Origin: Chrysemys picta bellii
Taxonomy: Eukaryota
Direction of reading: 5' to 3'
Assembly: GCF_011386835.1 (NCBI RefSeq)
Contig: NC_088795.1
Location: 144,646,001 to 144,710,000, forward strand
Length of the DNA: 64,000 nt
Below, one piece after another: positions 1 to 64,000 of this stretch. The notes under the pieces were generated by a model. The model made no database searches. It was not told the DNA's origin and saw only the letters and a list, made by a program, of their open reading frames with translations. How positions within the stretch are numbered: position 1 is the first letter of the stretch; every line of letters starts with the position of its first letter. The position numbers and the translations under genes were made by a program.

Positions 1-849
1 CAGCCTCGGGCACCCCAGTCACGGGGGCAGGTGTGGGGAGGGCACAGAGGGTCTGGAGCTGCAGCCATGTCAGAGCGAGGGGGAATCCACACCCAGGCTC
101 CAGGGCACCAGGGGAGGGCCCTGGGGTCAGGAAGGAATCCACCCTTTCTCCCAGGCCCGCTGGCCAGGTAGCAGCTAAACTCCCATTGGAGAGGAGGCAG
201 GGAGATCCCAGGGAAGGCAGCCTGAAGGCAGCCACAGGGAAGGGGCAGGGCCCAGCGTCCGAGGGCGGAGCTGGCAGGTCCCGGGGGAAGACACAGGCTC
301 CTGGGAACCAGCACAAGGGCTGGGAGATGGGAAGCGGTGCCAGGAGCCGCCTTGGTTGCTGAGCCCAGGCTGCCTGGGCCAAACGCGGAGCAGGGGGTGG
401 GCCTGGCCCCCCCCCAGCATGAGGGGGGCATAGAAACCAGGGATTCCCCCACACCCCCCTGAATTTCCCCAGCCCCAGTTTGTGAACTAGTTACATGCAG
501 TGTTGCCAATGTAGTGATTGGACATTTGAATTGAAAATGAAACATTAATACACACTTTAAAAGCATATACAGGGTGTGATAAAATACGCGGATCTGAAGA
601 AGTGTCACAGATTTGAAAAGTTTGAACCCAGACTCGCTTCCTTCTACGGCTGCTGTTTGGATGACAATGTCAGGGCATTCATTCCGGTGCTGTTGGCCAA
701 CCTCATCATTTCAAACGATGATTTGTAAGCGAAGTCTAAATGAGCGCTCCCTGACCGCTAGTGATGGGCTGGGGCTGGGGAGAAAGGCTTCCGGACCAGA
801 TTGTGTTTACATTCGTCTGGGGGGTAATGAAGTGTTGTTCTTATAGTAC

Positions 850-1360
850 GAGTAAAGGGTAGTAGAACTGTACGTAGCCTGTGCTGATAGAGGGCATCAA
901 GAGAGAGGGTGGGGACCTGTCCCTCTCCACTGTTTAAAGACAGAGCTGATTAGACTCCACAGATCGTCTTTTGTTTTGTTACAGCTGAAATCACTGATAA
1001 TCAGGTCTAAGTGCTTAGTCCTGCTGTGGGACAGTGTTTCTGCGGAAGGGACGGCCCAGACTGCACTAGCAGTGAGGTTCCCCCACTGAGAGCTCAGCTG
1101 AAATCACTGAGATCTGGTGGAACCTCAAGAGACCAACTCGCAGAGGTCACAGTGGCAGGTGGCAGCAGAAGGTGACGGCGCAGGGCCATTGGCAACAGAG
1201 CGATGGAGTGAACGGTGGCACAACGAACAACAGTGGCCAGAGCGAACAGTGAGCAGCTGGAGGAACAAGCAAGGTACCTTCTTGCCCCCCACCTGGGAGG
1301 TGAACTCACGGGAAAGCACCTCTGAACTCTGAGTCTCCACTGACCAAGGACAACACCACC
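850..1360 (+). mobile_element. Probable LTR-derived fragment nested in the hAT element
   Basis: Non-coding segment resembling recurrent turtle LTR sequence (GGTGAACTCAC..AAAGCACCTCTGAACTCTG..CACTGACCAAGGACA) as I recall it. Boundaries not resolved. Confidence 0.4.
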
Positions 1361-2313
1361 GAGTGTTAATGAGGCTGTTAAGAATGCTGGAAACACAACA
1401 CAGTTCATGTGAACAAACATGGCTGTGGCATCCTACTTTCTATTTAAGCAAGAGATACCACACACTACAAACTGGAGGCCAATGTTAAGTGCATTGCCAC
1501 TTGTTCATCTTGAAGTTGAACACTGGTTCCGAACAAGACCAGCAAATGCTCACTATCTTTCTGCAAGAAACTCAACTGACTGGCTAGAAGCATGTGGTGC
1601 AACAGTGAAAGACTCAACAGTTGAAAAAGTGAAGAACTCTCTCACCACATTCAAAAAATTCGCATACATGGCTGATGAATGCACCGATGCAAATGGGCAT
1701 CAAGTATTAAGACGTGTACATTTTCTTGATGTCAGTGGTAGTCCAGTAGATGCATTTCTAGATGTTCAAGTTATAGAAGACACAGCGGCTGCATCTGTGA
1801 CAACCCACATCTTAGAAGAGTTAAATGCTTGTCAATTGGACCCCAAACAGATGGCTGCTTGTGCATTTGATGCAGCTGCAAACTTCTCTGGAAGACATGG
1901 TGGAGCACAAGCTTTGCTCAGAGAAAAGTGTAACCCTAATCTCTCCTATACGCACTGCGGAGGCCATCTACTCCAACTAGCGCTAGTACGAGCTGCAGAC
2001 TCTTCAAAAGACATTAAAAAAGCTATAAACTTAATGTCTTCATTATATTCTTTTTTCAGCAAGAGTCCAAAAAGACTGAGTATCTTGGAAAATATAGAAG
2101 ATACACTGGGACTGAAGTTCAAATTAATCCAACCTAGAAAAACGCTCTGGCTTTCTCATGAGCGATCCTTGGCTGTTGTCTTAAAATTACTCCAGCCATT
2201 AGTGCTGGCTTTGGAAAGTATCTACCAAGATGGGACGGATCGAAGGAGTGAGGCTGGTGGATTACTTTTGCTACTACGTTCAGAGAAGACTATTGCCATT
2301 CTCTCTCTTGTAA

Positions 2314-2494
2314 GGGGGGGAGGGATAGCTCAGTGGTGTGAGCATTGGCCTGCTAAACCCAGGCTTGGGAGTTCAATCCTTGAGGGGGTCACTTAGGGAT
2401 CTGGGGCAAAAATCTGTCTGGGGATTGGTCCTGCTTTGAGCAGGGGGTTGGACTAGATACCTCCTGAGGTCCCGTCCAACCCGGATATTCTATG
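2314..2494 (+). mobile_element. Tortoise Pol III / Cry-type SINE (tRNA-derived head, CR1-derived 3' tail)
   Basis: GGGAGGGATAGCTCAGTGG A-box head, GTTCAATCC B-box, tail GGTCCC..CCAACCC..ATTCTATG. It splits the transposase reading frame, which resumes at about 2495. Confidence 0.9.
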
Positions 2495-3630
2495 AAGTCT
2501 ACTATTGAAATCACGTGGGTCATTAAACAAGGCCATCCAGGCATCTGCTACAACAGTATTAGATCTTTGTCCAGCAATAGAAGCTACATTTGGATCAATC
2601 AGAGAGCTACCCATTGAACAAGTACTGGAAGAAGCAGACTTCAGTCCCAAAGTTGACTAATGAAGGCATTTACATTGAATCCCTAAGTGAAGAGGACAAG
2701 AAGTGTTTGTTAAGACAACTGAAAAAGTACACAGACTTGATTCTTACAAATCTACAACAGCGACTTCTAGATTCTACTCAACCTCTACGTAGCTTTTACA
2801 GATCCCTGTCCTATAAAACACCGACAGTTGAGTGGAGTGCGGCACTTCCAGCAATGGGGCTGCCATGTGCTCAGGACAGAATAGAGAATTTGAACACAGA
2901 GTGGAATATCATACGACGAATGAATGAAGATTTGACTTCAACTTCTTTTTTATCATCACTAATGGCTCAACCCGATCTCTGTGCTATGTTTCCTGGGATG
3001 AAAGAAGTAGGAATTCATCTCTTGCTCCTCCCAGTCATGACAGCTACAGTTGAGCGTTCTTTTTCATCACTGAAGTTTGTGTTCTGAAAGAAGTCGCCTT
3101 CTGCCTGATCATGTGACTGACCTAATGAGCATATCAATTGAAGGAATGGAAGTACCGGACACACGAGAAGCCACTGAAGATGAAAGCGTTGCATTCAAGA
3201 AGTTCATTAACAGAGTTGTGCAAAATTATAACTAGAAACCAAGAAGGACGTAGACGTAGTGCTTCCTAGAAGGCTTGAGTAGCCAACTTTAATTTGTGTG
3301 ATGATTTTAAAACATGACTTAAATCTACTAAAATGGTCATGAAACATTTCAGTTTTTACTATGGTGCCATACAGCCGACCTTCACCCTCACGGTCTCACC
3401 TCTCATCGGCCCTGATCTCCCCCCCCCCCCCCCCGCCATAAATTCAAACACCTCCCCCCCCCAATTTCAATTCCTGGGGAAAACACTGGTAGAAACCCAA
3501 CCCAAGGACTGCCGAGCCCAGGGCAGGGTGAGGAGCGGCCCGAGGGGGCGACGCTGGGACTCGTTACCTGGTAGGGATCTGGCCTAGGTGCCATGGCAGG
3601 GCCAGAGCTGAGCAGCACCCGGCGGCATAG

Positions 3631-4448
3631 TGTGACAAAGTGGGAGATTTTCTTGGTTTTCCAATGGTTTGCATGCAGAGCGGGTGGGACTCAGTTTCCC
3701 TGGGTGTTACTGGTTTAACAAGGGAGGGGAGAGGGAGTTTGTGGTTACAGAGGACCAGCGAGGGAACTCGGGACCCCAGCCAATGGCCTGGAGAATGGAG
3801 ACCCCAGCGACTGGGGACCTGGCGACCCGGAGGCCCAGCCGGTTCTGGCCAGTGGGAGGACAATGGGCTGCAAAGAGAGGACCCAGTGACCTAACCAGCC
3901 AGTTCCAGGCAGAGGACAGAAGCGAGGAGAGGAGGCCCCAGTTTACAACCCTGTTTACCTGGAGAGAAGACAATGGACAGAGGCGGGGCTTGGGGCCGGG
4001 ATCTCAGATGCCCATCTGGGGAGCAGGGGGGCTCTGGGCTGGAGAAGGGGAGCAGGCAGAGCCCACCTGGATGCAGAGAGACTGGGGTGTGCTGGGCTGA
4101 GGGAGGCCAGGCCTGAGGCCCTGAGAGTTTCCTGTGCTGTGTTCAACTCTCAATAAACCCTCCTGTGTTACGCCGGCTGAGAGTTGCTCCGGGGTAGAGA
4201 ACAGGGTTGGGGGGGGGGGGCATTATTCCCTCTAGGAGTGGAGGCCCCGGGGGTCCAGAGCGAGTGGACTCCGAGGGGGCCCACAGCAGAGACAGACGTG
4301 CTAAGGCTCAGAGAGGTGCGGCTCCAGGAGGTGGAGGAGCCTGACCCTGAGAGAGAGTGGACCCCCGAGAAGGGCTGTCGCACTGAAGGGGGTTCCCCCC
4401 ACGGACTGCACGGGGCCAAGAGTGGGCACGACCTGTGAGTCCGTGACA
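3631..4448 (+). mobile_element. Solo LTR (Gypsy/ERV-like)
   Basis: Begins TGTGAC and ends GTGACA, about 820 bp, with CAATAAA near 4151. No clean TSD seen. Confidence 0.7.
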
Positions 4449-7085
4449 CAGTTTCCAAGGCCAGGAGGGACCCTCGTGCTCACCAGTCTGAACCCACAGA
4501 CAGCCCAGGCCTGGGACCTGCCCCCATTCAGCCTTGCAGCAGAGCGCTTAGAAAATCGGCCGGTCTGGACAGAGAAATGGCCTGGGATGGAGACTCCCCC
4601 AGACCCCTGGGGATACGGGAGCAAGGGCTCATTGCAAATGGACCCCTTCTTGCCAGGCTGAATTTGTCTGGCTTCAACTCCCAGCCATTGCACCGTGTTC
4701 AACCCTCCTCTGCTGAGATGTCCCCCCAGGCAGGTACCTACAGATTGGTACCTGAGCCTATTCTCCGTGACGCCAACTCCACTGAGCTCCCGGAGTCTCT
4801 CACTATCCGGCAGGTGTCTAACCCTACAGGCATTCCCGGGGCTCTTCTCTGACCCCTCCCCAATGGCTCAACCTCCTTCCCGAACTGGGGGCGCAGGCCT
4901 GCAGCAGCGGTCGCCTGATGACCTGACCCCGGCCGCACAGAGCGGGGCCAGGCACAGTGCAGCAGGGCATGCTGGGATTGGGCCGAGGGGGGGGAGGGCA
5001 TTGGTCCCATCACAGGGGCGAGACTAGGAGAGCCCACTGGGCTGATATTCCTGCACGTGCCCCGCCCAGCCCCCAGACGTGGCAATGGGGGAGTCACCTG
5101 CACAGCCCCGATGGCCCTACGGCCACAGGTGGGGCCTGGCAGACACCCGCTTGCCCCTGGAAGTGACATGGCCCAGACCTTGCCCTGTGCCAGGCAGGCA
5201 ACCAGACCCTGCCCACACGTGCAATCTCACGGGACGGGACAGGACCCGCCCCGGGGAGGCGCATGCGACTGACTCAGCGCCCGGCCGAGACACAGAACCC
5301 CCCTCCCCCGCCGAGACACAGTGCCCCCCCCCACCCCAACACACACACACTCACCCCGAGCCCACCAGGTCCTGGCATCCCAGCGCCAAGCTCTAGTGGT
5401 GGCAGAAAACACAGCCGGCCGCAGGCCCCAAGCCCCCACCCCCGCCAGCACCAAACCCTGCCCCCGCCAGCGGAGTTGGGGGTGGGGGTGATTTCCTTCT
5501 TCACAAATCTTGTGCTGCCGTCAGGAAATAAGCACTGGTTGCTAAGCCACTATCCATCTGCCCCACATTCCCCAGGCCCCTGCCAGCCCCCAGCACAGCT
5601 GGGAAATGCAGCAACCCAGGGCCAGAGAAAGGATCGGGGCCGGAGGTCCCGTCTGCCTCTCTCCCGTTTCATAAGTCACTGGGGTGTGGGGAGTCTGTAG
5701 GGCTGGAAGCGAGTCTAGACACTCCCCAGTTCCAGTTCACTGAGCGCTCCCCACCCCGTGACCCAGCACCCCACAGCGGCCCCAGTCCCAACAGGGTAAC
5801 ACCAGCTGCCCCCTGAAACTTCACAAGTCCCACGGATTGAAGACCAGAGTCCCCAAAGCACCCCCCCAGATGGACACGCCCCCCAGTGCACCCCATGAGC
5901 CAGGCCTGCAGAGAACGGTTGCACAATCGCTCCCCAGAGGGTGCGCTGCCCTGAGAAACCAGCCCAGACACGCCCGGCACAGCACGATGCAGCGACGTCT
6001 GCCCGAGCTGCCCCATTCCCCTCCCCAGGGTGTTCACTCTGCACCCGTGTGAGCACTTCCAGTATCAAACCTTTCCGTGACCGCCCAGCTCCCCTATGGG
6101 GCGCAGTGCTGGACAGAGTGGGGGCCATGGGAAAACTCTCACAGTTTTCGGTGGGGGGGATGAGGAATTTAAGCTCCTAGATTTAAGTCCCCCCATCTCT
6201 GTCGAAGAGGGGAGGAGAAAATCAGCCCCAGCCTGGAGCCCTGTCGCCACCGGACCTGGTGCCTGCCCTGAGGGGGCTGCACATTGGCACGAGCCTCCTG
6301 CCTGCTGCACAATCCCCCGCAGGGCAACGCTGCCCCTCATTTGCTCCTCCTGGGCAAGAGACTCGCGCCCACCTGCCTCAGGCTGGCCAAGCTGAGGGGC
6401 CGGGGCAGGGCACAGGCCCGTGAAACACACGTGCACATCACCATGCAGCACTCCAGGCACCGAGCCCTCACTTACAGCAGCAGCGCGCCAGATGCTAGGA
6501 GAAAGGAGCCCAGCCTGCCCGCGGGCACCGCCCTGTTGCTAGGTGTGCCAACTCTCACCACACGCCAGGGGTGGGCCCGGGGAGGTGCCTGCTCCAGCCC
6601 TGGCCTGGGGAGATGCCCAGCCCCGCCCCTGCCCAGGGCCCAGCCCAGCGAGGTGCCCGGCCTCCAGCCAAGGGTGATTCCCAGACAGCCAGGGATGGGC
6701 ACAGGCTGAGCAGGCCCCTGGAGGAGATGCAGGGATGGTCCCACGTCAGGAACAGGCCCTGGGATCCAGCCCCAGCCAGGGCAGATCTGCTCCCCACCCT
6801 TGAGGTGCTGAGCCCTCCACACCGGGGCAGGGGCAGGGGCAGGGCCTGGCAGACACTCCTTCAGGCCTGCAGCGTGGCTGGGGGCGGAGCAGCATCCCCC
6901 ACCCCCGCCCCATGGAGCCTGTAGGTGGGTTTGTGCCTGTGTCCCGTGTCTCCCTGGCCTTGCCCCATCCCCTCGCCAACCTGGTCTGGCTCTCTCATCC
7001 CCCTCAGCCTGCCCCCCGAGCCCATCAGCCCAGCTCCCGCCCTGCAGCGTCTCCGCGGGCGCCCCCAGGTCTCCCTGGCACTCAC

Positions 7086-7109
7086 TTTGCCGATCCTGCA
7101 GATGTCCAT
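7086..7109 (-). CDS. RTKN: Candidate alternative first coding exon of RTKN (MDICRIGK)
   Basis: Strong Kozak context (agcATGg) and consensus donor AAA|GTGAGT in phase 0, like the other two RTKN first exons. Lies about 330 bp downstream of a MEF2/E-box cluster. No transcript evidence. Confidence 0.5.
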
Positions 7110-7434
7110 GCTGGGAGCTCTCAGCTGCCTGTGGGCTCCCCCTCCTAGCCGCGTGCCCCCAGCATGCCAGCGCCCCAGCCCATCGCCCCCAGCCTGCGCA
7201 CGGCTCCGGGAGCTGTGCAGCGCTGGCCTGGCGGCTGACGAAGGGCTAGGGAGAGCTGAGCAGTGCGATGCCAAGCTCCCTGCGGAGCCGGCGCTGGGCG
7301 CAGGGGAGGGAGGGGGCCGGGGAGCCGGCAGGGGAAGGGGGAGCAGCAGGAGCTGTTTCCCGGCAGCTCCAAGGCTGAGCCGGCAGCTCCAGCAATTCAC
7401 ACCATGGAGAGCGTGGAGGAAACGGTGACATCAC

Positions 7435-7567
7435 CAGCTGGCTATAAATAGCATGGGGGGGGGCAGACAGCTGCACTGGCGAGGGGGATGGACAGCTGCC
7501 TCCTTTCCCAGGTGGGGGGGGGGCACAGCTGCAGCCACCAGGGTGAAGCCAAGAGGGGGAGCAGCTG
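7435..7567 (-). promoter_or_regulatory. Muscle-type regulatory module: MEF2 site plus six E-boxes
   Basis: CTATAAATAG (MEF2 consensus YTAWWWWTAR) at 7442-7451; CAGCTG at 7435, 7468, 7493, 7526, 7562; CAGGTG at 7509. Confidence 0.65.
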
Positions 7568-9061
7568 CCTCCCACCCCCAGCTCGGGAGAAAGTGATGGG
7601 GGGGCTGAGGCACCCCAAGGGGCGTGGGCAGAGGGACCCCTGGCAGGAGGCACTCCCCACCCCCGCCCTGGTCACAGGGAGCACCCACCGGATGGGCTCG
7701 CCTTGGAGGTGGGGCCCCAAGACAAACACAGGGTGTCCGGGGAACGGATCCCCCCGACCCCGAGAGGCAGGGCAGGGCGGGCGGGACAGTCTGGCCCTAC
7801 TCCGGGAGGGATGGCCAGGTGACGGTGTGGGGAGGGGTACTGGAGGGCAGGGCAGGGGTGGGTCTCCCCCAGCTATGGGGGGCATGGTCCCCACCCCTTG
7901 GCGCTGGCTAAGCCAGTTGTGTTTGGTCTCATGCTGCCTGGGACCTAGAGGTGATTAACAGCCGATTTGCTAATAGGATTGCTCAGTAAATCCCGCGGGG
8001 GGGGGGCGGGTAGAGCTGGACAGACACTGGGTTTCCCCCTGCCCAGAGTCTCACCAATTCCACCCCCTCCCTGGCAGGACAGCTCAGCTCAGCAGAGGGG
8101 GCTCTCCCCCTCCCCCTGCAGCGCTGGATGGTCACAGGTTCAAATCTCCCCTGTCTGGATCCTGACTCAGAACCAACCCCTCCCTTGGCAGGACACGGAC
8201 ACCAAATCACAGGCCTGGAGTGAGTGCCCGGCCAAGGGCACCGTGGGGCTCCCCAAAGGCAGGGACACAGGATCCCCAGCGCCCCAGGAAGGGAAGAGCA
8301 GAGCGGATGGAGAGCCCAGGACGGGGTGAGGAGACGTGCACAGAGGGGGGAGGCCAAAGAGCAGGGCAGGAGGGGCCTATACCCAGAACTCCCTGCAGAG
8401 CTGGGAGGAGCAGAGCGGCACAGCCGGGGGAGAGGGGCCTGGAGAAGCAGAGGCTAACGGGGAGGGATCTCGGATTAGGGGGCTCTGGCTCACAGGAATC
8501 ATTACACTAATCTGTTGCACCGGGGAGGGGGGAGACCCAGCCCTGGGGAGGGGGAGCAGCACCTGGCCGGGAGCGACTCAGCCCTGGGAGACGCCTTTGG
8601 GGGCAGGGGCACTTGGCGCTGAGGCGGTGCGCCCCCTGCAGGCAGAGTGGGGGCCCAGCTCCTTGTCCTGCAACGGGGACTCCCCCAGGCCCCCAGCTCC
8701 TGAGCGCACCCGGCTCACGTCTCCTCCCTCCTCTGCACCCCCACTGCCCAGGCGCCGCTTGCCCCCCCCCCCCGCTCTCCTGGATCCCCGGGCACCCCAC
8801 TGGCTCACACACGCCCACGGCAGCCGCCCCCTTCACAGGCACAGCCACGACCGACCGCCGACGTGGAAATCAGGAGCAGACAGCGCCTGATTAAAAGCAG
8901 CTTGGAGAGCCCGCAGCCAGGACCCCCTCCCCCAGCCCGCAGGGGGAGAGAGCAGAGTCCCCACAGCGCCAGCCCCTGGCTGCCAGTGTCCCCCACCCAG
9001 CAACGGGCACAGAGGGGAAAGGACGAGCCCCAGGTGACAGTGAGTCATGGCAGATCTGGAA

Positions 9062-9530
9062 AATGAACCCTGAGTCCTGGCTCCCAGCTCCAACCTACCA
9101 GTTCCCACGTCCCTCCCAGAGCTGGGGAGAGAACCCAGGAGTCCTGGCTCCCAGCTCCAACCCACCAGCCCCCACTCCCCACCCAGAGCCAGGGAGAGAA
9201 CCCAGGAGTCCTGGCTCCCAGCTCCAACCCACCAATCCCCACTCCCCACCCAGAGCCAGGGAGAGAACCCAGGAGTCCTGGCTCCCAGCTCCAACCCACC
9301 AGCCCCCACTCCTTGCCCAGAGCCAGGGAGAGAACCCAGGAGTCCTGGCTCCCAGCTCCAACCCACCAGCCCCCACTCCTTGCCCAGAGCCAGGGAGAGA
9401 ACCCAGGAGTCCTGGCTCCCAGCTCCAACCCACCAGCCCCCACTCCTCGCCCAGAGCCAGGGAGAGAACCCAGGAGTCCTGGCTCCCAGCTCCAACCCAC
9501 CAGCCCCCATTTCCCGCCCGGAGCCAGGAA
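9062..9530. repeat. Minisatellite, ~67-bp unit, ~7 copies
   Basis: Repeated GAGAACCCAGGAGTCCTGGCTCCCAGCTCCAACCCACCAGCCCCCACTCC. Translated repeats cycle through reading frames. Confidence 0.9.
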
Positions 9531-10595
9531 CAGAAAATGATCCCAGCGGCTGGGTTTGCCTGAGAGCAGGAAACTGGTGAGCAAAGCCTGCAGCAGCAGG
9601 TTCCGGGCAGTCTGGAGGGCGAGGGCCAGCCCCCGACCTGCCCGCATGCTCCGTGCCGCTGCCCCACTAACGGATGCCCGGACACAACCCGGGTGCCATC
9701 CCCCTTGGCTCTGTGCGCTCCCCGGGGCTAGAGTAACAAGGGCCAGACTACAGCTCCCAGCATGCACCGCTCCCGCCAGCACCAACCAGGCCACTGGGTC
9801 TCCCCACGGGAGCAGACGCATTCGGGCGCATGCTTCGCCCAGGGGCACACGCTGCCAGCCTGGTCTTTGCTGTCAGAGTCTGGGCCCATCCCCTGCACCA
9901 GGCCCCCCTCCAAGGCACCATCCGCCCACGAGCGCCCCGCCAGCCCTGCACACAGGCACTGACGCGAGTCCCTGCCAGGCTGCCCCACAGAGCCAGGCTG
10001 CACGCGCTGCCCCACGGAGCCCGATACATGCAGGAGCCCACGCAGCGCCCTGGAGCCATGCCAGCCTACTCCACCCCAGCCAGGATGCCACACACATTCC
10101 TGAGCTCAGGGCCCCCGCCCACAGGGAGATGCATGCTGCACGCTGACTGGGTGGTGGGAGTCGGGGGTGTCAGAACCCAGGAGTCCGGGCTCCCAGACCA
10201 GTGTTAATCACCTCACTGGGTGATTCTGCTCCAGCGCCAGCCCGAGGCACCAGCTGCCTGCAGCCATGGGGGGCGGGATGCTGCCCCCAGCAGCGCCACC
10301 ACCAGCCAAGCACCCCAAGCACTTCAAAGTCCCAGCAGCCCCTTCAATGCCCGACAGCCCCAAAGCCCCAGGGTCTGCCCTCGCTCGTCCCCTGCAATAA
10401 GGCCCAACATGGACTGGAGCTCAGCAAAGCCAGCCTGGCTCCCTGGACACCCGTGGGGGTAACCATGTGGTCTTGGCACCGACGGGCCACAGGGATCCCA
10501 GGACGGGCAGTCCCCGCGCCCTGCCATGGTGAGTGCCAGGGTGGGATGCAGGAGCCGCCCCCGGACGCTTGGCAGGGGCACCGCGGGAGCCGTAC

Positions 10596-10700
10596 CTGCA
10601 GGCTGAGTGCTATCTGCCGGATGTACAGCATGTTGAGGTCCTCTAGGATCCGAAGCCTGTCCTGCATCTCTGCAAACCTGTCCCTCGCCGCCATGTCCAT
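10596..10700 (-). CDS. RTKN: Rhotekin alternative first coding exon (isoform-b type, MQDRLRILEDLNMLYIRQIALSLQ)
   Basis: Matches the known RTKN isoform N-terminus MQDRL(H/R)ILEDLNMLYIRQMALSL. Phase-0 donor CAG|GTACGG at 10596/10595. Conserved Met at 10667, in-frame upstream ATG at 10700. Confidence 0.9.
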
Positions 10701-11074
10701 GGAACCGGCTACACCCCCGGCCCGGCCCAGTCCCTAGCAGTCCCAGTGCCCCTGCACAGGTGCCGGCTCACCAGGCCACAGCCAATGCCCATGGCCACCC
10801 CGCCTGGAGGGTCAGGTGCAAGGTGCCTGTGAGCGGTGCCCCGAGCTCTGCTCCGCTCTGTCTGAGCGCCACAGGACGGGGCTCCCCGATCTCACCCGGA
10901 GCAGGCGGGTATGTGGGGCAGGCTCGCTGCCTCCTCGCATTCCCCTGCCCCCGGCTGTCTCGTCAGCGGATTCCCAGCCACCAGCCACGGACCCAGCTGT
11001 GAAGAGAAAAGGCCCATTCATCCCAGCCCCAGTACTGCGCATTTTCCTCCCACAGAACAAGCAGCCAGTGTGCA

Positions 11075-11830
11075 GGGGCCAGGGCAGCGCCCCCCACTCG
11101 CAGCCCAGTGCCGGGGGGGGCAGGGGCCAGGGCAGCGCCCCCCCACTCGCAGCCCAGTGCGAGGGGGGGCAGGGGCCAGGGCAGCGCCCCCCACTCGCAG
11201 CCCAGTGCCGGGGGGGGCAGGGGCCAGGGCAGCGCCCCCCACTCGCAGCCCAGTGCCGGGGGGGGCAGGGGCCAGGGCAGCGCCCCCCACTCGCAGCCCA
11301 GTGCCGGGGGGGGCAGGGGCCAGGGCAGCGCCCCCCACTCGCAGCCCAGTGCCGGGGGGGGCAGGGGCCAGGGCAGCGCCCCCCACTCGCAGCCCAGTGC
11401 CGGGGGGGGCAGGGGCCAGGGCAGCCCCCCCCACTCGCAGCCCAGTGCTCGGAGGGGGCAGGGGCCAGGGCAGCGACCCCCACTCGCAGCCCAGTGCTCG
11501 GAGGGGGCAGGGCTCAGGGCAGCGCCCCCTGATTGCAGCCCAGTGCCGGGGGGGGGCAGGGCTCAGGGCAACGCCCCCCACTCGCAGCCCAGTGCCGGGG
11601 GGGGGCAGGGGCCCCCACTCGCAGCCCAGTGCCGGGGGGGGGGGCAGGGGCCCCTGATTGCAGCCCAGTGCCGGGGGGGGGGCAGGGGCCAGGGCAGCGC
11701 CCCCCACTCGCAGCCCAGTGCTCGGGGGGGGCGGCGGGCTCAGGGCGGCGCCCCCCACTCGCAGCCCAGTGCCCGGGGGGGGCGGCGGGCTCAGGGCGGC
11801 GCCCCCCACTTCCATGCCAGTGCCGGGGGA
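11075..11830. repeat. GC-rich minisatellite, ~48-bp unit, ~15 copies
   Basis: Repeated GGGGCCAGGGCAGCGCCCCCCACTCGCAGCCCAGTGCCGGGGGGGCA. Confidence 0.9.
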
Positions 11831-12650
11831 GGGCGCAGGGCAGCCCCACGGCTCGGCCCCACAGCACCCCGCGCACCCCCTCTCCGTGCCCCGCACGGCT
11901 CAACCCGCCCCGTTACCTTCGCCTCCTCCCGGCGCCGGTTCCCCGCTGCCCGCGCCCCGGCCGGGCGGCCCCTGCCCGGCTCCCTCCCGCCCCGCCCCGC
12001 CCGGCTCGGGTTACAGGGGCGGCCCCTCCACGCCGGGCCGCGGGGCCGGGCCAGACCGCGCCGGCTCCAGCCACGGGAGCTGCCCCTCACCCCGGCCTCT
12101 GGCCCGGCCCCGCTGGGCGCCCCGGGGTCCCGCGCGCAGCCCCTGCCTGGGCAGCCTGGCCCGCGGCACCCCCCAGCGGGCGGCCGGAGCCCACGGGGAC
12201 GGGCAGGGAGCGGCTGGGCGCCCGGTGCCCCTGGTTCCCGCCCGGGCCCTGCAGGGGGCTCCCGGCTCGGCCCGGCCCGGGGCTCCCCCTTCTGGTGCAG
12301 GGCGGCCAGGGCCGGCGCCACGCGGCCACTGCGTGGCAGAGCGGAGGGGAGAGCCCCGGGGACCCGGCGCCGGGCAGGGAGAGTCCCCGGCCGGGGCGGG
12401 GTCTGTGCCCATAGGGGTGCAGGGGGTGCAGCGCCCCCGGGGGCCTGGCTGCCGGCCCCGCTCCCAGGGCTTTGCGCCGGGCCTCAGCTCGGGCTTTCAG
12501 CCCCCCCGCTACAAAAGTGTCCAGGCGCCACTGGCGGTGCCCGGCCCTGGCACCCCCCTCCAGGCCCTGCCTTCGCCAGGGGGCTGCGAACCCAGCCCCG
12601 GCCCGGGCTAGCACAGAGGGGCCAGGCAGGGAGCCCATCGGCCAGGAGAC
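11830..12650 (-). promoter_or_regulatory. CpG island, probable internal RTKN promoter with a non-coding exon ending at 11917
   Basis: Very high CpG density; minus-strand donor GAAG|GTAACG at 11917/11916; about 1.2 kb upstream of the isoform-b exon. Confidence 0.55.
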
Positions 12651-12779
12651 AGGTCCCGTCCTACAACCTGCCCCCAAAGCCCAGCCCACACCCTGTCGCT
12701 TCCCCGGGCGGGACAGAGGGGAACGGCCCCCGCATCGGTGCCCAGACCCTGCCCCCCACCCCCACCGTGACAGGGTGCC

Positions 12780-13020
12780 CAGACAGCTCCAAGCTCCCCG
12801 ATAACGCTCAGGCCCCAGACAGCCCCTGAACCCCCAATAACGCTCAGGCCCCAGACAGCCACCGAACCCCCAATAACGCTCAGCTCCCCACACCCCCAAT
12901 AACCCTCATCCCCCAGACAGGCCCCCAAACCCCAAGACAATGCTTAACGCCCAGACAGCCCCCAACCCTCCCCCCCAATAATGCTCGGCCCCCTGATGGC
13001 CCCCGTGCCCCAGAAAAAGC
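12780..13020. repeat. Short degenerate tandem repeat (ATAACGCTCAGGCCCCAGACAGCC..)
   Basis: About 5 imperfect copies visible. Confidence 0.6.
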
Positions 13021-15204
13021 TCAGCGCCCAGATGCCCCCCACACCTCGAGATGACACTCTGTGCCCAGCCTGCCCTCTCTCCTCCTAAGACACGTGGTGC
13101 CCACACAAGGCACCCCCGCCCGCCCCAGGAACGTTCAGCGCTCACACGGTGCTGAGTGTTTGGCATCCAGACAGTGTCCATGTCCCCCCACCCCACCCCA
13201 CCCCACCCCCTCAGGCGCTGACAGCTCTAACCAGGCTCCAAGCGGGACAGGTCTTGTTTGACCAAAGCCCCCCCGCCAAAATTGCCCCCAGAGCCAGGGC
13301 AGTTGTCAGAGACTCCCTGCAACAGGGTCCCAGCTGCATCAGGTGCCACCCGCTGTGGGGGCTGCGGGTTCCAAGCACGCCAAGGGCACCCCGTGGCGCG
13401 ACCCAGAGCCACCAGGCAGGGGTAGGGGATGGCGCCTCCCAGGGACCAGCAGGGATATGAGAGCTCCCTACGGGCAGGAACCGTCATGCCAGGCCACTCC
13501 ACTGTGCCTGGGCTTCGTGCCTGCCCCAGGCCCTCCTCCTACCCCTCCAGTCACCAAGGAGGCAGATGCTGCCCCAGGCGGGTCCGGGAGTGAGAGCCCC
13601 ACCCAGACTCTGGAGCCAAGCACTGAGTGCCAGCCCCAGGCTCCTGGGGCCTCAGACCGAGTGCGCCCAGCCCTGGGCAGCCTGCCAGGAATCCCCATGG
13701 CCCTGAGCAGGGGGCATCAGGAATCCCCAGCCCATCGGCCCCGCACACGGCTCTGGGGCCACCACGCGGCACGCAGCCCCCCCCATGCCACTGTCAGGTT
13801 ACCTTAAAATCCACTGTGGCCAACTGCCCTCTAACCCCTCCCTTTGCAGGCCTTCTGAGTCCATGCCAGACCCACCTAGGCACAACCAGTCCCCAGACAC
13901 GCAACACGGCCCACTGGTCTCCTGGGGGGGAGGGGCATCATCTCCCCCCAGCCCTGCCCCTGGGGAGAGCAACAGGGGGTGGGGGTGATGGAGCCCTTTA
14001 AGGGGGCATCAGTCCGTGGACCTGAGCAGAGGGTTTGGATGAACAGCTGGGGAGGGAAGAACTGGCAAGAGAGAAGATGGGAGTGCTACAGAGGAAGTTT
14101 GCCGATTCCTCTCCCTGCCCCTGGCACAGGCCCTGAAGGCAGCAGAGGTGAAGCAGGCCGAACACTTCCCCTCCTCCCCCACCCCAATGGCCTGGACAGT
14201 AAACCAGGGATAAGGACCAGCCTGGAGAGAACCAGATTAAGGACTCCAGGGAAGATGCCCTGAGGGTCTGCGGCCTGGCAGGAACGGGGACTCCGGGGAG
14301 AGAGCCCTGCAGAGCCTGGGACGGGGCTCAGGGGGTTAGGGCCTGAGCCCAGGGAGGTGAAGAGTTTCCAGTCCTCAGCCTTGAGCCTGGAGGTTGGGTA
14401 GCCTGGAGGGGTGAGAGCCCCCAGCCCCCATGGCACTCTCAAGGCAAACTGGCTGCCATGCTGGGTGTTGCCACGAGGGGCGCTCTGAGGTGGTAAGGCT
14501 GTCACGGGCATGACCCCCAAACCTGTCCCATCCCGCAGCTCCTGGGGTGGCCATAAGAGCTCTCACCTGCACTGATGCTGATCTGCACACCAGGGGGTGC
14601 TCAAACCCACCCTCCCCTCTACAAGGTGGAGCCAGGGAGACACCTGGGCAGGTGCCTGGGGATGGGATGGGTGGGACTAGCAGGCGTGTCCCAGCGCCCC
14701 ATGGGGATTCGATCCTGGAGCCCCTGCACAGAGCTGGCAACTAAGGCAGGGAGGGAAGCCACAGCACGTCCTGGCTCTGCGCGAGTCAGCCTGGGGACAG
14801 GCAGCCTCGAGGTAGGATGTGCTGTGTAGTGTGTGTGCCCTGCCATGCACACACACTACAGCTGGCCGGGAACCCATTCTCCAGTGAGAAATTTCAACCA
14901 ACAAACATTTCTTTTAGTGGGGGGGGGAAATGAATGCGTGAGCAGCTGCAGGTGGATGAATGTCTGCACATGGGCATGGGGGTGGGATTGGTCAGTTGAT
15001 TTTGGGGAAAAGCTATCGCTGTGGGGAAACATTTGGAAGGACCATTTTCTACCAGCTGTAACTCCAACAGCCTGGAGCCAGGGCTGGGCTAGCAGGGGGC
15101 TGCGGGTCGGGATTGGGGGCACCGGCAGAACATGGAGGGAAGGTTGCACAGCCCTTTTGATTTTGTCCGACTGACCCTCTCCCCTGGGGTTTTCCCTGAT
15201 TAGG

Positions 15205-15892
15205 AGTATGGTGGAATATTGTGTCCAGTTCTGGGTACCACATTTCAGGAAAGATGTGGACAAATTGGAGTCCAGAGAAGAGCGAGAAAAATGATGAAAG
15301 GTCTAGAGAACATGACCAAGGAGGGAAGATTGAAAACACTGGGTTTGTTCAGTCTGGAGAAGAGAAGACTGAGAAGGGACATAACAGTTTTCAAGTACAT
15401 AAAAAATTGTTCCAATTAGCCTCTGAGGATAGGACAAGAAGCAATGGGCTTAAATTGCAGCAAGGGAGGTTTAGGTTGGACATTAGGAAAAAGTTCCTAA
15501 CTCTCAGGGTGGTTAAACACTGGAATAAATTGCCTAGGGAGGTTGTGGAATCTCCATCATTGGGGATTTTTAAGAGATGGTTGGACAAACACCTCTCAGG
15601 AATAATAATAATAATAATTTGAGATATCCTATCTCCTAGAACCAGAAGGGACCTTGAAAGTTCACTGAGTCCAGCCCCCTGCCTTCACTAGCAGAACCAA
15701 GTACTGATTTTTGCCCCAGATCCCCCAGTGGCCCCCCCAAGGATTGAGCTCACAACCCTGGGTTTAGCAGGCCAATGCTCAAACCACTGAGCTATCCCTC
15801 CCCCATGGGCTAGCTAATTAGTTCTGCCGTAAGGGCAGGGGACTGGACTAGGTGACCTCTCGAGGTCCCTGCCAGTCCTACGATTCTATGAA
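15205..15892 (+). mobile_element. 5'-truncated CR1 LINE 3' end, interrupted by a SINE
   Basis: CR1 ORF2 C-terminus (..[41 protein letters not shown]..) and terminal GGTCCCTGCCAGTCCTACGATTCTATG. Confidence 0.85.
15600..15804 (-). mobile_element. Cry-type SINE (variant tail with (ATT)n end)
   Basis: Reverse complement of the GGGAGGGATAGCTCAGTGGTTTGAGCATTGGCCTGCTAAACCCAGG head, with an (AAT)n tail. Confidence 0.85.
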
Positions 15893-16994
15893 CACACACA
15901 GCCAATGGGGCGGGGCGGGGCTGGGCTGGGCCTGGGCCGAGCCGACGGGCAGTGGTGGCACTAGGCGTAAGCACACTAAGCAATTGCTTAGGGCCCCGAG
16001 CCGCTCGCAGGCTAGCGAACAGGAGCAGCTAACGGGGAGTTTTGCAAAGAAGTTAAGAGGAGCAGCGTGGCGGGGGGGGGTGGGGGCTAGGTGCAACTTA
16101 CCATTCTTTAAACTTAAAAGCCAAAAACACCCCGCTACAAACAAAACAAAGGAACAAGGTGCAGGAGTGAAAAGAGAATGCAGGCAGAAGTCCAGCAACA
16201 CAATGGGGGCTACCCAGTTTATTGCACCCAATGCAGCATGTCAGTTTATCTGCCCTATGGGCGGGTGGCGTATGTGTGCGTGCGGTGCAAGGAGCTCCTG
16301 GCCCTCAGAGACCATGTACAAGCTTTGGAGACCAGAGTGGCTAAACTGGAAGCTAAGGGAGACCGAGAGATACATAGATTAGACTTTCTGGGACACCGTA
16401 GAATGGTCCCACCCCTGGTCTGACAGCCTCTGTGCTGTTGAGGAGGATGAAAGTCTCAGGGAAGGAGAACATCCAACAAGAGCAGAGGGAAACGATCGAG
16501 GTACATGTAGGTACCAATGACATAGGGAAGGATAGGAGAGAGGTCCTAGAGGCCAATTTTAGGCTGCTAGGTAAGAGATTGATGTCCAGGACCTCCATGG
16601 TAGCATTCTCTTAAATGCTTCTAGTTCCACAGGCAGAACTGCAGGGTCTCAATGCGTGGATGAGATGATGGTGTAGGGAGGAGGGGTTTAGATTTATTAG
16701 GAACTGGGGAAACTTTGGGGAAAGGAGGAGCCTATACAGGAAGGATGGGCTCCACCTAAACCAAAATGGAACCAGATTGCAGGCACTTAGTTTAAAAACT
16801 GCTCTACGGTCTTTTTAACGTTAAGGGCTGGGGGGAAAGCTGACAGGTGCAGAGGAGCACGTGGTTCAGACAGAGACATCCCTTAGGGGAGGATCTATTA
16901 ATGGAGATTCTCTATGTCCTAGTAAGGAGGAGAGGAGGGAAGATGATAAAATACAGGTAGAATCTGATGAGAAACAGTCAAATGACAGTATCAG

Positions 16995-17118
16995 AGGGGG
17001 AGCCGCATTAGTCTGGGTCTGTAAAAAGCAACAGAGGGTCCTGTGGCACCTTTAAGACTCACAGATGTATTGGCGCATAAGCTTTCGTGGGTGAATGCCC
17101 ACTTCGTCGGATGCATGA
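16995..17118 (-). mobile_element. Penelope-like element terminal fragment with hammerhead motif, nested in CR1
   Basis: Resembles the ubiquitous turtle repeat ..TGTGGCACCTT..AGACT..GCATAAGCTTTCGTGG..CCCACTTC..CGGATGCAT; hammerhead core on the minus strand at 17075-17116. Confidence 0.7.
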
Positions 17119-17807
17119 AAAATGAAAGAAAGTCCCGTTCAATTACATCATGTCATGGCAGACAGCTACAAAGTGACAAGTTTTTAAAGTGCTTATATAC
17201 CAATGCTAGGAGTCTAAATAATAAGAGGGGTGAACTAGAGAGTGCCTCATATTAAGTGAGGATATTGATATAACGGGCATCACAGCAACTTGGTGGAATG
17301 AGGATAATCAATGGACACAGTAATACCAGGGGACAAAATATATCGAAAAGGACAGAACAGGTCGTGCTGGCGGCGGCGGGCGGGGGGGGGGGGGGGGGGG
17401 GGGGAAACGGGACTATACCTGAAAGAAAGCATAGAATCAAATGAAGTAAAAACCTTAAATGAACCAAACTGTACCACAGAATCTCTATGGATAGTAATTC
17501 CATGCTCGAATAATAAGAATATAGCAGTAGGGATATATACCACCCAACCAGGATGGTGATAGTGACTGTCAATAGTCTCTCTAAGCTCTCTGAGCATTTA
17601 AAATAAAAAAACTCAATAATACTGGGGGATTTCAACTATCCCATATTGACTGGGTACATGTCACCTCAGGACAGGATGCAGAGATAAAGTTTCTTGACAC
17701 CTTAAATGACTCCTTCTTGGAGCAGCCAGTCCTGGAACCCACAAGAGGACAGATAATTCTTGATTTAGTCCTAAGTGGAGCACAGGATCTGGTCCAAGAG
17801 ATGAATA

Positions 17808-18013
17808 TAATAATAATAATTTAACATATGGAGATATACCTATCTCCTAGAACTGGAAGGGACTAAAGGTCATTGAGTCCAGCCCCCTACCTTCACTAGC
17901 AAGACCAAGTACTGATTCTACCCCAGATCCCTAAGTGGCCCCCTCAAGGATTGAACTCACAACCTTGGGTTTAGCAGGCCAATGCTCAAACCACTGAGCC
18001 GTCCCTCCCCCCC
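17808..18013 (-). mobile_element. Cry-type SINE inserted in CR1 ORF2
   Basis: Same head and tail as 15600-15804; ATATA flanks both sides. Confidence 0.85.
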
Positions 18014-20629
18014 ATATAGCAAGACCACTTGGTAATAGTGACCATAATATTCTTAAATTTAACATCCTTGTGGCAGGAAAGCCACCACAGCGGCCCAACA
18101 TGGTAGCTTTTAATTTCAGAAAGGGGAACTACACAAAAATGAGGAAGTTAGTTAAACAGAAATGAAAAGGTCCAGCGCCAAAAGTGAAATCCCTGCAAGC
18201 TGCATGGACACTTTTTAAAGACACCATAATAGAGGCTTAACATAAATGTATCCCCCAAATAAAAAAAAAAACACAGAGAGCGCCAAAAGAGCCACTGTGG
18301 CTAAACAACAAAGTAGAAGAAGCAGTGAGAGGCAAGAAGGCATCCTTTAAAAAGTGGAAGTTAAATCCTAGTGAGGAAAATAGAAAGGAGCAAAAACTCT
18401 GGCAAATGATGTGTAAAAATACAATTAGGAAGCCAAAAAAGAATTTGAAGAGCAGCTAGTCAAAGACTCCAAAAGTAATAGCAACATTTTTTTTAAAGTA
18501 CATCAGAAGCAGGAAGCCTGTTAAACAATCAGTGGGGCCACTGGACGATTGAGGTGCTAAAGGAGCACTCAAGGACGACAAGGCCATTGCGGAGAAACTA
18601 AATGAATTCTTTGCATCGGTGTTCATGGCTGAGGATGTGAGGAAGATTCCCAAACCTGAGCCATTCTTTTTAGATGGCAAATCTGAGGAATTGTCCCAGA
18701 TTGAGGTGTCATTGGAGGAGGTTCTGGAACAAATTGATAAACTAAACAGTAATAAGTCATCAGGACCAGATGGTATCACCCAAGAGTTCTGAAGAAACTC
18801 AAATGTGAAATTGCAGAACTACTAACTGTCATCTGTAACTTATCATTTAAATCAGCTTCTGTACCAAGTGACTGGATAGCTAATATGACACCAATTTTTA
18901 AAAGGGCTCCAGAGGTGATCCCAGCAATTACAGGCCAGTAAACCTGACTTCAGTACCCGGCAAACTGGTTGAAACTATAGTAAAGAACAAAATTGTCAGA
19001 CACATAGATGAATGTAATTTGTTGGGGAAGAATCAACATGGTTTTTGTAAAGGGAAATCATGCCTCACCAATCTACTAGAATTCTTTGAGGGGGTCAACA
19101 AGCATGTGGACCAAGGGGGATCCAGTGAATATAGTGTATTTAGATTTTCAGAAAGACAAGGTCCCCCACCAAAGGCTCTTATGCAAATAAACTGCCACGG
19201 GATAAGAGGGAAGGTGCTCTCCTGGATTGGTAACTGGATAAAAGATAGGAAACAAAGGGTAGGAATAAATGGTCAGTTTTCAGAATGGAGATAGGTAAAT
19301 AGTGGTGTTCTCCAGCGGTCTGTACTGGGACCAGTCCTATGCAACATATTCATAAATGATCTGGAAAAGGGGTAAACAGTGAGGTGGCAAAATTTGCAGT
19401 TGATACAAAATTACTCAAGATAGTTAAGACCCAGGCAGACTGTGAAGAGCTACAAAAGGATCTCTCCAAACTGGGTGACTGGGCAATGAAATGGCAGATG
19501 AAATTCAATGTTGATAAATGCAAAGTAATGCACATTGGAAAGCATAATCCCAACTAGACATATAAAATTATGGGGTCTAAATTAGCTGTTACCACCCAAG
19601 AAAGAAATCTTAGAGCCATTGTGGATAATTCTCTGAAAACATCCACTCCATAAACAGTGGCAGTCAAAAAAGCGAACAGAATGTTGGGAATAATTAAGAA
19701 AGGGATCGATAATAAGACAGAAAATATCATATTGCCTCTATATAAAGCCATGGTACGCCTGCAGATCTGGTCACCCCATCTCAAAAAAAGATATATTGGA
19801 ATTGGAAAAGGTTCAAAAAAGGGCAACAAAAATGATTAAGGGTATGGAACGATTAGAGGAGAGATTAATAAGACTTGGATTTTCAGCTTGGAAAAGAGAT
19901 GGCTATGGGGGGGGAATATGATAGAGGTCTATAAAATCATGATTGGTGTGGAGAAAGTAAATAAGGAAGTGTTATTTACTCCTTGTCAGAACACAAGAAC
20001 TAGGGGTCACCAAATGAAATTAATAGGCAGCAGGTTTAAAACAAACAAAAGGAAGTATTTCTTCACATAACACACAGTCAACCTGTGGAACTCCTTGCCA
20101 GAGGATGTTGCGAAGGCCAAGACTATAACAGGGTTCAAAAAAGAACTAGATAAGTTCATGGAGGATAGGTCCATCAATGGCTACTAGCCAGGATGGGCAG
20201 GGATTGTGTCCCAAGCCTCTGTTTGCCAGAAGCTGGGAATGGGCGACAGGGGATGGATCACTTGAGGATTCCCTGTTCTGCTCATTCCCTCTGGGGCACC
20301 GGCCACTGTCGGTAGACAGGATACTGGGCTAGATTGACCATTGGTCTGATCCAGCATAGCCATTCGTATGAGGGGGGCCTGATTTAGTGTTACCCCCAAA
20401 ATACAGTTTGTCTGATCTCTCAATGGGGTGGGCTGAGCGGGAGTGTTGGGCTGGGCTGTTTTCTGGTTTGTGGAAATACTACAAATGTTTTAGGGGGTGG
20501 GTGCAGGGTCAAGGTGGGCTCCTGGTACTGGGGGCAGGCCAGGGTTGGCTGGCAGGGAACAAGGCAAGGGTAGTGACATCAGCAGGGGACTGCTGGGGTC
20601 AGGTGAGAGCAAGGCTGCAGCTGGGGGGG

Positions 20630-20930
20630 TAGGATGACCAGACAGCAAATGTGAAAAATGGGGATGGGGGGGTAATAGGAGCCTATATAAGAAAAAGACC
20701 CAAAAATCAGAACTGTCCCTATAAGGGGGAGGGATAGCTCAATGGTTTGAGCATTAGCCTGCTAAACCCAGGGTTGCGAGTTCAATCCTTGTGGGGGCCA
20801 TTTAGGAATCTGGGGCAAAAAATCTGTCTGGGGATTGGTCCTGCTTTGAGCAGGGGGGTTGGACTAGATACCGCCCGAGGTCGCTTCCAATCCTGATAGT
20901 CTATGAAAATCAGGACATTTAGTCACACGG
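20630..20930. mobile_element. Degenerate hAT-type MITE (same family as 61055-61193) split by a SINE
   Basis: Shares GACCAGACAGCAA.TGTGAAAAAT..GTAATAG..CCTATATAAGAAAAAGACCCAAAAA..CTGTCCCTATA|AAATC.GGACAT with the intact copy. Confidence 0.75.
20725..20905 (+). mobile_element. Tortoise Pol III / Cry-type SINE
   Basis: Close match to the SINE at 2314-2494. Confidence 0.9.
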
Positions 20931-21204
20931 GGGCTGGGGGGGGCGTGCATTAGCCGTCAGAAGTGCCAGTCCCAGCTTTGCCCTAGGCAGCAGAGCGGGA
21001 ATTCCCAGCTCCAGGAGAGAATCGGGCCTTTGTTCCACCTGCTGCCAGGTACAGCTCCCCTGGAGGAGGATCTTGAGTTAACCCTTTCCATGCACAGGGC
21101 TGGGCATGTGCTAGACTGTCTGGGGACCCAGCACCATGGCCCAGGGGATGCAGCAAGTCCCTAGTCTCTCTCCTGGAAGGGGAGCAGGGGGTGGGCAGGT
21201 GACT

Positions 21205-21400
21205 CAGTGCCTAGTCTACAATAAGAAATTAGGTCGGTTTAACTCCATCACTGAGGGGTGGGGAAATCCCCAAGCAGTGTAATTCGGCCAGCCTGAGTCT
21301 CCTGGGTGGATGGAAGAACTTGGCCAGTGGTGGATTAACTGCGCCCACAGGAGAGCCCCTCCTTCCCCACAGCACAGGCAGCGCCGCGCCGCAGCATCTT
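21205..21400. mobile_element. Probable PIF/Harbinger-type MITE remnant
   Basis: GTCTACA..AGAAATTAGGTCGGTTTAACT..CTGAGGGGTG resembles common turtle Harbinger non-autonomous elements as I recall them. Confidence 0.45.
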
Positions 21401-23059
21401 AAGGGTGGACCAGGCCTCGCTGCCCGTGCTGGCAGACGGCTGCTCCCATCCCCGAGCACCGACGGGGGCTGGGCGACGAGTGGGCCCTGTAAGCAGCCCC
21501 TGCTGCCGTGCACAGAGCCTGGCCACCCCGGACCCTCCTCAAGGAGAGGCAGGCAGTGCCCTGGCGTGCGGAGAGCAGACAGACGCTCGGTGCCCACGGC
21601 CCAGCTGGGAGCTAGAGGAGCCGGTGGGGGCCCCACAGGCGCTTCCTGGGGCACATACTTTCCCTAAGAGGGATGGGAAGGAGGAGGGCAGAGGACTCCC
21701 CCCAGCTGTAACGCTTCTGCCGATGACCCTGCACCCCACAGGGCCGGCCGACCCTCAGAGGGAACGAGGACGCGCTGCAGCCAGGCACAGGGTGGGCACA
21801 ACTTCTCATCTGCGGGCCCACCAGCGGCGCTGGAGAGACGATGCAGGGCAGGAACCCGGGCTAGGGGCATTGCCAGAGTCTCCCTGCGGGACCAGAGCCT
21901 GCCACGTGGGGGTGGATTTCTCAGCATGACTCGCAGGCAGGACTCAGCTCTGAGCCAGCCACGGCCCCCAGCCACAACCAGTCCAGGCCTGGCTTCCCCA
22001 AGAGCTGTGCTGGGTGGGGCAGGCGAGCCCCATGCCCCAGGGGGCAGTGCCCTGTGCTGCCATGGAGGGAGCTGGGGCCCAGGTTTCAGTCCTAGATCTC
22101 GCCCCCGGTGCTGGGCACGCTGAGTGCCCCGTGTAACACCGACAGGCCGGGAACCCCACCAGCCAGAGGCCACCCCCAGCTGCCCCCAAGGACCCTGGCC
22201 CCCCACCCCAGAGTCACTGACCAGGCCCGGCAGGGAGGAGGCGGGTTTGAAATCCCACAAGTCCCAGGGAGAGATGGGAGGCCTGGCCTGGCTCCAGCAG
22301 AGAGAAGGGGCTCGCCCAGGGTCACACAGCCAGGAGGAAAACCCAGGAGTCCTGACTCCCAGTCCCACCCTCTCCCTCCTAGCACCCCTCAAACAGCCGC
22401 TCAGCTTCACCCCTCACTGTCTGAGAAGGGGCAATGGCAGCACCCTGCCCTACAGGCGGCAGAGCACCGTGCCTGGGGGGCAGGCGGGCAGTCACCTCCT
22501 TCCACTCCCCCCGGCTGCGGACAGGGGGCACTGCCACCACAGCAGCCCCCCAGCGGGGACCCCAGGCCAGTGACACCCCTCGCCGGGGGGCAGTCCTCTG
22601 CCAATCCCCTGCTGGCTTGTTGCCCAGTTAGAACAAGTTAAATGGCCTTGAAGTCAGCGAGAAACCCAGTTTTCCAGTCCCGTGGCCGGCAGCCGCCTGA
22701 ACATGATCTCAGCAGGGTCTGGCTTGGCCATCGGGCGGGTGGAAGGCCTGGAAGTCCCCGGGTGCTGCAGGGTGGGGGCTCCAGAGGGGGCGCTCTGCTC
22801 TCCCCTCAGTGCTGACCCCAATGCTCCAGCAAGGCGCTGAGGGATGGGGGGCCAGCAGGGGGGCCATCTCACAGTCTCTCCACACGCTGTGACCCCAGGC
22901 TACTCGCTCAGCCCTGGAGAGGGTGGGCTAGGGGCTCCTGGGCCAGGGCTGCCTCGGATGGAAAGAGGAGGGTCAGGTGGGGGGATTCGGTCCCTCCACT
23001 TTAAGCGGTGCTCTACAGACCTGGCTGACCCCTGCAACCCAGCACAGGGAAGGACTGTG

Positions 23060-23560
23060 CTGCAAGGATGGGGAGCTCCATAGGGGGGCACTCTCCCCTG
23101 ACAGTGCTGACCCCAATGCTCCCCTTAGGGAGCTGTGGGGCAGGGGGCTCCATAGGGGGGCACTCTCCCCTGACAGTGCTGACCCCAATGCTCCCCTTAG
23201 GGAGCTGTGGGGCAGGAGGCTCCATAGGGGGCACTCTCCCCTGACAGTGCTGACCCCAATGCTCCCGTTAGGGAGCTGTGGGGCAGGGGGCCCCATAGGG
23301 GGCACTCTCCCCTGACAGTGCTGACCCCAATGCTCCCATTAGGGAGCTGTGGGGCAGGGGGCTCCATAGGGGGCACTCTCCCCTGACAGTGCTGACCCCA
23401 ATGCTCCCATTAGGGAGCTGTGGGGCAGGGGGCTCCATAGGGGGCACTCTCCCCTGGCAGTACTGACCCCAATGCTCCCATTAGGGGGCTGTGGGCTCCA
23501 TAGGGAGCACTCTCCCCTGGCAGTACTGACCCCAATGCTCCCCTTAGGGGGCTGTGGGGC
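23060..23560. repeat. Minisatellite, ~71-bp unit, ~7 copies (AmnSINE1-like unit)
   Basis: Repeated CCATAGGGGGCACTCTCCCCTGACAGTGCTGACCCCAATGCTCCCCTTAGGGAGCTGTGGGGCAGGGGCT; a degenerate monomer lies at about 22780-22850. Confidence 0.9.
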
Positions 23561-23840
23561 CGTAACAACGTCTGTTCGGGGAGCCCCAAAAGCCCACAGA
23601 GGGTCACTCAAAGTTCCCGGGCCCAACACTGCCCAGCCCAGGGAGCCGCCCAGGCCGGGGCAGCACCTGGGGCAGGGGGCGGGCCCCGGACGCAGGTGAG
23701 AGCGGAGACCCGGAGGAGGAGGAGCCGGAGACAGGCGAGGCGCAGGGGGAAGCGGGGGGCCCCGGCCGCCGCGGAGTGTTGGCGGCAGCGGGGGTTCGGG
23801 GCTGGCCGGGGGCGGGGGCGCTGCAGGGGAGGGGTCCTAC

Positions 23841-23951
23841 CTGGGGGGTGTCCCCGAGGAGGCTGAGTCTGAAGTGGCCCCTCCGGATCTCCATCTCCAG
23901 GGCTGAGCCCCGCGCCACCGTCACTCGGCTCCGGTGGTTCCGGCAGAACAT
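23841..23951 (-). CDS. RTKN: Rhotekin first coding exon (isoform-a type, MFCRNHRSRVTVARGSALEMEIRRGHFRLSLLGDTPQ)
   Basis: Close to human RTKN MFSRNHRSRVTVARGSALEMEFKRGRFRLSLFSD; 111 nt; phase-0 donor CAG|GTAGGA; inside a CpG island. Confidence 0.93.
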
Positions 23952-24294
23952 CCTGGCGCAGCCGGGACCGGCCCGATCCAAACGTCTACGGGGGATCGGA
24001 GCCGCAGTGGTCCGGGCTGCAACCCACCGCGGCGGGGCGGGGAGCCTGCGGTCCCGGTTCCGATCACCCCGGCCCGGTCCCCACGGGTTCGGTTCCGAGC
24101 TCGCTGCCCCCGTACCCCGGTCCAGACCTGCGCGCCCAGTCCCAGTCCCGCTCCCGATTCCCAAGGGGAGTCTCCAAACTTCGAGTCAAACTCCGCCCCG
24201 GGGCGGCACCTGGCGGGGGCGGGCAGCGCTGCAGCCCCGAACCGAACCGGGCCCGGGCGGCACCTGGCGGGGGCGGGCAGCGCTGCAGCCCCCG

Positions 24295-24330
24295 CACACG
24301 TGGGCAGTAAGGAGCAGGCTACTTTTATAC
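24295..24330 (-). promoter_or_regulatory. Candidate RTKN distal core promoter (TATA box + E-box)
   Basis: TATAAAAG on the minus strand at 24322-24329; CACGTG at 24297-24302; about 370 bp upstream of ATG 23951. Confidence 0.5.
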
Positions 24331-24574
24331 AGAACCATCCAGGGCCTCCCTGGGCGGGCACAGAGAGAATCATGAAGCCAGCTGGTGTGGGCTGGCCCCG
24401 GGGTGCTGGTTCCCTAGGGTGGGGATCTGGGTCAGGATCCCCTGGGGCGGGGGCCTGCGGAGCTAGGCAGCAGCAGGCACCGAGGAGCCCGTGCAGAGAA
24501 TTGGCAGGAGCCCCGTGGCACTGCCAGGCCTGCAGAGGGAACAATGGGACAGTGTGAGACAGCACATGGGAGCG

Positions 24575-24995
24575 TGTCGGGGTGGTGGTGAGTGTGTCAT
24601 CGTGAGGGGATGTACATGGGCGTGTGCCCATGTGAGTGCATGGGGGGCTGAGTGTGTCATTGTGAGGGGGACGTACATGTGTGTGCCAGGGGTACCTGGG
24701 TGTGTGCCCATGTGAGTGCATGGGGGGCTGAGTGTGTCATTGTGAGGGGGACGTACATGTGTGTGCCAGGGGTACCTGGGCGGGTACCTGGGTGTGTGCC
24801 CATGTGAGTGCATGGGGGGTGAGTGTGTCATTGTGAGGGGGACATACATGTGTGTGCCAGGGGTACCTGGGCGGGTACCTGGGTGTGTGCCCATGTGAGT
24901 GCATGGGGGGTGAGTGTGTCATTGTGAGGGGGACGTAGATGTGTGTGCCAGGGGTACCTGGGCGGGTATCTGGGTGTGTGCCCATGTGAGTGCGG
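24575..24995. repeat. GT-rich minisatellite (about 60-80-bp variable unit)
   Basis: Repeated GTGTGCCCATGTGAGTGCATGGGGGG.TGAGTGTGTCATTGTGAGGGGGAC.TACATGTGTGTGCCAGGGGTACCTGG. Confidence 0.85.
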
Positions 24996-26399
24996 GGTGG
25001 CACGCCAGGATGTGGGCCCGTGTGTACATGCGAGCCTATGCATGTAGATAGATGCCTGCACACACCCATGCATGTGTGTACACCAGCGCGTGTCTGTTGA
25101 TGACTGTCCCCCTGCACACTCGTGTATGGAATTGGCTCAGACACTGTGACCCCAAAGGTGCTGGCTGATTCCTGGGTTGGCTCTGCCCAAGGCTACACAA
25201 TGCTGTGCCCCTGTCCCCCCTCCTGAAATGGCTGGAGCTGCTCGGTAGGGGCCCCCATCACACTCCTCCTCCCTGCGGTGCCAGACACGCCCCGTGTGTG
25301 TGTGCAGCCGCATGCTTGGACATACCCACGTGTAACACCCTTGTGCGCACACGCACACACACACAAAGAGCTTTGCACACACCCCGTGTTTGCACACGTG
25401 ACCGGCACACACCACAATTCCTAGTTCCACCCACACCCTTCACATATTTGCTGACTCTTATCATGTCCCCTCTGTGCCAAGCCAGACGGATTTAGTTCCT
25501 TTAATCTGTCCTCGGGCAGTGACCCAACCTCAGCAGCGCGGTGGCGCTTCTCTGAGCTCCTGCACTTCCTCCCTCTCTGGGGGCTGAGGGGCCTGGAGCA
25601 GCGCACCAGCCTGGGCAGGCTCTCCCCGACCTGCACGGAGAGGAGCAGCTGGGCCCCCCGCCCGCCCGCCCATCCTTTGCTCCATCCATTTCTGGCCTTT
25701 ACCCTAGTTCGACTGCGAGCTCTCTGGGGCAGGGACTGTGCCTCTGGGTCTGTGCAGCCCCCTGCACGACACGGCCTGGCCCTGGCTCTGGCCCGAGCAC
25801 CCACTGCAACAGAAACAGTCATGGCAGTGGGGCAGGGTTGGGGAGGATTGAGCCCTCCGGAAGCCTGGGAGGCCCCTGCGGGGGGCAGCTTCCTGAGTGA
25901 TGGTTGGTTGCAGCAGCTCACAGAGATTATCCATTAACCTGTGGAACTCACTGCCACAGGCTCTCTCTGAAACAAAGAGCTTAATGGGGTTCCAAGAAGA
26001 TTGGATGCTCCAGGGCAGCAATTGTCAGGATCAGCCATGCCAGGGCTCCCAGGCATGAGCTTAGCTCTGCCAGGGACAGGAAGGAACATGGTGAATTAGG
26101 GCATCTTTAGAAATTCCGGCCTCAGGGACTATTCCCTTCCTTTGCCTCCTGCCCACGGCTCCGGGATGGGGCCACACAGCAGCTCCTCAAAGCTGTGAAA
26201 CCCACATGGGGAAAAAACTCTCCCTGAACAGGCCCCATGTGATACCAGCCTGGAGGGGAAAATCCAGCATCCTGGGGTGGGAGGAGCAGAAAACACACAC
26301 ACTGCTCTGCTCCCACCCCCTGCATTTCACAACCCCCTGCATACAAGCAGGGGCAGGGCAGGGCAGGCCGAGGCTGCACCATTACACAGACAGCAGCTC

Positions 26400-26580
26400 G
26401 CTTCAGAGCTGTATGAGCAGCCAGGCTGCCTTGGGCTGTGAGCGTCTCAGATCTCCCCAGCTAGGCTGGGTCAGTGCCTGGATGGGCGACTTCCAGGGGA
26501 AATCCAAGGGGCTTCAGGCAAGGTGGGATGGGGGGTCCAGTAGGGGGCTCTCCCCTCCCAAGCACAGTGCTGGGGGGTGG
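26400..26580 (+). mobile_element. 5S rRNA-derived SINE fragment (AmnSINE1-like)
   Basis: GTCTCAGATCTC..AGCTA..GGGTCAGTGCCTGGATGGGCGAC resembles the 5S internal promoter region; followed by CAGTAGGGGGCTCTCCCCTC as in the AmnSINE1 consensus I recall. Confidence 0.55.
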
Positions 26581-26670
26581 GCTGTGCTACAGGGAGTGAG
26601 GTAAGAGAGGGGCGCTCTGTCCTCCGAGTCCCCCCATTCAACTCGCCTTTGCCCTGGTGCTCATACAAAA

Positions 26671-27844
26671 TGTGACAGGCCTCAGCTGAGAGCAGTGCCC
26701 GGCCGCCTTGCCTTGTGCTGCCCCGTCCGTCTGTCTGGCTGGCTCTGTCGTCTCTTGACTCATGGGCTGGTTTGATTGAAAAATGCTCCCGCTCGCCCTG
26801 TGATCTCCGTTTGCTCATGAGTCGCTGTGACTCAGCCTGACACAGCCGCTCGGAGCGATTCGGGGACCGTCGGGCCTCCTGTGTGGCATGTCCCCCAGCT
26901 GCCCTCGCAGGGAGCCCAGGAACTTGGGCCGCACTGAAGGGCCCGGTGAGGGCCTGGCTAAGGACGGACAAGGTGTGAAGCTGTATGACGAAACTCTGCC
27001 GGATCAGGACTCAGGAGTAAGGTCGGTGTGAGGCTCCACCACCGCTAGCCGGGCCCGACGCGTGGACGCCCCAGACAGACACAAAGGGAAACAAGGTGAA
27101 CACGGCACTTAGACCTCACAAGGGTGATTCCCAAAAGCAGCGGCATCCTTAGAAAAACTAGTTCAGCTGATTCCTCTGGAGGGAGGGGGGAAGGGAGGAG
27201 CAGTGGAAACTTACCAGGTGAGAACAAAAGAGACCAGGTGACCAAGGGGAGTCAGGAACACGCCGGGGGGCCTTTTCTTCAGTCCAGGAGGGAGAGATCA
27301 CCCAGCAGTAGCAGCTTCCTGGGGCAGCAGAGGCATGCACCTTTTCTTGAGCCCAGCTGGCCCCCGTGATTCCGGACAACCCAAGGGTCTCATGCCCTAG
27401 CCCAGAGAATGCCCTGGAGTGGTGAGGAAATTGAGGCAGGGACATGCATTGAGTGTTTATTGCTTTGTAGGATCTGTGCTCTCCTGTGCTTTACACGATT
27501 AAGTATAAAAGAGAATAAATGTGTTAGCCGGTGCAAAGTGTGAGTGTGTGTTGCCTGCTTCACAACTACTGGTTGCCCCTGAGAGTGATACTGACCAGAA
27601 GTGTGTGTTTAAGTACTGGGGAGTCTGAAGGGTCGGACTCGGGGCTGCACCGGAAGTGCTCCACAGCAGGTTTCGATACTCAGAGGGTCTGCACCCGGCC
27701 AGAGAACGTGCCGAGAGACCCTGAGACTGGGGCAGTGGCGGGACGCCATTCACACCCCCAGGGGGCCAGAGCACAGAGATCTGGATTCCTCTCACAGCAG
27801 TCCTAGTGGGTGGCCAGGCTGGGGGTGCAGTAGGATCTGCGACA
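26671..27844 (+). mobile_element. Probable solo LTR
   Basis: TGTGACA start and GCGACA end; TATAAAA then AATAAA near 27504-27519. No TSD identified. Confidence 0.55.
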
Positions 27845-28282
27845 GGTATTCAGATTGTTTGGCTTTGAAGCCATCCAAAGATGGAGAATCCCCAACCTCC
27901 CTTGGGTGTTTGTTGGAGTGGTTAATCACCTACACCGGTAACGAATTGTGCCTAATTTGGGAGATCTTCACCATCAGAGTGAAGGGCTGGGAATTCCTGG
28001 CAGGTGGGGGGGCAGAGGCTGGCCTGGAGGCTAATGGGTCCGATCTCAGTGCCTTGATGGAAAAATCCCCCGAGCAGTTGCACCTGTAAATTAACACAAT
28101 TGTATGTGTGGGCATTTCTGCAATACTGGGAACACGCCTAGTGCTATCCAGCTGGTGGGGCTGTGCCCAGCAAGCACCAGGTTCCCTGTCCCAAAGCCCC
28201 TGTGTGGTGTCCTGCCATCTGGAGCGGCTCACGACTGTGAGTACCGACTTCAGGGCAGACTGTGAGAAACAGGGCAGTCACC

Positions 28283-28553
28283 CAGTGGCAGATTAGCCAA
28301 TGGGGCCCGTGCCCACGGGCCCCAGACAATTGGGGAGCCCTGGAAAAATGGGCACCCCTGTGCCCTGACCCACTCCGCCCGCCTGGCGCTCCTGCCAGGG
28401 AGCAGTGTCGGGGCAAGGGGGAAAGCCCCCACGCCCCAACCCCATTTCCCTGGCAGGAGCGGGGGGAGCAGGGCGGGGCTGCAGGAGGAAGGGGTGGGGA
28501 GGGGCCCCCACTTGCTGTGGCCCAGGGCCCCACAAAAGCTTAATCCGCCTCTG
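28283..28553. mobile_element. hAT-type MITE
   Basis: TIR CAGTGGCAGATTA / rc CAGAGGCGGATTA; 8-bp TSD-like CAGTCACC and CAGATACC (6/8). Confidence 0.7.
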
Positions 28554-28569
28554 CAGATACCCCAGGCTG

Positions 28570-29600
28570 GTGTGTGTCACCAAGCTTGTGAAATGTGAAT
28601 TCCTGGAGCATTATGAAGAACAGGAGTACTTGTGGCACCTTAGAGACTAACAAATTTATTAGAGCATAAGCTTTCGTGGACTACAGCCCACTTCTTCGGA
28701 TGCATTATAACAATCTTACCCTGGAGTCCCAGACAGTCCCCTCAGACTCTCCAGTCTGTCCTGCCACCCGGACAAATGGACTCAGTGATAAACAGTCACT
28801 TACACCAAAACTCACACCACATTCCAGTCTCGAGACCAGTCACATACCCCAGATCAGCCAGTACCTGGCCTAGATCTTCCACTGAAGACAATGCCAGTAG
28901 CCAATCCTGCAATAAACCATCTCAAGGTTTATTAACTAGGAAAAAGGAATGAGCGCGTTATTTACAGGGTAAAGCCAGCAACCCTCTGCACACAAATGAG
29001 TTACCATCTAAATCCGAAGAGTGACCAAGTGGTAGTGATTTGTCAGTTCGAAGTATCTTTCAGGGCAGACCCGGGGTAAACCCTGGGGGTCTCAGTTGAG
29101 AGTCTCTGTCCCAGCCAGGGAAAATGTCCTGTGACTTTGTGTTATTTCCTTCATTCAGCTTCCAAGTCCAGAGGAGGGTGGAGCTTCCTTGCAGGTAGCA
29201 TTTCCCAGGTGAGATAGGGCCATTAACCCATCCTTTGTATTGGGATATTCCTTGATGCCCCATCTGATTTTGATAGGCCTTTTGGATGGGTGGTGGGGCG
29301 GGGAACCGATTCCCACGCCTGAGTTCACAAATTCAGAGCAAACATTTTCAAAGTTATCAAGTAAAACTTACATGTTTTCTTATAGCCTGGAACCCAGATA
29401 TCAAAGTGAGATGAACGCAGGCAGCAACATGCAAGCATTTCCTAGTCTAAACACGAAATACATCCTTAGAAGACTAACACCTGGTTGGAGCAAGATTAAC
29501 ATACGGGTGACCTGGTCTGGGCTCCGGCTATGATACTGCCAGTTCTTGGCTAACGCCTGCAGCCTGGGCAAGACTTGGCATCTGGCCTGGCAGCGTCACA
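28570..29600 (-). mobile_element. Probable LTR-derived segment carrying a Penelope-like insertion
   Basis: Non-coding and AT-richer than its surroundings; resembles turtle LTR repeats; TTTATT (minus-strand AATAAA) near 28927. Boundaries approximate. Confidence 0.4.
28612..28707 (-). mobile_element. Penelope-like element terminal fragment with hammerhead motif
   Basis: AAGAACAGGAGTACTTGTGGCACCTTAGAGACTAACAAATTTATTAGAGCATAAGCTTTCGTGG..CGGATGCAT flanked by a GCATTAT duplication. Confidence 0.8.
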
Positions 29601-30029
29601 CATGGACACACCGAGGGAGCGCTGGGGACTTTGCCTGTGTTGAATGGGAGGCGAGAGAGGGAGCTAGGAGGGTGCGTGGGGAGACTTTGGACCCTCTGGG
29701 ATGGATGTAATCGGGCAATACAAGGCCTGGGGAAAGGACCAATGATCAGCAGCAAGTCTGCAGCGAAGGGGCAGGAGACTGACCCTTGCACGTGAGGGCC
29801 TGTCCCCAGTGCAGACGCATTGCCCCAGGAAGGCCGAAGTGTCAACACCCACAGAAATGCCGGGTCCCTTTGCCCAGCTCCGTTCCGACAACTCTGCACC
29901 AAGCAGATGTGGGGACAGCGTGTGGCCAAGGGAGCCCCTGGGTTCACGGGCAGGGTGAATGAATGCCCCTCATTCCCATTACCGGCAGCTGAGCAAATCC
30001 CTCCTCACGCACACGCAGGCAGGGCTAGT

Positions 30030-30130
30030 CCCCCCATTTACAGGTGGGAACTGAGCCCCAGGGAGACCAAGGGACGTACCAAAGTCACAGGGAGTTGGGG
30101 GCAGAGCAGGAACTTGACCCCAGGCCCCAC
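30030..30130 (+). mobile_element. MIR/CORE-SINE-like fragment (second copy about 30480-30585)
   Basis: CCCATTTACAGGTGGGAACTGAG..CAAAGTCACA..GGCAGAGCAGGAACTTGACCCCAGG resembles the MIR core. Confidence 0.55.
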
Positions 30131-31222
30131 AGGCTAATGCCCAAATCCCTGGACCATCCTTCCCCTCATGTCACTAGCTGCTTAAGGCAGTGAAAACAGA
30201 CGCTTCTGTGCGTGGACCCCAGTTGCGTTGCCCCCGCTCCTTCCAATGCTGGAGAAGCTGCTGGCCCTCGCCCGAGGTCTCCCCCAGTGAAAGTGCTCAC
30301 AGCACTGGCTGCCCTCCATGCCCCTCCTCTCCCACTACAATCCTCTTTGTTCACCCTATTCCTAGGGCCTCTGCCTGCGGGGTGGGAGACTTGTGCTTTC
30401 TGCTGCCCTTCTCTCTATGTAAGCACTTCCCCAGGCCCTATCAGCATGGTACGCGCCTCGCCATGGAGCCAGGCCAGGGCTACCCTCCTTCCGCAGGCGG
30501 GGACTGGGGCACCGTGAGTCTAAGGGACTTGGCCGAGGTCACACAGGGAGTCTTGGACAGAGCCAGGAATTGAACTCCTAAGTCCCAGGGTGGGGATCCC
30601 ACCTGATCCCTTGTCCCAGTCCAGTGCCCTTTTAGCATTACCTGTTATTTGCACGGCAGTGGCGTGTGGGCCCCATCACGGAGCAGGACTCCCTCGCGCC
30701 AGGCCCTGTACAAACGTAGAACAAATAAAGATGGTGTCTGCCCCGAACAGCTGACAATCTAGACTCTCCTTCTCCCTTTCACCAGCTCGGTGGCTCCCCC
30801 CGTGCAGGAGGCAGCCCCCCAGCCCCCTTGCACCAAACCCACATGCCCTGGAGTAGCGCCAGCAGCAGGCTGTGTTGGAAGCAGGCTCTGCCCGTCCCAG
30901 CGGGAATGGGTCAAGCCAGGGACGGGGGAGGCTCCTGCTGGCTGGGACAGGGTGGAAAGGGGAATTCTGTACCGGCTGCCAGTGGCTCAGAGCCTGGCTG
31001 GAGTTGGGGGCTGTAGGACCTTTACTCTAGCCCGGTCACAAAGTGCCCAGAGGCGTGTTTCTGGAGGGAGCCATTTAGGAGCGGACTGCGCCCCGAACAA
31101 AGATGGCCGCTGGGCACGGGGGAATGTTCAGCGACTGAGCGCTGTGCGGGGCGGAAGCGGAGAACGGGTCCGTCCGGAATAGCCCTCCCCGGGCTGCCGG
31201 CCTGTAGCTGAGCCTGGGCCCG

Positions 31223-34200
31223 ATGAGCAAGGCGTGGCGGAGAGGGGGCGCCCCCGGCGGCAGGATGGAGGGGGCCGAGGCGGGTGAGGAGCGAGCGCGG
31301 TCCCCAGCCCCCCCCCCCGGCCGCTGCCGACACCTGGGGCCCGGGGTCCCCCCCTCCCAGGGACGTCTCGGGCCGCTGGGACCGGCCGGGGGGGTCCGGG
31401 GAGGGGCGGGAGCTGCCGGGGGGGGGGCGGGAAGGGAAAGGGAGGGGGCCCGCTGGGGGGCGGGAGCTGCCGGGGGGCGGGAGCCGCTGGGGGGAAGGGG
31501 CCCGGGCCGGGGGGGGGGCGGGAGCTGCCGGGAGGGGGAAGGGAAGGGGAGGGGGCCCGGTGGGGGGCGGGGGCCGCTGGGGGGAAGGGGCGGGGGCCCG
31601 GACCCGCTGGGGGGCGGGAGCTGCCGGGGGGTGGGGGCCCGGTGGGGGGAAGGGGAGGGGGCCCGGGGGGGGAGCCGGAGCTGCCGAGGGGCGGGAGCCG
31701 CTGGGGGGAAGGGGCACGGGCCCGGGGGGGGGGAGCTGTGGGGGACCGCTGGGGGGGTGGGCCCCGGGGATTTTATATGGCCTGCACTTGCTCCGCAGCC
31801 CTGGGGCCCCAGCCCCCGGCTAAGCAGAGCCGGGGTGGGAGTGGGATAGGGGGTATAGGAGCTGGGGGGGCTGTTGGGTCTCATCCCCTCCCCTGGGGAA
31901 TCAGGGCAGCTCGTCCCTTCAGCCTGGTGCCCGGCCCCCGGGAATGCCCCAGGCCCGGTGCCCCTGTGCCGCCCGTGGGCAGCGAGGTGACGTGAGCGTC
32001 TGCGCGTGTCCCCAGGGGACCAGGACGAGTCCAGCGGGCACGGCTCCCACAAGAAGAAGCACAAGAAGCACAAGAAGAAGCACAAGAAGAGGCATCACCA
32101 TGAAAACATGGGCGCCAGCTTCTCCTCCGAGCCCCTGGAGTCCGGCCCCCTGCTCCCCAAGCCCCAGCTCAAGCTCAAAATCAAGCTGGGGGGGCAGATT
32201 CTGGGCACCAAGAGGTAAGGGGGGCCCCAGCGTCTGCTCTGGGTGACGGGGGCGCTGGGAGGGAGGTGCGACGTTCTCGGGGCCAAGACTTATATTTCAA
32301 AATAGGAGTCGCCATACTGGCGAGACCATGGCCAGGATCCATGCCTGGATCAGACCAGCCTGGTCTCTCCCTCCAGGCCCTATCGGATCAGCAGGCCCCC
32401 CTCGCCCTGTGTTCCCACCCTGCCTCCCACTCCCCAGAATAGACCAATGGGCCCCCTGCCCTGGAGCTGTACAGTGGCCATGCTGGTGTTGTGCCGGAAG
32501 ACACACGCCCACAGGTCCTAGTGCGGCTCTGTGGACGTGCAAGCTTTGCTGCACCCTAATGCGCAGGGTTTGTGGGCTGTCTCTCCAGCGTGCCGACCTT
32601 CACGGTGATCCCCGAGGTGCCGCGCTCGCCTTCCCCTCTGATGGTCGTGGACGACGAGGACGAGCCCATGGAGGGGGTCCCCATTGAGCAGTATCGGGCC
32701 TGGCTGGGTGAGTGCTAAAGGGGGAGATCCTCGCTCTGCAGCTCCGCAGCATTCCCAAACAGCAGTCAAGGAAGCCCAGCCCCTGAATAAGGGCTGGGAG
32801 GGGCCCCAGGGCAGCCGCATGGCTGGGGTGAGGCCCCTGGGGCAGGGAGGTATCAGGCGATCCCACATTCACCCGGCCGAGCTCTAAGTGCTCTCGTTTC
32901 CCTCCCAGAGGCAGTAACAAAATAGCTGTAATCAGCTTTGGGGGACCCCAGCTTCTCCCCCGGGCTGGGCTGCCCCAACTGCCTGGCTCTAGAAGGCCGG
33001 AGGCTGTTCCCTTGACTCTGTTCCGGCTTGGCTGGCGAGGCTGTGCGTGCTGCCCGGGGAGCCAGGGCTGAGCTCTGCCGGGCTCTGGGGTTTCCCCTGG
33101 TGGGAGCGAGAGACAGAGGAAGTGTGCAGCCAGGTCCTAGTTGGGGTCTGTTGGGGTGTCAGCCCCTGGAGAGAACAGTCCCTTGGGAGCAGGCCAGCCA
33201 CTGGGAGTTCCAGGCGGCCCAAGAGAGGTGGTAACACACTGTCTCCCTGCCGGGGCAGCGCAGATGAAGACAGTAACCTGGACCCATCGCCCCTGCCGGA
33301 CCTGGACTCGGAGAGCTGCTTCCCCGCCCGCGAGGACGAGGAGGAGGAGCGCTGGCTGGATGCGCTGGAGAAGGGCGAGCTGGACGACAACGGCGAGCTC
33401 AAGAAGGAGGTGGATGAGTCGCTGCTCACGGCCAGACAGGTGAGGGGGGCTGGGAGCCCTGCAGGGGTGGGTCAGTCCCTCCCTCCCATGTGGCCTAGGA
33501 AGGCTGATGGTGGCTGGTGCCTGCGGCCCACGTGCGCAGGGCGGTGGCTGCGATGTGCAGGGGTTGTGGCTGCAGCGGCCTGCTTGGTGCAGAGAGGAGC
33601 CGGGGTAGCACAGAATCCCCTGTGCCCAAAACTCTCCCATGCATGGGGCTTCAGAGCCCCTGTGGCCTGCCGGGCTCCCTGCCTTCACTGCACAGGGAGG
33701 CCCTGACACACGCACACTCCCCAGAGCCAGCCGATCTCCCCCCCGCTGGGGCGGGACTGGAGCTCCTCCCTCAGCCCATGCATTGGGTCTGACCGTCCCT
33801 CGTGCTCTGTGCCCCCCTGCAGAAAGCCCTCCTGCACAAGCAGCAGAGCCAGCCGCTCCTGGAGCTGCCCATGGGCTACAAGGCGAAGGAGATGACGGAG
33901 GAGATGCTGGTGAAGCGGGAGGAACGAGCCCGCAAGCGGCGGCTGCAGGCGGCCAAGAAGGCGGAGGAGAACAAGAACCAGACCATTGAGCGCCTCACCA
34001 AGACCAACAAGGCCAAGGTGAAGACGCTGCGGGAGCGCAAGGCCAAGCAGGCCCCGTGCCCCATGATTCGCTACTGCAACGCCGCGGACCGGATCACCGT
34101 GTCCTTCCCGCCCGGGGTCACGCTGCCCCTGCCGCCCTGCGCGCCCCCGCCTGTGCCTGCACCCACCACCTGCGGGGTCCGCGGCTGCCCCAACCGCAAG

Positions 34201-34287
34201 CGGTACTCCTGCTCGCGCACCGGCGTGCCCCTCTGCAGCTTCGCCTGCTACCGGAAGAACCTGCAGCTGCAGGAGGCGGTCGGCTAG
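31223..34287 (+). CDS. INO80B: INO80 complex subunit B; join(31223-31283,32016-32214,32589-32707,33264-33439,33823-34287), 339 aa
   Basis: MSKAWRR start; HKKKHKKHKKKHKK; KPQLKLKIKLGGQ; WLDALEKGELDDNG; KREERARKRRLQAAKK; C-terminal HIT-type zinc finger (CGVRGC..YSCSRTGVPLCSFAC). All junctions GT-AG, phases consistent, 1020 nt. ATTAAA near 35155. Confidence 0.96.
31310..31750. repeat. G-rich degenerate tandem repeat in INO80B intron 1
   Basis: Repeated GGGAGCTGCCGGGGGG..GGGCCCG..GGGGGAAGGGG units with many G-runs. Confidence 0.75.
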
Positions 34288-35707
34288 GGGTCCTGGCGCT
34301 GACCCTGGCTGCCAGGCGCTGGCTGAAGATCCCTGCGTCCCTCTGGGGAGGCCCAGGGGGGACGTTCACTCTCCATCAGCTCAGGACGCAGCTGCTGCCC
34401 TTGTGACTGCGAGCTGAGGACCCTGGCGTCCGGGACCCCTACTGGGACTGGCTCATTCCCTGAGAGCTGAGTCATGTCTGAGCCCAGAGTCTGCCCCAGT
34501 GTGGCGTACATGGCTCCACGCAGCCTGGCCTCCCCGGGTCTCTCCCACCCTCCCAGCTGACTGGGAGGGATGGGAAACAGGCCAAGCTGGGCCTGGGCTC
34601 GGCCGCGTGGTGTCTCCAGGCCCTGCCACGAGGAGGCGTCTCCCGCCCTTCGGTGCCTGCCTGCAGGGCTGAGCTCTGCTGTGCTTGGGGGAGGGAGGAG
34701 CTTCTTCCAGCTGTCAGTGGAAGGACTGGCTGGGCCCCTACACCGTGGAGCTGTTAGCTCTCCTCCGTCCCAGTCTAGGAGAGGTGAATCAGCCAGCCCC
34801 ATTGGCTGGGGCGAAAGTCTCTGCTGGATGTGCTCAAAGAGCCCCTCCCCCCAGGGCGGGTGTTGTGGGGCCGTGGGAGGCCCTTGGGGATGTGGGTGGT
34901 CCCCCTGCTGCCACTCACGCTCAGTAGCTATTGATGTGGGGAGGCAGTTGAGTGGGGTCCAAGCAGATGGAGGAGGTCAGGGCTGCCTGGGCCTGGCTCG
35001 CTGCCTCCTCCTGGCCAAGCTGTGTCACTGCAGCTCTCCAGACCACAGCGTGTGTGCGTGGGAAGGTGGGATGCTGCAGGCCCCTTCATGCCCTCCCCCT
35101 GCTCTCCTTGGGGCTGGGGGTTTGGGCCCAGGGACGCTCGTTACCTGTAACATTCATTAAACCCCACAGTACAGAGGGAAGATCTGTCGCTCCGGTGGGA
35201 GCCTCTCTTTGATCTCGGGGCTGGGCTGGTGGGTCGTGGGGGGGAGGCCTGGGCTCTCAGGTTCTGTTGGGGAAGGCAGGCTGGTCTCTGCTCCATGCAC
35301 CCAGCCTGTGACCTCGGCCACCCTACTTCCAGAGCCCCTTGTACCAGGCCCCAGGGGACACTTCCAGAGCCCCCTGATCTCATCATCAGGTCCCCTGGGG
35401 GAGCGGCTGGGGCAGTAAGTCTTGCTGCTAAGGCCCAGGCTGTGGGGCCTGATCCCGGAGCCGAGATGTAGCCAAGGGTCGCTCGCCCAGTGTCATCCAC
35501 TCGCCTCCTGGCTCCCGCCGCTGGGCTTGACCTGGCCCGTGGCCCAGGCTGGGATTCCCACCTCGTGCTCCCAGCTCCTCTGCTGGGGCCGTGTCCCAGG
35601 AGAGTCGCGCTCTTGGGTGCACATGAAGTATCGTCCTAGAGCTGCAATTCCTCATTCTTCCCCTCGTCCTGTGCCTGGCTGGCAGCACCTCTGCCCCCTC
35701 GCCGGGC

Positions 35708-36560
35708 CCAGCGACCCTGTGCAGAGCACTCGGTGTGGGAAGCCCAGGGCTGGCAGCACCTCCCCCAGCTCCCCCGCACCCAGCGACCCTGTGCAGAGCA
35801 CTCGGTGTGGGAAGCCCAGGGCTGGCAGCGCCTCCCCCAGCTCCCCCGCACCCAGCGACCCTGTGCAGAGCACTCGGTGTGGGAAGCCCAGGGCTGGCAG
35901 CGCCTCCCCCAGCTCCCCTGCACCCAGCGACCCTGTGCAGAGCACTCGGTGTGGGAAGCCCAGGGCTGGCAGCGCCTCCCCCAGCTCCCCTGCACCCAGC
36001 GACCCTGTGCAGAGCACTCGGTGTGGGAAGCCCAGGGCTGGCAGCGCCTCCCCCAGCTCCCCCGCACCCAGCGACCCTGTGCAGAGCACTCGGTGTGGGA
36101 AGCCCAGGGCTGGCAGCGCCTCCCCCAGCTCCCCCGCACCCAGCGACCCTGTGCAGAGCACTCGGTGTGGGAAGCCCAGGGCTGGCAGCGCCTCCCCCAG
36201 CTCCCCCGCACCCAGCGACCCTGTGCAGAGCACTCGGTGTGGGAAGCCCAGGGCTGGCAGCGCCTCCCCCAGCTCCCCCGCACCCAGCGACCCTGTGCAG
36301 AGCACTCGGTGTGGGAAGCCCAGGGCTGGCAGCGCCTCCCCCAGCTCCCCCGCACCCAGCAACCCTGTGCAGAGCACTCGGTGTGGGAAGCCCAGGGCTG
36401 GCAGCACCTCCCCCAGCTCCCCCGCACCCAGCGACCCTGTGCAGAGCACTCGGTGTGGGAAGCCCAGGGCTGGCAGCGCCTCCCCCAGCTCCCCCGCACC
36501 CAGCGACCCTGTGCAGAGCACTCGGTGTGGGAAGCCCAGGGCTGGCAGCACCTCCTCTGC
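35708..36560. repeat. Highly homogeneous minisatellite, 72-bp unit, ~12 copies
   Basis: Unit translates as SDPVQSTRCGKPRAGSASPSSPAP (24 aa) and is open in several frames on both strands. Confidence 0.95.
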
Positions 36561-39379
36561 ACCCAGCGACTTCTGGAGTGCAGCTTTTGGGCATAGGGCT
36601 GGCAGCCCTGGTGCTAAGGGGGACCCTACAATAACACAGCTGTGTGCAGCATTCCGAACAAATGGTTTTACCCTCCAGGGTAGCAGGCTTCCCTTCCCCA
36701 CGTACGGCCGCCTGCGGCGCTGTGGGGCGATCAGGGGCTTTGGGGCCTTCCCGTCTTGGAATGGCCACTCAGCCACAGATCACCTGGCCCCTCGCCTGGG
36801 CTCCTGTCTTCGGGTGCCAGGCCAGCTCTTCGCAGGAAGATGTGAGAAGGTCCCCCAGCCCCATTGGACTGTTATGGACCAACCTGTTCAAAGGAGAAGC
36901 GCCTTCCTGTCCCACAGTTAGGGCTCAAAGTGGTCAGGGATGGCTGGGGCTGAGCTGACCCCAGCCCCCACCCTGTCCCTGGTGCAGATGTAGGTTAACA
37001 CCCTTAACGTTCGTGAGCTAACCTTGAGCTCCGCCTCCTCCCCAGTCTGTACAACCCCCCCCGGCTGCCATCTGCCTGTCCTTCCTAACCCACCTCATCC
37101 CCTCGGGTGTAGCAGGGGAGCGGCTCGATGCCTATAGACACGGCCATTCCTTCTTGCCTGCTTCCTGCAGAGCTCCTGATTTCAGTGGCACCCTGGGGCA
37201 GGGAGTTCCCCAGGACAACGGGGGGATGTGTGTTTCCTTGCAGTGATTTGTCCTTGGATTGCATTGTCATCTCTCCTCAGACAGGGGTCTCTCTGGCCCC
37301 AGCAGGAACCCCCTTGGCTTTTGCTCTGTCCTTTCCCCAAGCTAGCCTGACCAGAACTGGACCCCAGGGCAGGGTGGCCCACCAGTTTATCGAACGCCAC
37401 TAGCCCGGTTTGCCTATTATCCTCCCCCACATTCTCTCTGCACCCCGACAGCTCGTTGGCTGCTGCACTCTGAGCTGTGGTGCCAGCAGGCCCTGCCCCC
37501 GAGAACTGAGCCCCCAGAAAGGGCATGAGGAGGTCAGATTAAACCCTCCAATGGGCCTTACTTAGCATCTCTCAGCCCTGAATCCCAGGTGCTGCCTCTT
37601 CTCCTGGCTGGCTCTGAAGTTCCTCATGGGCATCTCTGTCCTACAGCCTCCTACCCCAATTGGGTGACCCGGCTGCCTGGCCCTTCCGGCAGTTTGTGGG
37701 TTGCAAAGAGGAAGGACAGAAACTTTTCTAAATAAAGGGCTGCTTCCCCTGCAGTTTCTGGCTGCTGTAGCCCGGGGCTGGGCCCAAGCTGGCTGTGTGT
37801 GGGTTGGGGGGTGGTGCGCTCCAGGGACCTGGGGCCGAGCCCGGCTGGGTGACCGCATGCCCACCTCGCCCCTTCAGGCTTCTTGGCCCATTGCAGACCC
37901 AGACAGGACAAGGCAGCAGGTGGCAAACATCATCAGATCCAACAGAGGCACCTCAGGTAAACCAGAGCCAATGCAAACAGATGTTATGCTCGTTAAGACC
38001 ACCACAGAGCAAAGGCTTCCCACTAGTGCTCGCCGAGACCTGTCCCAGGACATGTCACCGTGCATGGTGTCAAGGTCACAGATGCAGAAGCCCGTCTCCC
38101 CCCTCTCCCTTGGACTCTCGCAGGTCGCCTCTGCTCCCACCCACCAGCCGGTCACGCCTGGGCCCTGCTCTGCGGTTCAGCTGTCAGTGCCGAGGACATC
38201 ACAGCCCAGCCACTGCCCTGACCATCCCCTCACTAAGGTACGGCCAGCGCTTTCCCAGCTCCCCGGCAACGAGAGCCATGACTCGCCACAAAGACTTCAC
38301 CAAATCCCTCCAAGCCTCTGCTGAGAGTATAGGTGGCGTGTGAACTCGGGGAGGCTAGCCCCCCCGCAGCTGCCGGTTCCCCAGCTGCAGACCACCCGAT
38401 CACCTCCAGCCCAGAGCGCTGGGCGGCGTGAGCACCGGCCCCATCTACCTGGGCCACAAGCCCCCAGCCCAGTCACGGGGGAAGACAGGCAGAAGGAGGG
38501 GACCTGAGGGTGGAGCATGGGCGGGGCCACGCAGCTGTTTGGGGAGACTCAGCCTCCCCTGGTCTGTGATACCTGCCGCCCACGGCTGAGGCTGTATTCC
38601 AGGCCAAGAGAACCTGGTTTCAGCTCCCACCAGCGGTTCCTTGGCCAGGAGCTGATCTCACCCTGGCAGTGGGCCCAGCTGGGCACGTGCTGTGGTCGTG
38701 CATGAGGACGGGTAAATAGAGCTGTCACCTGCATATCACTGGCAGTGACTTGGTGTCGTCCGACCCGTTCACCTGGCTACAGGTAGATGTTAATAGGAGC
38801 AGGAAGAGAATGGATCCCTGTGCGACTCCCCAGAGGAGGGGTCCATCGATGGAGGTGCAGATTCCTCTCTCCTCAGGAAGGCCTCAAACCATTCTAGTGC
38901 CTTACCCTGGGCCCTGCCGCCACAGCAGTACCCACGGGCAACGGTGTCGAATGCTGCAGAGGGGCCCAGGGGGATGGGAGGTGAGCTGGTTACAGGAATA
39001 TGCAGGTAAGTCAGCTCTGTTATTTACCCAGCGTCATGCACGACCACAACACTAGCGCCAGGCGTGGATGAGTTGGGCTCAGGGCCGAGGAACTGCTGGC
39101 GGAAGCTGAAACCCAGCAAGACGGAGGTGCCGCTGGCGGGCAGAGGAAAGCACTTTGAAGAGTGCAGCCATGGCATAGTCCCCGTTAGTGGAAAGTTCAT
39201 GCCCACAATTGGTTGGTTCAGTCTGTAGTTTAGGGGGCCCCTAGATTCCTCTTTGGAGCTGAACTCTCACATAACAGCACTCACAAGTAAAGCTTTTTAC
39301 CCGCTCTGGCTGGCTAGGAGATGCCAGTGACCTGGGCCTGGTTAGACAAGCCTGCGTCACCTCCCAGGGGACTACAGCA

Positions 39380-39800
39380 ACGCAACATCACTGGGCGTGA
39401 AGCCACCACTTTAGGAAACTCCAGCTGCTACGGAAGACTGCAAAGCATCTCCCCACCACTGCGAGCCCAGCAGGTCTGTCCTTGGCTCTCTGCACTGGCT
39501 TCCCATAGCCTGCAAATCAAGTTGAAGGTTTCAATCCTTGTCTTCAAGGTACTCAATGATCTGGGTGCAGGATGGGAAGAGATCCCTTATGTCTCTGGGA
39601 GGAGGAGAATGCTACTCCCCTGGCACAATGGGCCTCTCTACAATAAGGGTACAGCTCATCTGTTCCTGGGGCCAGTCCTGTGCCATGAACATCCCCAGAC
39701 AGCAGCGGGGGCAATGCCTGTGTCAACTTGTGAAGTGTTCTGTGCCAGGGCTGAAATATTGGCACTGTCACTACTTGAGACCTGCCCAGCCTGTTGGGTT
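39380..39800 (+). mobile_element. Old L2-like LINE 3' fragment
   Basis: Frameshifted LHWLPI..IKLKVSILVFKVLN motif typical of L2/CR1-group ORF2 C-termini. Confidence 0.5.
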
Positions 39801-40252
39801 GCAGTCTAGATGGCTGCCCTGCCAGGGAAAGGTATTTAACACCTTCGAGGGACCAGTAGTAAGAGCCCTCCTGAAGAATGCAGGGGGGGGCATCCACTCT
39901 CTATAACTCTCAACCAGTGGCCCACCCCCATGGAACAACAGGGGCCCATACAAGGGCCCAGAAGGGAGAGGGAACTTCAGCGTGGGAGCACACGGCACAG
40001 AGCTGGTGGCCCCGTTAAGAGTGGGGTTCTGCTGGCAGGCTGTGGCCGCCTCATGCGAGAGGGCAGAAGGGACTCTCTGCCTAGTGGGATTCACTCACAA
40101 GCCAGGAGGGTGAGCTCTGCAGGAGGGGCGGATGTCTCAGGCCTTCTGTTGTTTTCAATATTCCAGGGCTTTCTGGGTAAAGCTGCCGGGTAAAGAAATC
40201 CCTTTGCTGAGGCTGTGTGCCTTGCTTTCCCGGGGTCAAACTAGGTGCCCCC

Positions 40253-41316
40253 TGTGACGTTAGGAGTGTAATATAATATCTCATTGAAAGGTGACAGGGC
40301 CAGAAAGAGTTAATTACCTCACAGACTGACCTGACCCATGGCCGAACTTTAGAGACTGGTTAGGAAGATCTGTAAATGAATAGAGCTTGGAAATGCAGAG
40401 ATAGGATAGATGTTTGCTCAGGTCTTGTGATGTAAGCAAACAAGTCTTGTCTATTGATATAGATTTGATTCAAGGATCAAAAAAGGAATAGTAATGTTTA
40501 GGAAGACACTTGAGTGAAATAGTATTATTGTCTCTGTCTCTTTGAAGATTGTGGTAACCTGTATCTGAACTGTTTAATGGATAAATTACCCTGTGCTAAT
40601 TGCCATGATATTTGGGAGAGGAAAGTTGAACCTATTGTCGTCTCAGGCCAAGAGACTGCTGGAAATGTATAAGAACCCCTGGGACACGATCCTTCTGCAT
40701 CTCAGATCTGCTTTGGGTTTCAAGAAGGGGAAACCTTAAGCCACAAGAAGTGAGATCCCCAGTCACTGACTGGAGTCACCCTGAATATGGACATTGGACT
40801 ATCCTATGGACTATTTCTAAAAGGACTTTTGGCAACTACAAACTCACCATTTCTGCTATGTAACTGGACCTCAAGAAATTGAACTCAAGTCTGTATGTAT
40901 ATTGATCTTTTAACCAACACTCTCTCTTTTCTTTTTTAAAACATTTTAGCTTAGTTAATAAGAATTGGCTATTAGCGTGTATTTTGGGTAAGATCTAAGA
41001 TATCCTTTGACCTGGGTGTGTGGCTGATCCTTTGGGAGTGGGAGAACCTTTTATTTGATATGATGAAATAAGATTTTCAGAATTTATCATCCTATATTTG
41101 ACGCGTGTCTGGACGGAGGCTTGAGGCTGGGTACTTTAAGGGAACTGCGTTGTTTGGACTTCTGAGTAACCAATGAGGTAATACACCGGCTGTTTTGTGC
41201 TGGTTGGTAAATCTAAGTATTAGAATATCCACCAGCGTTTGGGGTTTGTCTGCCCTGTTTTGTTTGCAGTTCACCCTGAGTGACCTCAGCTGGCTCCCAC
41301 AGGCAGCATTGTTACA
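40253..41316 (+). mobile_element. Solo LTR
   Basis: TGTGAC..GTTACA termini with a 4-bp TSD CCCC on both sides; AT-rich body, about 1060 bp. Confidence 0.85.
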
Positions 41317-41719
41317 CCCCAAGTTGGAGGGAACTTGGGGAGAGCCTCTGGAAGTGACACAAGGTGGTGTGAGACACTGAGTATGGGGTCAAGGGCTACT
41401 AGGCCCCACATCCCAGGGAAGGGGGTCAGAGAAGAGATCTAAGTTTGGGTGCCTGCCCTAAGGCCCCAGAAGAGGAAATAGGGACTAGCCTGTAGCCAGA
41501 CCCTGCTGGCTTGGAAGTTGTTGGATGTCTGTGAGTGACTCCACTTGCAGCAGCCTGGTGCCTGTACAGAGAGCACTGGGCCAAGTGCTAACACCAAGGG
41601 ACATCCCCACCCTCTGCCCCAGACACGGGGCCCTGGCCACCCTCTGCTCTGCCCTGTGCATGGAGCCGCCTGGGCAATCAGAAACATGCCCTGAGTCCTT
41701 GTGCAGCACCACTGCCTTG

Positions 41720-42175
41720 CCCTGTGCACAGCACCCAGACCCCCACCCTGCCCACAGCACCCAGACCCCCACCCTGCCCTGCCCCGTGCACAGCACCCAG
41801 ACCCCCATCCTGCCCTGCCCGGTGCACCCAGACCCCCGCCCTGCCTTGCCCACAACACCCAGACCCCCACCCTGTCCTGCCCGGTGCACCCAGACCCCCA
41901 CCCTGTCCTGCCCACAGCACCCAGACCCCCACCCTGCCCTGCCCCGTGCACAGCACCCAGACCCCCGCCCTGCTCTGCCCACAGCACCCAGACCCCCGCC
42001 CTGTCCTGTGCACAGCACCCAGACCCCCGCCCTGTCCCGTGCACAGCACCCAGACCCCCACCCTGCCCTGCCCTGCCCGGTGCACCCAGACCCCCGCCCT
42101 GCTCTGCCCACAGCACCCAGACCCCCACCCTGCCCACAGCACCCAGACCCCCACCCTGCTCTGCCCACAGCACCC
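41720..42175. repeat. C-rich minisatellite (CACAGCACCCAGACCCCCACCCTGCCCTGCCC variants)
   Basis: About 13 imperfect copies directly upstream of the WBP1 promoter. Confidence 0.85.
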
Positions 42176-42284
42176 GGGAACAGCCGGCAGAGGGCGGACT
42201 GTAGCAATTAGTGCCCGAGAGGGTTGCCCGGTGGTTCCGTTGGCTGACTCGCTTGTCAGTCACGTTCACACTGGACAGTGTGTG

Positions 42285-42690
42285 GTTTCCATTGGTCACA
42301 GCTCCTGTCAGTAATAACCTGGGGTGGATCTCGCCTTCCATTGGGCAGGTACTTGTTAAGTTCCACCCAGAGGGCGGGTGTCCATCTTCTATTGGTTTTG
42401 GTAACTATCAGTCTATCACCGAGACCGAGATCAGCCCTGCCTTTGGCCAGAGCTGCTGGCAGTCAGTCTTGGAGAGGCGGGAAGGCGATCTCCATTGGCC
42501 ACGCTTCCTGTCCGTCATCGTCGGGGCCGGGTCTCGGTCTCTTTGTCTCCTGTTGTTGGGCGTGGGGTGCAGGTAGGTCGCCGCTGATTGGCCGAGGCAG
42601 GGCGGGGTGGCGGCGCTGATTGGCGGCTGGCCGCAGCTCGGGAGCGGATTGGCCGAAGGGGGCGGCGGGGGGCGGGCGTTGCGGCCCGGG
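42285..42690 (+). promoter_or_regulatory. WBP1 promoter with seven co-oriented CCAAT boxes and GC boxes
   Basis: ATTGG at 42291, 42340, 42391, 42494, 42587, 42619, 42648, leading into a CpG island. Confidence 0.7.
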
Positions 42691-42847
42691 CGCGATGGCG
42701 GCGGCGGAGGCTGAGGAGACGGGCCGGGCGGCCGGGATGGAGGCGGCGGCCCCGGGGCCGGGGGGGCGGCTGCTGCTGCTGCTGCGGGCGGCGGGGGCCG
42801 GGGCGGCGGCGCTGGAGCGGGGGCCGCGGGGGGCTGTAGGCGGCGCC

Positions 42848-46651
<3,804 letters not shown>

Positions 46652-48442
46652 GCCCTGAGCTGGGGGCTGCCCCAGACGGCAGCTCCCCACTTCCTGCCCT
46701 GTGACCCCAGCTCCCTTTCCCTGCCTGGCAGCCCCCACCTCTGTGCTCCTGGCCGAGGTCTCTGCAGGCTGTCTGTCCCTGTCCCATGCCTGGGACTCCT
46801 GCCCTGTGATGTGGGGTGTGTAGAATTGTGTGGGGCTGAGAGGCTCTTCCTGTACCTCGAGAGGCAGTGTCCCGGCCCCTGGCCTCTTCCTGCCCCACAT
46901 GCTGGGCAGTGGGGGGGGAGCTGGGGCCAGGGTAGCTGCCTCTGGGCCCTTCCCTCTCCTGAGTGATTGTGGCTGGGAGCGTTGGGGCTCCATGCTCACC
47001 AGCGCCCTGCGTGGGCTTTCCCCTCCCTGGTGGGCAGGACAGCAGGCAGCTCCTAGCTGCAGGGGGGGGTCCCACCTGCCCAGCGACCAAACCCCTCCTG
47101 TCCCAGGGCCCTGCCTCCAGCTCTGCTTCTGCCCTGTGTGCCGGCTCGGGGACAATTTGCACCGGCACCACGTGGCTGACTGACCCCTCCCTGGGGTGTG
47201 GACTCTTGGCATGGAGCCCCTGGGGAGAGCGTGCCCTCGTGGGGGGCTGTCCCCCCAAACTGACTCTCTGTAGACGATGTGTGTCCCTCACTCTGCGTGC
47301 TGCTGTCATTTGTTGGGTACCATGTGTAGCGCTGCCCTGCCCGGGCACTTCCCCTCCCCCCGTAGAGTTCCCACTGGGACTGGGTTTTGGTGGAATTGCA
47401 CGAATCAGATTATTCCTGCCCAGCGCCCCCTCCCCCTCCCAAAGTGCTTCTCCTGGGGAGTGTGGGGTGGCTGGCCTGGGGCAGCTAGCAGCCTTCCCCA
47501 TGGCAACCCGTCACTTGGAGTGGGGGGTGGGCGGCTGCCTTGGAGGGAGACACGGCCTCTGCTCCCAGCCTGCGGGTCTGTGCTCTGGGGGACAGTAGTT
47601 CTCATTATTAAAGAGATGTGGAATTACAGCCTGAGAGTGTCTGTGGGGGGGTGGGAGTGGGGGAGAGGCAAACCCCCCTCCTGCCGCTTGGGCTCCAAGC
47701 TGGAGAGAGTCCAGCTACCAGTGGGAAACGGTGACTGCAGGGCAGCCTGCTCATCACTGCTGCCCTAGCTTGGTGCAGAACAGGCCTTGGCCCAGCCTGG
47801 GGTGGGGGGAGCAGTTCCTTTGGCCTGGGGGGCTCCTCAGTGGAGCAGCACTACAGGCCCCAGACATGCCCCAGGATTTTGATGGGGGCTCCCTGCTGCC
47901 CAGGTACCCCCCCCCCTTCTGGCCCTTGCAACCCCCAGGAGAAAGGGCTGTGGCCAGCAGCCCCCCTCAGCTCCAGGCTGTACCCCTAAACACAGCAGGC
48001 TCCTTACCTACTAGGCCTTTCTAGCCCCCTGCGGAGCTCATTGCCCCAGCAGGCACCCTTGTGGGACCTGCCCCCTCCCGCGTGCCCCATGGCTGGCTGT
48101 GTCCACTCCCCACGCTGCTGAGTCCCAAAAATGGCAGAGCTACTCAGCTTTATTCTTTAAAAAAAAGTAGAGACCCCTCTTCCCCCAGCTTTGGGGGGGG
48201 GGGCAGGACAGTACAGAGGACCCCCCCCCAGCCTAGAACATTCATATTAAAACACCTGAGAAAGACGAGCAGGGCAAAGGCCTGGACACTGCACGGGTAG
48301 CCTCGTCATGCAGCAACACCCCCACTCCCACCCCTGGCCCTGAGGTGGCTGCAGGCTCCCAAGCACCAGGTTAGAAGAAGAGTCGGGGGGGGCCCTTTGG
48401 CCCCCCGCTGGTAGCTGGAACCCCCTTCTCCCAGCCTGGCCC

Positions 48443-51400
48443 CTAATACTCCTCGGCCATGATGAGCACCACCAGGGCAGACCAGCCCGTGAAGGGGTAG
48501 CAGGCCTGGCCCTGGCCCGTGCTGTCGCTGTACTGCTCCCACAGGTAACCGCTCTCCACATACTGGCGGTACAGGTTGGCAATGAGGTTGGCACGCAGCT
48601 CCTGGTAGAGCGCAGCTGCCCGCTGCTGGTAGGGCCCCTCCAGGCTGGCGTAATGGTGCAGCGCCCGCACAGCCAGGTAGTTCATGTTGATCCAGATGGG
48701 CCCCCTCCAGTAGGGGGGTCGTGCTCCGTGTTGTGTTTCATGTAGAGGGGGCTGGTGCGGGGCGAGCGAGCGCAGGCCGTACGGGGTCCAGAGCTTCTGC
48801 TCGCTGCGCATGTCCCCCAGGACGCTGCCCAGGCGGGGTGAGTCGGGCCGCAGCAGCTGCAGCAGGAAGGGGAAGAGGCTGACGTAGCCCAGGGCCCCCA
48901 CGAACTGCAGCTTGGGGGGCTTGCGGACCACCCGCACCAGGCGTGGGGCAGGGAGCTGGTGGCGGGGCTGCCCTGGCCCCACAGCCACCTTCTCGCGCTC
49001 CAGCCCCACGGCCTGGCTGTGGTTGCCGTAGTCGGCGAACATGCCCAGCTGCTCGGCCCAGTGGTGCTGCTCCAGCAGGGCGTTGTCACTCAGCGCCTGC
49101 TGCATGCGCCGGTACTCGGTCGCTGGCTCGCCCAGCCGCTCGGCCACCTCGGCCATGACTCCCGCGGCCAGGGCCATCCAGCAGCGCAGGTCCAGGTGGC
49201 GCTCGTCAGGCGAGGGGTGCGAGGCGCGAGGGTAGTCGTCCAGCCCGGAGGTCAGCGTCTTGGGGTTGAGGAAGAGGTGGGTGTCCTGGTCCCGGCCCCG
49301 CCAGCGGAAGGTGTAGGGCAGCGGCCCCGCCTGCGTGGTGTTGTACCACTCGTACCACGTGCGCAGGCGGGGGAAGAGCTGCCGCAGGTAGGACAGCTCG
49401 GCGGGGCCCTGGCCCGGCTCCCGCAGCAGCTGCTGCAGCGCCAGGAAGAGGGTGGGCGGGTTGGCAGCCTCGTTGTGCTGCAGGATGAATTCGGGGGGCA
49501 CCTTGGCTCGCGCCTCGTCGTCCAGGATCTGCTCCCGCGGGATCCAGCCCCTCCACATTCATCAGGTCCAGCCAGTGGGCGATGACCTCGCGGCTCAGGG
49601 CCGGGTCCCAGCGCGCCAGCAGCAGCTGGTGGAAGCCCTCGTCCCAGAGGAAGCCGCGGGGGAAGAAGGAGCGGGAGGGCACGGCGGTGAACAGGGGGCC
49701 CTCGGGATAGGGCAGGGGGTGCGGGCTGTGCGCAGACTGCACGATGGAGTGCCCGTGGAAGTAGCCCATCCCACCCATCATGTTGCTGAGGGCAGCCTTG
49801 GCAAAGCGCTGCTGCTGGGGCGTGAAGCCCTTGCGGGCCAGGGAGAAGGTCTCCTCGAAGCGCCGTTCGAAGGCGGCCACGTGCCCAGCCAGCTCCTCGC
49901 TCAGCACCGCCCCCACCAGCGAGCCGGGGCGCTCAGCAAAGCTGCCGGACTCAAAGGTCACCTCCACGCGGCAGGGCAGCGTCAGCGTCACCTGGTGCAG
50001 CAGCAGGTGGCTTTGGGGCTCTTGCTCCGGCTCCCCCGGCAGCGCCCGGTACGTGTCCACAGCGAAGTAGCGGCGCTTGGGCCCGCCTGGCGCGGCGTAA
50101 ACAAAGCGGTTGCTCAGGCTGCTCTTCACCACGTCTGTCAGGCGGTGCAGCCCCGGGCTCCTGGCATCCAGGTGGTTATAGCTGCAAGAGAGGAGGGGTC
50201 AGGGCAGGAAGGGAGGCCCGGCTAGGAGCCAGGAACACCCCACAGCCGGAGCTACTGCCCCGCTCCCCACAGCACCCCTCCTGGGAAAGCCAGGAGCTTC
50301 CCGCACAGGCAGGGCTCCCGCCCATACCTGGCATAGCTGAGGGCTTCCCCGGTGTCTGTGGTGGGCTTGTGGAAGGTGATGTTGAAATGGCCGAGTTCCT
50401 CGGATGTCCCAGTCACCGACACCAAGCGCGTGTTCTCCACGTGGGGCTGCAGCGTCCCCTGCCCGTTGGTGGCCACGTAGAAGAGCAGGGAGACGAGGGA
50501 GGTCTGGTTGCCCGGACTCTGCAAAGAGGAAGATGGGACCCTGGTTATCGCTCGCCCCTGTAGCTCTCTGAGCTGGAGACCCCAGGGGCAGCCCTGAGAC
50601 CCTGGCAACCAGGAGACCCTCCCACAGTAGGAAACGCTCCCGGGGGACAGAGACTGGGGCAGGAGAGGAACCGCCACAAAACACAAGGGGCCGGGTGGGC
50701 CAATCTATCCGGAAAACACGTGGGGCTCAAAGCAGGGAGTCCCCACCCGGCCATGGCTCCGCTGGGCGCAGGAAGGGGCAGCACCGAGCACTGTGGGCTC
50801 AGGACTCCCAGCTCCGGGAGGACACGTGGCCTGAGGGTGACAGTAGAGACTTGGAGGGAGGAGGGAGCCCAGGACTCCTGGGTTCCCTTCCCAGATGTCC
50901 CGGACCCCGGGCAGGGCCCTGCATTCCCGCGGCCCCACCTCCGGCCTGGCCGTGACCCGCCAGCTCCAGTCCCCGCCGTGCTCCCCGCCCGGCCGCTTCA
51001 CGAACTCGGTGCGCAGCGTGAGGCCCCGGTCGCGGATCTCCTGCGCCCCGAAGCGCAGCCCGTCGTGCAGCAGCCAGCCGTAGCCGGGCAGCCCGTCGCT
51101 CTGCTCGCACGTGTGGCGCAGCCGGGCCTCCGCCGCCTGCCGCAGCCACATGAAGCCTAGGGGAGAAAGGGGGGAGGGTGAGACCAGACCGGACCGGACC
51201 GGACCCCGCCTCCCCCCGCCGGGCCCCGCCCTACGGTACCTGCCACGGGCGGCCGCGCGCTGCGGGGCCGCATGCCGAAGTAGACGTGCGGGCGGTAGGA
51301 GCCCCAGAAGCGCTCGGGCGCGGCGCGGGGGCCGCTGCTGCCGGCGGGCAGGACGCGCGGCGCCGGGTGCGGGGTGACCACGCGGCGGCCCAGCCGCCAG

Positions 51401-51588
51401 CGCCCGTAGAGCCCGTAGGCCAGGCCGGCGGCGCCCAGCGCCAGGGCGAGCAGCGCCAGCAGCGCCCAGGCCCGGCCCGGCCCCGCGCCCGCCCCGCGCT
51501 CCCGCCGCGCCGCCTGCGGGCCCCGCTCGCCCCGCTCCGCGCCCCGCTGCGCCGCCTCCGCGCCCCGCCGCCTGCGCTCCCGGGCCAT
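48443..51588 (-). CDS. MOGS: Mannosyl-oligosaccharide glucosidase (glucosidase I); exons 51588-51240, 51156-50939, 50518-50328, 50181-48443; ~831 aa after correcting three indels
   Basis: Arg-rich N-terminus, TM segment, [60 protein letters not shown]. Large last exon as in human. Frameshifts in homopolymer runs near 49550, 48761 and 48715. Minus-strand AATAAA at 48149-48154. Confidence 0.95.
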
Positions 51589-51634
51589 GGCCCCGCCGCG
51601 CCGCGCCGAGACAGGGAGCGAGCGGCACCGCCTC

Positions 51635-52290
51635 GTCAGCCCGCCCCGGCCCCGTCAGCACACCGGGCCCCGCCCCCAGTCCGCCTGGCTCCGCCCCCGC
51701 CCCGTCAGCACACCGGGCCCCGCCCCCAGCCCGCCTGGCTCCGCCCCCGCCCCGTCAGCACACCGGGCCCCGCCCCCGCCTGCCCGGCTCCGCCCCCGCC
51801 CCCGCCCCGTCAGCACACCGGGCCCCGCCCCCAGCCCGCCTGGCTCCGCCCCCGCCCCGTCAGCACACCGGGCCCCGCCCCCAGCCCGCCTGGCTCCGCC
51901 CCCGCCCCGTCAGCACACCGGGCCCCGCCCCCGCCTGCCCGGCTCCGCCCCCGCCCCCGCCCCGTCAGCACACCGGGCCCCGCCCCCAGCCCGCCTGGCT
52001 CCGCCCCCGCCCCGTCAGCACACCGGGCCCCGCCCCGTCAGCACACCGGGCCCCGCCCCCAGCCCGCCTGGCCCCGCCCCCGCCCCGTCAGCACACCGGG
52101 CCCCGCCCCCAGCCCGCCCGGCTCCGCCCCCGCCCCGTCAGCACACAGGGCCCCCGCCCCCAGCCCGCGCCCGCCCCGTCAGCACACCGGGCCCCGCCCC
52201 CAGCCCGCCGGGCTCCGCCCCCACCCCTGCCTCGTCAGCACACCGGGCCCCGCCCCCAGCCCGCCTCGTCAGCACACAGGGCCCCGCCCC
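51635..52290. repeat. GC-box-rich minisatellite, ~50-bp unit, ~13 copies, immediately upstream of the MOGS ATG
   Basis: Repeated CGTCAGCACACCGGGCCCCGCCCCCAGCCCGCCTGGCTCCGCCCCCGCCC. Confidence 0.9.
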
Positions 52291-52570
52291 CTCCACGTCA
52301 GCTCGCTAGGCCCCCAGCCCGAGCCCGCCAGCTCGTCCGGCCCCGCCCCCGCGAACCCGCCTCCATCGGCGCTCGCGCGGCCCTTGTACGTCACCATCCT
52401 CAGGAGCGCGCGGCTGGAAGGCCTGACGGCCCCGTCACCGCCTCTCCCGGCATGCCCCACGCGGGGGCCGTAGAGCCACGCCACCTGCCGGTGCGCACTG
52501 GGCCCCATAGCCCAACTACACGTGGCTGGGAGCCTCGCCGCGCTGCATGCTGGGAGTTGTAGTCCAGGGC
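52290..52570 (-). promoter_or_regulatory. MOGS promoter: UPRE-like TGACGTGG and ZNF143/THAP11 motif
   Basis: CCACGTCA at 52293-52300 (rc TGACGTGG); GCATGCTGGGAGTTGTAGT near 52545-52563 (rc ACTACAACTCCCAGCATGC); CACGTG near 52519. Confidence 0.6.
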
Positions 52571-54407
52571 AGCGCCCCAGGGCAGAGGGCAGAGCCAGGC
52601 CCAGCCGGTTCTGAGCCGCCCCAGGAGGGGGTGGGGGCCAGGTGCAGCTCGGTGCTGAGCCCTACCCCCGGCCAGGGGCTAACCCGGGCACGGCCGAGGG
52701 GTGATGGGCCAGCCCAGGGCAGGCAGGTCCCAGGCTCTGCGGGCAGCAGCTCTCAAGGGGTCACACCTCACAGCCCCAAGCCCTGCAGCTGGGAACACGC
52801 TGGGTGAGCCACGGTCCTTGGGGCTTCCCACGAGCTGCTGGCCAGCGAGCTCCCCCCCCCCATACACACAGTGGAGGACAAACACAGGCTAGACCAGCCA
52901 TTCCTTTGAACACATCTTTATTGTGTTTATGCATAAGCGCTGCCTTCGCCCTGCTCCTCAAGCCAGGGAGGGCCATCCACTGCTGCTGCTCCCAGCTGCT
53001 GACTCCCTGCTCCCAAGCCCAACAGTGGGGCCTACCAGGGGGTGATAGACTCTCCTCAGGGTGCTGGAAGGCAGAGCTGGAGTAGCCCCCCCAGGTCCCA
53101 CCTTGCTCAAGCGCTGGGGTTTAAGGCCCCTGCCCTGGGAGATGAGTCCCAGCCCATCACCCCCCTGAGATACCCACAGCCACCCTAGGCCTACAGGCCC
53201 CCCGGCTCCACACCTTTCAAATACCTGCCCTTTGTCAACTGGGCCCCCTTAAGCCCCCACTCCAGCTGTCACACCCAGTGCTCCTGCATGCAGCCCCTAG
53301 CAGTGGTTGGTGTTACCTCCTCCCAGTGCTGCAGCCCAGAGGAGCTCCACTATGATGAAACGCTGTAGGGTAGTAAAGTAAGCACAAGGCAGTGGACTGG
53401 GGGTAATGCTCAGCCGATCACCTTAGGGGCAGAGCTGAGGCTAGTCTCTGGGGCAGTCCTTATGTGGGTCCCTGGGGGGGAGCAGGATCTTTGCCTAGAA
53501 GAGGAGCAGAGCTGAGATGTGGGGAGGTAGGTGTGGCCCCCTTACCTGTGTCACTGCCCATGAGGCAAGCTGATCGGTGTGACCCAGAATCCTTTGCTCT
53601 GGAGGTTGTTCCTGGCCCTTGGCATAAGATACAAGGAAGCAGCTTGTCCTGTGTGGCCGGGTGCCCAGCCCAGGGAGTGGCCTGGGCATGGCTCTTGCAA
53701 GCCCCCAGCTCCACTCCCTGGGGCAGAATAAGGACACACTGCCTTCCCCTAAAACAGGCTGGTCTTACCCAGCCCATTCTGCAGGCCACGCCCTGGTGTG
53801 GGAATGGGGGGCACCAAGGAGCACGCTGCAGATGGAGTTACAGCCAGGCCTGCGCCACCAGGCCTCCCCCCAGCTGGACTGCCACATGGGGTGACCTCAG
53901 TTGCTCCATTGTGGGGAAGGAAGGAATCCCAAAGCCCCCAAGCAGAGCTCCCCAACCCAGGGTAGAGTGAGAACCAGGCCCTTTCCTGAACTAGCCAGCA
54001 TAGGAGGCTGGGGGGAGAGGGGAGGGAGGAAATGCCCCCTTGCTAACCCCACTGCATGGAGCCAAGCTTGGGGGGGCACAGACACAGCCCCACTAGGCGA
54101 GGGAGGGGCATCTCCCAGCTGGGGCTGCAGGGAGGGGACAAGAGTCCTGCAGCTGCACCCAGCCCCCCACCCTTCCACCTCCAGGGCAGCCCCAGCTGGG
54201 AGATCAGCCCACCAGCCCCCTCCCTGCTCCTGGACCCCAGCTCCCCCCCAAGATCCATCACAGCCTCTGCACTGCCCCTCTGGGAGCTGGGGCTGGGTGG
54301 TTCCCTGGCGCCGTTCCCAGCTGGAGACAGACAAGAAGGAGCTCCAGGGCTGGGGGACATCAATCACCTCCAGGGGACTGTCGGGCTGGGGGGGACGAGA
54401 CGGCCAG

Positions 54408-57400
54408 TTACTGCTTGATCTGCCCCCCATCACCCTCGCTCACAAATCGCTTCCGGCCCCTTGGAGAGAGGAAAGACACGAATGTCAGTGAGCCAGGCCC
54501 CAGCCAACCCTGGGCTCTCCCCACACACAGCTCCGCCGGTGCCCCTCACTCCCGACCCACAGCTCTGCCGTGCCCCTCCATCCCAACCTGCAGCCCCTGC
54601 TACCTCAGCCCGGGGCTCCCCACACAGCTCTGCCAGTGCCCCTCACTCCCAACCCACAGCCTCTGCTAGCCTAGCTCTGCCGATGTCCCTCAATCCTGAC
54701 CCACAGCCCCTGCTACCCCAGCACTGGGTTTCCCCCCACCTCCAACCCACAAGCTCCTTCTATCCCAGCCCCAGGCTCCTCTGCAGTTCTCCTGGTGCGC
54801 CTCAAACCTGACCCGTAGTCCCCCATGCTGCAGCTACCTGGCTGGGCAGGTGTCTCTCAGCTGCTTGGTGATGACTCCCTCCTCGAAGCAGAGATCCACC
54901 AGCCGCTCCAGGATACGGTGAGCAAGGGGCACATCCAGGCTGATGTCTCCGAGCTCGTCATAGACTCGCTGAAAGCCCTGGGGGATCAGGAGAACTGGGA
55001 TCAGAGCCAGGAATGCTGAGGCAGAGCAGGGAGGGGCCGTGATGCCCCAGGGAGACCTTGCGCCCTGGGCTGGGAATGGCAGCCCGTGCTGCAGTCAATC
55101 CTAGAGGCTGAATCTGCCCCCACAAGGGCCTCCTCACCTCTGCTGCAGCTGGCCAGTCTGCCGAGACTCCATGGCTGGCTCCCCTGCACTATTCATGGCA
55201 CCAACCCAGCCCCTTGCTCCCCGGGCTCCTGTCCCAGCTCCAGCACTCACCCGGTTCATCTGGTCCAGGGTCACCAGGCCGGTCTCCCACAGCACCTTGA
55301 GCAGTTTTACCATCATGACGACGGGCGTCTCGCCTGTGGACTCCAGCACCATCACTACAGCCTGCGAGGATGGAGGAGGGGGCGTCAGCATGGGGTGGGC
55401 AGCACCAGCCACTGCTGGCATCCCGGACACCCCCCAGGATCCAGGTAGCAAGCATAGCTCCCACGGCCGGGCCGCAGCAGCCACTGGGGGTGCCGCGGGT
55501 ACTGCCCCCGGCCAGCGCTGGCCATCACAGCACAGCCCCAAACGGACGCCCCAGGCCAGGCCTGCGCCCTACCTCATAGACCAGCTCATGATGGAAGTGA
55601 GGGACCTCCAGTTCCCGCAGGCAGTGCTCTGCCTCCGACACCTCCCCGGACAGCAGGTACTCGCGCAGCAGCAGGTTCATCTGTGGGGAAAGGTACTGAG
55701 GGCTCAGCATGGGGACGGGCAGGCGCCCGCCCAGGCCCCGTGCAGCCCCGGGGCCAAGCCGGCCAGCGAGGGGCGCAAGGCGCTCACCTCTTTGATGAGA
55801 TGCTTCACGGGCCTCTGGCCGCCCCCCACTCCCCACACGTTGTCCAACTGGTTCACGTCCCGCTTGATCCGGAGCAGCACTGCGGCGCGGTCCAAGGCAG
55901 CCCTGCAAGGAGGAGACAGTGAGGAGCAGGGGGCTCTCCCTGGAGATGCTGCCAGCTGGGGGCAGAGCAGACCAGGCTGGTGCCAGGGCAGGGCGGGGGG
56001 AGGAGACTCTTACCGGGCGTGCTCACAGTCCACGCGCCCCTTGTAGCGGTCCAGGAAGTCCAGGGGCAACGCATGGTCAGCCACGGCCCGGGCAATGAAT
56101 TGGCCCAGCATCTGCAGAGACACGAGCGTGTGGTCAGGGCGCAGACGCTGCCCAGGGGCCTGGCACAGCACCTCCTCTGCCTGGCAGGGCCAGGTCCTAG
56201 AGCCCCCACCCAACTCCCGATCACCATGGCATTCCCAGCCCCGCCCCCACCCTCCCAAGGGCATTCCCAGCTCCTCCCTTCCCATGCACCACCCCCCCAG
56301 CATTCCCAGTCCCACCCAGGGCATTCCCCCCTCCCAGTTCTCCCCCCCCCATGCCATTCCTGCCCCTGGCCCCACCATGTCTCCCCAGCCCCTCCCAGGG
56401 GTATTCCCAGCCCCACCTGCGGAGCCTCAGGAGTGTCCAGGATGAGGTCAGGCAGGTCCTTGAGCATCTTGTCGAAGGCCCTGGCGATGTCCTCCGAGGT
56501 CATGACCTTGCCCACGAGGTCAGAGAGCAGGCGGGAGGTCAGCTCCCGGTGGCTGGCCTTGCCCTCCAGTGCCAGCGCCACAGCCAGTGAGGGGACGGCG
56601 TGCTTCCTGCTGCCCAGGTTCAGCTCCTTCAGCAGCTCCTGCGCCCAGCACAGCGCGTCAGCCCAGCCCCGCTCCGGCCTCCTTCCTCCACGGCGCCCAG
56701 CCCCACTCCATCCTCCTCCTTCCTCAGCAGTTCCCAGTGCCCTCCCCTGGCACCGCAGGGGCCCCCGGGGCCTAGCCAGATGGATGTGGCCCCTGAATCC
56801 CTCCCAGCCCAGAAGCCCGCTGGGGGGAGATGGGGTGGCAGAGGGACTCCCCAGACTCACCATCACCTCGAGGGTGTCCCCGTGTTCAAAGTACTCCAGC
56901 ACCATGGGGTGCACGTTCTTCTCCAGCTCCCCCTCCTCCAGCTCCGGCGTCACCGTGGCATAGACCGTGTCGCCCTGTAGAGAGGGGCAGAGGGGCTCAC
57001 GGCCAGCGGTACCCCCACTGCGACAGGCCCCACCCACACAAGCACCAGTCCGTGGGGCTCCGGGGAGGGGGCTGGCATGGCTGAGCGGGGGCAGGCAGAC
57101 AGGCCGGGGGCAGCAGTGGGTGGGTGCTGGGGTCCGAGTTCAGTGACGCTTGGCTCCGGGGGGGGAGGAAGGGGCCCGGGAACGTACCTGAGATGATTCG
57201 TCGTAGTTGGGGTCCCGAGCGTCGGGCTCCTGGTACCCGTACACCAGGCCAGGTGCACCCCACACACCCTTGCCCCCAGCACCACCTGCAGGAGACACAG
57301 TGGTTCAGCCACCCCCATGGGCCACAGCATCCCAGCCGGGCACCAACCCAGCTCTGCCTGCTACAGAAAAGGGACCGGGGGCCTCTGGGCAAGGGTAGCG

Positions 57401-58125
57401 CACTGCTCAGAGCCCCCAGCCCAGGGCAAAGCTGGGCACCAGCGCAGCACTGGCTCACGGCAGGCTCCCAGCCCGGGCATGACTGTGTCACAAGTGTAGT
57501 GAGTTCAGTGGGGCCCAGCAAACCCACAGCACGTGGCAGGAGCGGCTCCCACCCAGCACAGGAAGAGCAGGGGACTGCGTGGGGATTGAGGGAGGATCCC
57601 TGTGTCTTTGGGGCAGCAGGAGGGAGCAGGGGCTGCACTGTGTGGGGTGTGGGGACTGGGAGCTGCACTGTGGGGCAGCAGTGAGCCAGGAGGGACTGCA
57701 GGGGTGTGCGCTATGTGACAGCCAGGTGGGCCACAGGCTGCACTGTGGGGCAGGGGTGTGCCCCAAGGCAGCAGGAGGGGCAGGGGGATGCAGGGAGGGC
57801 ATCAGGGTGATGGGAGCCTGCACTGTGAGGCAGGGGTGTGCTGCATCTCACCTTTCTTGGGGAGCCCACGGCCCTTGCCCATACGCGACTTCCTGTCATT
57901 GGTCTTGCCCTTGGGGCTGCTGGGGTCGGGGCTGGGCTCCCCCCCCTCGGGTGCCGGCTCCCGGGTGGAGTCCCGGGACGAGGTGCGCCGCAGGCGCCGC
58001 TTGGCCTTGGCTTTGAGCCGAGCTTCGTGCAGGGCCTTCTCCTGTGGGGTCCAGGAGCGGGACTCGTCGCCATCCATCAGCTCCTCTTCCAGAGCCTCGT
58101 CCTCTGAGCCTGCCTGGCACGTGGC
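54408..58125 (-). CDS. PDCD4-like protein (two MA3 domains); exons 58125-57852, 57285-57188, 56974-56861, 56638-56417, 56111-56014, 55902-55788, 55680-55573, 55361-55251, 54977-54838, 54459-54408
   Basis: [19 protein letters not shown]; [19 protein letters not shown]; EYFEHGD; [10 protein letters not shown]; [19 protein letters not shown]; [13 protein letters not shown]. All junctions GT-AG, frame open (1332 nt). Clearly diverged from PDCD4 itself, so called a paralog. Minus-strand AATAAA at 52917-52922. Confidence 0.93.
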
Positions 58126-58689
58126 CTGCAAGGCACGGTGGTCTCAGAGACGCCCCGCTGCCCCCAAGAGCCCCGGGAGAGGCAGAGGAGCCAGGGGCTG
58201 CCCCACGGAGCGCTTCCTTTCCCTTCCTATTCACCCCCCCTCCAGTCCCGGCCTCGCCCAGCAAGGGGCGCGCTAGGGAGCAGCTGGCTGAATTCACACG
58301 GCTCCAGACAACCTCCCGCCCCAGGGGAAGTGAAAGAGCCAAGGCCCAACCCGCAAATGTCATGCCAAGCAGGGGAACAGCCTGTGCCCTTGCTGCAGGC
58401 TGGGGGCAGTGGAGGGGCTGCCCATTCCCCCGCCCCCCCCGAGGGATGCAGACCGCTCCAGGGCAGGTCTCTGCCCCCAACCTCACTATGGGGTGTAGCA
58501 CCCTCCTGCTGCACCCCCAGGCTGGGGACAGAGTCGCTCAGACGGGCCAGGCTCCTGGCATCCCAGGGCATGGAGACCGGGCGTGGGGGCCTGGGAACGG
58601 CCGAGTTCCCCGCTGGGAGGGAATATGGAGAATTGGGCTAGAGCCAGGCAGGACCGGGCAACCCCCGGCCGCCAGCGCCTCCGACTCCC

Positions 58690-59240
58690 GCCCCGCGTCC
58701 CCCCGGGCCCCCCACTCCCGCCAGTGCCCCCCACTCCCGCCCCGCAGCCCTCGGGGCCCCCCACTCCCGCCCTGCAGGCCCCCCGACCCCCACCAGCGCC
58801 CCCCACTCCCGCCCCGCAGCCCCCGACCCCCACTCCCGCCCCGCAGCCCCTCGGACCCCCCGCCAGCGCCCCCCACTCCCGCCCCGCGTCCCCCCGGACC
58901 CCCCACTCCCGCCAGCGCCCCCCACTCCCGCCCCGCAACCCCCGACCCCCACCAGCGCCCCCCACTCCCGCCCTGCAGCCCCCCGGGCCCCACCACTCCC
59001 GCCAGCGCCCCCCACTCCCGCCCTGCAGCCCCCCGACCCCCACCAGCGCCCCCCACTCCCGCCCCACAGCCCCCGACCCCCACCAGCGCCCCCCACTCCC
59101 GCCCCGCAGCCCCCGACCCCCACCAGCGCCCCCCACTCCCGCCCCGCAGCCCCCCGACCCCCACCAGCGCCCCCCACTCCCGCCCCGCAGCCCCCGGAGC
59201 CCCCCACTCCCGCCCCGCAGCCCCCGACCCCCACTCCCGC
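58690..59240. repeat. C-rich minisatellite in PDCD4-like intron 1
   Basis: Repeated CCCCACTCCCGCCCCGCAGCCCCCGACCCCCACCAGCGCC variants. Confidence 0.88.
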
Positions 59241-59408
59241 CCCGCGGCCCCCGGGCGGACAGAAGCGGAGGGGGACGGAGGGCCCCCCCCGCTGGCCAGG
59301 CAGCTCGTGCCCCGTGGCGCTCGGCCCCGGCCCCGCCCCCAGCGCACATGGGGACCGGGCAGAACGCGCCCGGGGGGGGGGGGATTGGGGGCGGGGCAGG
59401 CCCGGTAC

Positions 59409-59460
59409 TTGCCAGGGCGGCGGCGGCCGGGCCGCGGGCGGGGCTGACCGATCCCGACAT
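59409..59460 (-). CDS. Candidate first coding exon of the PDCD4-like gene (MSGSVSPARGPAAAALA)
   Basis: gccATGt in a CpG island just downstream of an ETS/CRE motif; donor AA|GTACCG in phase 1. The best acceptor of the next exon is phase 0, so the junction is unresolved. Confidence 0.4.
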
Positions 59461-59543
59461 GGCCGCTGGCGGCAGCTCCGAGCCGGGCACGATCCCGACC
59501 CTGAAGCTCCGCTGAGCCTCGCTGCTTCGCGCGCCCGCCCCTT

Positions 59544-59558
59544 GCGGAAGTGACGCAC
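59544..59558. promoter_or_regulatory. Composite ETS + half-CRE motif (GCGGAAGTGACGCAC) in the PDCD4-like CpG-island promoter
   Basis: Overlapping CGGAAGT and TGACG, about 85 bp upstream of ATG 59460. Confidence 0.6.
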
Positions 59559-59739
59559 AGGGGGGGCGGGACTCCAGCCAACTCCCCTCAACCTCGCAGC
59601 CGCAGGGCGCGAGCGGCCCCGCCCCCATGCCCCGCCCACGCTAGCAGGGGCCGCGGGGGGCGGGGTCGCTGCACAGACCAATGGCCGCTCTGCGCCGCCC
59701 CCTACCTGCCCCCGGAGCAACGGTTCCACAGCCGCCAGA

Positions 59740-60975
59740 CTGAGCCATGGCTCTGGGAAGGGGGGGAAGCAGGGAGCGGACTGACCCATGGCTCTGGGGA
59801 GGGGGGGGAAGCAGGGAGCGGACTGACCCATGGCTCTGGGGAGGGGAGGGAGCGGACTGACCCATGGCTCTGGGAAGGGGGGGGAAGCAGGGAGCGGACT
59901 GACCCATGGCTCTGGGAAGGGGGCGGAAGCAGGGAGCGGACTGACCCATGGCTCTGGGGAGGGGGGGGAAGCAGGGAGCGGACTGACCCATGGCTCTGGG
60001 GAGGGGGGGGAAGCAGGGAGCGGACTGACCCATGGCTCTGGGGAGGGGAGGGAGCGGACTGACCCATGGCTCTGGGAAGGGGGGGGAAGCAGGGAGCGGA
60101 CTGACCCATGGCTCTGGGAAGGGGGCGGAAGCAGGGAGCGGACTGACCCATGGCTCTGGGGAGGGGGCGGAAGCAGGGTGCGGACTGACCCATGGCTCTG
60201 GGGAGGGGAGGGAGCGGACTGACCCATGGCTCTGGGAAGGGGGGGGAAGCAGGGAGCGGACTGACCCATGGCTCTGGGGAGGGGGCGGAAGCAGGGAGCG
60301 GACTGACCCATGGCTCTGGGAAGGGGGGGGAAGCAGGGAGCGGACTGACCCATGGCTCTGGGGAGGGGGGGAAGCAGGGAGCGGACTGACCCATGGCGCT
60401 GGGGAGGGGAGGGGAGGGAGCGGACTGACCCATGGCTCTGGGAAGGGGGGGGAAGCAGGGAGCGGACTGACCCATGGCTCTGGGGAGGGGGGGGAAGCAG
60501 GGAGCAGACTGACCCATGGCTCTGGGGAGGGGAGGGGAGGGGAGGGAGCGGACTGACCCATGGCTCTGGGAAGGGGGGGAAGCAGGGAGCGGACTGACCC
60601 ATGGCTCTGGGGAGGGGGGGGAAAGCAGGGAGCGGACTGACCCATGGCTCTGGGGAGGGGGGGAAAGCAGGGAGCGGACTGACCCATGGCTCTGGGGAGG
60701 GGGGGGAAGCAGGGAGCGGACTGACCCATGGCTCTGGGAAGGGGTGGGAAGCAGGGAGCGGACTGACCCATGGCTCTGGGAAGGGGGGGGAAGCAGGGAG
60801 CGGACTGACCCATGGCTCTGGGAAGGGGGGGGAGCGGACTGACCCATGGCTCTGGGAAGGGGGGGGAAGCAGGGAGCGGACTGACCCATGGCTCTGGGAA
60901 GGGGGGGGCGGACTGACTCATGGCTCTGGGAAGGGGGGGGAAGCAGGGAGCGGACTGACTCATAGCTCTGGGGAG
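59740..60975. repeat. Minisatellite, ~42-bp unit (with ~35-bp variants), ~30 copies
   Basis: Repeated GGGAGCGGACTGACCCATGGCTCTGGG(A/G)AGGGGGGGAAGCA. Confidence 0.95.
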
Positions 60976-61054
60976 GGGGGGTAAGGAGTGGACTCAGTCT
61001 TGGTTCTTCCCGGGACCCCACCAGCCAGGGCAATGGTGGGGGGCAGAGAGGGGG

Positions 61055-61193
61055 TAGGGTGACCAGACAGCAAGTGTGAAAAATCGGGACAGGTGGTGTG
61101 TGTGTGTGTGTGGGGGGGTAATAGAAACCTATATAAGAAAAAGACCCAAAAATTGGGACTGTCCCTATAAAATCGGGACATCTGGTCACCCTA
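61055..61193. mobile_element. Intact hAT-type MITE
   Basis: Perfect 13-bp TIR TAGGGTGACCAGA / TCTGGTCACCCTA; perfect 8-bp [11 protein letters not shown]. Confidence 0.92.
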
Positions 61194-62454
61194 AGAGGGG
61201 GCCAGGGGTCTAGGTCTGTGCTCTGGGTCCATCCTTGAGACCCCAATGTCACCCCGCACTGCTCTCTCTTGGGCCCAACCCCTGTTGTCCTTGCACTGAC
61301 CATTGGGTTGTGCTGGAAGGGGGCAGCCAGGAGTGACAGATCTGGGTGAGGCGTGTGCTAGCTGCCCTTCACGCGGGCAAAATTAAGGGGCAATTAAATG
61401 CCCTGTTGCATTGTGAGAACTGAAAAAAAAGAAAGCCACTACCCAAGGCCCTGGCAAGGCTAGACCCAGAGGTAAGCCCTCCGGCTGAGGGAATCTCTGG
61501 GAACTGATTGCCACACAGGGGCTGGGGCATTGACTGGGGCAGCTGTTGTGTCTGGAAGCCCAGAGAAAGGAGCAGGCAGCGAGAGAAGCAATGGTGAGCA
61601 TGGCCTGGAGAGGGAGCACACAGTGCTCCTGAGGCGCAGGGCTGGCTGGAGGGGCAGACGTGGGACTAGGAAGGGAACTATCTGCGTGCTCCAGCTGTGT
61701 CCAGGGAACCAGGACCTAGTGTGTTGTTTGTGAATGAACTTGATTGCGCCACCTGCTGACTTGAATCAGCCCTTTCTCCCCATGACGGAAACTGCCTGCA
61801 AGGCCCCCGCTGTCAGCTAAAGCCCACCCCTCACACAGAGGGACAAGAACACTGCAGGCCCCTGCTGGGACAGCTGGAGGTGGTAGGGGACAGGGAGACC
61901 AGAGGTCTGGAGGTCTGGTCTGTCTTGGCCCCAGCCTCTGGCTGACAGAGTGTGGGAAGTACGGCCCCAGCTTCCAGCCACCTCGGGGGGCAGGGCAGAC
62001 CAGGAACCTGCGGCTGCTCCCTCCCTTGCTGTGGGCCTCCCTGCCCGTGCAATGGGCTGATGGCCCCATGGCTGGGCTGCCCCTTGGCTCTCTCTGCAAT
62101 TCACTGTGGTGGAGATGTGCTGGAGCCAGAGGGAGCTGGGACCCCTTCTCAGGCTGTTCCTGGGTTCCTTGGGGGCCTGAGGGTGTGGGTGTAGCCACCC
62201 TGCCCATCCACCCAGGCTGGGAGCACTGATAAAAGCCCACGTTAATGGGAGTCGGAGGACACCAGCTGTGACTCGTGTCTCCTTTAGCTTTCAGCTGCCC
62301 TCTCTGTCGCAGTTGTGCAGTGTAGGAGCATCTCACTTTTGTCTGCAGTCAATGAATGGGAGGAAAAGAGGGAGGTCAGTACTTTGATCTGACCACCAAA
62401 ATCCATCGTGTTTCCTTTCAACTTCCTTGTGCTTCCCACTGGAACATGGCCCAA

Positions 62455-63400
62455 TGTTACATAAGAACGGCCGTACTGGGGTCAGACCAAAGGTCCATCC
62501 AGCCCAGTATCCTGTCTACCGACAGTGGCCAGTGCCATGTGCCCCAGAGGGAATGAACAGAACAGGGGACACCACGTTCAACAAAACGAAAGCCTTCAGC
62601 TGCACACCAGTCATGAAGCCAACAGTTCACCTCCAGCACGTTCTGCCTTGTCACACAGGGACCGGTAGACTCTCAGAGACGGTCACTTGGACTTTCCTTT
62701 ACTTCTGCTCCCTTCCAAGCTGCCCGAGGCCTTCTATAATCTGCGTGGTTCCATGGGATGCCGTGCCATTGGTTCCAATGTGTGTCATCAGCCTTGGGGG
62801 AGACCTGCAGACAGCCTCCGAATCCTGTGGTTACAACTCCTGTTTTCACTCTGGCAGACAGCGCACTGTCCCGTTGGGTCGTGGCCCTGCCTGAATTCTC
62901 TTCCACTCCTCTTGGAGTCACCACTAACTCCAGCTTATTTCAGACCACAACGACCCCCAGCCCCGGTTTGTCCTCTGTAGATTTTTGTTCCAGGTTCTCC
63001 TGTCCTTGACTGCTGAGTGTCTGAAAACATTTGGATGGGTCTAGCTGGGCTGAATGCTTCCTGGCTCTGTTCCCTCTCGTCTGCTGTGTTGGTTCCTCCT
63101 CTCTCCACTTCCCCCATTGCGGATCCTTCCCCTTGGGGCGGCGGGACAGTGATGTCTGAATCTGGCTCTGCTGCATGCAAGAAAACAAAGACTTCTTGGA
63201 CATCGTTGTGACGTACTGTACCAGACCAGGTATCTTCTCCTCTGGTGTAGCCAGAAATTTGTTCTGTCCTCTGGCAGACAAAACCAGCACAGCCAGGGCA
63301 GGGCAGAGCAGCAGTTCCCTCATCCTCCGTATCCGCTTCGTGGCGTAGAGCCACACCTCAGACAGGATCCCGCTGCCTCTCTGAACTCTCCCCGGGTTGC
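62455..63400 (-). mobile_element. CR1 fragment: degraded ORF1 joined directly to the 3' tail
   Basis: ORF1-like N-terminus (AALPCPGCAGFVC..) from 63354 and esterase segment VNCWLHDWCAAEGFRFV near 62600, abutting the CR1 3'UTR at about 62570-62455. Confidence 0.6.
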
Positions 63401-63554
63401 CCCTCCTGTTTACCTGGCAGGTGACTTGGATTAAGCCTCACGGCTCAGCTCTCTCCCTCGCAAACAGGGCAGGAATAAGCAGAGAGGTCAAACACAAGTT
63501 TTGTTCAAAGCCCCATGGGTCCCAGCAACAAGGGCCTTCCCTGAGATACACACC

Positions 63555-63730
63555 TGTCTCCCCTCTCCCTGTTTGCCAGAAGCTGGGAATGGGTGACAGG
63601 GGATGGATCACTTGATGATTCCCTGTTCTGTTCATTCTCTCTGGGGCGTCTGGCACTGGCCACTGTCAGAAGACAGGACACTGGGCTAGATGGACCTTTG
63701 GTCTGACCCAGTCTGGCCATTCTTGCGTTC
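63555..63730 (+). mobile_element. CR1 3' tail fragment
   Basis: Matches the 3' end of the CR1 at about 20215-20370 (CTGTTTGCCAGAAGCTGGGAATGGG..GACCCAGT.TGGCCATTCTT). Confidence 0.85.
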
Positions 63731-64000
63731 TCATCAGTCCAGGGTCCACAGCCCAGCCATGCAGCCCTCATGGAGAACATCTGACTAACACTCGTAAGTC
63801 CCTTTACCCGCAAGCCCAGGGCCCACGGGTCACTGACACCCCGTTTCCACTCCCGAGTCTTTCCGAGGGGGGTGTTTTGGGGGAGGGAGCACGAAGGCTG
63901 GTGACAGGGGCCACCGATTTTTGAACGTTTTTCTTTGCAAGTCTGGGAGTTCCACGGCTCAGCCACATCAGAGCAGCTGAGAGGGTGAAGAGACATGGTC

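Follow-up and report, generated by a model that had tools for sequence, protein, structure and literature searches.

The 64-kb window considered here (by which we mean the whole stretch of DNA that was analysed) overlaps the rhotekin gene, RTKN, of Chrysemys picta bellii: positions 1–16000 fall within the RTKN gene range, with 100% identity to C. picta bellii CM062322.1. Judging from comparison across species, we identify 7086–7570 on the minus strand as a third alternative first exon of this gene (exon 1C) together with its adjacent promoter. The other two are exon 1A (23841–23951, minus strand; 37 codons, matching C. picta rhotekin X1) and exon 1B (10596–10700, minus strand; 35 codons, with 97% identity to Emydura rhotekin X3), and exon 1C, which is on the RTKN strand, is flanked by exon 1B and exon 2. 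A search for the shared exon 2 within the 64-kb window did not find it; in the C. picta RTKN locus it was located 776 bp to the left of window position 1. The order 1A, 1B, 1C, exon 2 is common to Chrysemys, Emydura (a turtle of the other suborder, Pleurodira), alligator and lizard, and RTKN is a gene with three conserved alternative first exons. Mammals were represented in the genomic comparison by Arvicanthis only. Elsewhere in the window, three long ORFs gave no match in Pfam.

Exon 1C and the short rhotekin isoform

The coding part of exon 1C (7086–7109, minus strand) comprises the ATG and seven further codons, reads MDICRIGK, ends in phase 0 and is followed directly by the consensus splice donor GTGAGT (7080–7085, minus strand), as an earlier note on this DNA had proposed. 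The ATG, at 7109 on the minus strand, lies in the context cagcATGg, with A at −3 and G at +4; this context is unchanged across seven species and the GTGAG of the donor is likewise invariant in seven, so that the cross-species conservation of ATG and donor, which had been put forward as a check, was indeed found. Since the acceptor of exon 2 in the same genome (ctccccag followed by GAC) is phase 0, the proposed junction between exon 1C and exon 2 is in frame, and the donor fits the shared RTKN exon as predicted; that exon opens with DTDIQ in C. picta, which corrects the DTELQ that had been expected. In the short isoform HR1 starts at residue 11, three residues past the junction, and the 35–37 residues encoded by exons 1A or 1B are absent.

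The suggestion that this isoform was possibly unannotated did not survive, the N-terminus MDICRIGK being identical in the RefSeq model XP_053884868.1 (Malaclemys terrapin rhotekin X5), and close variants with one or two substitutions being found in other turtles and alligator. The eight-codon start is annotated in the turtles Malaclemys, Mauremys, Gopherus, Dermochelys and Emydura, and beyond turtles in alligator, Anolis, Hemicordylus, Anatidae, Pleurodeles, Peromyscus and rat, with a peptide that is recognisable in lizards, ducks, salamanders and rodents; the cluster of annotated isoforms has 54 members, 15 of which are among the matches listed. Moreover, the same eight-codon exon is spliced to exon 2 in the annotated isoforms of many species, which upholds the reading of the element as an alternative RTKN first exon with promoter; support for the 1C/exon 2 junction comes from these database proteins by reference. 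The closest known counterparts are the rhotekin models with a short N-terminus, namely Malaclemys X5 (XP_053884868.1), Emydura macquarii X5 (XP_067389663.1), Alligator mississippiensis X4 (XP_019342888.1) and Peromyscus X3. Like 1C, these have an eight-codon first exon (M-D/E-x-x-R-x-x-K/R), positioned between exon 1B and exon 2 and joined by a phase-0 splice to the exon with which HR1 begins; these models are predictions in other species, and their records are silent on tissue. The first exon of Danio rerio NP_001119887.1, MNNTKNQR, agrees with 1C in length, phase and splice partner, but its peptide is barely similar. Since the 1 kb upstream of the eight-codon exon of eel contained neither a MEF2 site nor CAGCTG nor TGATGTCA (the conserved promoter element described below), we do not claim homology of the teleost exon with 1C.

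The promoter adjacent to exon 1C

The perfect MEF2 site, TATA-like on the RTKN strand, to which the earlier note had drawn attention is present at 7442–7451 (minus strand; CTATTTATAG on the gene strand, CTATAAATAG as the forward match). It is the sole match to CTAWWWWTAG in the 64 kb, where 0.04 would be expected, and CTATTTATAG fits the high-affinity MEF2 consensus YTA(A/T)4TAR. The same 10-mer occurs at the same offset in Emydura, as the sole consensus inside the gene, and in alligator, kiwi and duck, as the sole consensus in each whole locus examined; the orthologous promoter of lizard and rodent has no MEF2 site. In the five turtle, crocodilian and bird species CTATTTATAG is placed 17–18 nt upstream of a second element, TGATGTCA (7426–7433, minus strand), by sequence a CRE/TRE-like site of the bZIP type. 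This is the most deeply conserved element of all: its GATGTCA is invariant in 7/7 aligned amniotes, rodent included, and it alone among the promoter elements is kept from turtle to rodent. The c-Jun/ATF2-type TRE, as in the c-jun promoter, is TGACATCA; the invariant core of TGATGTCA is the reverse complement of this octamer, a match in sequence only, and, unlike a c-jun-type TRE, it has the TATA-like element on one side and the presumed start on the other.

Conservation is highest in the block 7354–7453 (minus strand), which runs from the MEF2/TATA element to a point ~70 nt into the presumed transcript and has 90–96% identity to Emydura, with 30–66% in the flanks. On the RTKN strand conservation continues downstream of the 10-mer, and on the opposite side it drops. 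Of all non-coding matches between turtle and alligator in the ~25 kb that separate exon 1A from exon 2, that of the promoter core is the strongest (E = 1.7e-25). Considering that an Rfam scan of the whole window gave no match, an intronic RNA gene does not account for this conservation. The ratio of observed to expected CpG is 0.14 at 7421–7620, 0.51 at 7086–7420 and 0.66 at exon 1A, and the exon 1C promoter stays below the value usual for a CpG island (above about 0.6). It is CpG-poor and, to judge from its TATA-like element, probably of the TATA type, as expected for a promoter that is tissue-restricted.

The interval 7435–7567 carries five CAGCTG E-boxes and one CAGGTG, all within 135 bp and all where the earlier note had placed them. 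E-boxes 2 (7526–7531), 3 (7493–7498) and 4 (7468–7473) are identical in Emydura, as is E-box 1, the most distal (7562–7567), at the orthologous position. E-box 5 (7435–7440), between the MEF2/TATA element and TGATGTCA, is kept in lizard, reads CAGCCG in alligator and has a 1-nt deletion in Emydura; the CAGGTG/CACCTG box (7509–7514) is unconserved, reading GACCAG in Emydura. Random placements of the window's CAGCTG sites reached five within 135 bp in 0.1–0.8% of cases, and the clustering has a Poisson P of 4e-6 against the rate for the RTKN locus. Across the four upstream boxes 24/24 bases are identical between Chrysemys and Emydura, compared with 64% of the other columns. Within 200 bp there are five CAGCTG in Chrysemys, four in Emydura and three in alligator, where 0.2–0.3 would be expected; there are two in lizard and none in kiwi, duck or rodent, so that kiwi and duck keep the MEF2/TATA element and miss the E-boxes. 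Since the birds are without E-boxes, and lizard and rodent without the MEF2 site, only turtles and alligator have the full ‘muscle module’; the conservation of the MEF2/E-box cluster, another check named in the earlier note, is seen in those animals but not for the E-boxes in both birds or for MEF2 in lizard and rodent. The pattern indicates that the promoter is under constraint, its MEF2/TATA element and E-boxes being preserved more strongly than their surroundings.

With the TATA-like MEF2 element where it is, transcription would most likely start ~30 nt past it, near 7415–7425, and produce a leader of roughly 310 nt with a short conserved uORF. Two uORFs can be read in this leader. The two-codon uORF (ATG GTG TGA; 7397–7405, minus strand) that the earlier note had recorded at 7405 is present but is not conserved; we regard it as unsupported, given that Emydura has GTG in place of its ATG and that alligator has no such ATG. 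The second, of 12 codons (7145–7183, minus strand), ends at a conserved GCTAG ~36 nt before the main ATG, and in Chrysemys, Emydura, alligator, kiwi and lizard it is the homologous TAG that closes a short uORF. Translation would then start at 7109 and, after eight codons, a phase-0 splice to exon 2 would yield a rhotekin with eight residues ahead of the Rho-binding HR1 repeat.

Tissue of use and alternative explanations

On balance, and with some caution, we favour the view that the locus holds an alternative RTKN promoter of the MEF2/TATA and E-box kind with its first exon 1C, and that it is most probably used in striated muscle. MEF2 and class II bHLH factors would activate this promoter, as predicted from its motif content. 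Skeletal-muscle promoters and enhancers combine MEF2 sites with MyoD/myogenin E-boxes, and in Xenopus MyoDa the TATA position is taken by a MEF2 site. The 1C promoter appears to resemble these in its perfect CTA(A/T)4TAG, which is placed as a TATA box would be, in having four to five CAGCTG within 135 bp, in its low CpG content and in its retention during evolution; it departs from them in that its E-boxes are lost in birds, its MEF2 site is missing in lizard and rodent, and every conserved box is CAGCTG, a form also used by neural bHLH factors. Indeed, CAGCTG is bound by both myogenic (MyoD) and neural bHLH factors, and MEF2 is active in neurons, so that the motifs would suit neuronal control by MEF2 and bHLH factors just as well; because CAGCTG and MEF2 sites also serve neurons, muscle specificity is a property that we infer. 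Rhotekin mRNA has been reported in skeletal muscle, brain, kidney and lung, and the protein has been reported as brain-enriched, with several developmentally regulated bands (PMC6073136). According to a figure legend in a rat muscle CAGE atlas, Rtkn has alternative start sites (PMC8235325, Fig. 5B legend), and Rtkn is unmentioned in those supplements of the paper that were available. Literature searches found no paper on Rtkn together with MyoD and no description of a muscle RTKN promoter.

The same exon and promoter could instead answer to neuronal drivers (MEF2A/C/D with proneural or NeuroD-type bHLH factors), which would make 1C a brain isoform. That CAGCTG is common to MyoD and neural bHLH factors is established knowledge and fits this explanation, as does the fact that the sole MyoD-preferred box, CAGGTG at 7509–7514, is unconserved in Emydura; however, four to five CAGCTG in a tight group beside a high-affinity MEF2 site that takes the place of the TATA box form a classic skeletal-muscle architecture. 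Rhotekin protein is reported to be most abundant in brain, which again fits a neuronal promoter, but its mRNA is reported in skeletal muscle as well (PMC6073136), and the legend cited above records alternative Rtkn starts in rat muscle CAGE (PMC8235325). The muscle-type architecture and these two reports are all compatible with use in brain too. We consider neuronal use unlikely. Rather improbable, in our estimation, is a broadly used TATA-type promoter keyed on the amniote-wide TGATGTCA, in which the 10-mer would be a TATA box only and the E-boxes would only modulate output. Such a promoter would agree with the invariance, turtle to rodent, of GATGTCA alone among the promoter elements, with the presence of the 10-mer without E-boxes in both birds, and with a rodent and lizard promoter that has no MEF2 site. 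Against it, the flanking C and G of the CTA...TAG 10-mer, which are relevant to MEF2 and not to TBP, do not vary among five species, retention of the four upstream E-boxes is perfect while their spacers decay, and CpG depletion to 0.14 is typical of restricted and not of housekeeping promoters.

It is also conceivable, if very improbable, that the MEF2/E-box block is an intronic enhancer for the upstream RTKN promoters or for a neighbouring gene, with 1C starting further upstream and the TATA-like position being incidental. In the Chelonia X7, rat X2 and Arvicanthis X1 models the coding sequence continues through TGATGTCA, so that these models imply, for some transcripts at least, a start upstream of the site predicted from the TATA-like element; coding models that span or precede TGATGTCA are at odds, in those species, with a start 30 nt past that element and to that extent speak for an enhancer. 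Yet the upstream in-frame extension is unconserved as coding sequence (out of frame in Chrysemys and kiwi, stopped in alligator), and the peak of identity downstream of the 10-mer on the RTKN strand (90–96%) is as for a core promoter and the 5′ end of a transcript. Finally, we see next to no chance that the block is a functionless coincidence of motifs or a decayed G/C-rich minisatellite, a reading contradicted by the conservation in Emydura and alligator and by the retention of the E-boxes. Four of the boxes do lie in a repeated GGGGG..ACAGCTGC unit, spaced 25–36 nt apart, in a cluster region of 66–70% G+C, but Tandem Repeats Finder reported no array in the E-box cluster, which counts against a minisatellite; moreover, the boxes are found at orthologous positions in a Pleurodira turtle, where they have been selectively preserved, and the neighbouring exon is annotated in many species.

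History and meaning of the promoter

Rhotekin is a widely used Rho effector, and its isoform biology is, to our knowledge, almost undescribed. As far as the comparison reaches, exon 1C and its TGATGTCA core, which are shared with mammals, represent an ancient alternative start of RTKN. The distribution of the elements among the species compared points to a layered history of the promoter, with an old TGATGTCA core, followed by a MEF2/TATA element that turtles, crocodilians and birds either gained or retained, and then by the E-box cluster of turtles and alligator. We suggest as a tentative and rather doubtful possibility that an amniote-wide TGATGTCA promoter was rewired when the turtle–crocodilian–bird group acquired, in place of a TATA box, a MEF2 site, and when a CAGCTG battery was added in turtles and crocodilians, so that the short rhotekin may have become a striated-muscle Rho effector in those animals and not in mammals or lizards. 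The work on exon 1C reveals no new gene, isoform or regulatory principle. The rewiring, if true, would be a datable re-targeting of a promoter with the protein unchanged, and the history of the promoter gives a testable hypothesis of tissue-specific Rho signalling in sauropsid muscle.

Exon 1C and its place in RTKN

The first 16 kb of the window (1–16000) matches Chrysemys picta bellii CM062322.1 at 100% identity, inside the rhotekin gene range, and carries part of the minus-strand gene RTKN. Upstream of exon 1C lie two other alternative first exons, exon 1A (23951–23841) and exon 1B (10700–10596), the latter an ORF closed by a GT donor whose 35 residues are 97% identical to Emydura macquarii rhotekin X3 in the representative library. 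The coding part of exon 1C opens at 7109 (cagcATGg, minus strand), encodes MDICRIGK and is directly followed by the donor GTGAGT from 7085. A search of the window did not find the shared exon 2, which lies 776 bp beyond its left edge; since the acceptor there (ctccccag/GAC) is in phase 0, the proposed junction with exon 1C is in frame. The earlier note was right about this fit but had given the exon 2 start as DTELQ, which is the mammalian form; the Chrysemys peptide begins DTDIQKK. Residue 11 of the short isoform is where its HR1 Rho-binding repeat begins.

Exon 1C is a genuine RTKN first exon, already annotated in other species, and is very probably used. Models with this short start exist in many other species (searches by word, plus clustered proteins, of which 15 out of 54 were covered), and the suggestion that the isoform might be unannotated gives way to them: Malaclemys X5 has the identical MDICRIGK, Emydura isoform X5 (XP_067389663.1) starts MDSCRIGR/DTDIQ, and Mauremys, Gopherus and Dermochelys have MDSCRIGK, in which the first-exon peptide of Chelonia X7 also ends, after an upstream in-frame extension. 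Beyond turtles, the counterparts read MDSCRLGR (Alligator X4), MENGRLAK (the lizard Anolis), MENGRVAK (the lizard Hemicordylus), ..MDRRGTGN (ducks, geese and swans), MESRRSCK (the salamander Pleurodeles), MDGAREGS (the rodent Peromyscus) and ..MDRAREEA (rat X2), and the kiwi locus holds MDGCGTGA/gtgagt, unannotated there. The seven species compared all share a purine at −3, a G at +4 and the donor bases GTGAG. A possible counterpart is the teleost rhotekin first exon MNNTKNQR, with eight codons and the same splice partner; in European eel (L006:2001–3024) the eight-codon exon reads MNNSKNHR/gtaagt, and in the 1 kb upstream of it we found no MEF2 site, CAGCTG or TGATGTCA, and no promoter similarity.

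Exon 1B has a large G+C-rich tandem array on either side: in the intron towards exon 1C (9065–9535) a 67-bp unit occurs in 7 copies (94% matches), and in the intron towards exon 1A (11072–11834) a 48-bp unit occurs in 16 copies (89% matches). Lower-G+C insert sequence at 1419–3087 and 15221–15622 (plus strand) includes two long ORFs, one of 325 and one of 165 aa, together with a 133-aa ORF resembling, by eye, a CR1-type retrotransposon tail; Pfam gave no match for any of the three, which are thus presumably decayed transposable elements. Runs of N fill 43117–43255 (139 bases) and 43262–43519 (258 bases).

The promoter region and its conservation

The motifs described in the earlier note (a MEF2 site, five CAGCTG and one CAGGTG), like the exon and its donor, are all present. 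Read on the minus strand, CAGCTG occurs at 7562, 7526, 7493, 7468 and 7435 and CACCTG (CAGGTG) at 7514–7509; the MEF2 consensus CTATTTATAG lies at 7451–7442 and TGATGTCA, invariant from turtles to a rodent, at 7433–7426. CTAWWWWTAG has one match in the 64 kb against 0.04 expected, and five CAGCTG within 135 bp are matched by 0.1–0.8% of random placements (Poisson P = 4e-6 with the locus rate as background). CpG observed/expected is 0.14 in the E-box cluster, which is depleted, versus 0.66 at exon 1A.

Comparison with RTKN in Emydura, alligator, Hemicordylus, kiwi, tufted duck and the rodent Arvicanthis establishes that this alternative promoter and its first exon are conserved, and the promoter likely sits directly at the MEF2/TATA-like 10-mer. 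GCTATTTATAGC stands 17–18 nt ahead of TGATGTCACCG in Chrysemys, Emydura, alligator, kiwi and duck; the 10-mer is the sole MEF2 consensus of the fetched locus in alligator, kiwi and duck, and of the gene in Emydura. Hemicordylus and Arvicanthis have no MEF2 site at these loci, only (T)GATGTCA being kept. The interval 7453–7315, from the 10-mer into the transcript, is the top non-coding turtle–alligator match in the approximately 25 kb between exon 1A and exon 2 (E = 1.7e-25), comparable in strength to coding exons, and within 7453–7354 Chrysemys and Emydura share 96% and 90% identity, with flanks at 30–66%.

Between Chrysemys and Emydura, 24/24 bases of the four upstream CAGCTG boxes match, against 64% of the other 117 columns, with a chance probability of about 2e-5 if sites are independent. 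Within the corresponding 200 bp, alligator has three CAGCTG at shifted positions, the lizard two, and kiwi, duck and rodent zero. The CAGGTG box (7509–7514) is not conserved, differing between Chrysemys and Emydura.

In kiwi, a second, partial copy GTTATTTATGG (L005:7905–7925) abuts the MEF2/TATA element on its upstream side, as if the A/T core had been duplicated locally. Elsewhere in the window, non-coding blocks 8861–8933 and 11001–11093 have about 80% identity to collinear alligator RTKN positions and may be further RTKN regulatory elements.

Leader ORFs and upstream extensions

The two-codon uORF noted earlier (ATG GTG TGA, from 7405, minus strand) is present but not conserved: Emydura has GTG in place of its ATG, and alligator lacks that ATG. 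A 12-codon uORF, MGWGAGMLGARG* (7183–7145, minus strand), terminates at a GCTAG, itself conserved, some 36 nt ahead of the exon 1C ATG, and Emydura, alligator, kiwi and Hemicordylus have short uORFs stopping at the homologous TAG, suggesting that translation of the short isoform is controlled.

An internal ATG of TGATGTCA (7426–7433, minus strand; L008:10681–10688 in a fetched locus) opens an in-frame ORF that gives some models an N-terminal extension. It is the start in RefSeq models Chelonia X7 and rat X3, and the reading frame passes through it in rat X2 and Arvicanthis X1. Chrysemys, alligator and kiwi have the extension out of frame or interrupted by a stop, so it is probably not conserved as coding sequence.

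Candidate factors and tissue

The outer C and G of a MEF2 site are important to MEF2 but make no difference to TBP. Considering that all ten positions of CTATTTATAG, these two included, are invariant and that CAGCTG is selectively kept, the pattern speaks for MEF2 and class II bHLH factors acting at this promoter in turtles and alligator. Striated muscle would be the most economical reading of these motifs, and muscle-dominant expression a possibility that we place slightly short of even. We hold back from a firmer assignment because CAGCTG also serves neural bHLH factors, because MEF2 is active in neurons too, because the MEF2/E-box module is incomplete in birds, lizard and rodent, and because certain models from other species begin upstream of the start that the TATA element predicts. 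Taken with the neuronal activity of MEF2, the report of rhotekin protein as brain-enriched adds to this caution. Published background is modest: rhotekin mRNA has been reported from skeletal muscle (PMC6073136). A rat muscle CAGE atlas, in its Fig. 5B legend, refers to alternative Rtkn start sites (PMC8235325).

We conclude that the region upstream of exon 1C is a genuine regulatory feature of RTKN, with an isoform already annotated in sister species, for which expression driven in muscle is a well-motivated inference.

What the first reader, a model, noticed from the sequence alone, without database searches (positions are those of the whole stretch)
54408..59460. Intact PDCD4 paralog beside MOGS that keeps the kinase sites but lacks the betaTrCP degron
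Seen: a complete, frame-intact two-MA3 gene with PDCD4-like splice phases. It keeps RRLRRTSS (equivalent to the S67 S6K1/Akt site), RGRKRFVS (S457 site) and the acidic eIF4A-contact motifs ([17 protein letters not shown]). The human degron DSGRGDS is replaced by DSTREPA. A by-eye scan of the ~1.5-kb 3'UTR (52900-54400) found no miR-21 seed match. Known: human PDCD4 lies on 10q with WBP1L and RTKN2, is degraded via S6K1-betaTrCP and is repressed by miR-21; I recall no PDCD4 gene at human 2p13. Inference: a whole-genome-duplication ohnolog lost in mammals, possibly an eIF4A inhibitor resistant to mTOR-driven degradation, which would be relevant to translational shutdown in anoxia- or hibernation-tolerant turtles.
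Basis: partly seen in the sequence, partly recalled or inferred. Interest (0 to 1): 0.75.

Follow-up and report, generated by a model that had tools for sequence, protein, structure and literature searches.

The report
Turtle copy of fish pdcd4a gene
This painted-turtle gene is a working second copy of the translation brake PDCD4: an ancient duplicate kept by sharks, fish, amphibians, reptiles and birds but not found in mammals, already in the databases as 'PDCD4-like' or pdcd4a, and lacking the two best-known off-switches of PDCD4.

Summary
On the minus strand, 54408-59460, lies an intact 11-exon, 459-aa gene with two MA3 domains. Its translation is 100% identical to RefSeq 'programmed cell death protein 4-like' of Chrysemys picta bellii. 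All ten introns are spliced out in contigs of four public runs. dN/dS is 0.09-0.15.

A tree splits vertebrate PDCD4 proteins 100/100 into two clades, each with sharks, ray-finned fish, coelacanth, amphibians and sauropsids. This gene falls in the pdcd4a / 'PDCD4-like' clade; mammals appear only in the PDCD4/pdcd4b clade. Its position next to MOGS and WBP1 is shared with Mauremys, a bird and pufferfish. The canonical turtle PDCD4 sits beside BBIP1. So 'old ohnolog not found in mammals' is supported.

The S6K/Akt-type sites, the eIF4A-contact acidic residues and the [19 protein letters not shown] stretch are kept. DSGRGDS is replaced by DSTREPA. No retrieved pdcd4a-clade protein has the degron glycine, so this is not turtle-specific. 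The 3'UTR has no miR-21 seed, whereas canonical turtle PDCD4 mRNA has an 8-mer.

Resistance to degradation and any link to anoxia are untested. The gene is already annotated, and pdcd4a is named in zebrafish. Only the regulatory divergence seems unreported.

The parts
59413..59460 (-). Coding part of exon 1 (MSGSVSPARGPAAAAL). The 5'UTR continues upstream to at least 59590.
   Evidence: The joint 58123/59411 (free to shift up to 3 places) is seen in contigs of X2, X7 and X10; the placement that gives an AG acceptor and a GC donor ends exon 1 at 59413 and starts exon 2 at 58125. An X7 contig covers 59411-59590. The N-terminus matches the RefSeq model.
58126..59412 (-). Intron 1, GC-AG type. It holds a 40-bp G+C-rich minisatellite at 58669-59252.
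57852..58125 (-). Exon 2, the N-terminal regulatory region. It holds RRLRRTSS (57976-57999; Ser65 aligns with human Ser67) and DSTREPA in place of DSGRGDS (57952-57972). It also holds the start of the conserved [22 protein letters not shown] segment.
57188..57285 (-). Exon 3
   Evidence: GT-AG; joint seen in all four runs
56861..56974 (-). Exon 4 (start of the first MA3 domain)
56417..56638 (-). Exon 5, core of the first MA3 domain. LPDLILDTP at 56429-56455 aligns with human Glu249 (here Asp) and Asp253.
   Evidence: Pfam MA3 E=3.7e-10; PDB PDCD4 chains E=7e-32
56014..56111 (-). Exon 6
55788..55902 (-). Exon 7 (linker between the MA3 domains)
55573..55680 (-). Exon 8 (start of the second MA3 domain)
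   Evidence: Pfam MA3 E=3.5e-8
55251..55361 (-). Exon 9
54838..54977 (-). Exon 10, end of the second MA3 domain. GDISLDVP at 54927-54950 aligns with human Asp414 and Asp418.
   Evidence: Pfam MA3
54408..54459 (-). Coding part of exon 11: (R)[16 protein letters not shown] and the stop codon. Ser450 aligns with human Ser457. The ESY tail of PDCD4 is absent.
52900..54407 (-). 3'UTR of about 1.5 kb, 62% G+C, AATAAA at 52922. It has no miR-21 seed match of any length from 6 to 8.
   Evidence: The laid stretch began at 53600; contigs cover 53600-54458, and the unlaid lengths of X2 and X10 contigs imply they run on below 53600, to about 52916 (an inference from contig length). Seed scan.
48443..51661 (-). 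Neighbour MOGS (glycosyl hydrolase family 63), tail-to-head directly downstream of the gene.
   Evidence: Pfam Glyco_hydro_63 E=3.7e-149 and Glyco_hydro_63N E=5e-18
45911..46651 (+). Probable WBP1 exon
   Evidence: Pfam WBP-1 27.9 bits, just under the 28.1 cut-off. Its position and strand agree with the WBP-1 gene beside MOGS in Mauremys and Porphyrio.

Best explanation
This is the painted-turtle ortholog of the vertebrate gene called pdcd4a in fish and 'PDCD4-like' in amphibians, reptiles and birds. It is the sister paralog of PDCD4 (pdcd4b in fish).

Shown:
- The two copies separated before cartilaginous and bony vertebrates diverged. That timing fits the early vertebrate genome duplications.
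- The gene has stayed in the CCDC142-MOGS interval since then.
- It was not found in mammals.
- It is transcribed, correctly spliced and under strong purifying selection.

Inferred from conserved residues:
- The protein most likely works like PDCD4. Its two MA3 domains would clamp eIF4A through the conserved acidic loops.
- Its N-terminal basic [19 protein letters not shown] segment would engage RNA or the 40S subunit, so cap-dependent initiation is slowed.

Inferred, weaker:
- Its control differs from that of PDCD4. It keeps the RxRxxS kinase sites aligned with Ser67 and Ser457. It has no DSGxxxS betaTrCP degron anywhere, and in turtles not even the second serine. Its mRNA has no miR-21 site.
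- Growth-factor/mTOR signalling and miR-21 therefore probably do not remove it in the way they remove PDCD4.
For: Gene and expression:
- Intact 459-aa model, identical to RefSeq XP_005278481.1.
- All 10 junctions appear in spliced contigs of 4 runs from 3 organisms and 4 studies, at 100-580x against 3-10x for intron pieces.
- All 8 listed coding differences are synonymous.
- Nei-Gojobori dN/dS is 0.09 against Mauremys reevesii and 0.15 against Porphyrio.

Phylogeny:
- The a/b split has 100/100 support, and the window gene lies inside the turtle a-clade.
- Mauremys, Varanus, Rhinatrema, Ambystoma, Spea, Latimeria, Lepisosteus, Amia and Anguilla each carry both copies.
- No mammal is among the best 120 a-clade hits.

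Synteny:
- Mauremys: CCDC142-PDCD4L-MOGS-WBP1.
- Porphyrio: TTC31-like gene-CCDC142-PDCD4L-MOGS-WBP1-INO80B-RTKN (gene names are my reading of the Pfam domains).
- Takifugu: WBP1-pdcd4a-MOGS.
- Canonical PDCD4 of Mauremys mutica lies beside BBIP1.

Gene structure: 9 of 10 intron positions and phases are shared with PDCD4.

Function-bearing residues are kept:
- Asp/Asp at the positions of Glu249/Asp253, and Asp/Asp at those of Asp414/Asp418. Their mutation was used to probe eIF4A binding in PMC3089569.
- The RLRRTS and RKRFVS kinase-site motifs.

Regulatory divergence:
- Every b-clade protein with a readable motif has DSG[RKQ]GDS. No a-clade protein has the glycine.
- No DSG-type motif occurs elsewhere in the turtle protein.
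- Both degron serines are needed for betaTrCP recognition (PMC6539695).
- Canonical turtle PDCD4 mRNA has ATAAGCTA at 3'UTR nt 235. The a-copies of two turtles, a bird, pufferfish and gar have no 7- or 8-mer.
Against: - No biochemical datum exists for any pdcd4a-clade protein in the papers searched. eIF4A binding and protein half-life are both unmeasured.
- Most a-clade proteins keep a conserved DS[T/A/N]RES(L)SE block. Its serine spacing (DSxxxS) equals that of the classical DSGxxS degron. It could be a weak or alternative degron, or a target of another ligase.
- The retained Ser67-like site argues that kinase control persists in some form.
- Absence of an A+T-rich seed in a 62% G+C UTR is close to the chance expectation (0.18 six-mers expected).
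- Zebrafish pdcd4a rose in miR-21 morphants (PMC3709480), so miR-21 may still act on this clade in some species, directly or not.
- Absence from mammals was tested only on annotated proteins. G+C-rich regions are often missing from assemblies.
- The tree has no outgroup.
Confidence: 0.85

Rival explanations
1. It is simply the turtle's PDCD4 ortholog, the only copy in the genome, relocated next to MOGS.
For: Some databases label members of this clade plainly 'programmed cell death protein 4', for example in Chelonia, Caretta, Gallus and Microcaecilia.
Against: Turtles have a separate 468-aa PDCD4. It groups with mammalian PDCD4, lies beside BBIP1 and carries DSGRGDS and the miR-21 8-mer. The window protein is only 57-58% identical to it, against 77-82% to gar and coelacanth pdcd4a.
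Confidence: 0.01
2. It is a recent reptile- or turtle-specific duplicate, a retrocopy or a decaying pseudogene that happens to be open.
For: It lies in a very G+C-rich, repeat-rich region, with minisatellites in intron 1 and upstream.
Against: It has ten introns, nine of them at PDCD4 positions. Orthologs with the same MOGS neighbour reach to pufferfish, and clade members reach to sharks. dN/dS is 0.09-0.15. Spliced transcripts are present.
Confidence: 0.01
3. It is a genuine old paralog, but it is regulated much like PDCD4. Phosphorylation at the Ser67-like site would still trigger ubiquitin-dependent turnover. This could run through the conserved DS[T/A/N]RES(L)SE block, through acidic phosphomimics, or through another ligase such as SKP2. 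On this reading the paralogs differ mainly in where and when they are expressed.
For: The RxRxxS site and the serine- and acid-rich block after it are strongly conserved in most of the clade. The DSxxxS spacing equals that of classical DSGxxS degrons (established knowledge of betaTrCP substrates). SKP2 is reported to ubiquitinate PDCD4 (PMC6375223; title and abstract only). Zebrafish pdcd4a was induced in miR-21 morphants (PMC3709480).
Against: The degron glycine is never present. Turtles, galliform birds, snakes and the kagu have also lost the second serine ([27 protein letters not shown]). Both phosphoserines are required for betaTrCP binding (PMC6539695). No other DSG-like motif exists in the protein.
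Confidence: 0.3
4. It has a turtle-specific adaptive role: the paralog was retained or modified to enforce translational arrest in anoxia or hibernation.
For: The window is from the painted turtle, an anoxia-tolerant species. Turtles lost the second degron serine. In crucian carp, PDCD4A and PDCD4B phosphopeptides change in anoxia (PMC11170284).
Against: The gene and its glycine-less motif are shared by sharks, fish, amphibians, lizards and birds that do not tolerate anoxia. The same serine loss occurs in grouse, chicken and snakes. No paper links this gene to turtle anoxia.
Confidence: 0.07

Closest known systems
PDCD4 (human, mouse and chicken; pdcd4b in fish)
   Same: It has two MA3 domains and the same exon-intron plan in 9 of 10 introns. 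The acidic eIF4A-contact residues are conserved. The [19 protein letters not shown] segment is nearly invariant. The RxRxxS sites at the Ser67 and Ser457 positions are kept. Identity is 57-58% over the whole length.
   Different: It belongs to the other clade of the tree and sits at a different locus (CCDC142-MOGS rather than beside BBIP1). DSGRGDS is replaced by DSTREPA. The N-terminal linker is shorter. The C-terminal ESY tail is missing. The 3'UTR has no miR-21 8-mer. No ortholog was found in mammals.
Zebrafish and other fish pdcd4a; 'programmed cell death protein 4-like' of RefSeq in amphibians, squamates, crocodilians and birds
   Same: It is in the same orthogroup by tree and by the MOGS/WBP1 neighbourhood. 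Identity is 74-89%. It shares the glycine-less motif and the ...GGxIKQ end.
   Different: Turtles, like galliform birds, snakes and the kagu, have also lost the second serine of the block (RESLSE became REPAPE). Their UTR is much richer in G+C.
Other vertebrate ohnologs kept outside mammals
   Same: An old duplicate retained from sharks to birds and missing from mammalian gene sets. It lies in a region whose other genes have known paralogs near PDCD4's chromosome in human: WBP1/WBP1L, RTKN/RTKN2, LBX2/LBX1, TLX2/TLX1. That list is from my own knowledge and was not tested here.
   Different: Here the retained copy differs from its well-studied sister exactly in the two regulatory elements for which the sister is best known.

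Membership tests
PDCD4 family (two-MA3 translation inhibitors) | Two MA3 domains in tandem | tested here: met
   Pfam MA3 hits in exons 5, 8 and 10. Exon 5 aligns end to end with PDCD4 crystal chains at E=7e-32. The precomputed Pfam domain for the orthologs is PF02847.
PDCD4 family (two-MA3 translation inhibitors) | Acidic eIF4A-contact residues (human Glu249/Asp253 in MA3m, Asp414/Asp418 in MA3c) | tested here: met
   LPDLILDTP and GDISLDVP align with LPELALDTP and IPDINLDVP. Glu249 is Asp here; the other three residues are identical. The residues were taken from PMC3089569. Binding itself is not testable here.
PDCD4 family (two-MA3 translation inhibitors) | Conserved basic N-terminal segment [19 protein letters not shown] | tested here: met
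   It is essentially invariant in both clades, with one substitution each in two b-clade fish. Its role in RNA or 40S binding is from my own knowledge of PDCD4 structures and was not tested here.
PDCD4 family (two-MA3 translation inhibitors) | RxRxxS kinase sites at the Ser67 and Ser457 positions | tested here: met
   RLRRTS (Ser65) and RKRFVS (Ser450). Consensus from PMC6539695.
PDCD4 proper (ortholog of human PDCD4 / pdcd4b) | Groups with mammalian PDCD4 in a tree | tested here: not met
   It falls in the other clade; the split has 100/100 support.
PDCD4 proper (ortholog of human PDCD4 / pdcd4b) | betaTrCP degron DSGxxxS after the S6K1 site | tested here: not met
   The sequence here is DSTREPA. 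No DSG-type motif occurs anywhere in the protein.
PDCD4 proper (ortholog of human PDCD4 / pdcd4b) | Conserved miR-21 site about 230 nt into the 3'UTR | tested here: not met
   None here. It is present as the 8-mer ATAAGCTA at nt 235 of the canonical turtle PDCD4 mRNA.
PDCD4 proper (ortholog of human PDCD4 / pdcd4b) | Locus beside BBIP1 | tested here: not met
   The window gene lies beside MOGS. Canonical PDCD4 of Mauremys mutica lies beside BBIP1.
pdcd4a / PDCD4-like orthogroup | Tree placement with fish pdcd4a and tetrapod PDCD4-like | tested here: met
   It is 100% identical to the RefSeq PDCD4-like protein of Chrysemys.
pdcd4a / PDCD4-like orthogroup | Conserved neighbourhood with MOGS and WBP1 | tested here: met
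   Window, Mauremys, Porphyrio, Takifugu. The gar locus had no called neighbour within 10 kb.
Ohnolog from the early vertebrate genome duplications | The duplication predates the split of cartilaginous and bony vertebrates and postdates invertebrate chordates | tested here: inconclusive
   The first half is met: sharks or chimaera are in both clades. The second half needs lamprey and invertebrate outgroups, which were not obtained.
Ohnolog from the early vertebrate genome duplications | Lies in paralogous chromosome blocks | not tested
   The pairs WBP1/WBP1L, RTKN/RTKN2, LBX2/LBX1 and TLX2/TLX1 are recalled from knowledge of the human map. Only the turtle-side neighbours were verified.

The most novel reading that the evidence does not exclude
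Across non-mammalian jawed vertebrates, pdcd4a/PDCD4-like is a constitutively stable brake on translation. It binds eIF4A and the 40S subunit as PDCD4 does, but it escapes both S6K1-betaTrCP degradation and miR-21 repression. These animals would then keep a growth-factor-insensitive layer of initiation control that mammals gave up when they lost the gene. The painted turtle could draw on that layer during metabolic arrest.
Probability: 0.3. Interest if true: 0.55.

Novelty: already known. Interest (0 to 1): 0.3.

Why it matters
PDCD4 is studied almost only in mammals, where there is one gene. Its removal by S6K1-betaTrCP and by miR-21 is central to its role as a tumour suppressor.

Chicken, zebrafish, Xenopus relatives and turtles carry a second, highly conserved copy that lacks both elements. 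Two practical consequences follow.

First, experiments on Pdcd4 in chicken or fish cells may be buffered by the paralog. The chicken has it (XP_040527849.1). Such buffering is an inference.

Second, the paralog is a natural 'degron-less, miR-21-site-less' PDCD4. It could be used to separate the protein's inhibitory activity from its turnover.

None of this changes what kind of molecule it is. The gene itself is already in RefSeq, Ensembl and ZFIN.

Tried and rejected
- Splicing the ATG exon with a GT donor: no GT donor gave the right frame. The contigs showed a GC-AG intron instead.
- An internal start at the Met of ELMDGDES was considered. It was dropped once the 5' exon was seen joined in three runs and matched RefSeq.
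- The gar pdcd4a locus gave no synteny information: the gene spans 36 kb and no neighbour lies within 10 kb.
- One look-up for canonical PDCD4 failed for lack of a free slot and was repeated.
- Literature searches for a described PDCD4 ohnolog or 'lost in mammals' found nothing. 'PDCD4-like' hits were plant or invertebrate papers. A search for PDCD4, turtle and anoxia found nothing pertinent.
- The large representative-protein search was not run. So no lamprey or invertebrate outgroup was obtained.
- No structure was predicted. At 57% identity to solved PDCD4 structures it would add nothing.
- INO80B and RTKN were not verified inside this window, only in the bird locus.
- The N runs at 43117-43519 were left untouched.
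A capuchin PDCD4 protein (P0129) served for residue numbering.

Full report
**What is there**

On the minus strand between 54408 and 59460 I rebuilt an 11-exon coding sequence of 1380 nt (459 codons plus stop) from the raw sequence. Nine introns are GT-AG. The first is GC-AG, with the strong donor ctg|GCAAGT. Pfam finds MA3 in exons of both halves. Exon 5 aligns end to end with the crystal chains of human and mouse PDCD4 at E about 7e-32. The translation is identical, residue for residue, to RefSeq XP_005278481.1, 'programmed cell death protein 4-like' of Chrysemys picta bellii. The window is therefore painted turtle, and the gene model is already public.

**Is it a live gene**

Contigs of four public runs (three organisms, four studies) were laid on 53600-59590.
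- They contain the mRNA with all ten introns removed exactly at the predicted borders, at depths of 100-580 against 3-10 for stray intron pieces.
- Three runs join the ATG exon (ending at 59413) to exon 2 (starting at 58125).
- A fourth run carries a contig that runs unspliced from exon 2 into intron 1, as far as 58668.
- The tool labels these runs 'RNA?'. The spliced form itself is what shows they are cDNA.

All eight coding differences listed between the window and those contigs are synonymous. I took the orthologous exons from the Mauremys reevesii and Porphyrio loci. Nei-Gojobori dN/dS is 0.09 against Mauremys and 0.15 against Porphyrio, with GC3 of 0.83-0.90.

**Which gene it is**

A word-index search with the first MA3 region returned 'PDCD4-like' proteins of turtles, birds, squamates, an alligator and amphibians. 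It also returned pdcd4a of ray-finned fish, coelacanth and sharks. A search with coelacanth pdcd4b returned PDCD4 of mammals, birds, turtles, squamates and amphibians, and pdcd4b of fish, sharks and chimaera.

A maximum-likelihood tree of 51 proteins splits the two sets with 100/100 support (quick tree, careful tree). Each side repeats the species tree from cartilaginous fish upward. Nine sampled genera carry one copy on each side. The window protein sits with the other turtles in the pdcd4a side. It is 57-58% identical to turtle and primate PDCD4, and in local BLASTP alignments about 82-83% identical to gar and coelacanth pdcd4a.

Over long distances the pdcd4a side is if anything the slower one. 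Turtle-gar identity is 77.7% for the a-copies against 71.2% for PDCD4.

**Neighbourhood**

In the window, MOGS lies directly downstream on the same strand (Glyco_hydro_63, E=3.7e-149). A probable WBP1 exon follows on the other strand. Related loci show these orders:
- Mauremys reevesii: CCDC142-PDCD4L-MOGS-WBP1.
- The bird Porphyrio: TTC31-like gene-CCDC142-PDCD4L-MOGS-WBP1-INO80B-RTKN. The gene names here are my reading of the Pfam domains listed.
- Takifugu: WBP1-pdcd4a-MOGS.

Canonical PDCD4 of Mauremys mutica lies next to BBIP1. Orthology by tree and by position agree.

Nine of the ten introns lie at the same aligned codon and phase as in canonical turtle PDCD4. Seven consecutive exons have identical sizes.

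**Mammals**

A full-length search with the Mauremys protein listed 120 hits, all from the pdcd4a side. None was mammalian. A mammalian ortholog at roughly 80% identity would have ranked high. This is absence from annotated proteins, not from genomes, and G+C-rich regions such as this one are often badly assembled.

**Kept and changed residues**

Kept:
- RLRRTS, where Ser65 aligns with human Ser67 of RLRKNS.
- RKRFVS, where Ser450 aligns with Ser457.
- The near-invariant [21 protein letters not shown] segment.
- The acidic pairs at the positions of Glu249/Asp253 and Asp414/Asp418. Their mutation was used to probe eIF4A binding in PMC3089569.

Changed:
- DSGRGDS is DSTREPA.
- The linker after it is four or five residues shorter.
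- The protein ends ...GGQIKQ, without the ESY tail.

I tabulated the motif in all 283 proteins retrieved by then. Every PDCD4-side protein with a readable motif has DSG[RKQ]GDS. No pdcd4a-side protein has the glycine. The common form there is DS[T/A/N]RES(L)SE.

Turtles ([18 protein letters not shown]), galliform birds including chicken (DSAREPPAE), snakes and the kagu have also lost the second serine. No other DSG-type motif exists in the turtle protein. According to the review PMC6539695, S6K1 phosphorylates Ser67. That promotes phosphorylation of Ser71 and Ser76, and both phosphoserines are needed for betaTrCP recognition.

**miR-21**

The 1.5-kb 3'UTR has no match to the seed, not even TAAGCT. 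By base composition only 0.18 six-mers are expected, so this alone says little. As a positive control I used a 4.1-kb transcript contig that encodes the canonical turtle PDCD4. It has the 8-mer ATAAGCTA at nt 235 of its 3'UTR. This is about where, from memory, the human site lies; the human position was not checked here. The regions downstream of the a-copies of Mauremys, Porphyrio, Takifugu (40% G+C) and gar (42% G+C) have no 7- or 8-mer. Gar has one 6-mer. The difference therefore looks like a property of the two paralogs. Against this, zebrafish pdcd4a and pdcd4b were both reported as induced in miR-21 morphants (PMC3709480).

**Reading**

Identity is settled. This is the pdcd4a / PDCD4-like ortholog, an old sister of PDCD4 that arose before jawed vertebrates diversified. 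It has been kept at the MOGS-CCDC142 interval and is missing from mammalian gene sets.

Function as a PDCD4-type inhibitor of eIF4A-dependent initiation is inferred from conserved residues and is likely.

Escape from betaTrCP and miR-21 is a reasonable inference from sequence. It is strongest for turtles, galliform birds and snakes, but it is untested. The conserved phospho-acceptor block in most of the clade leaves room for another kind of control.

A special tie to turtle anoxia has no support. The gene and its motif are shared by many animals that do not tolerate anoxia. The only related datum is that PDCD4A and PDCD4B phosphopeptides change in anoxic crucian carp (PMC11170284).

**Novelty**

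The gene is annotated in RefSeq for this very species and for dozens of others, and pdcd4a is a named zebrafish gene. In the searchable literature I found no paper that does any of the following:
- equates tetrapod PDCD4-like with pdcd4a;
- notes that mammals lack it;
- notes that it has no degron.

That is a modest evolutionary and regulatory observation, not a new kind of system.

**Limits**

- There is no outgroup, so the duplication is dated only as older than the shark/bony-vertebrate split. Whether the degron was lost or gained is open.
- The paralogous human blocks are recalled, not tested.
- Expression level and tissue could not be read from contigs.

Noticed in passing
window 59738-60985: A 42-bp minisatellite of about 31 copies lies just upstream of the gene's first exon. 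It is open in several frames and gives long spurious ORFs (PLPRAMGQSAPCFP...). A RefSeq isoform of 471 aa (P0305) starts inside this area with MGQSAPCFPPFPEPWLSLAAVEPLLRGQ joined to exon 2. That suggests an alternative first exon, or a model artefact.
   Followed up: partly
window 58669-59252: A 40-bp G+C-rich minisatellite of about 11-12 copies sits inside the GC-AG first intron. One run (X1) has a contig that runs unspliced from exon 2 up to 58668, with a 22-nt insertion at 58166. This could be intron retention or an internal start.
   Followed up: no
window 51661-52922; L003 13628-13970: PDCD4-like and MOGS are packed tail to head. There is roughly 1 kb between the poly(A) signal and the start of MOGS here. 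In the bird Porphyrio only 342 bp separate the stop codon from the next gene. This probably explains fused database models, such as 'Mannosyl-oligosaccharide glucosidase' P0081, CCDC142-PDCD4 fusions of 1471-1612 aa in Phasianus, and 'LBX2 isoform X2' in Alligator.
   Followed up: partly
L002 and L003 (Mauremys, Porphyrio loci): No MRPL53-like gene is called between MOGS and CCDC142 in the turtle and bird loci. From memory, human has MRPL53 at that position. I did not look for it.
   Followed up: no
proteins of the pdcd4a clade: The serine- and leucine-rich block RESLSE has turned proline-rich independently in turtles, galliform birds, snakes and the kagu. These lineages have very G+C-rich copies (GC3 0.83-0.90). 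This may reflect GC-biased substitution rather than selection.
   Followed up: no
window 43117-43519: Two N runs (assembly gap or masked).
   Followed up: no
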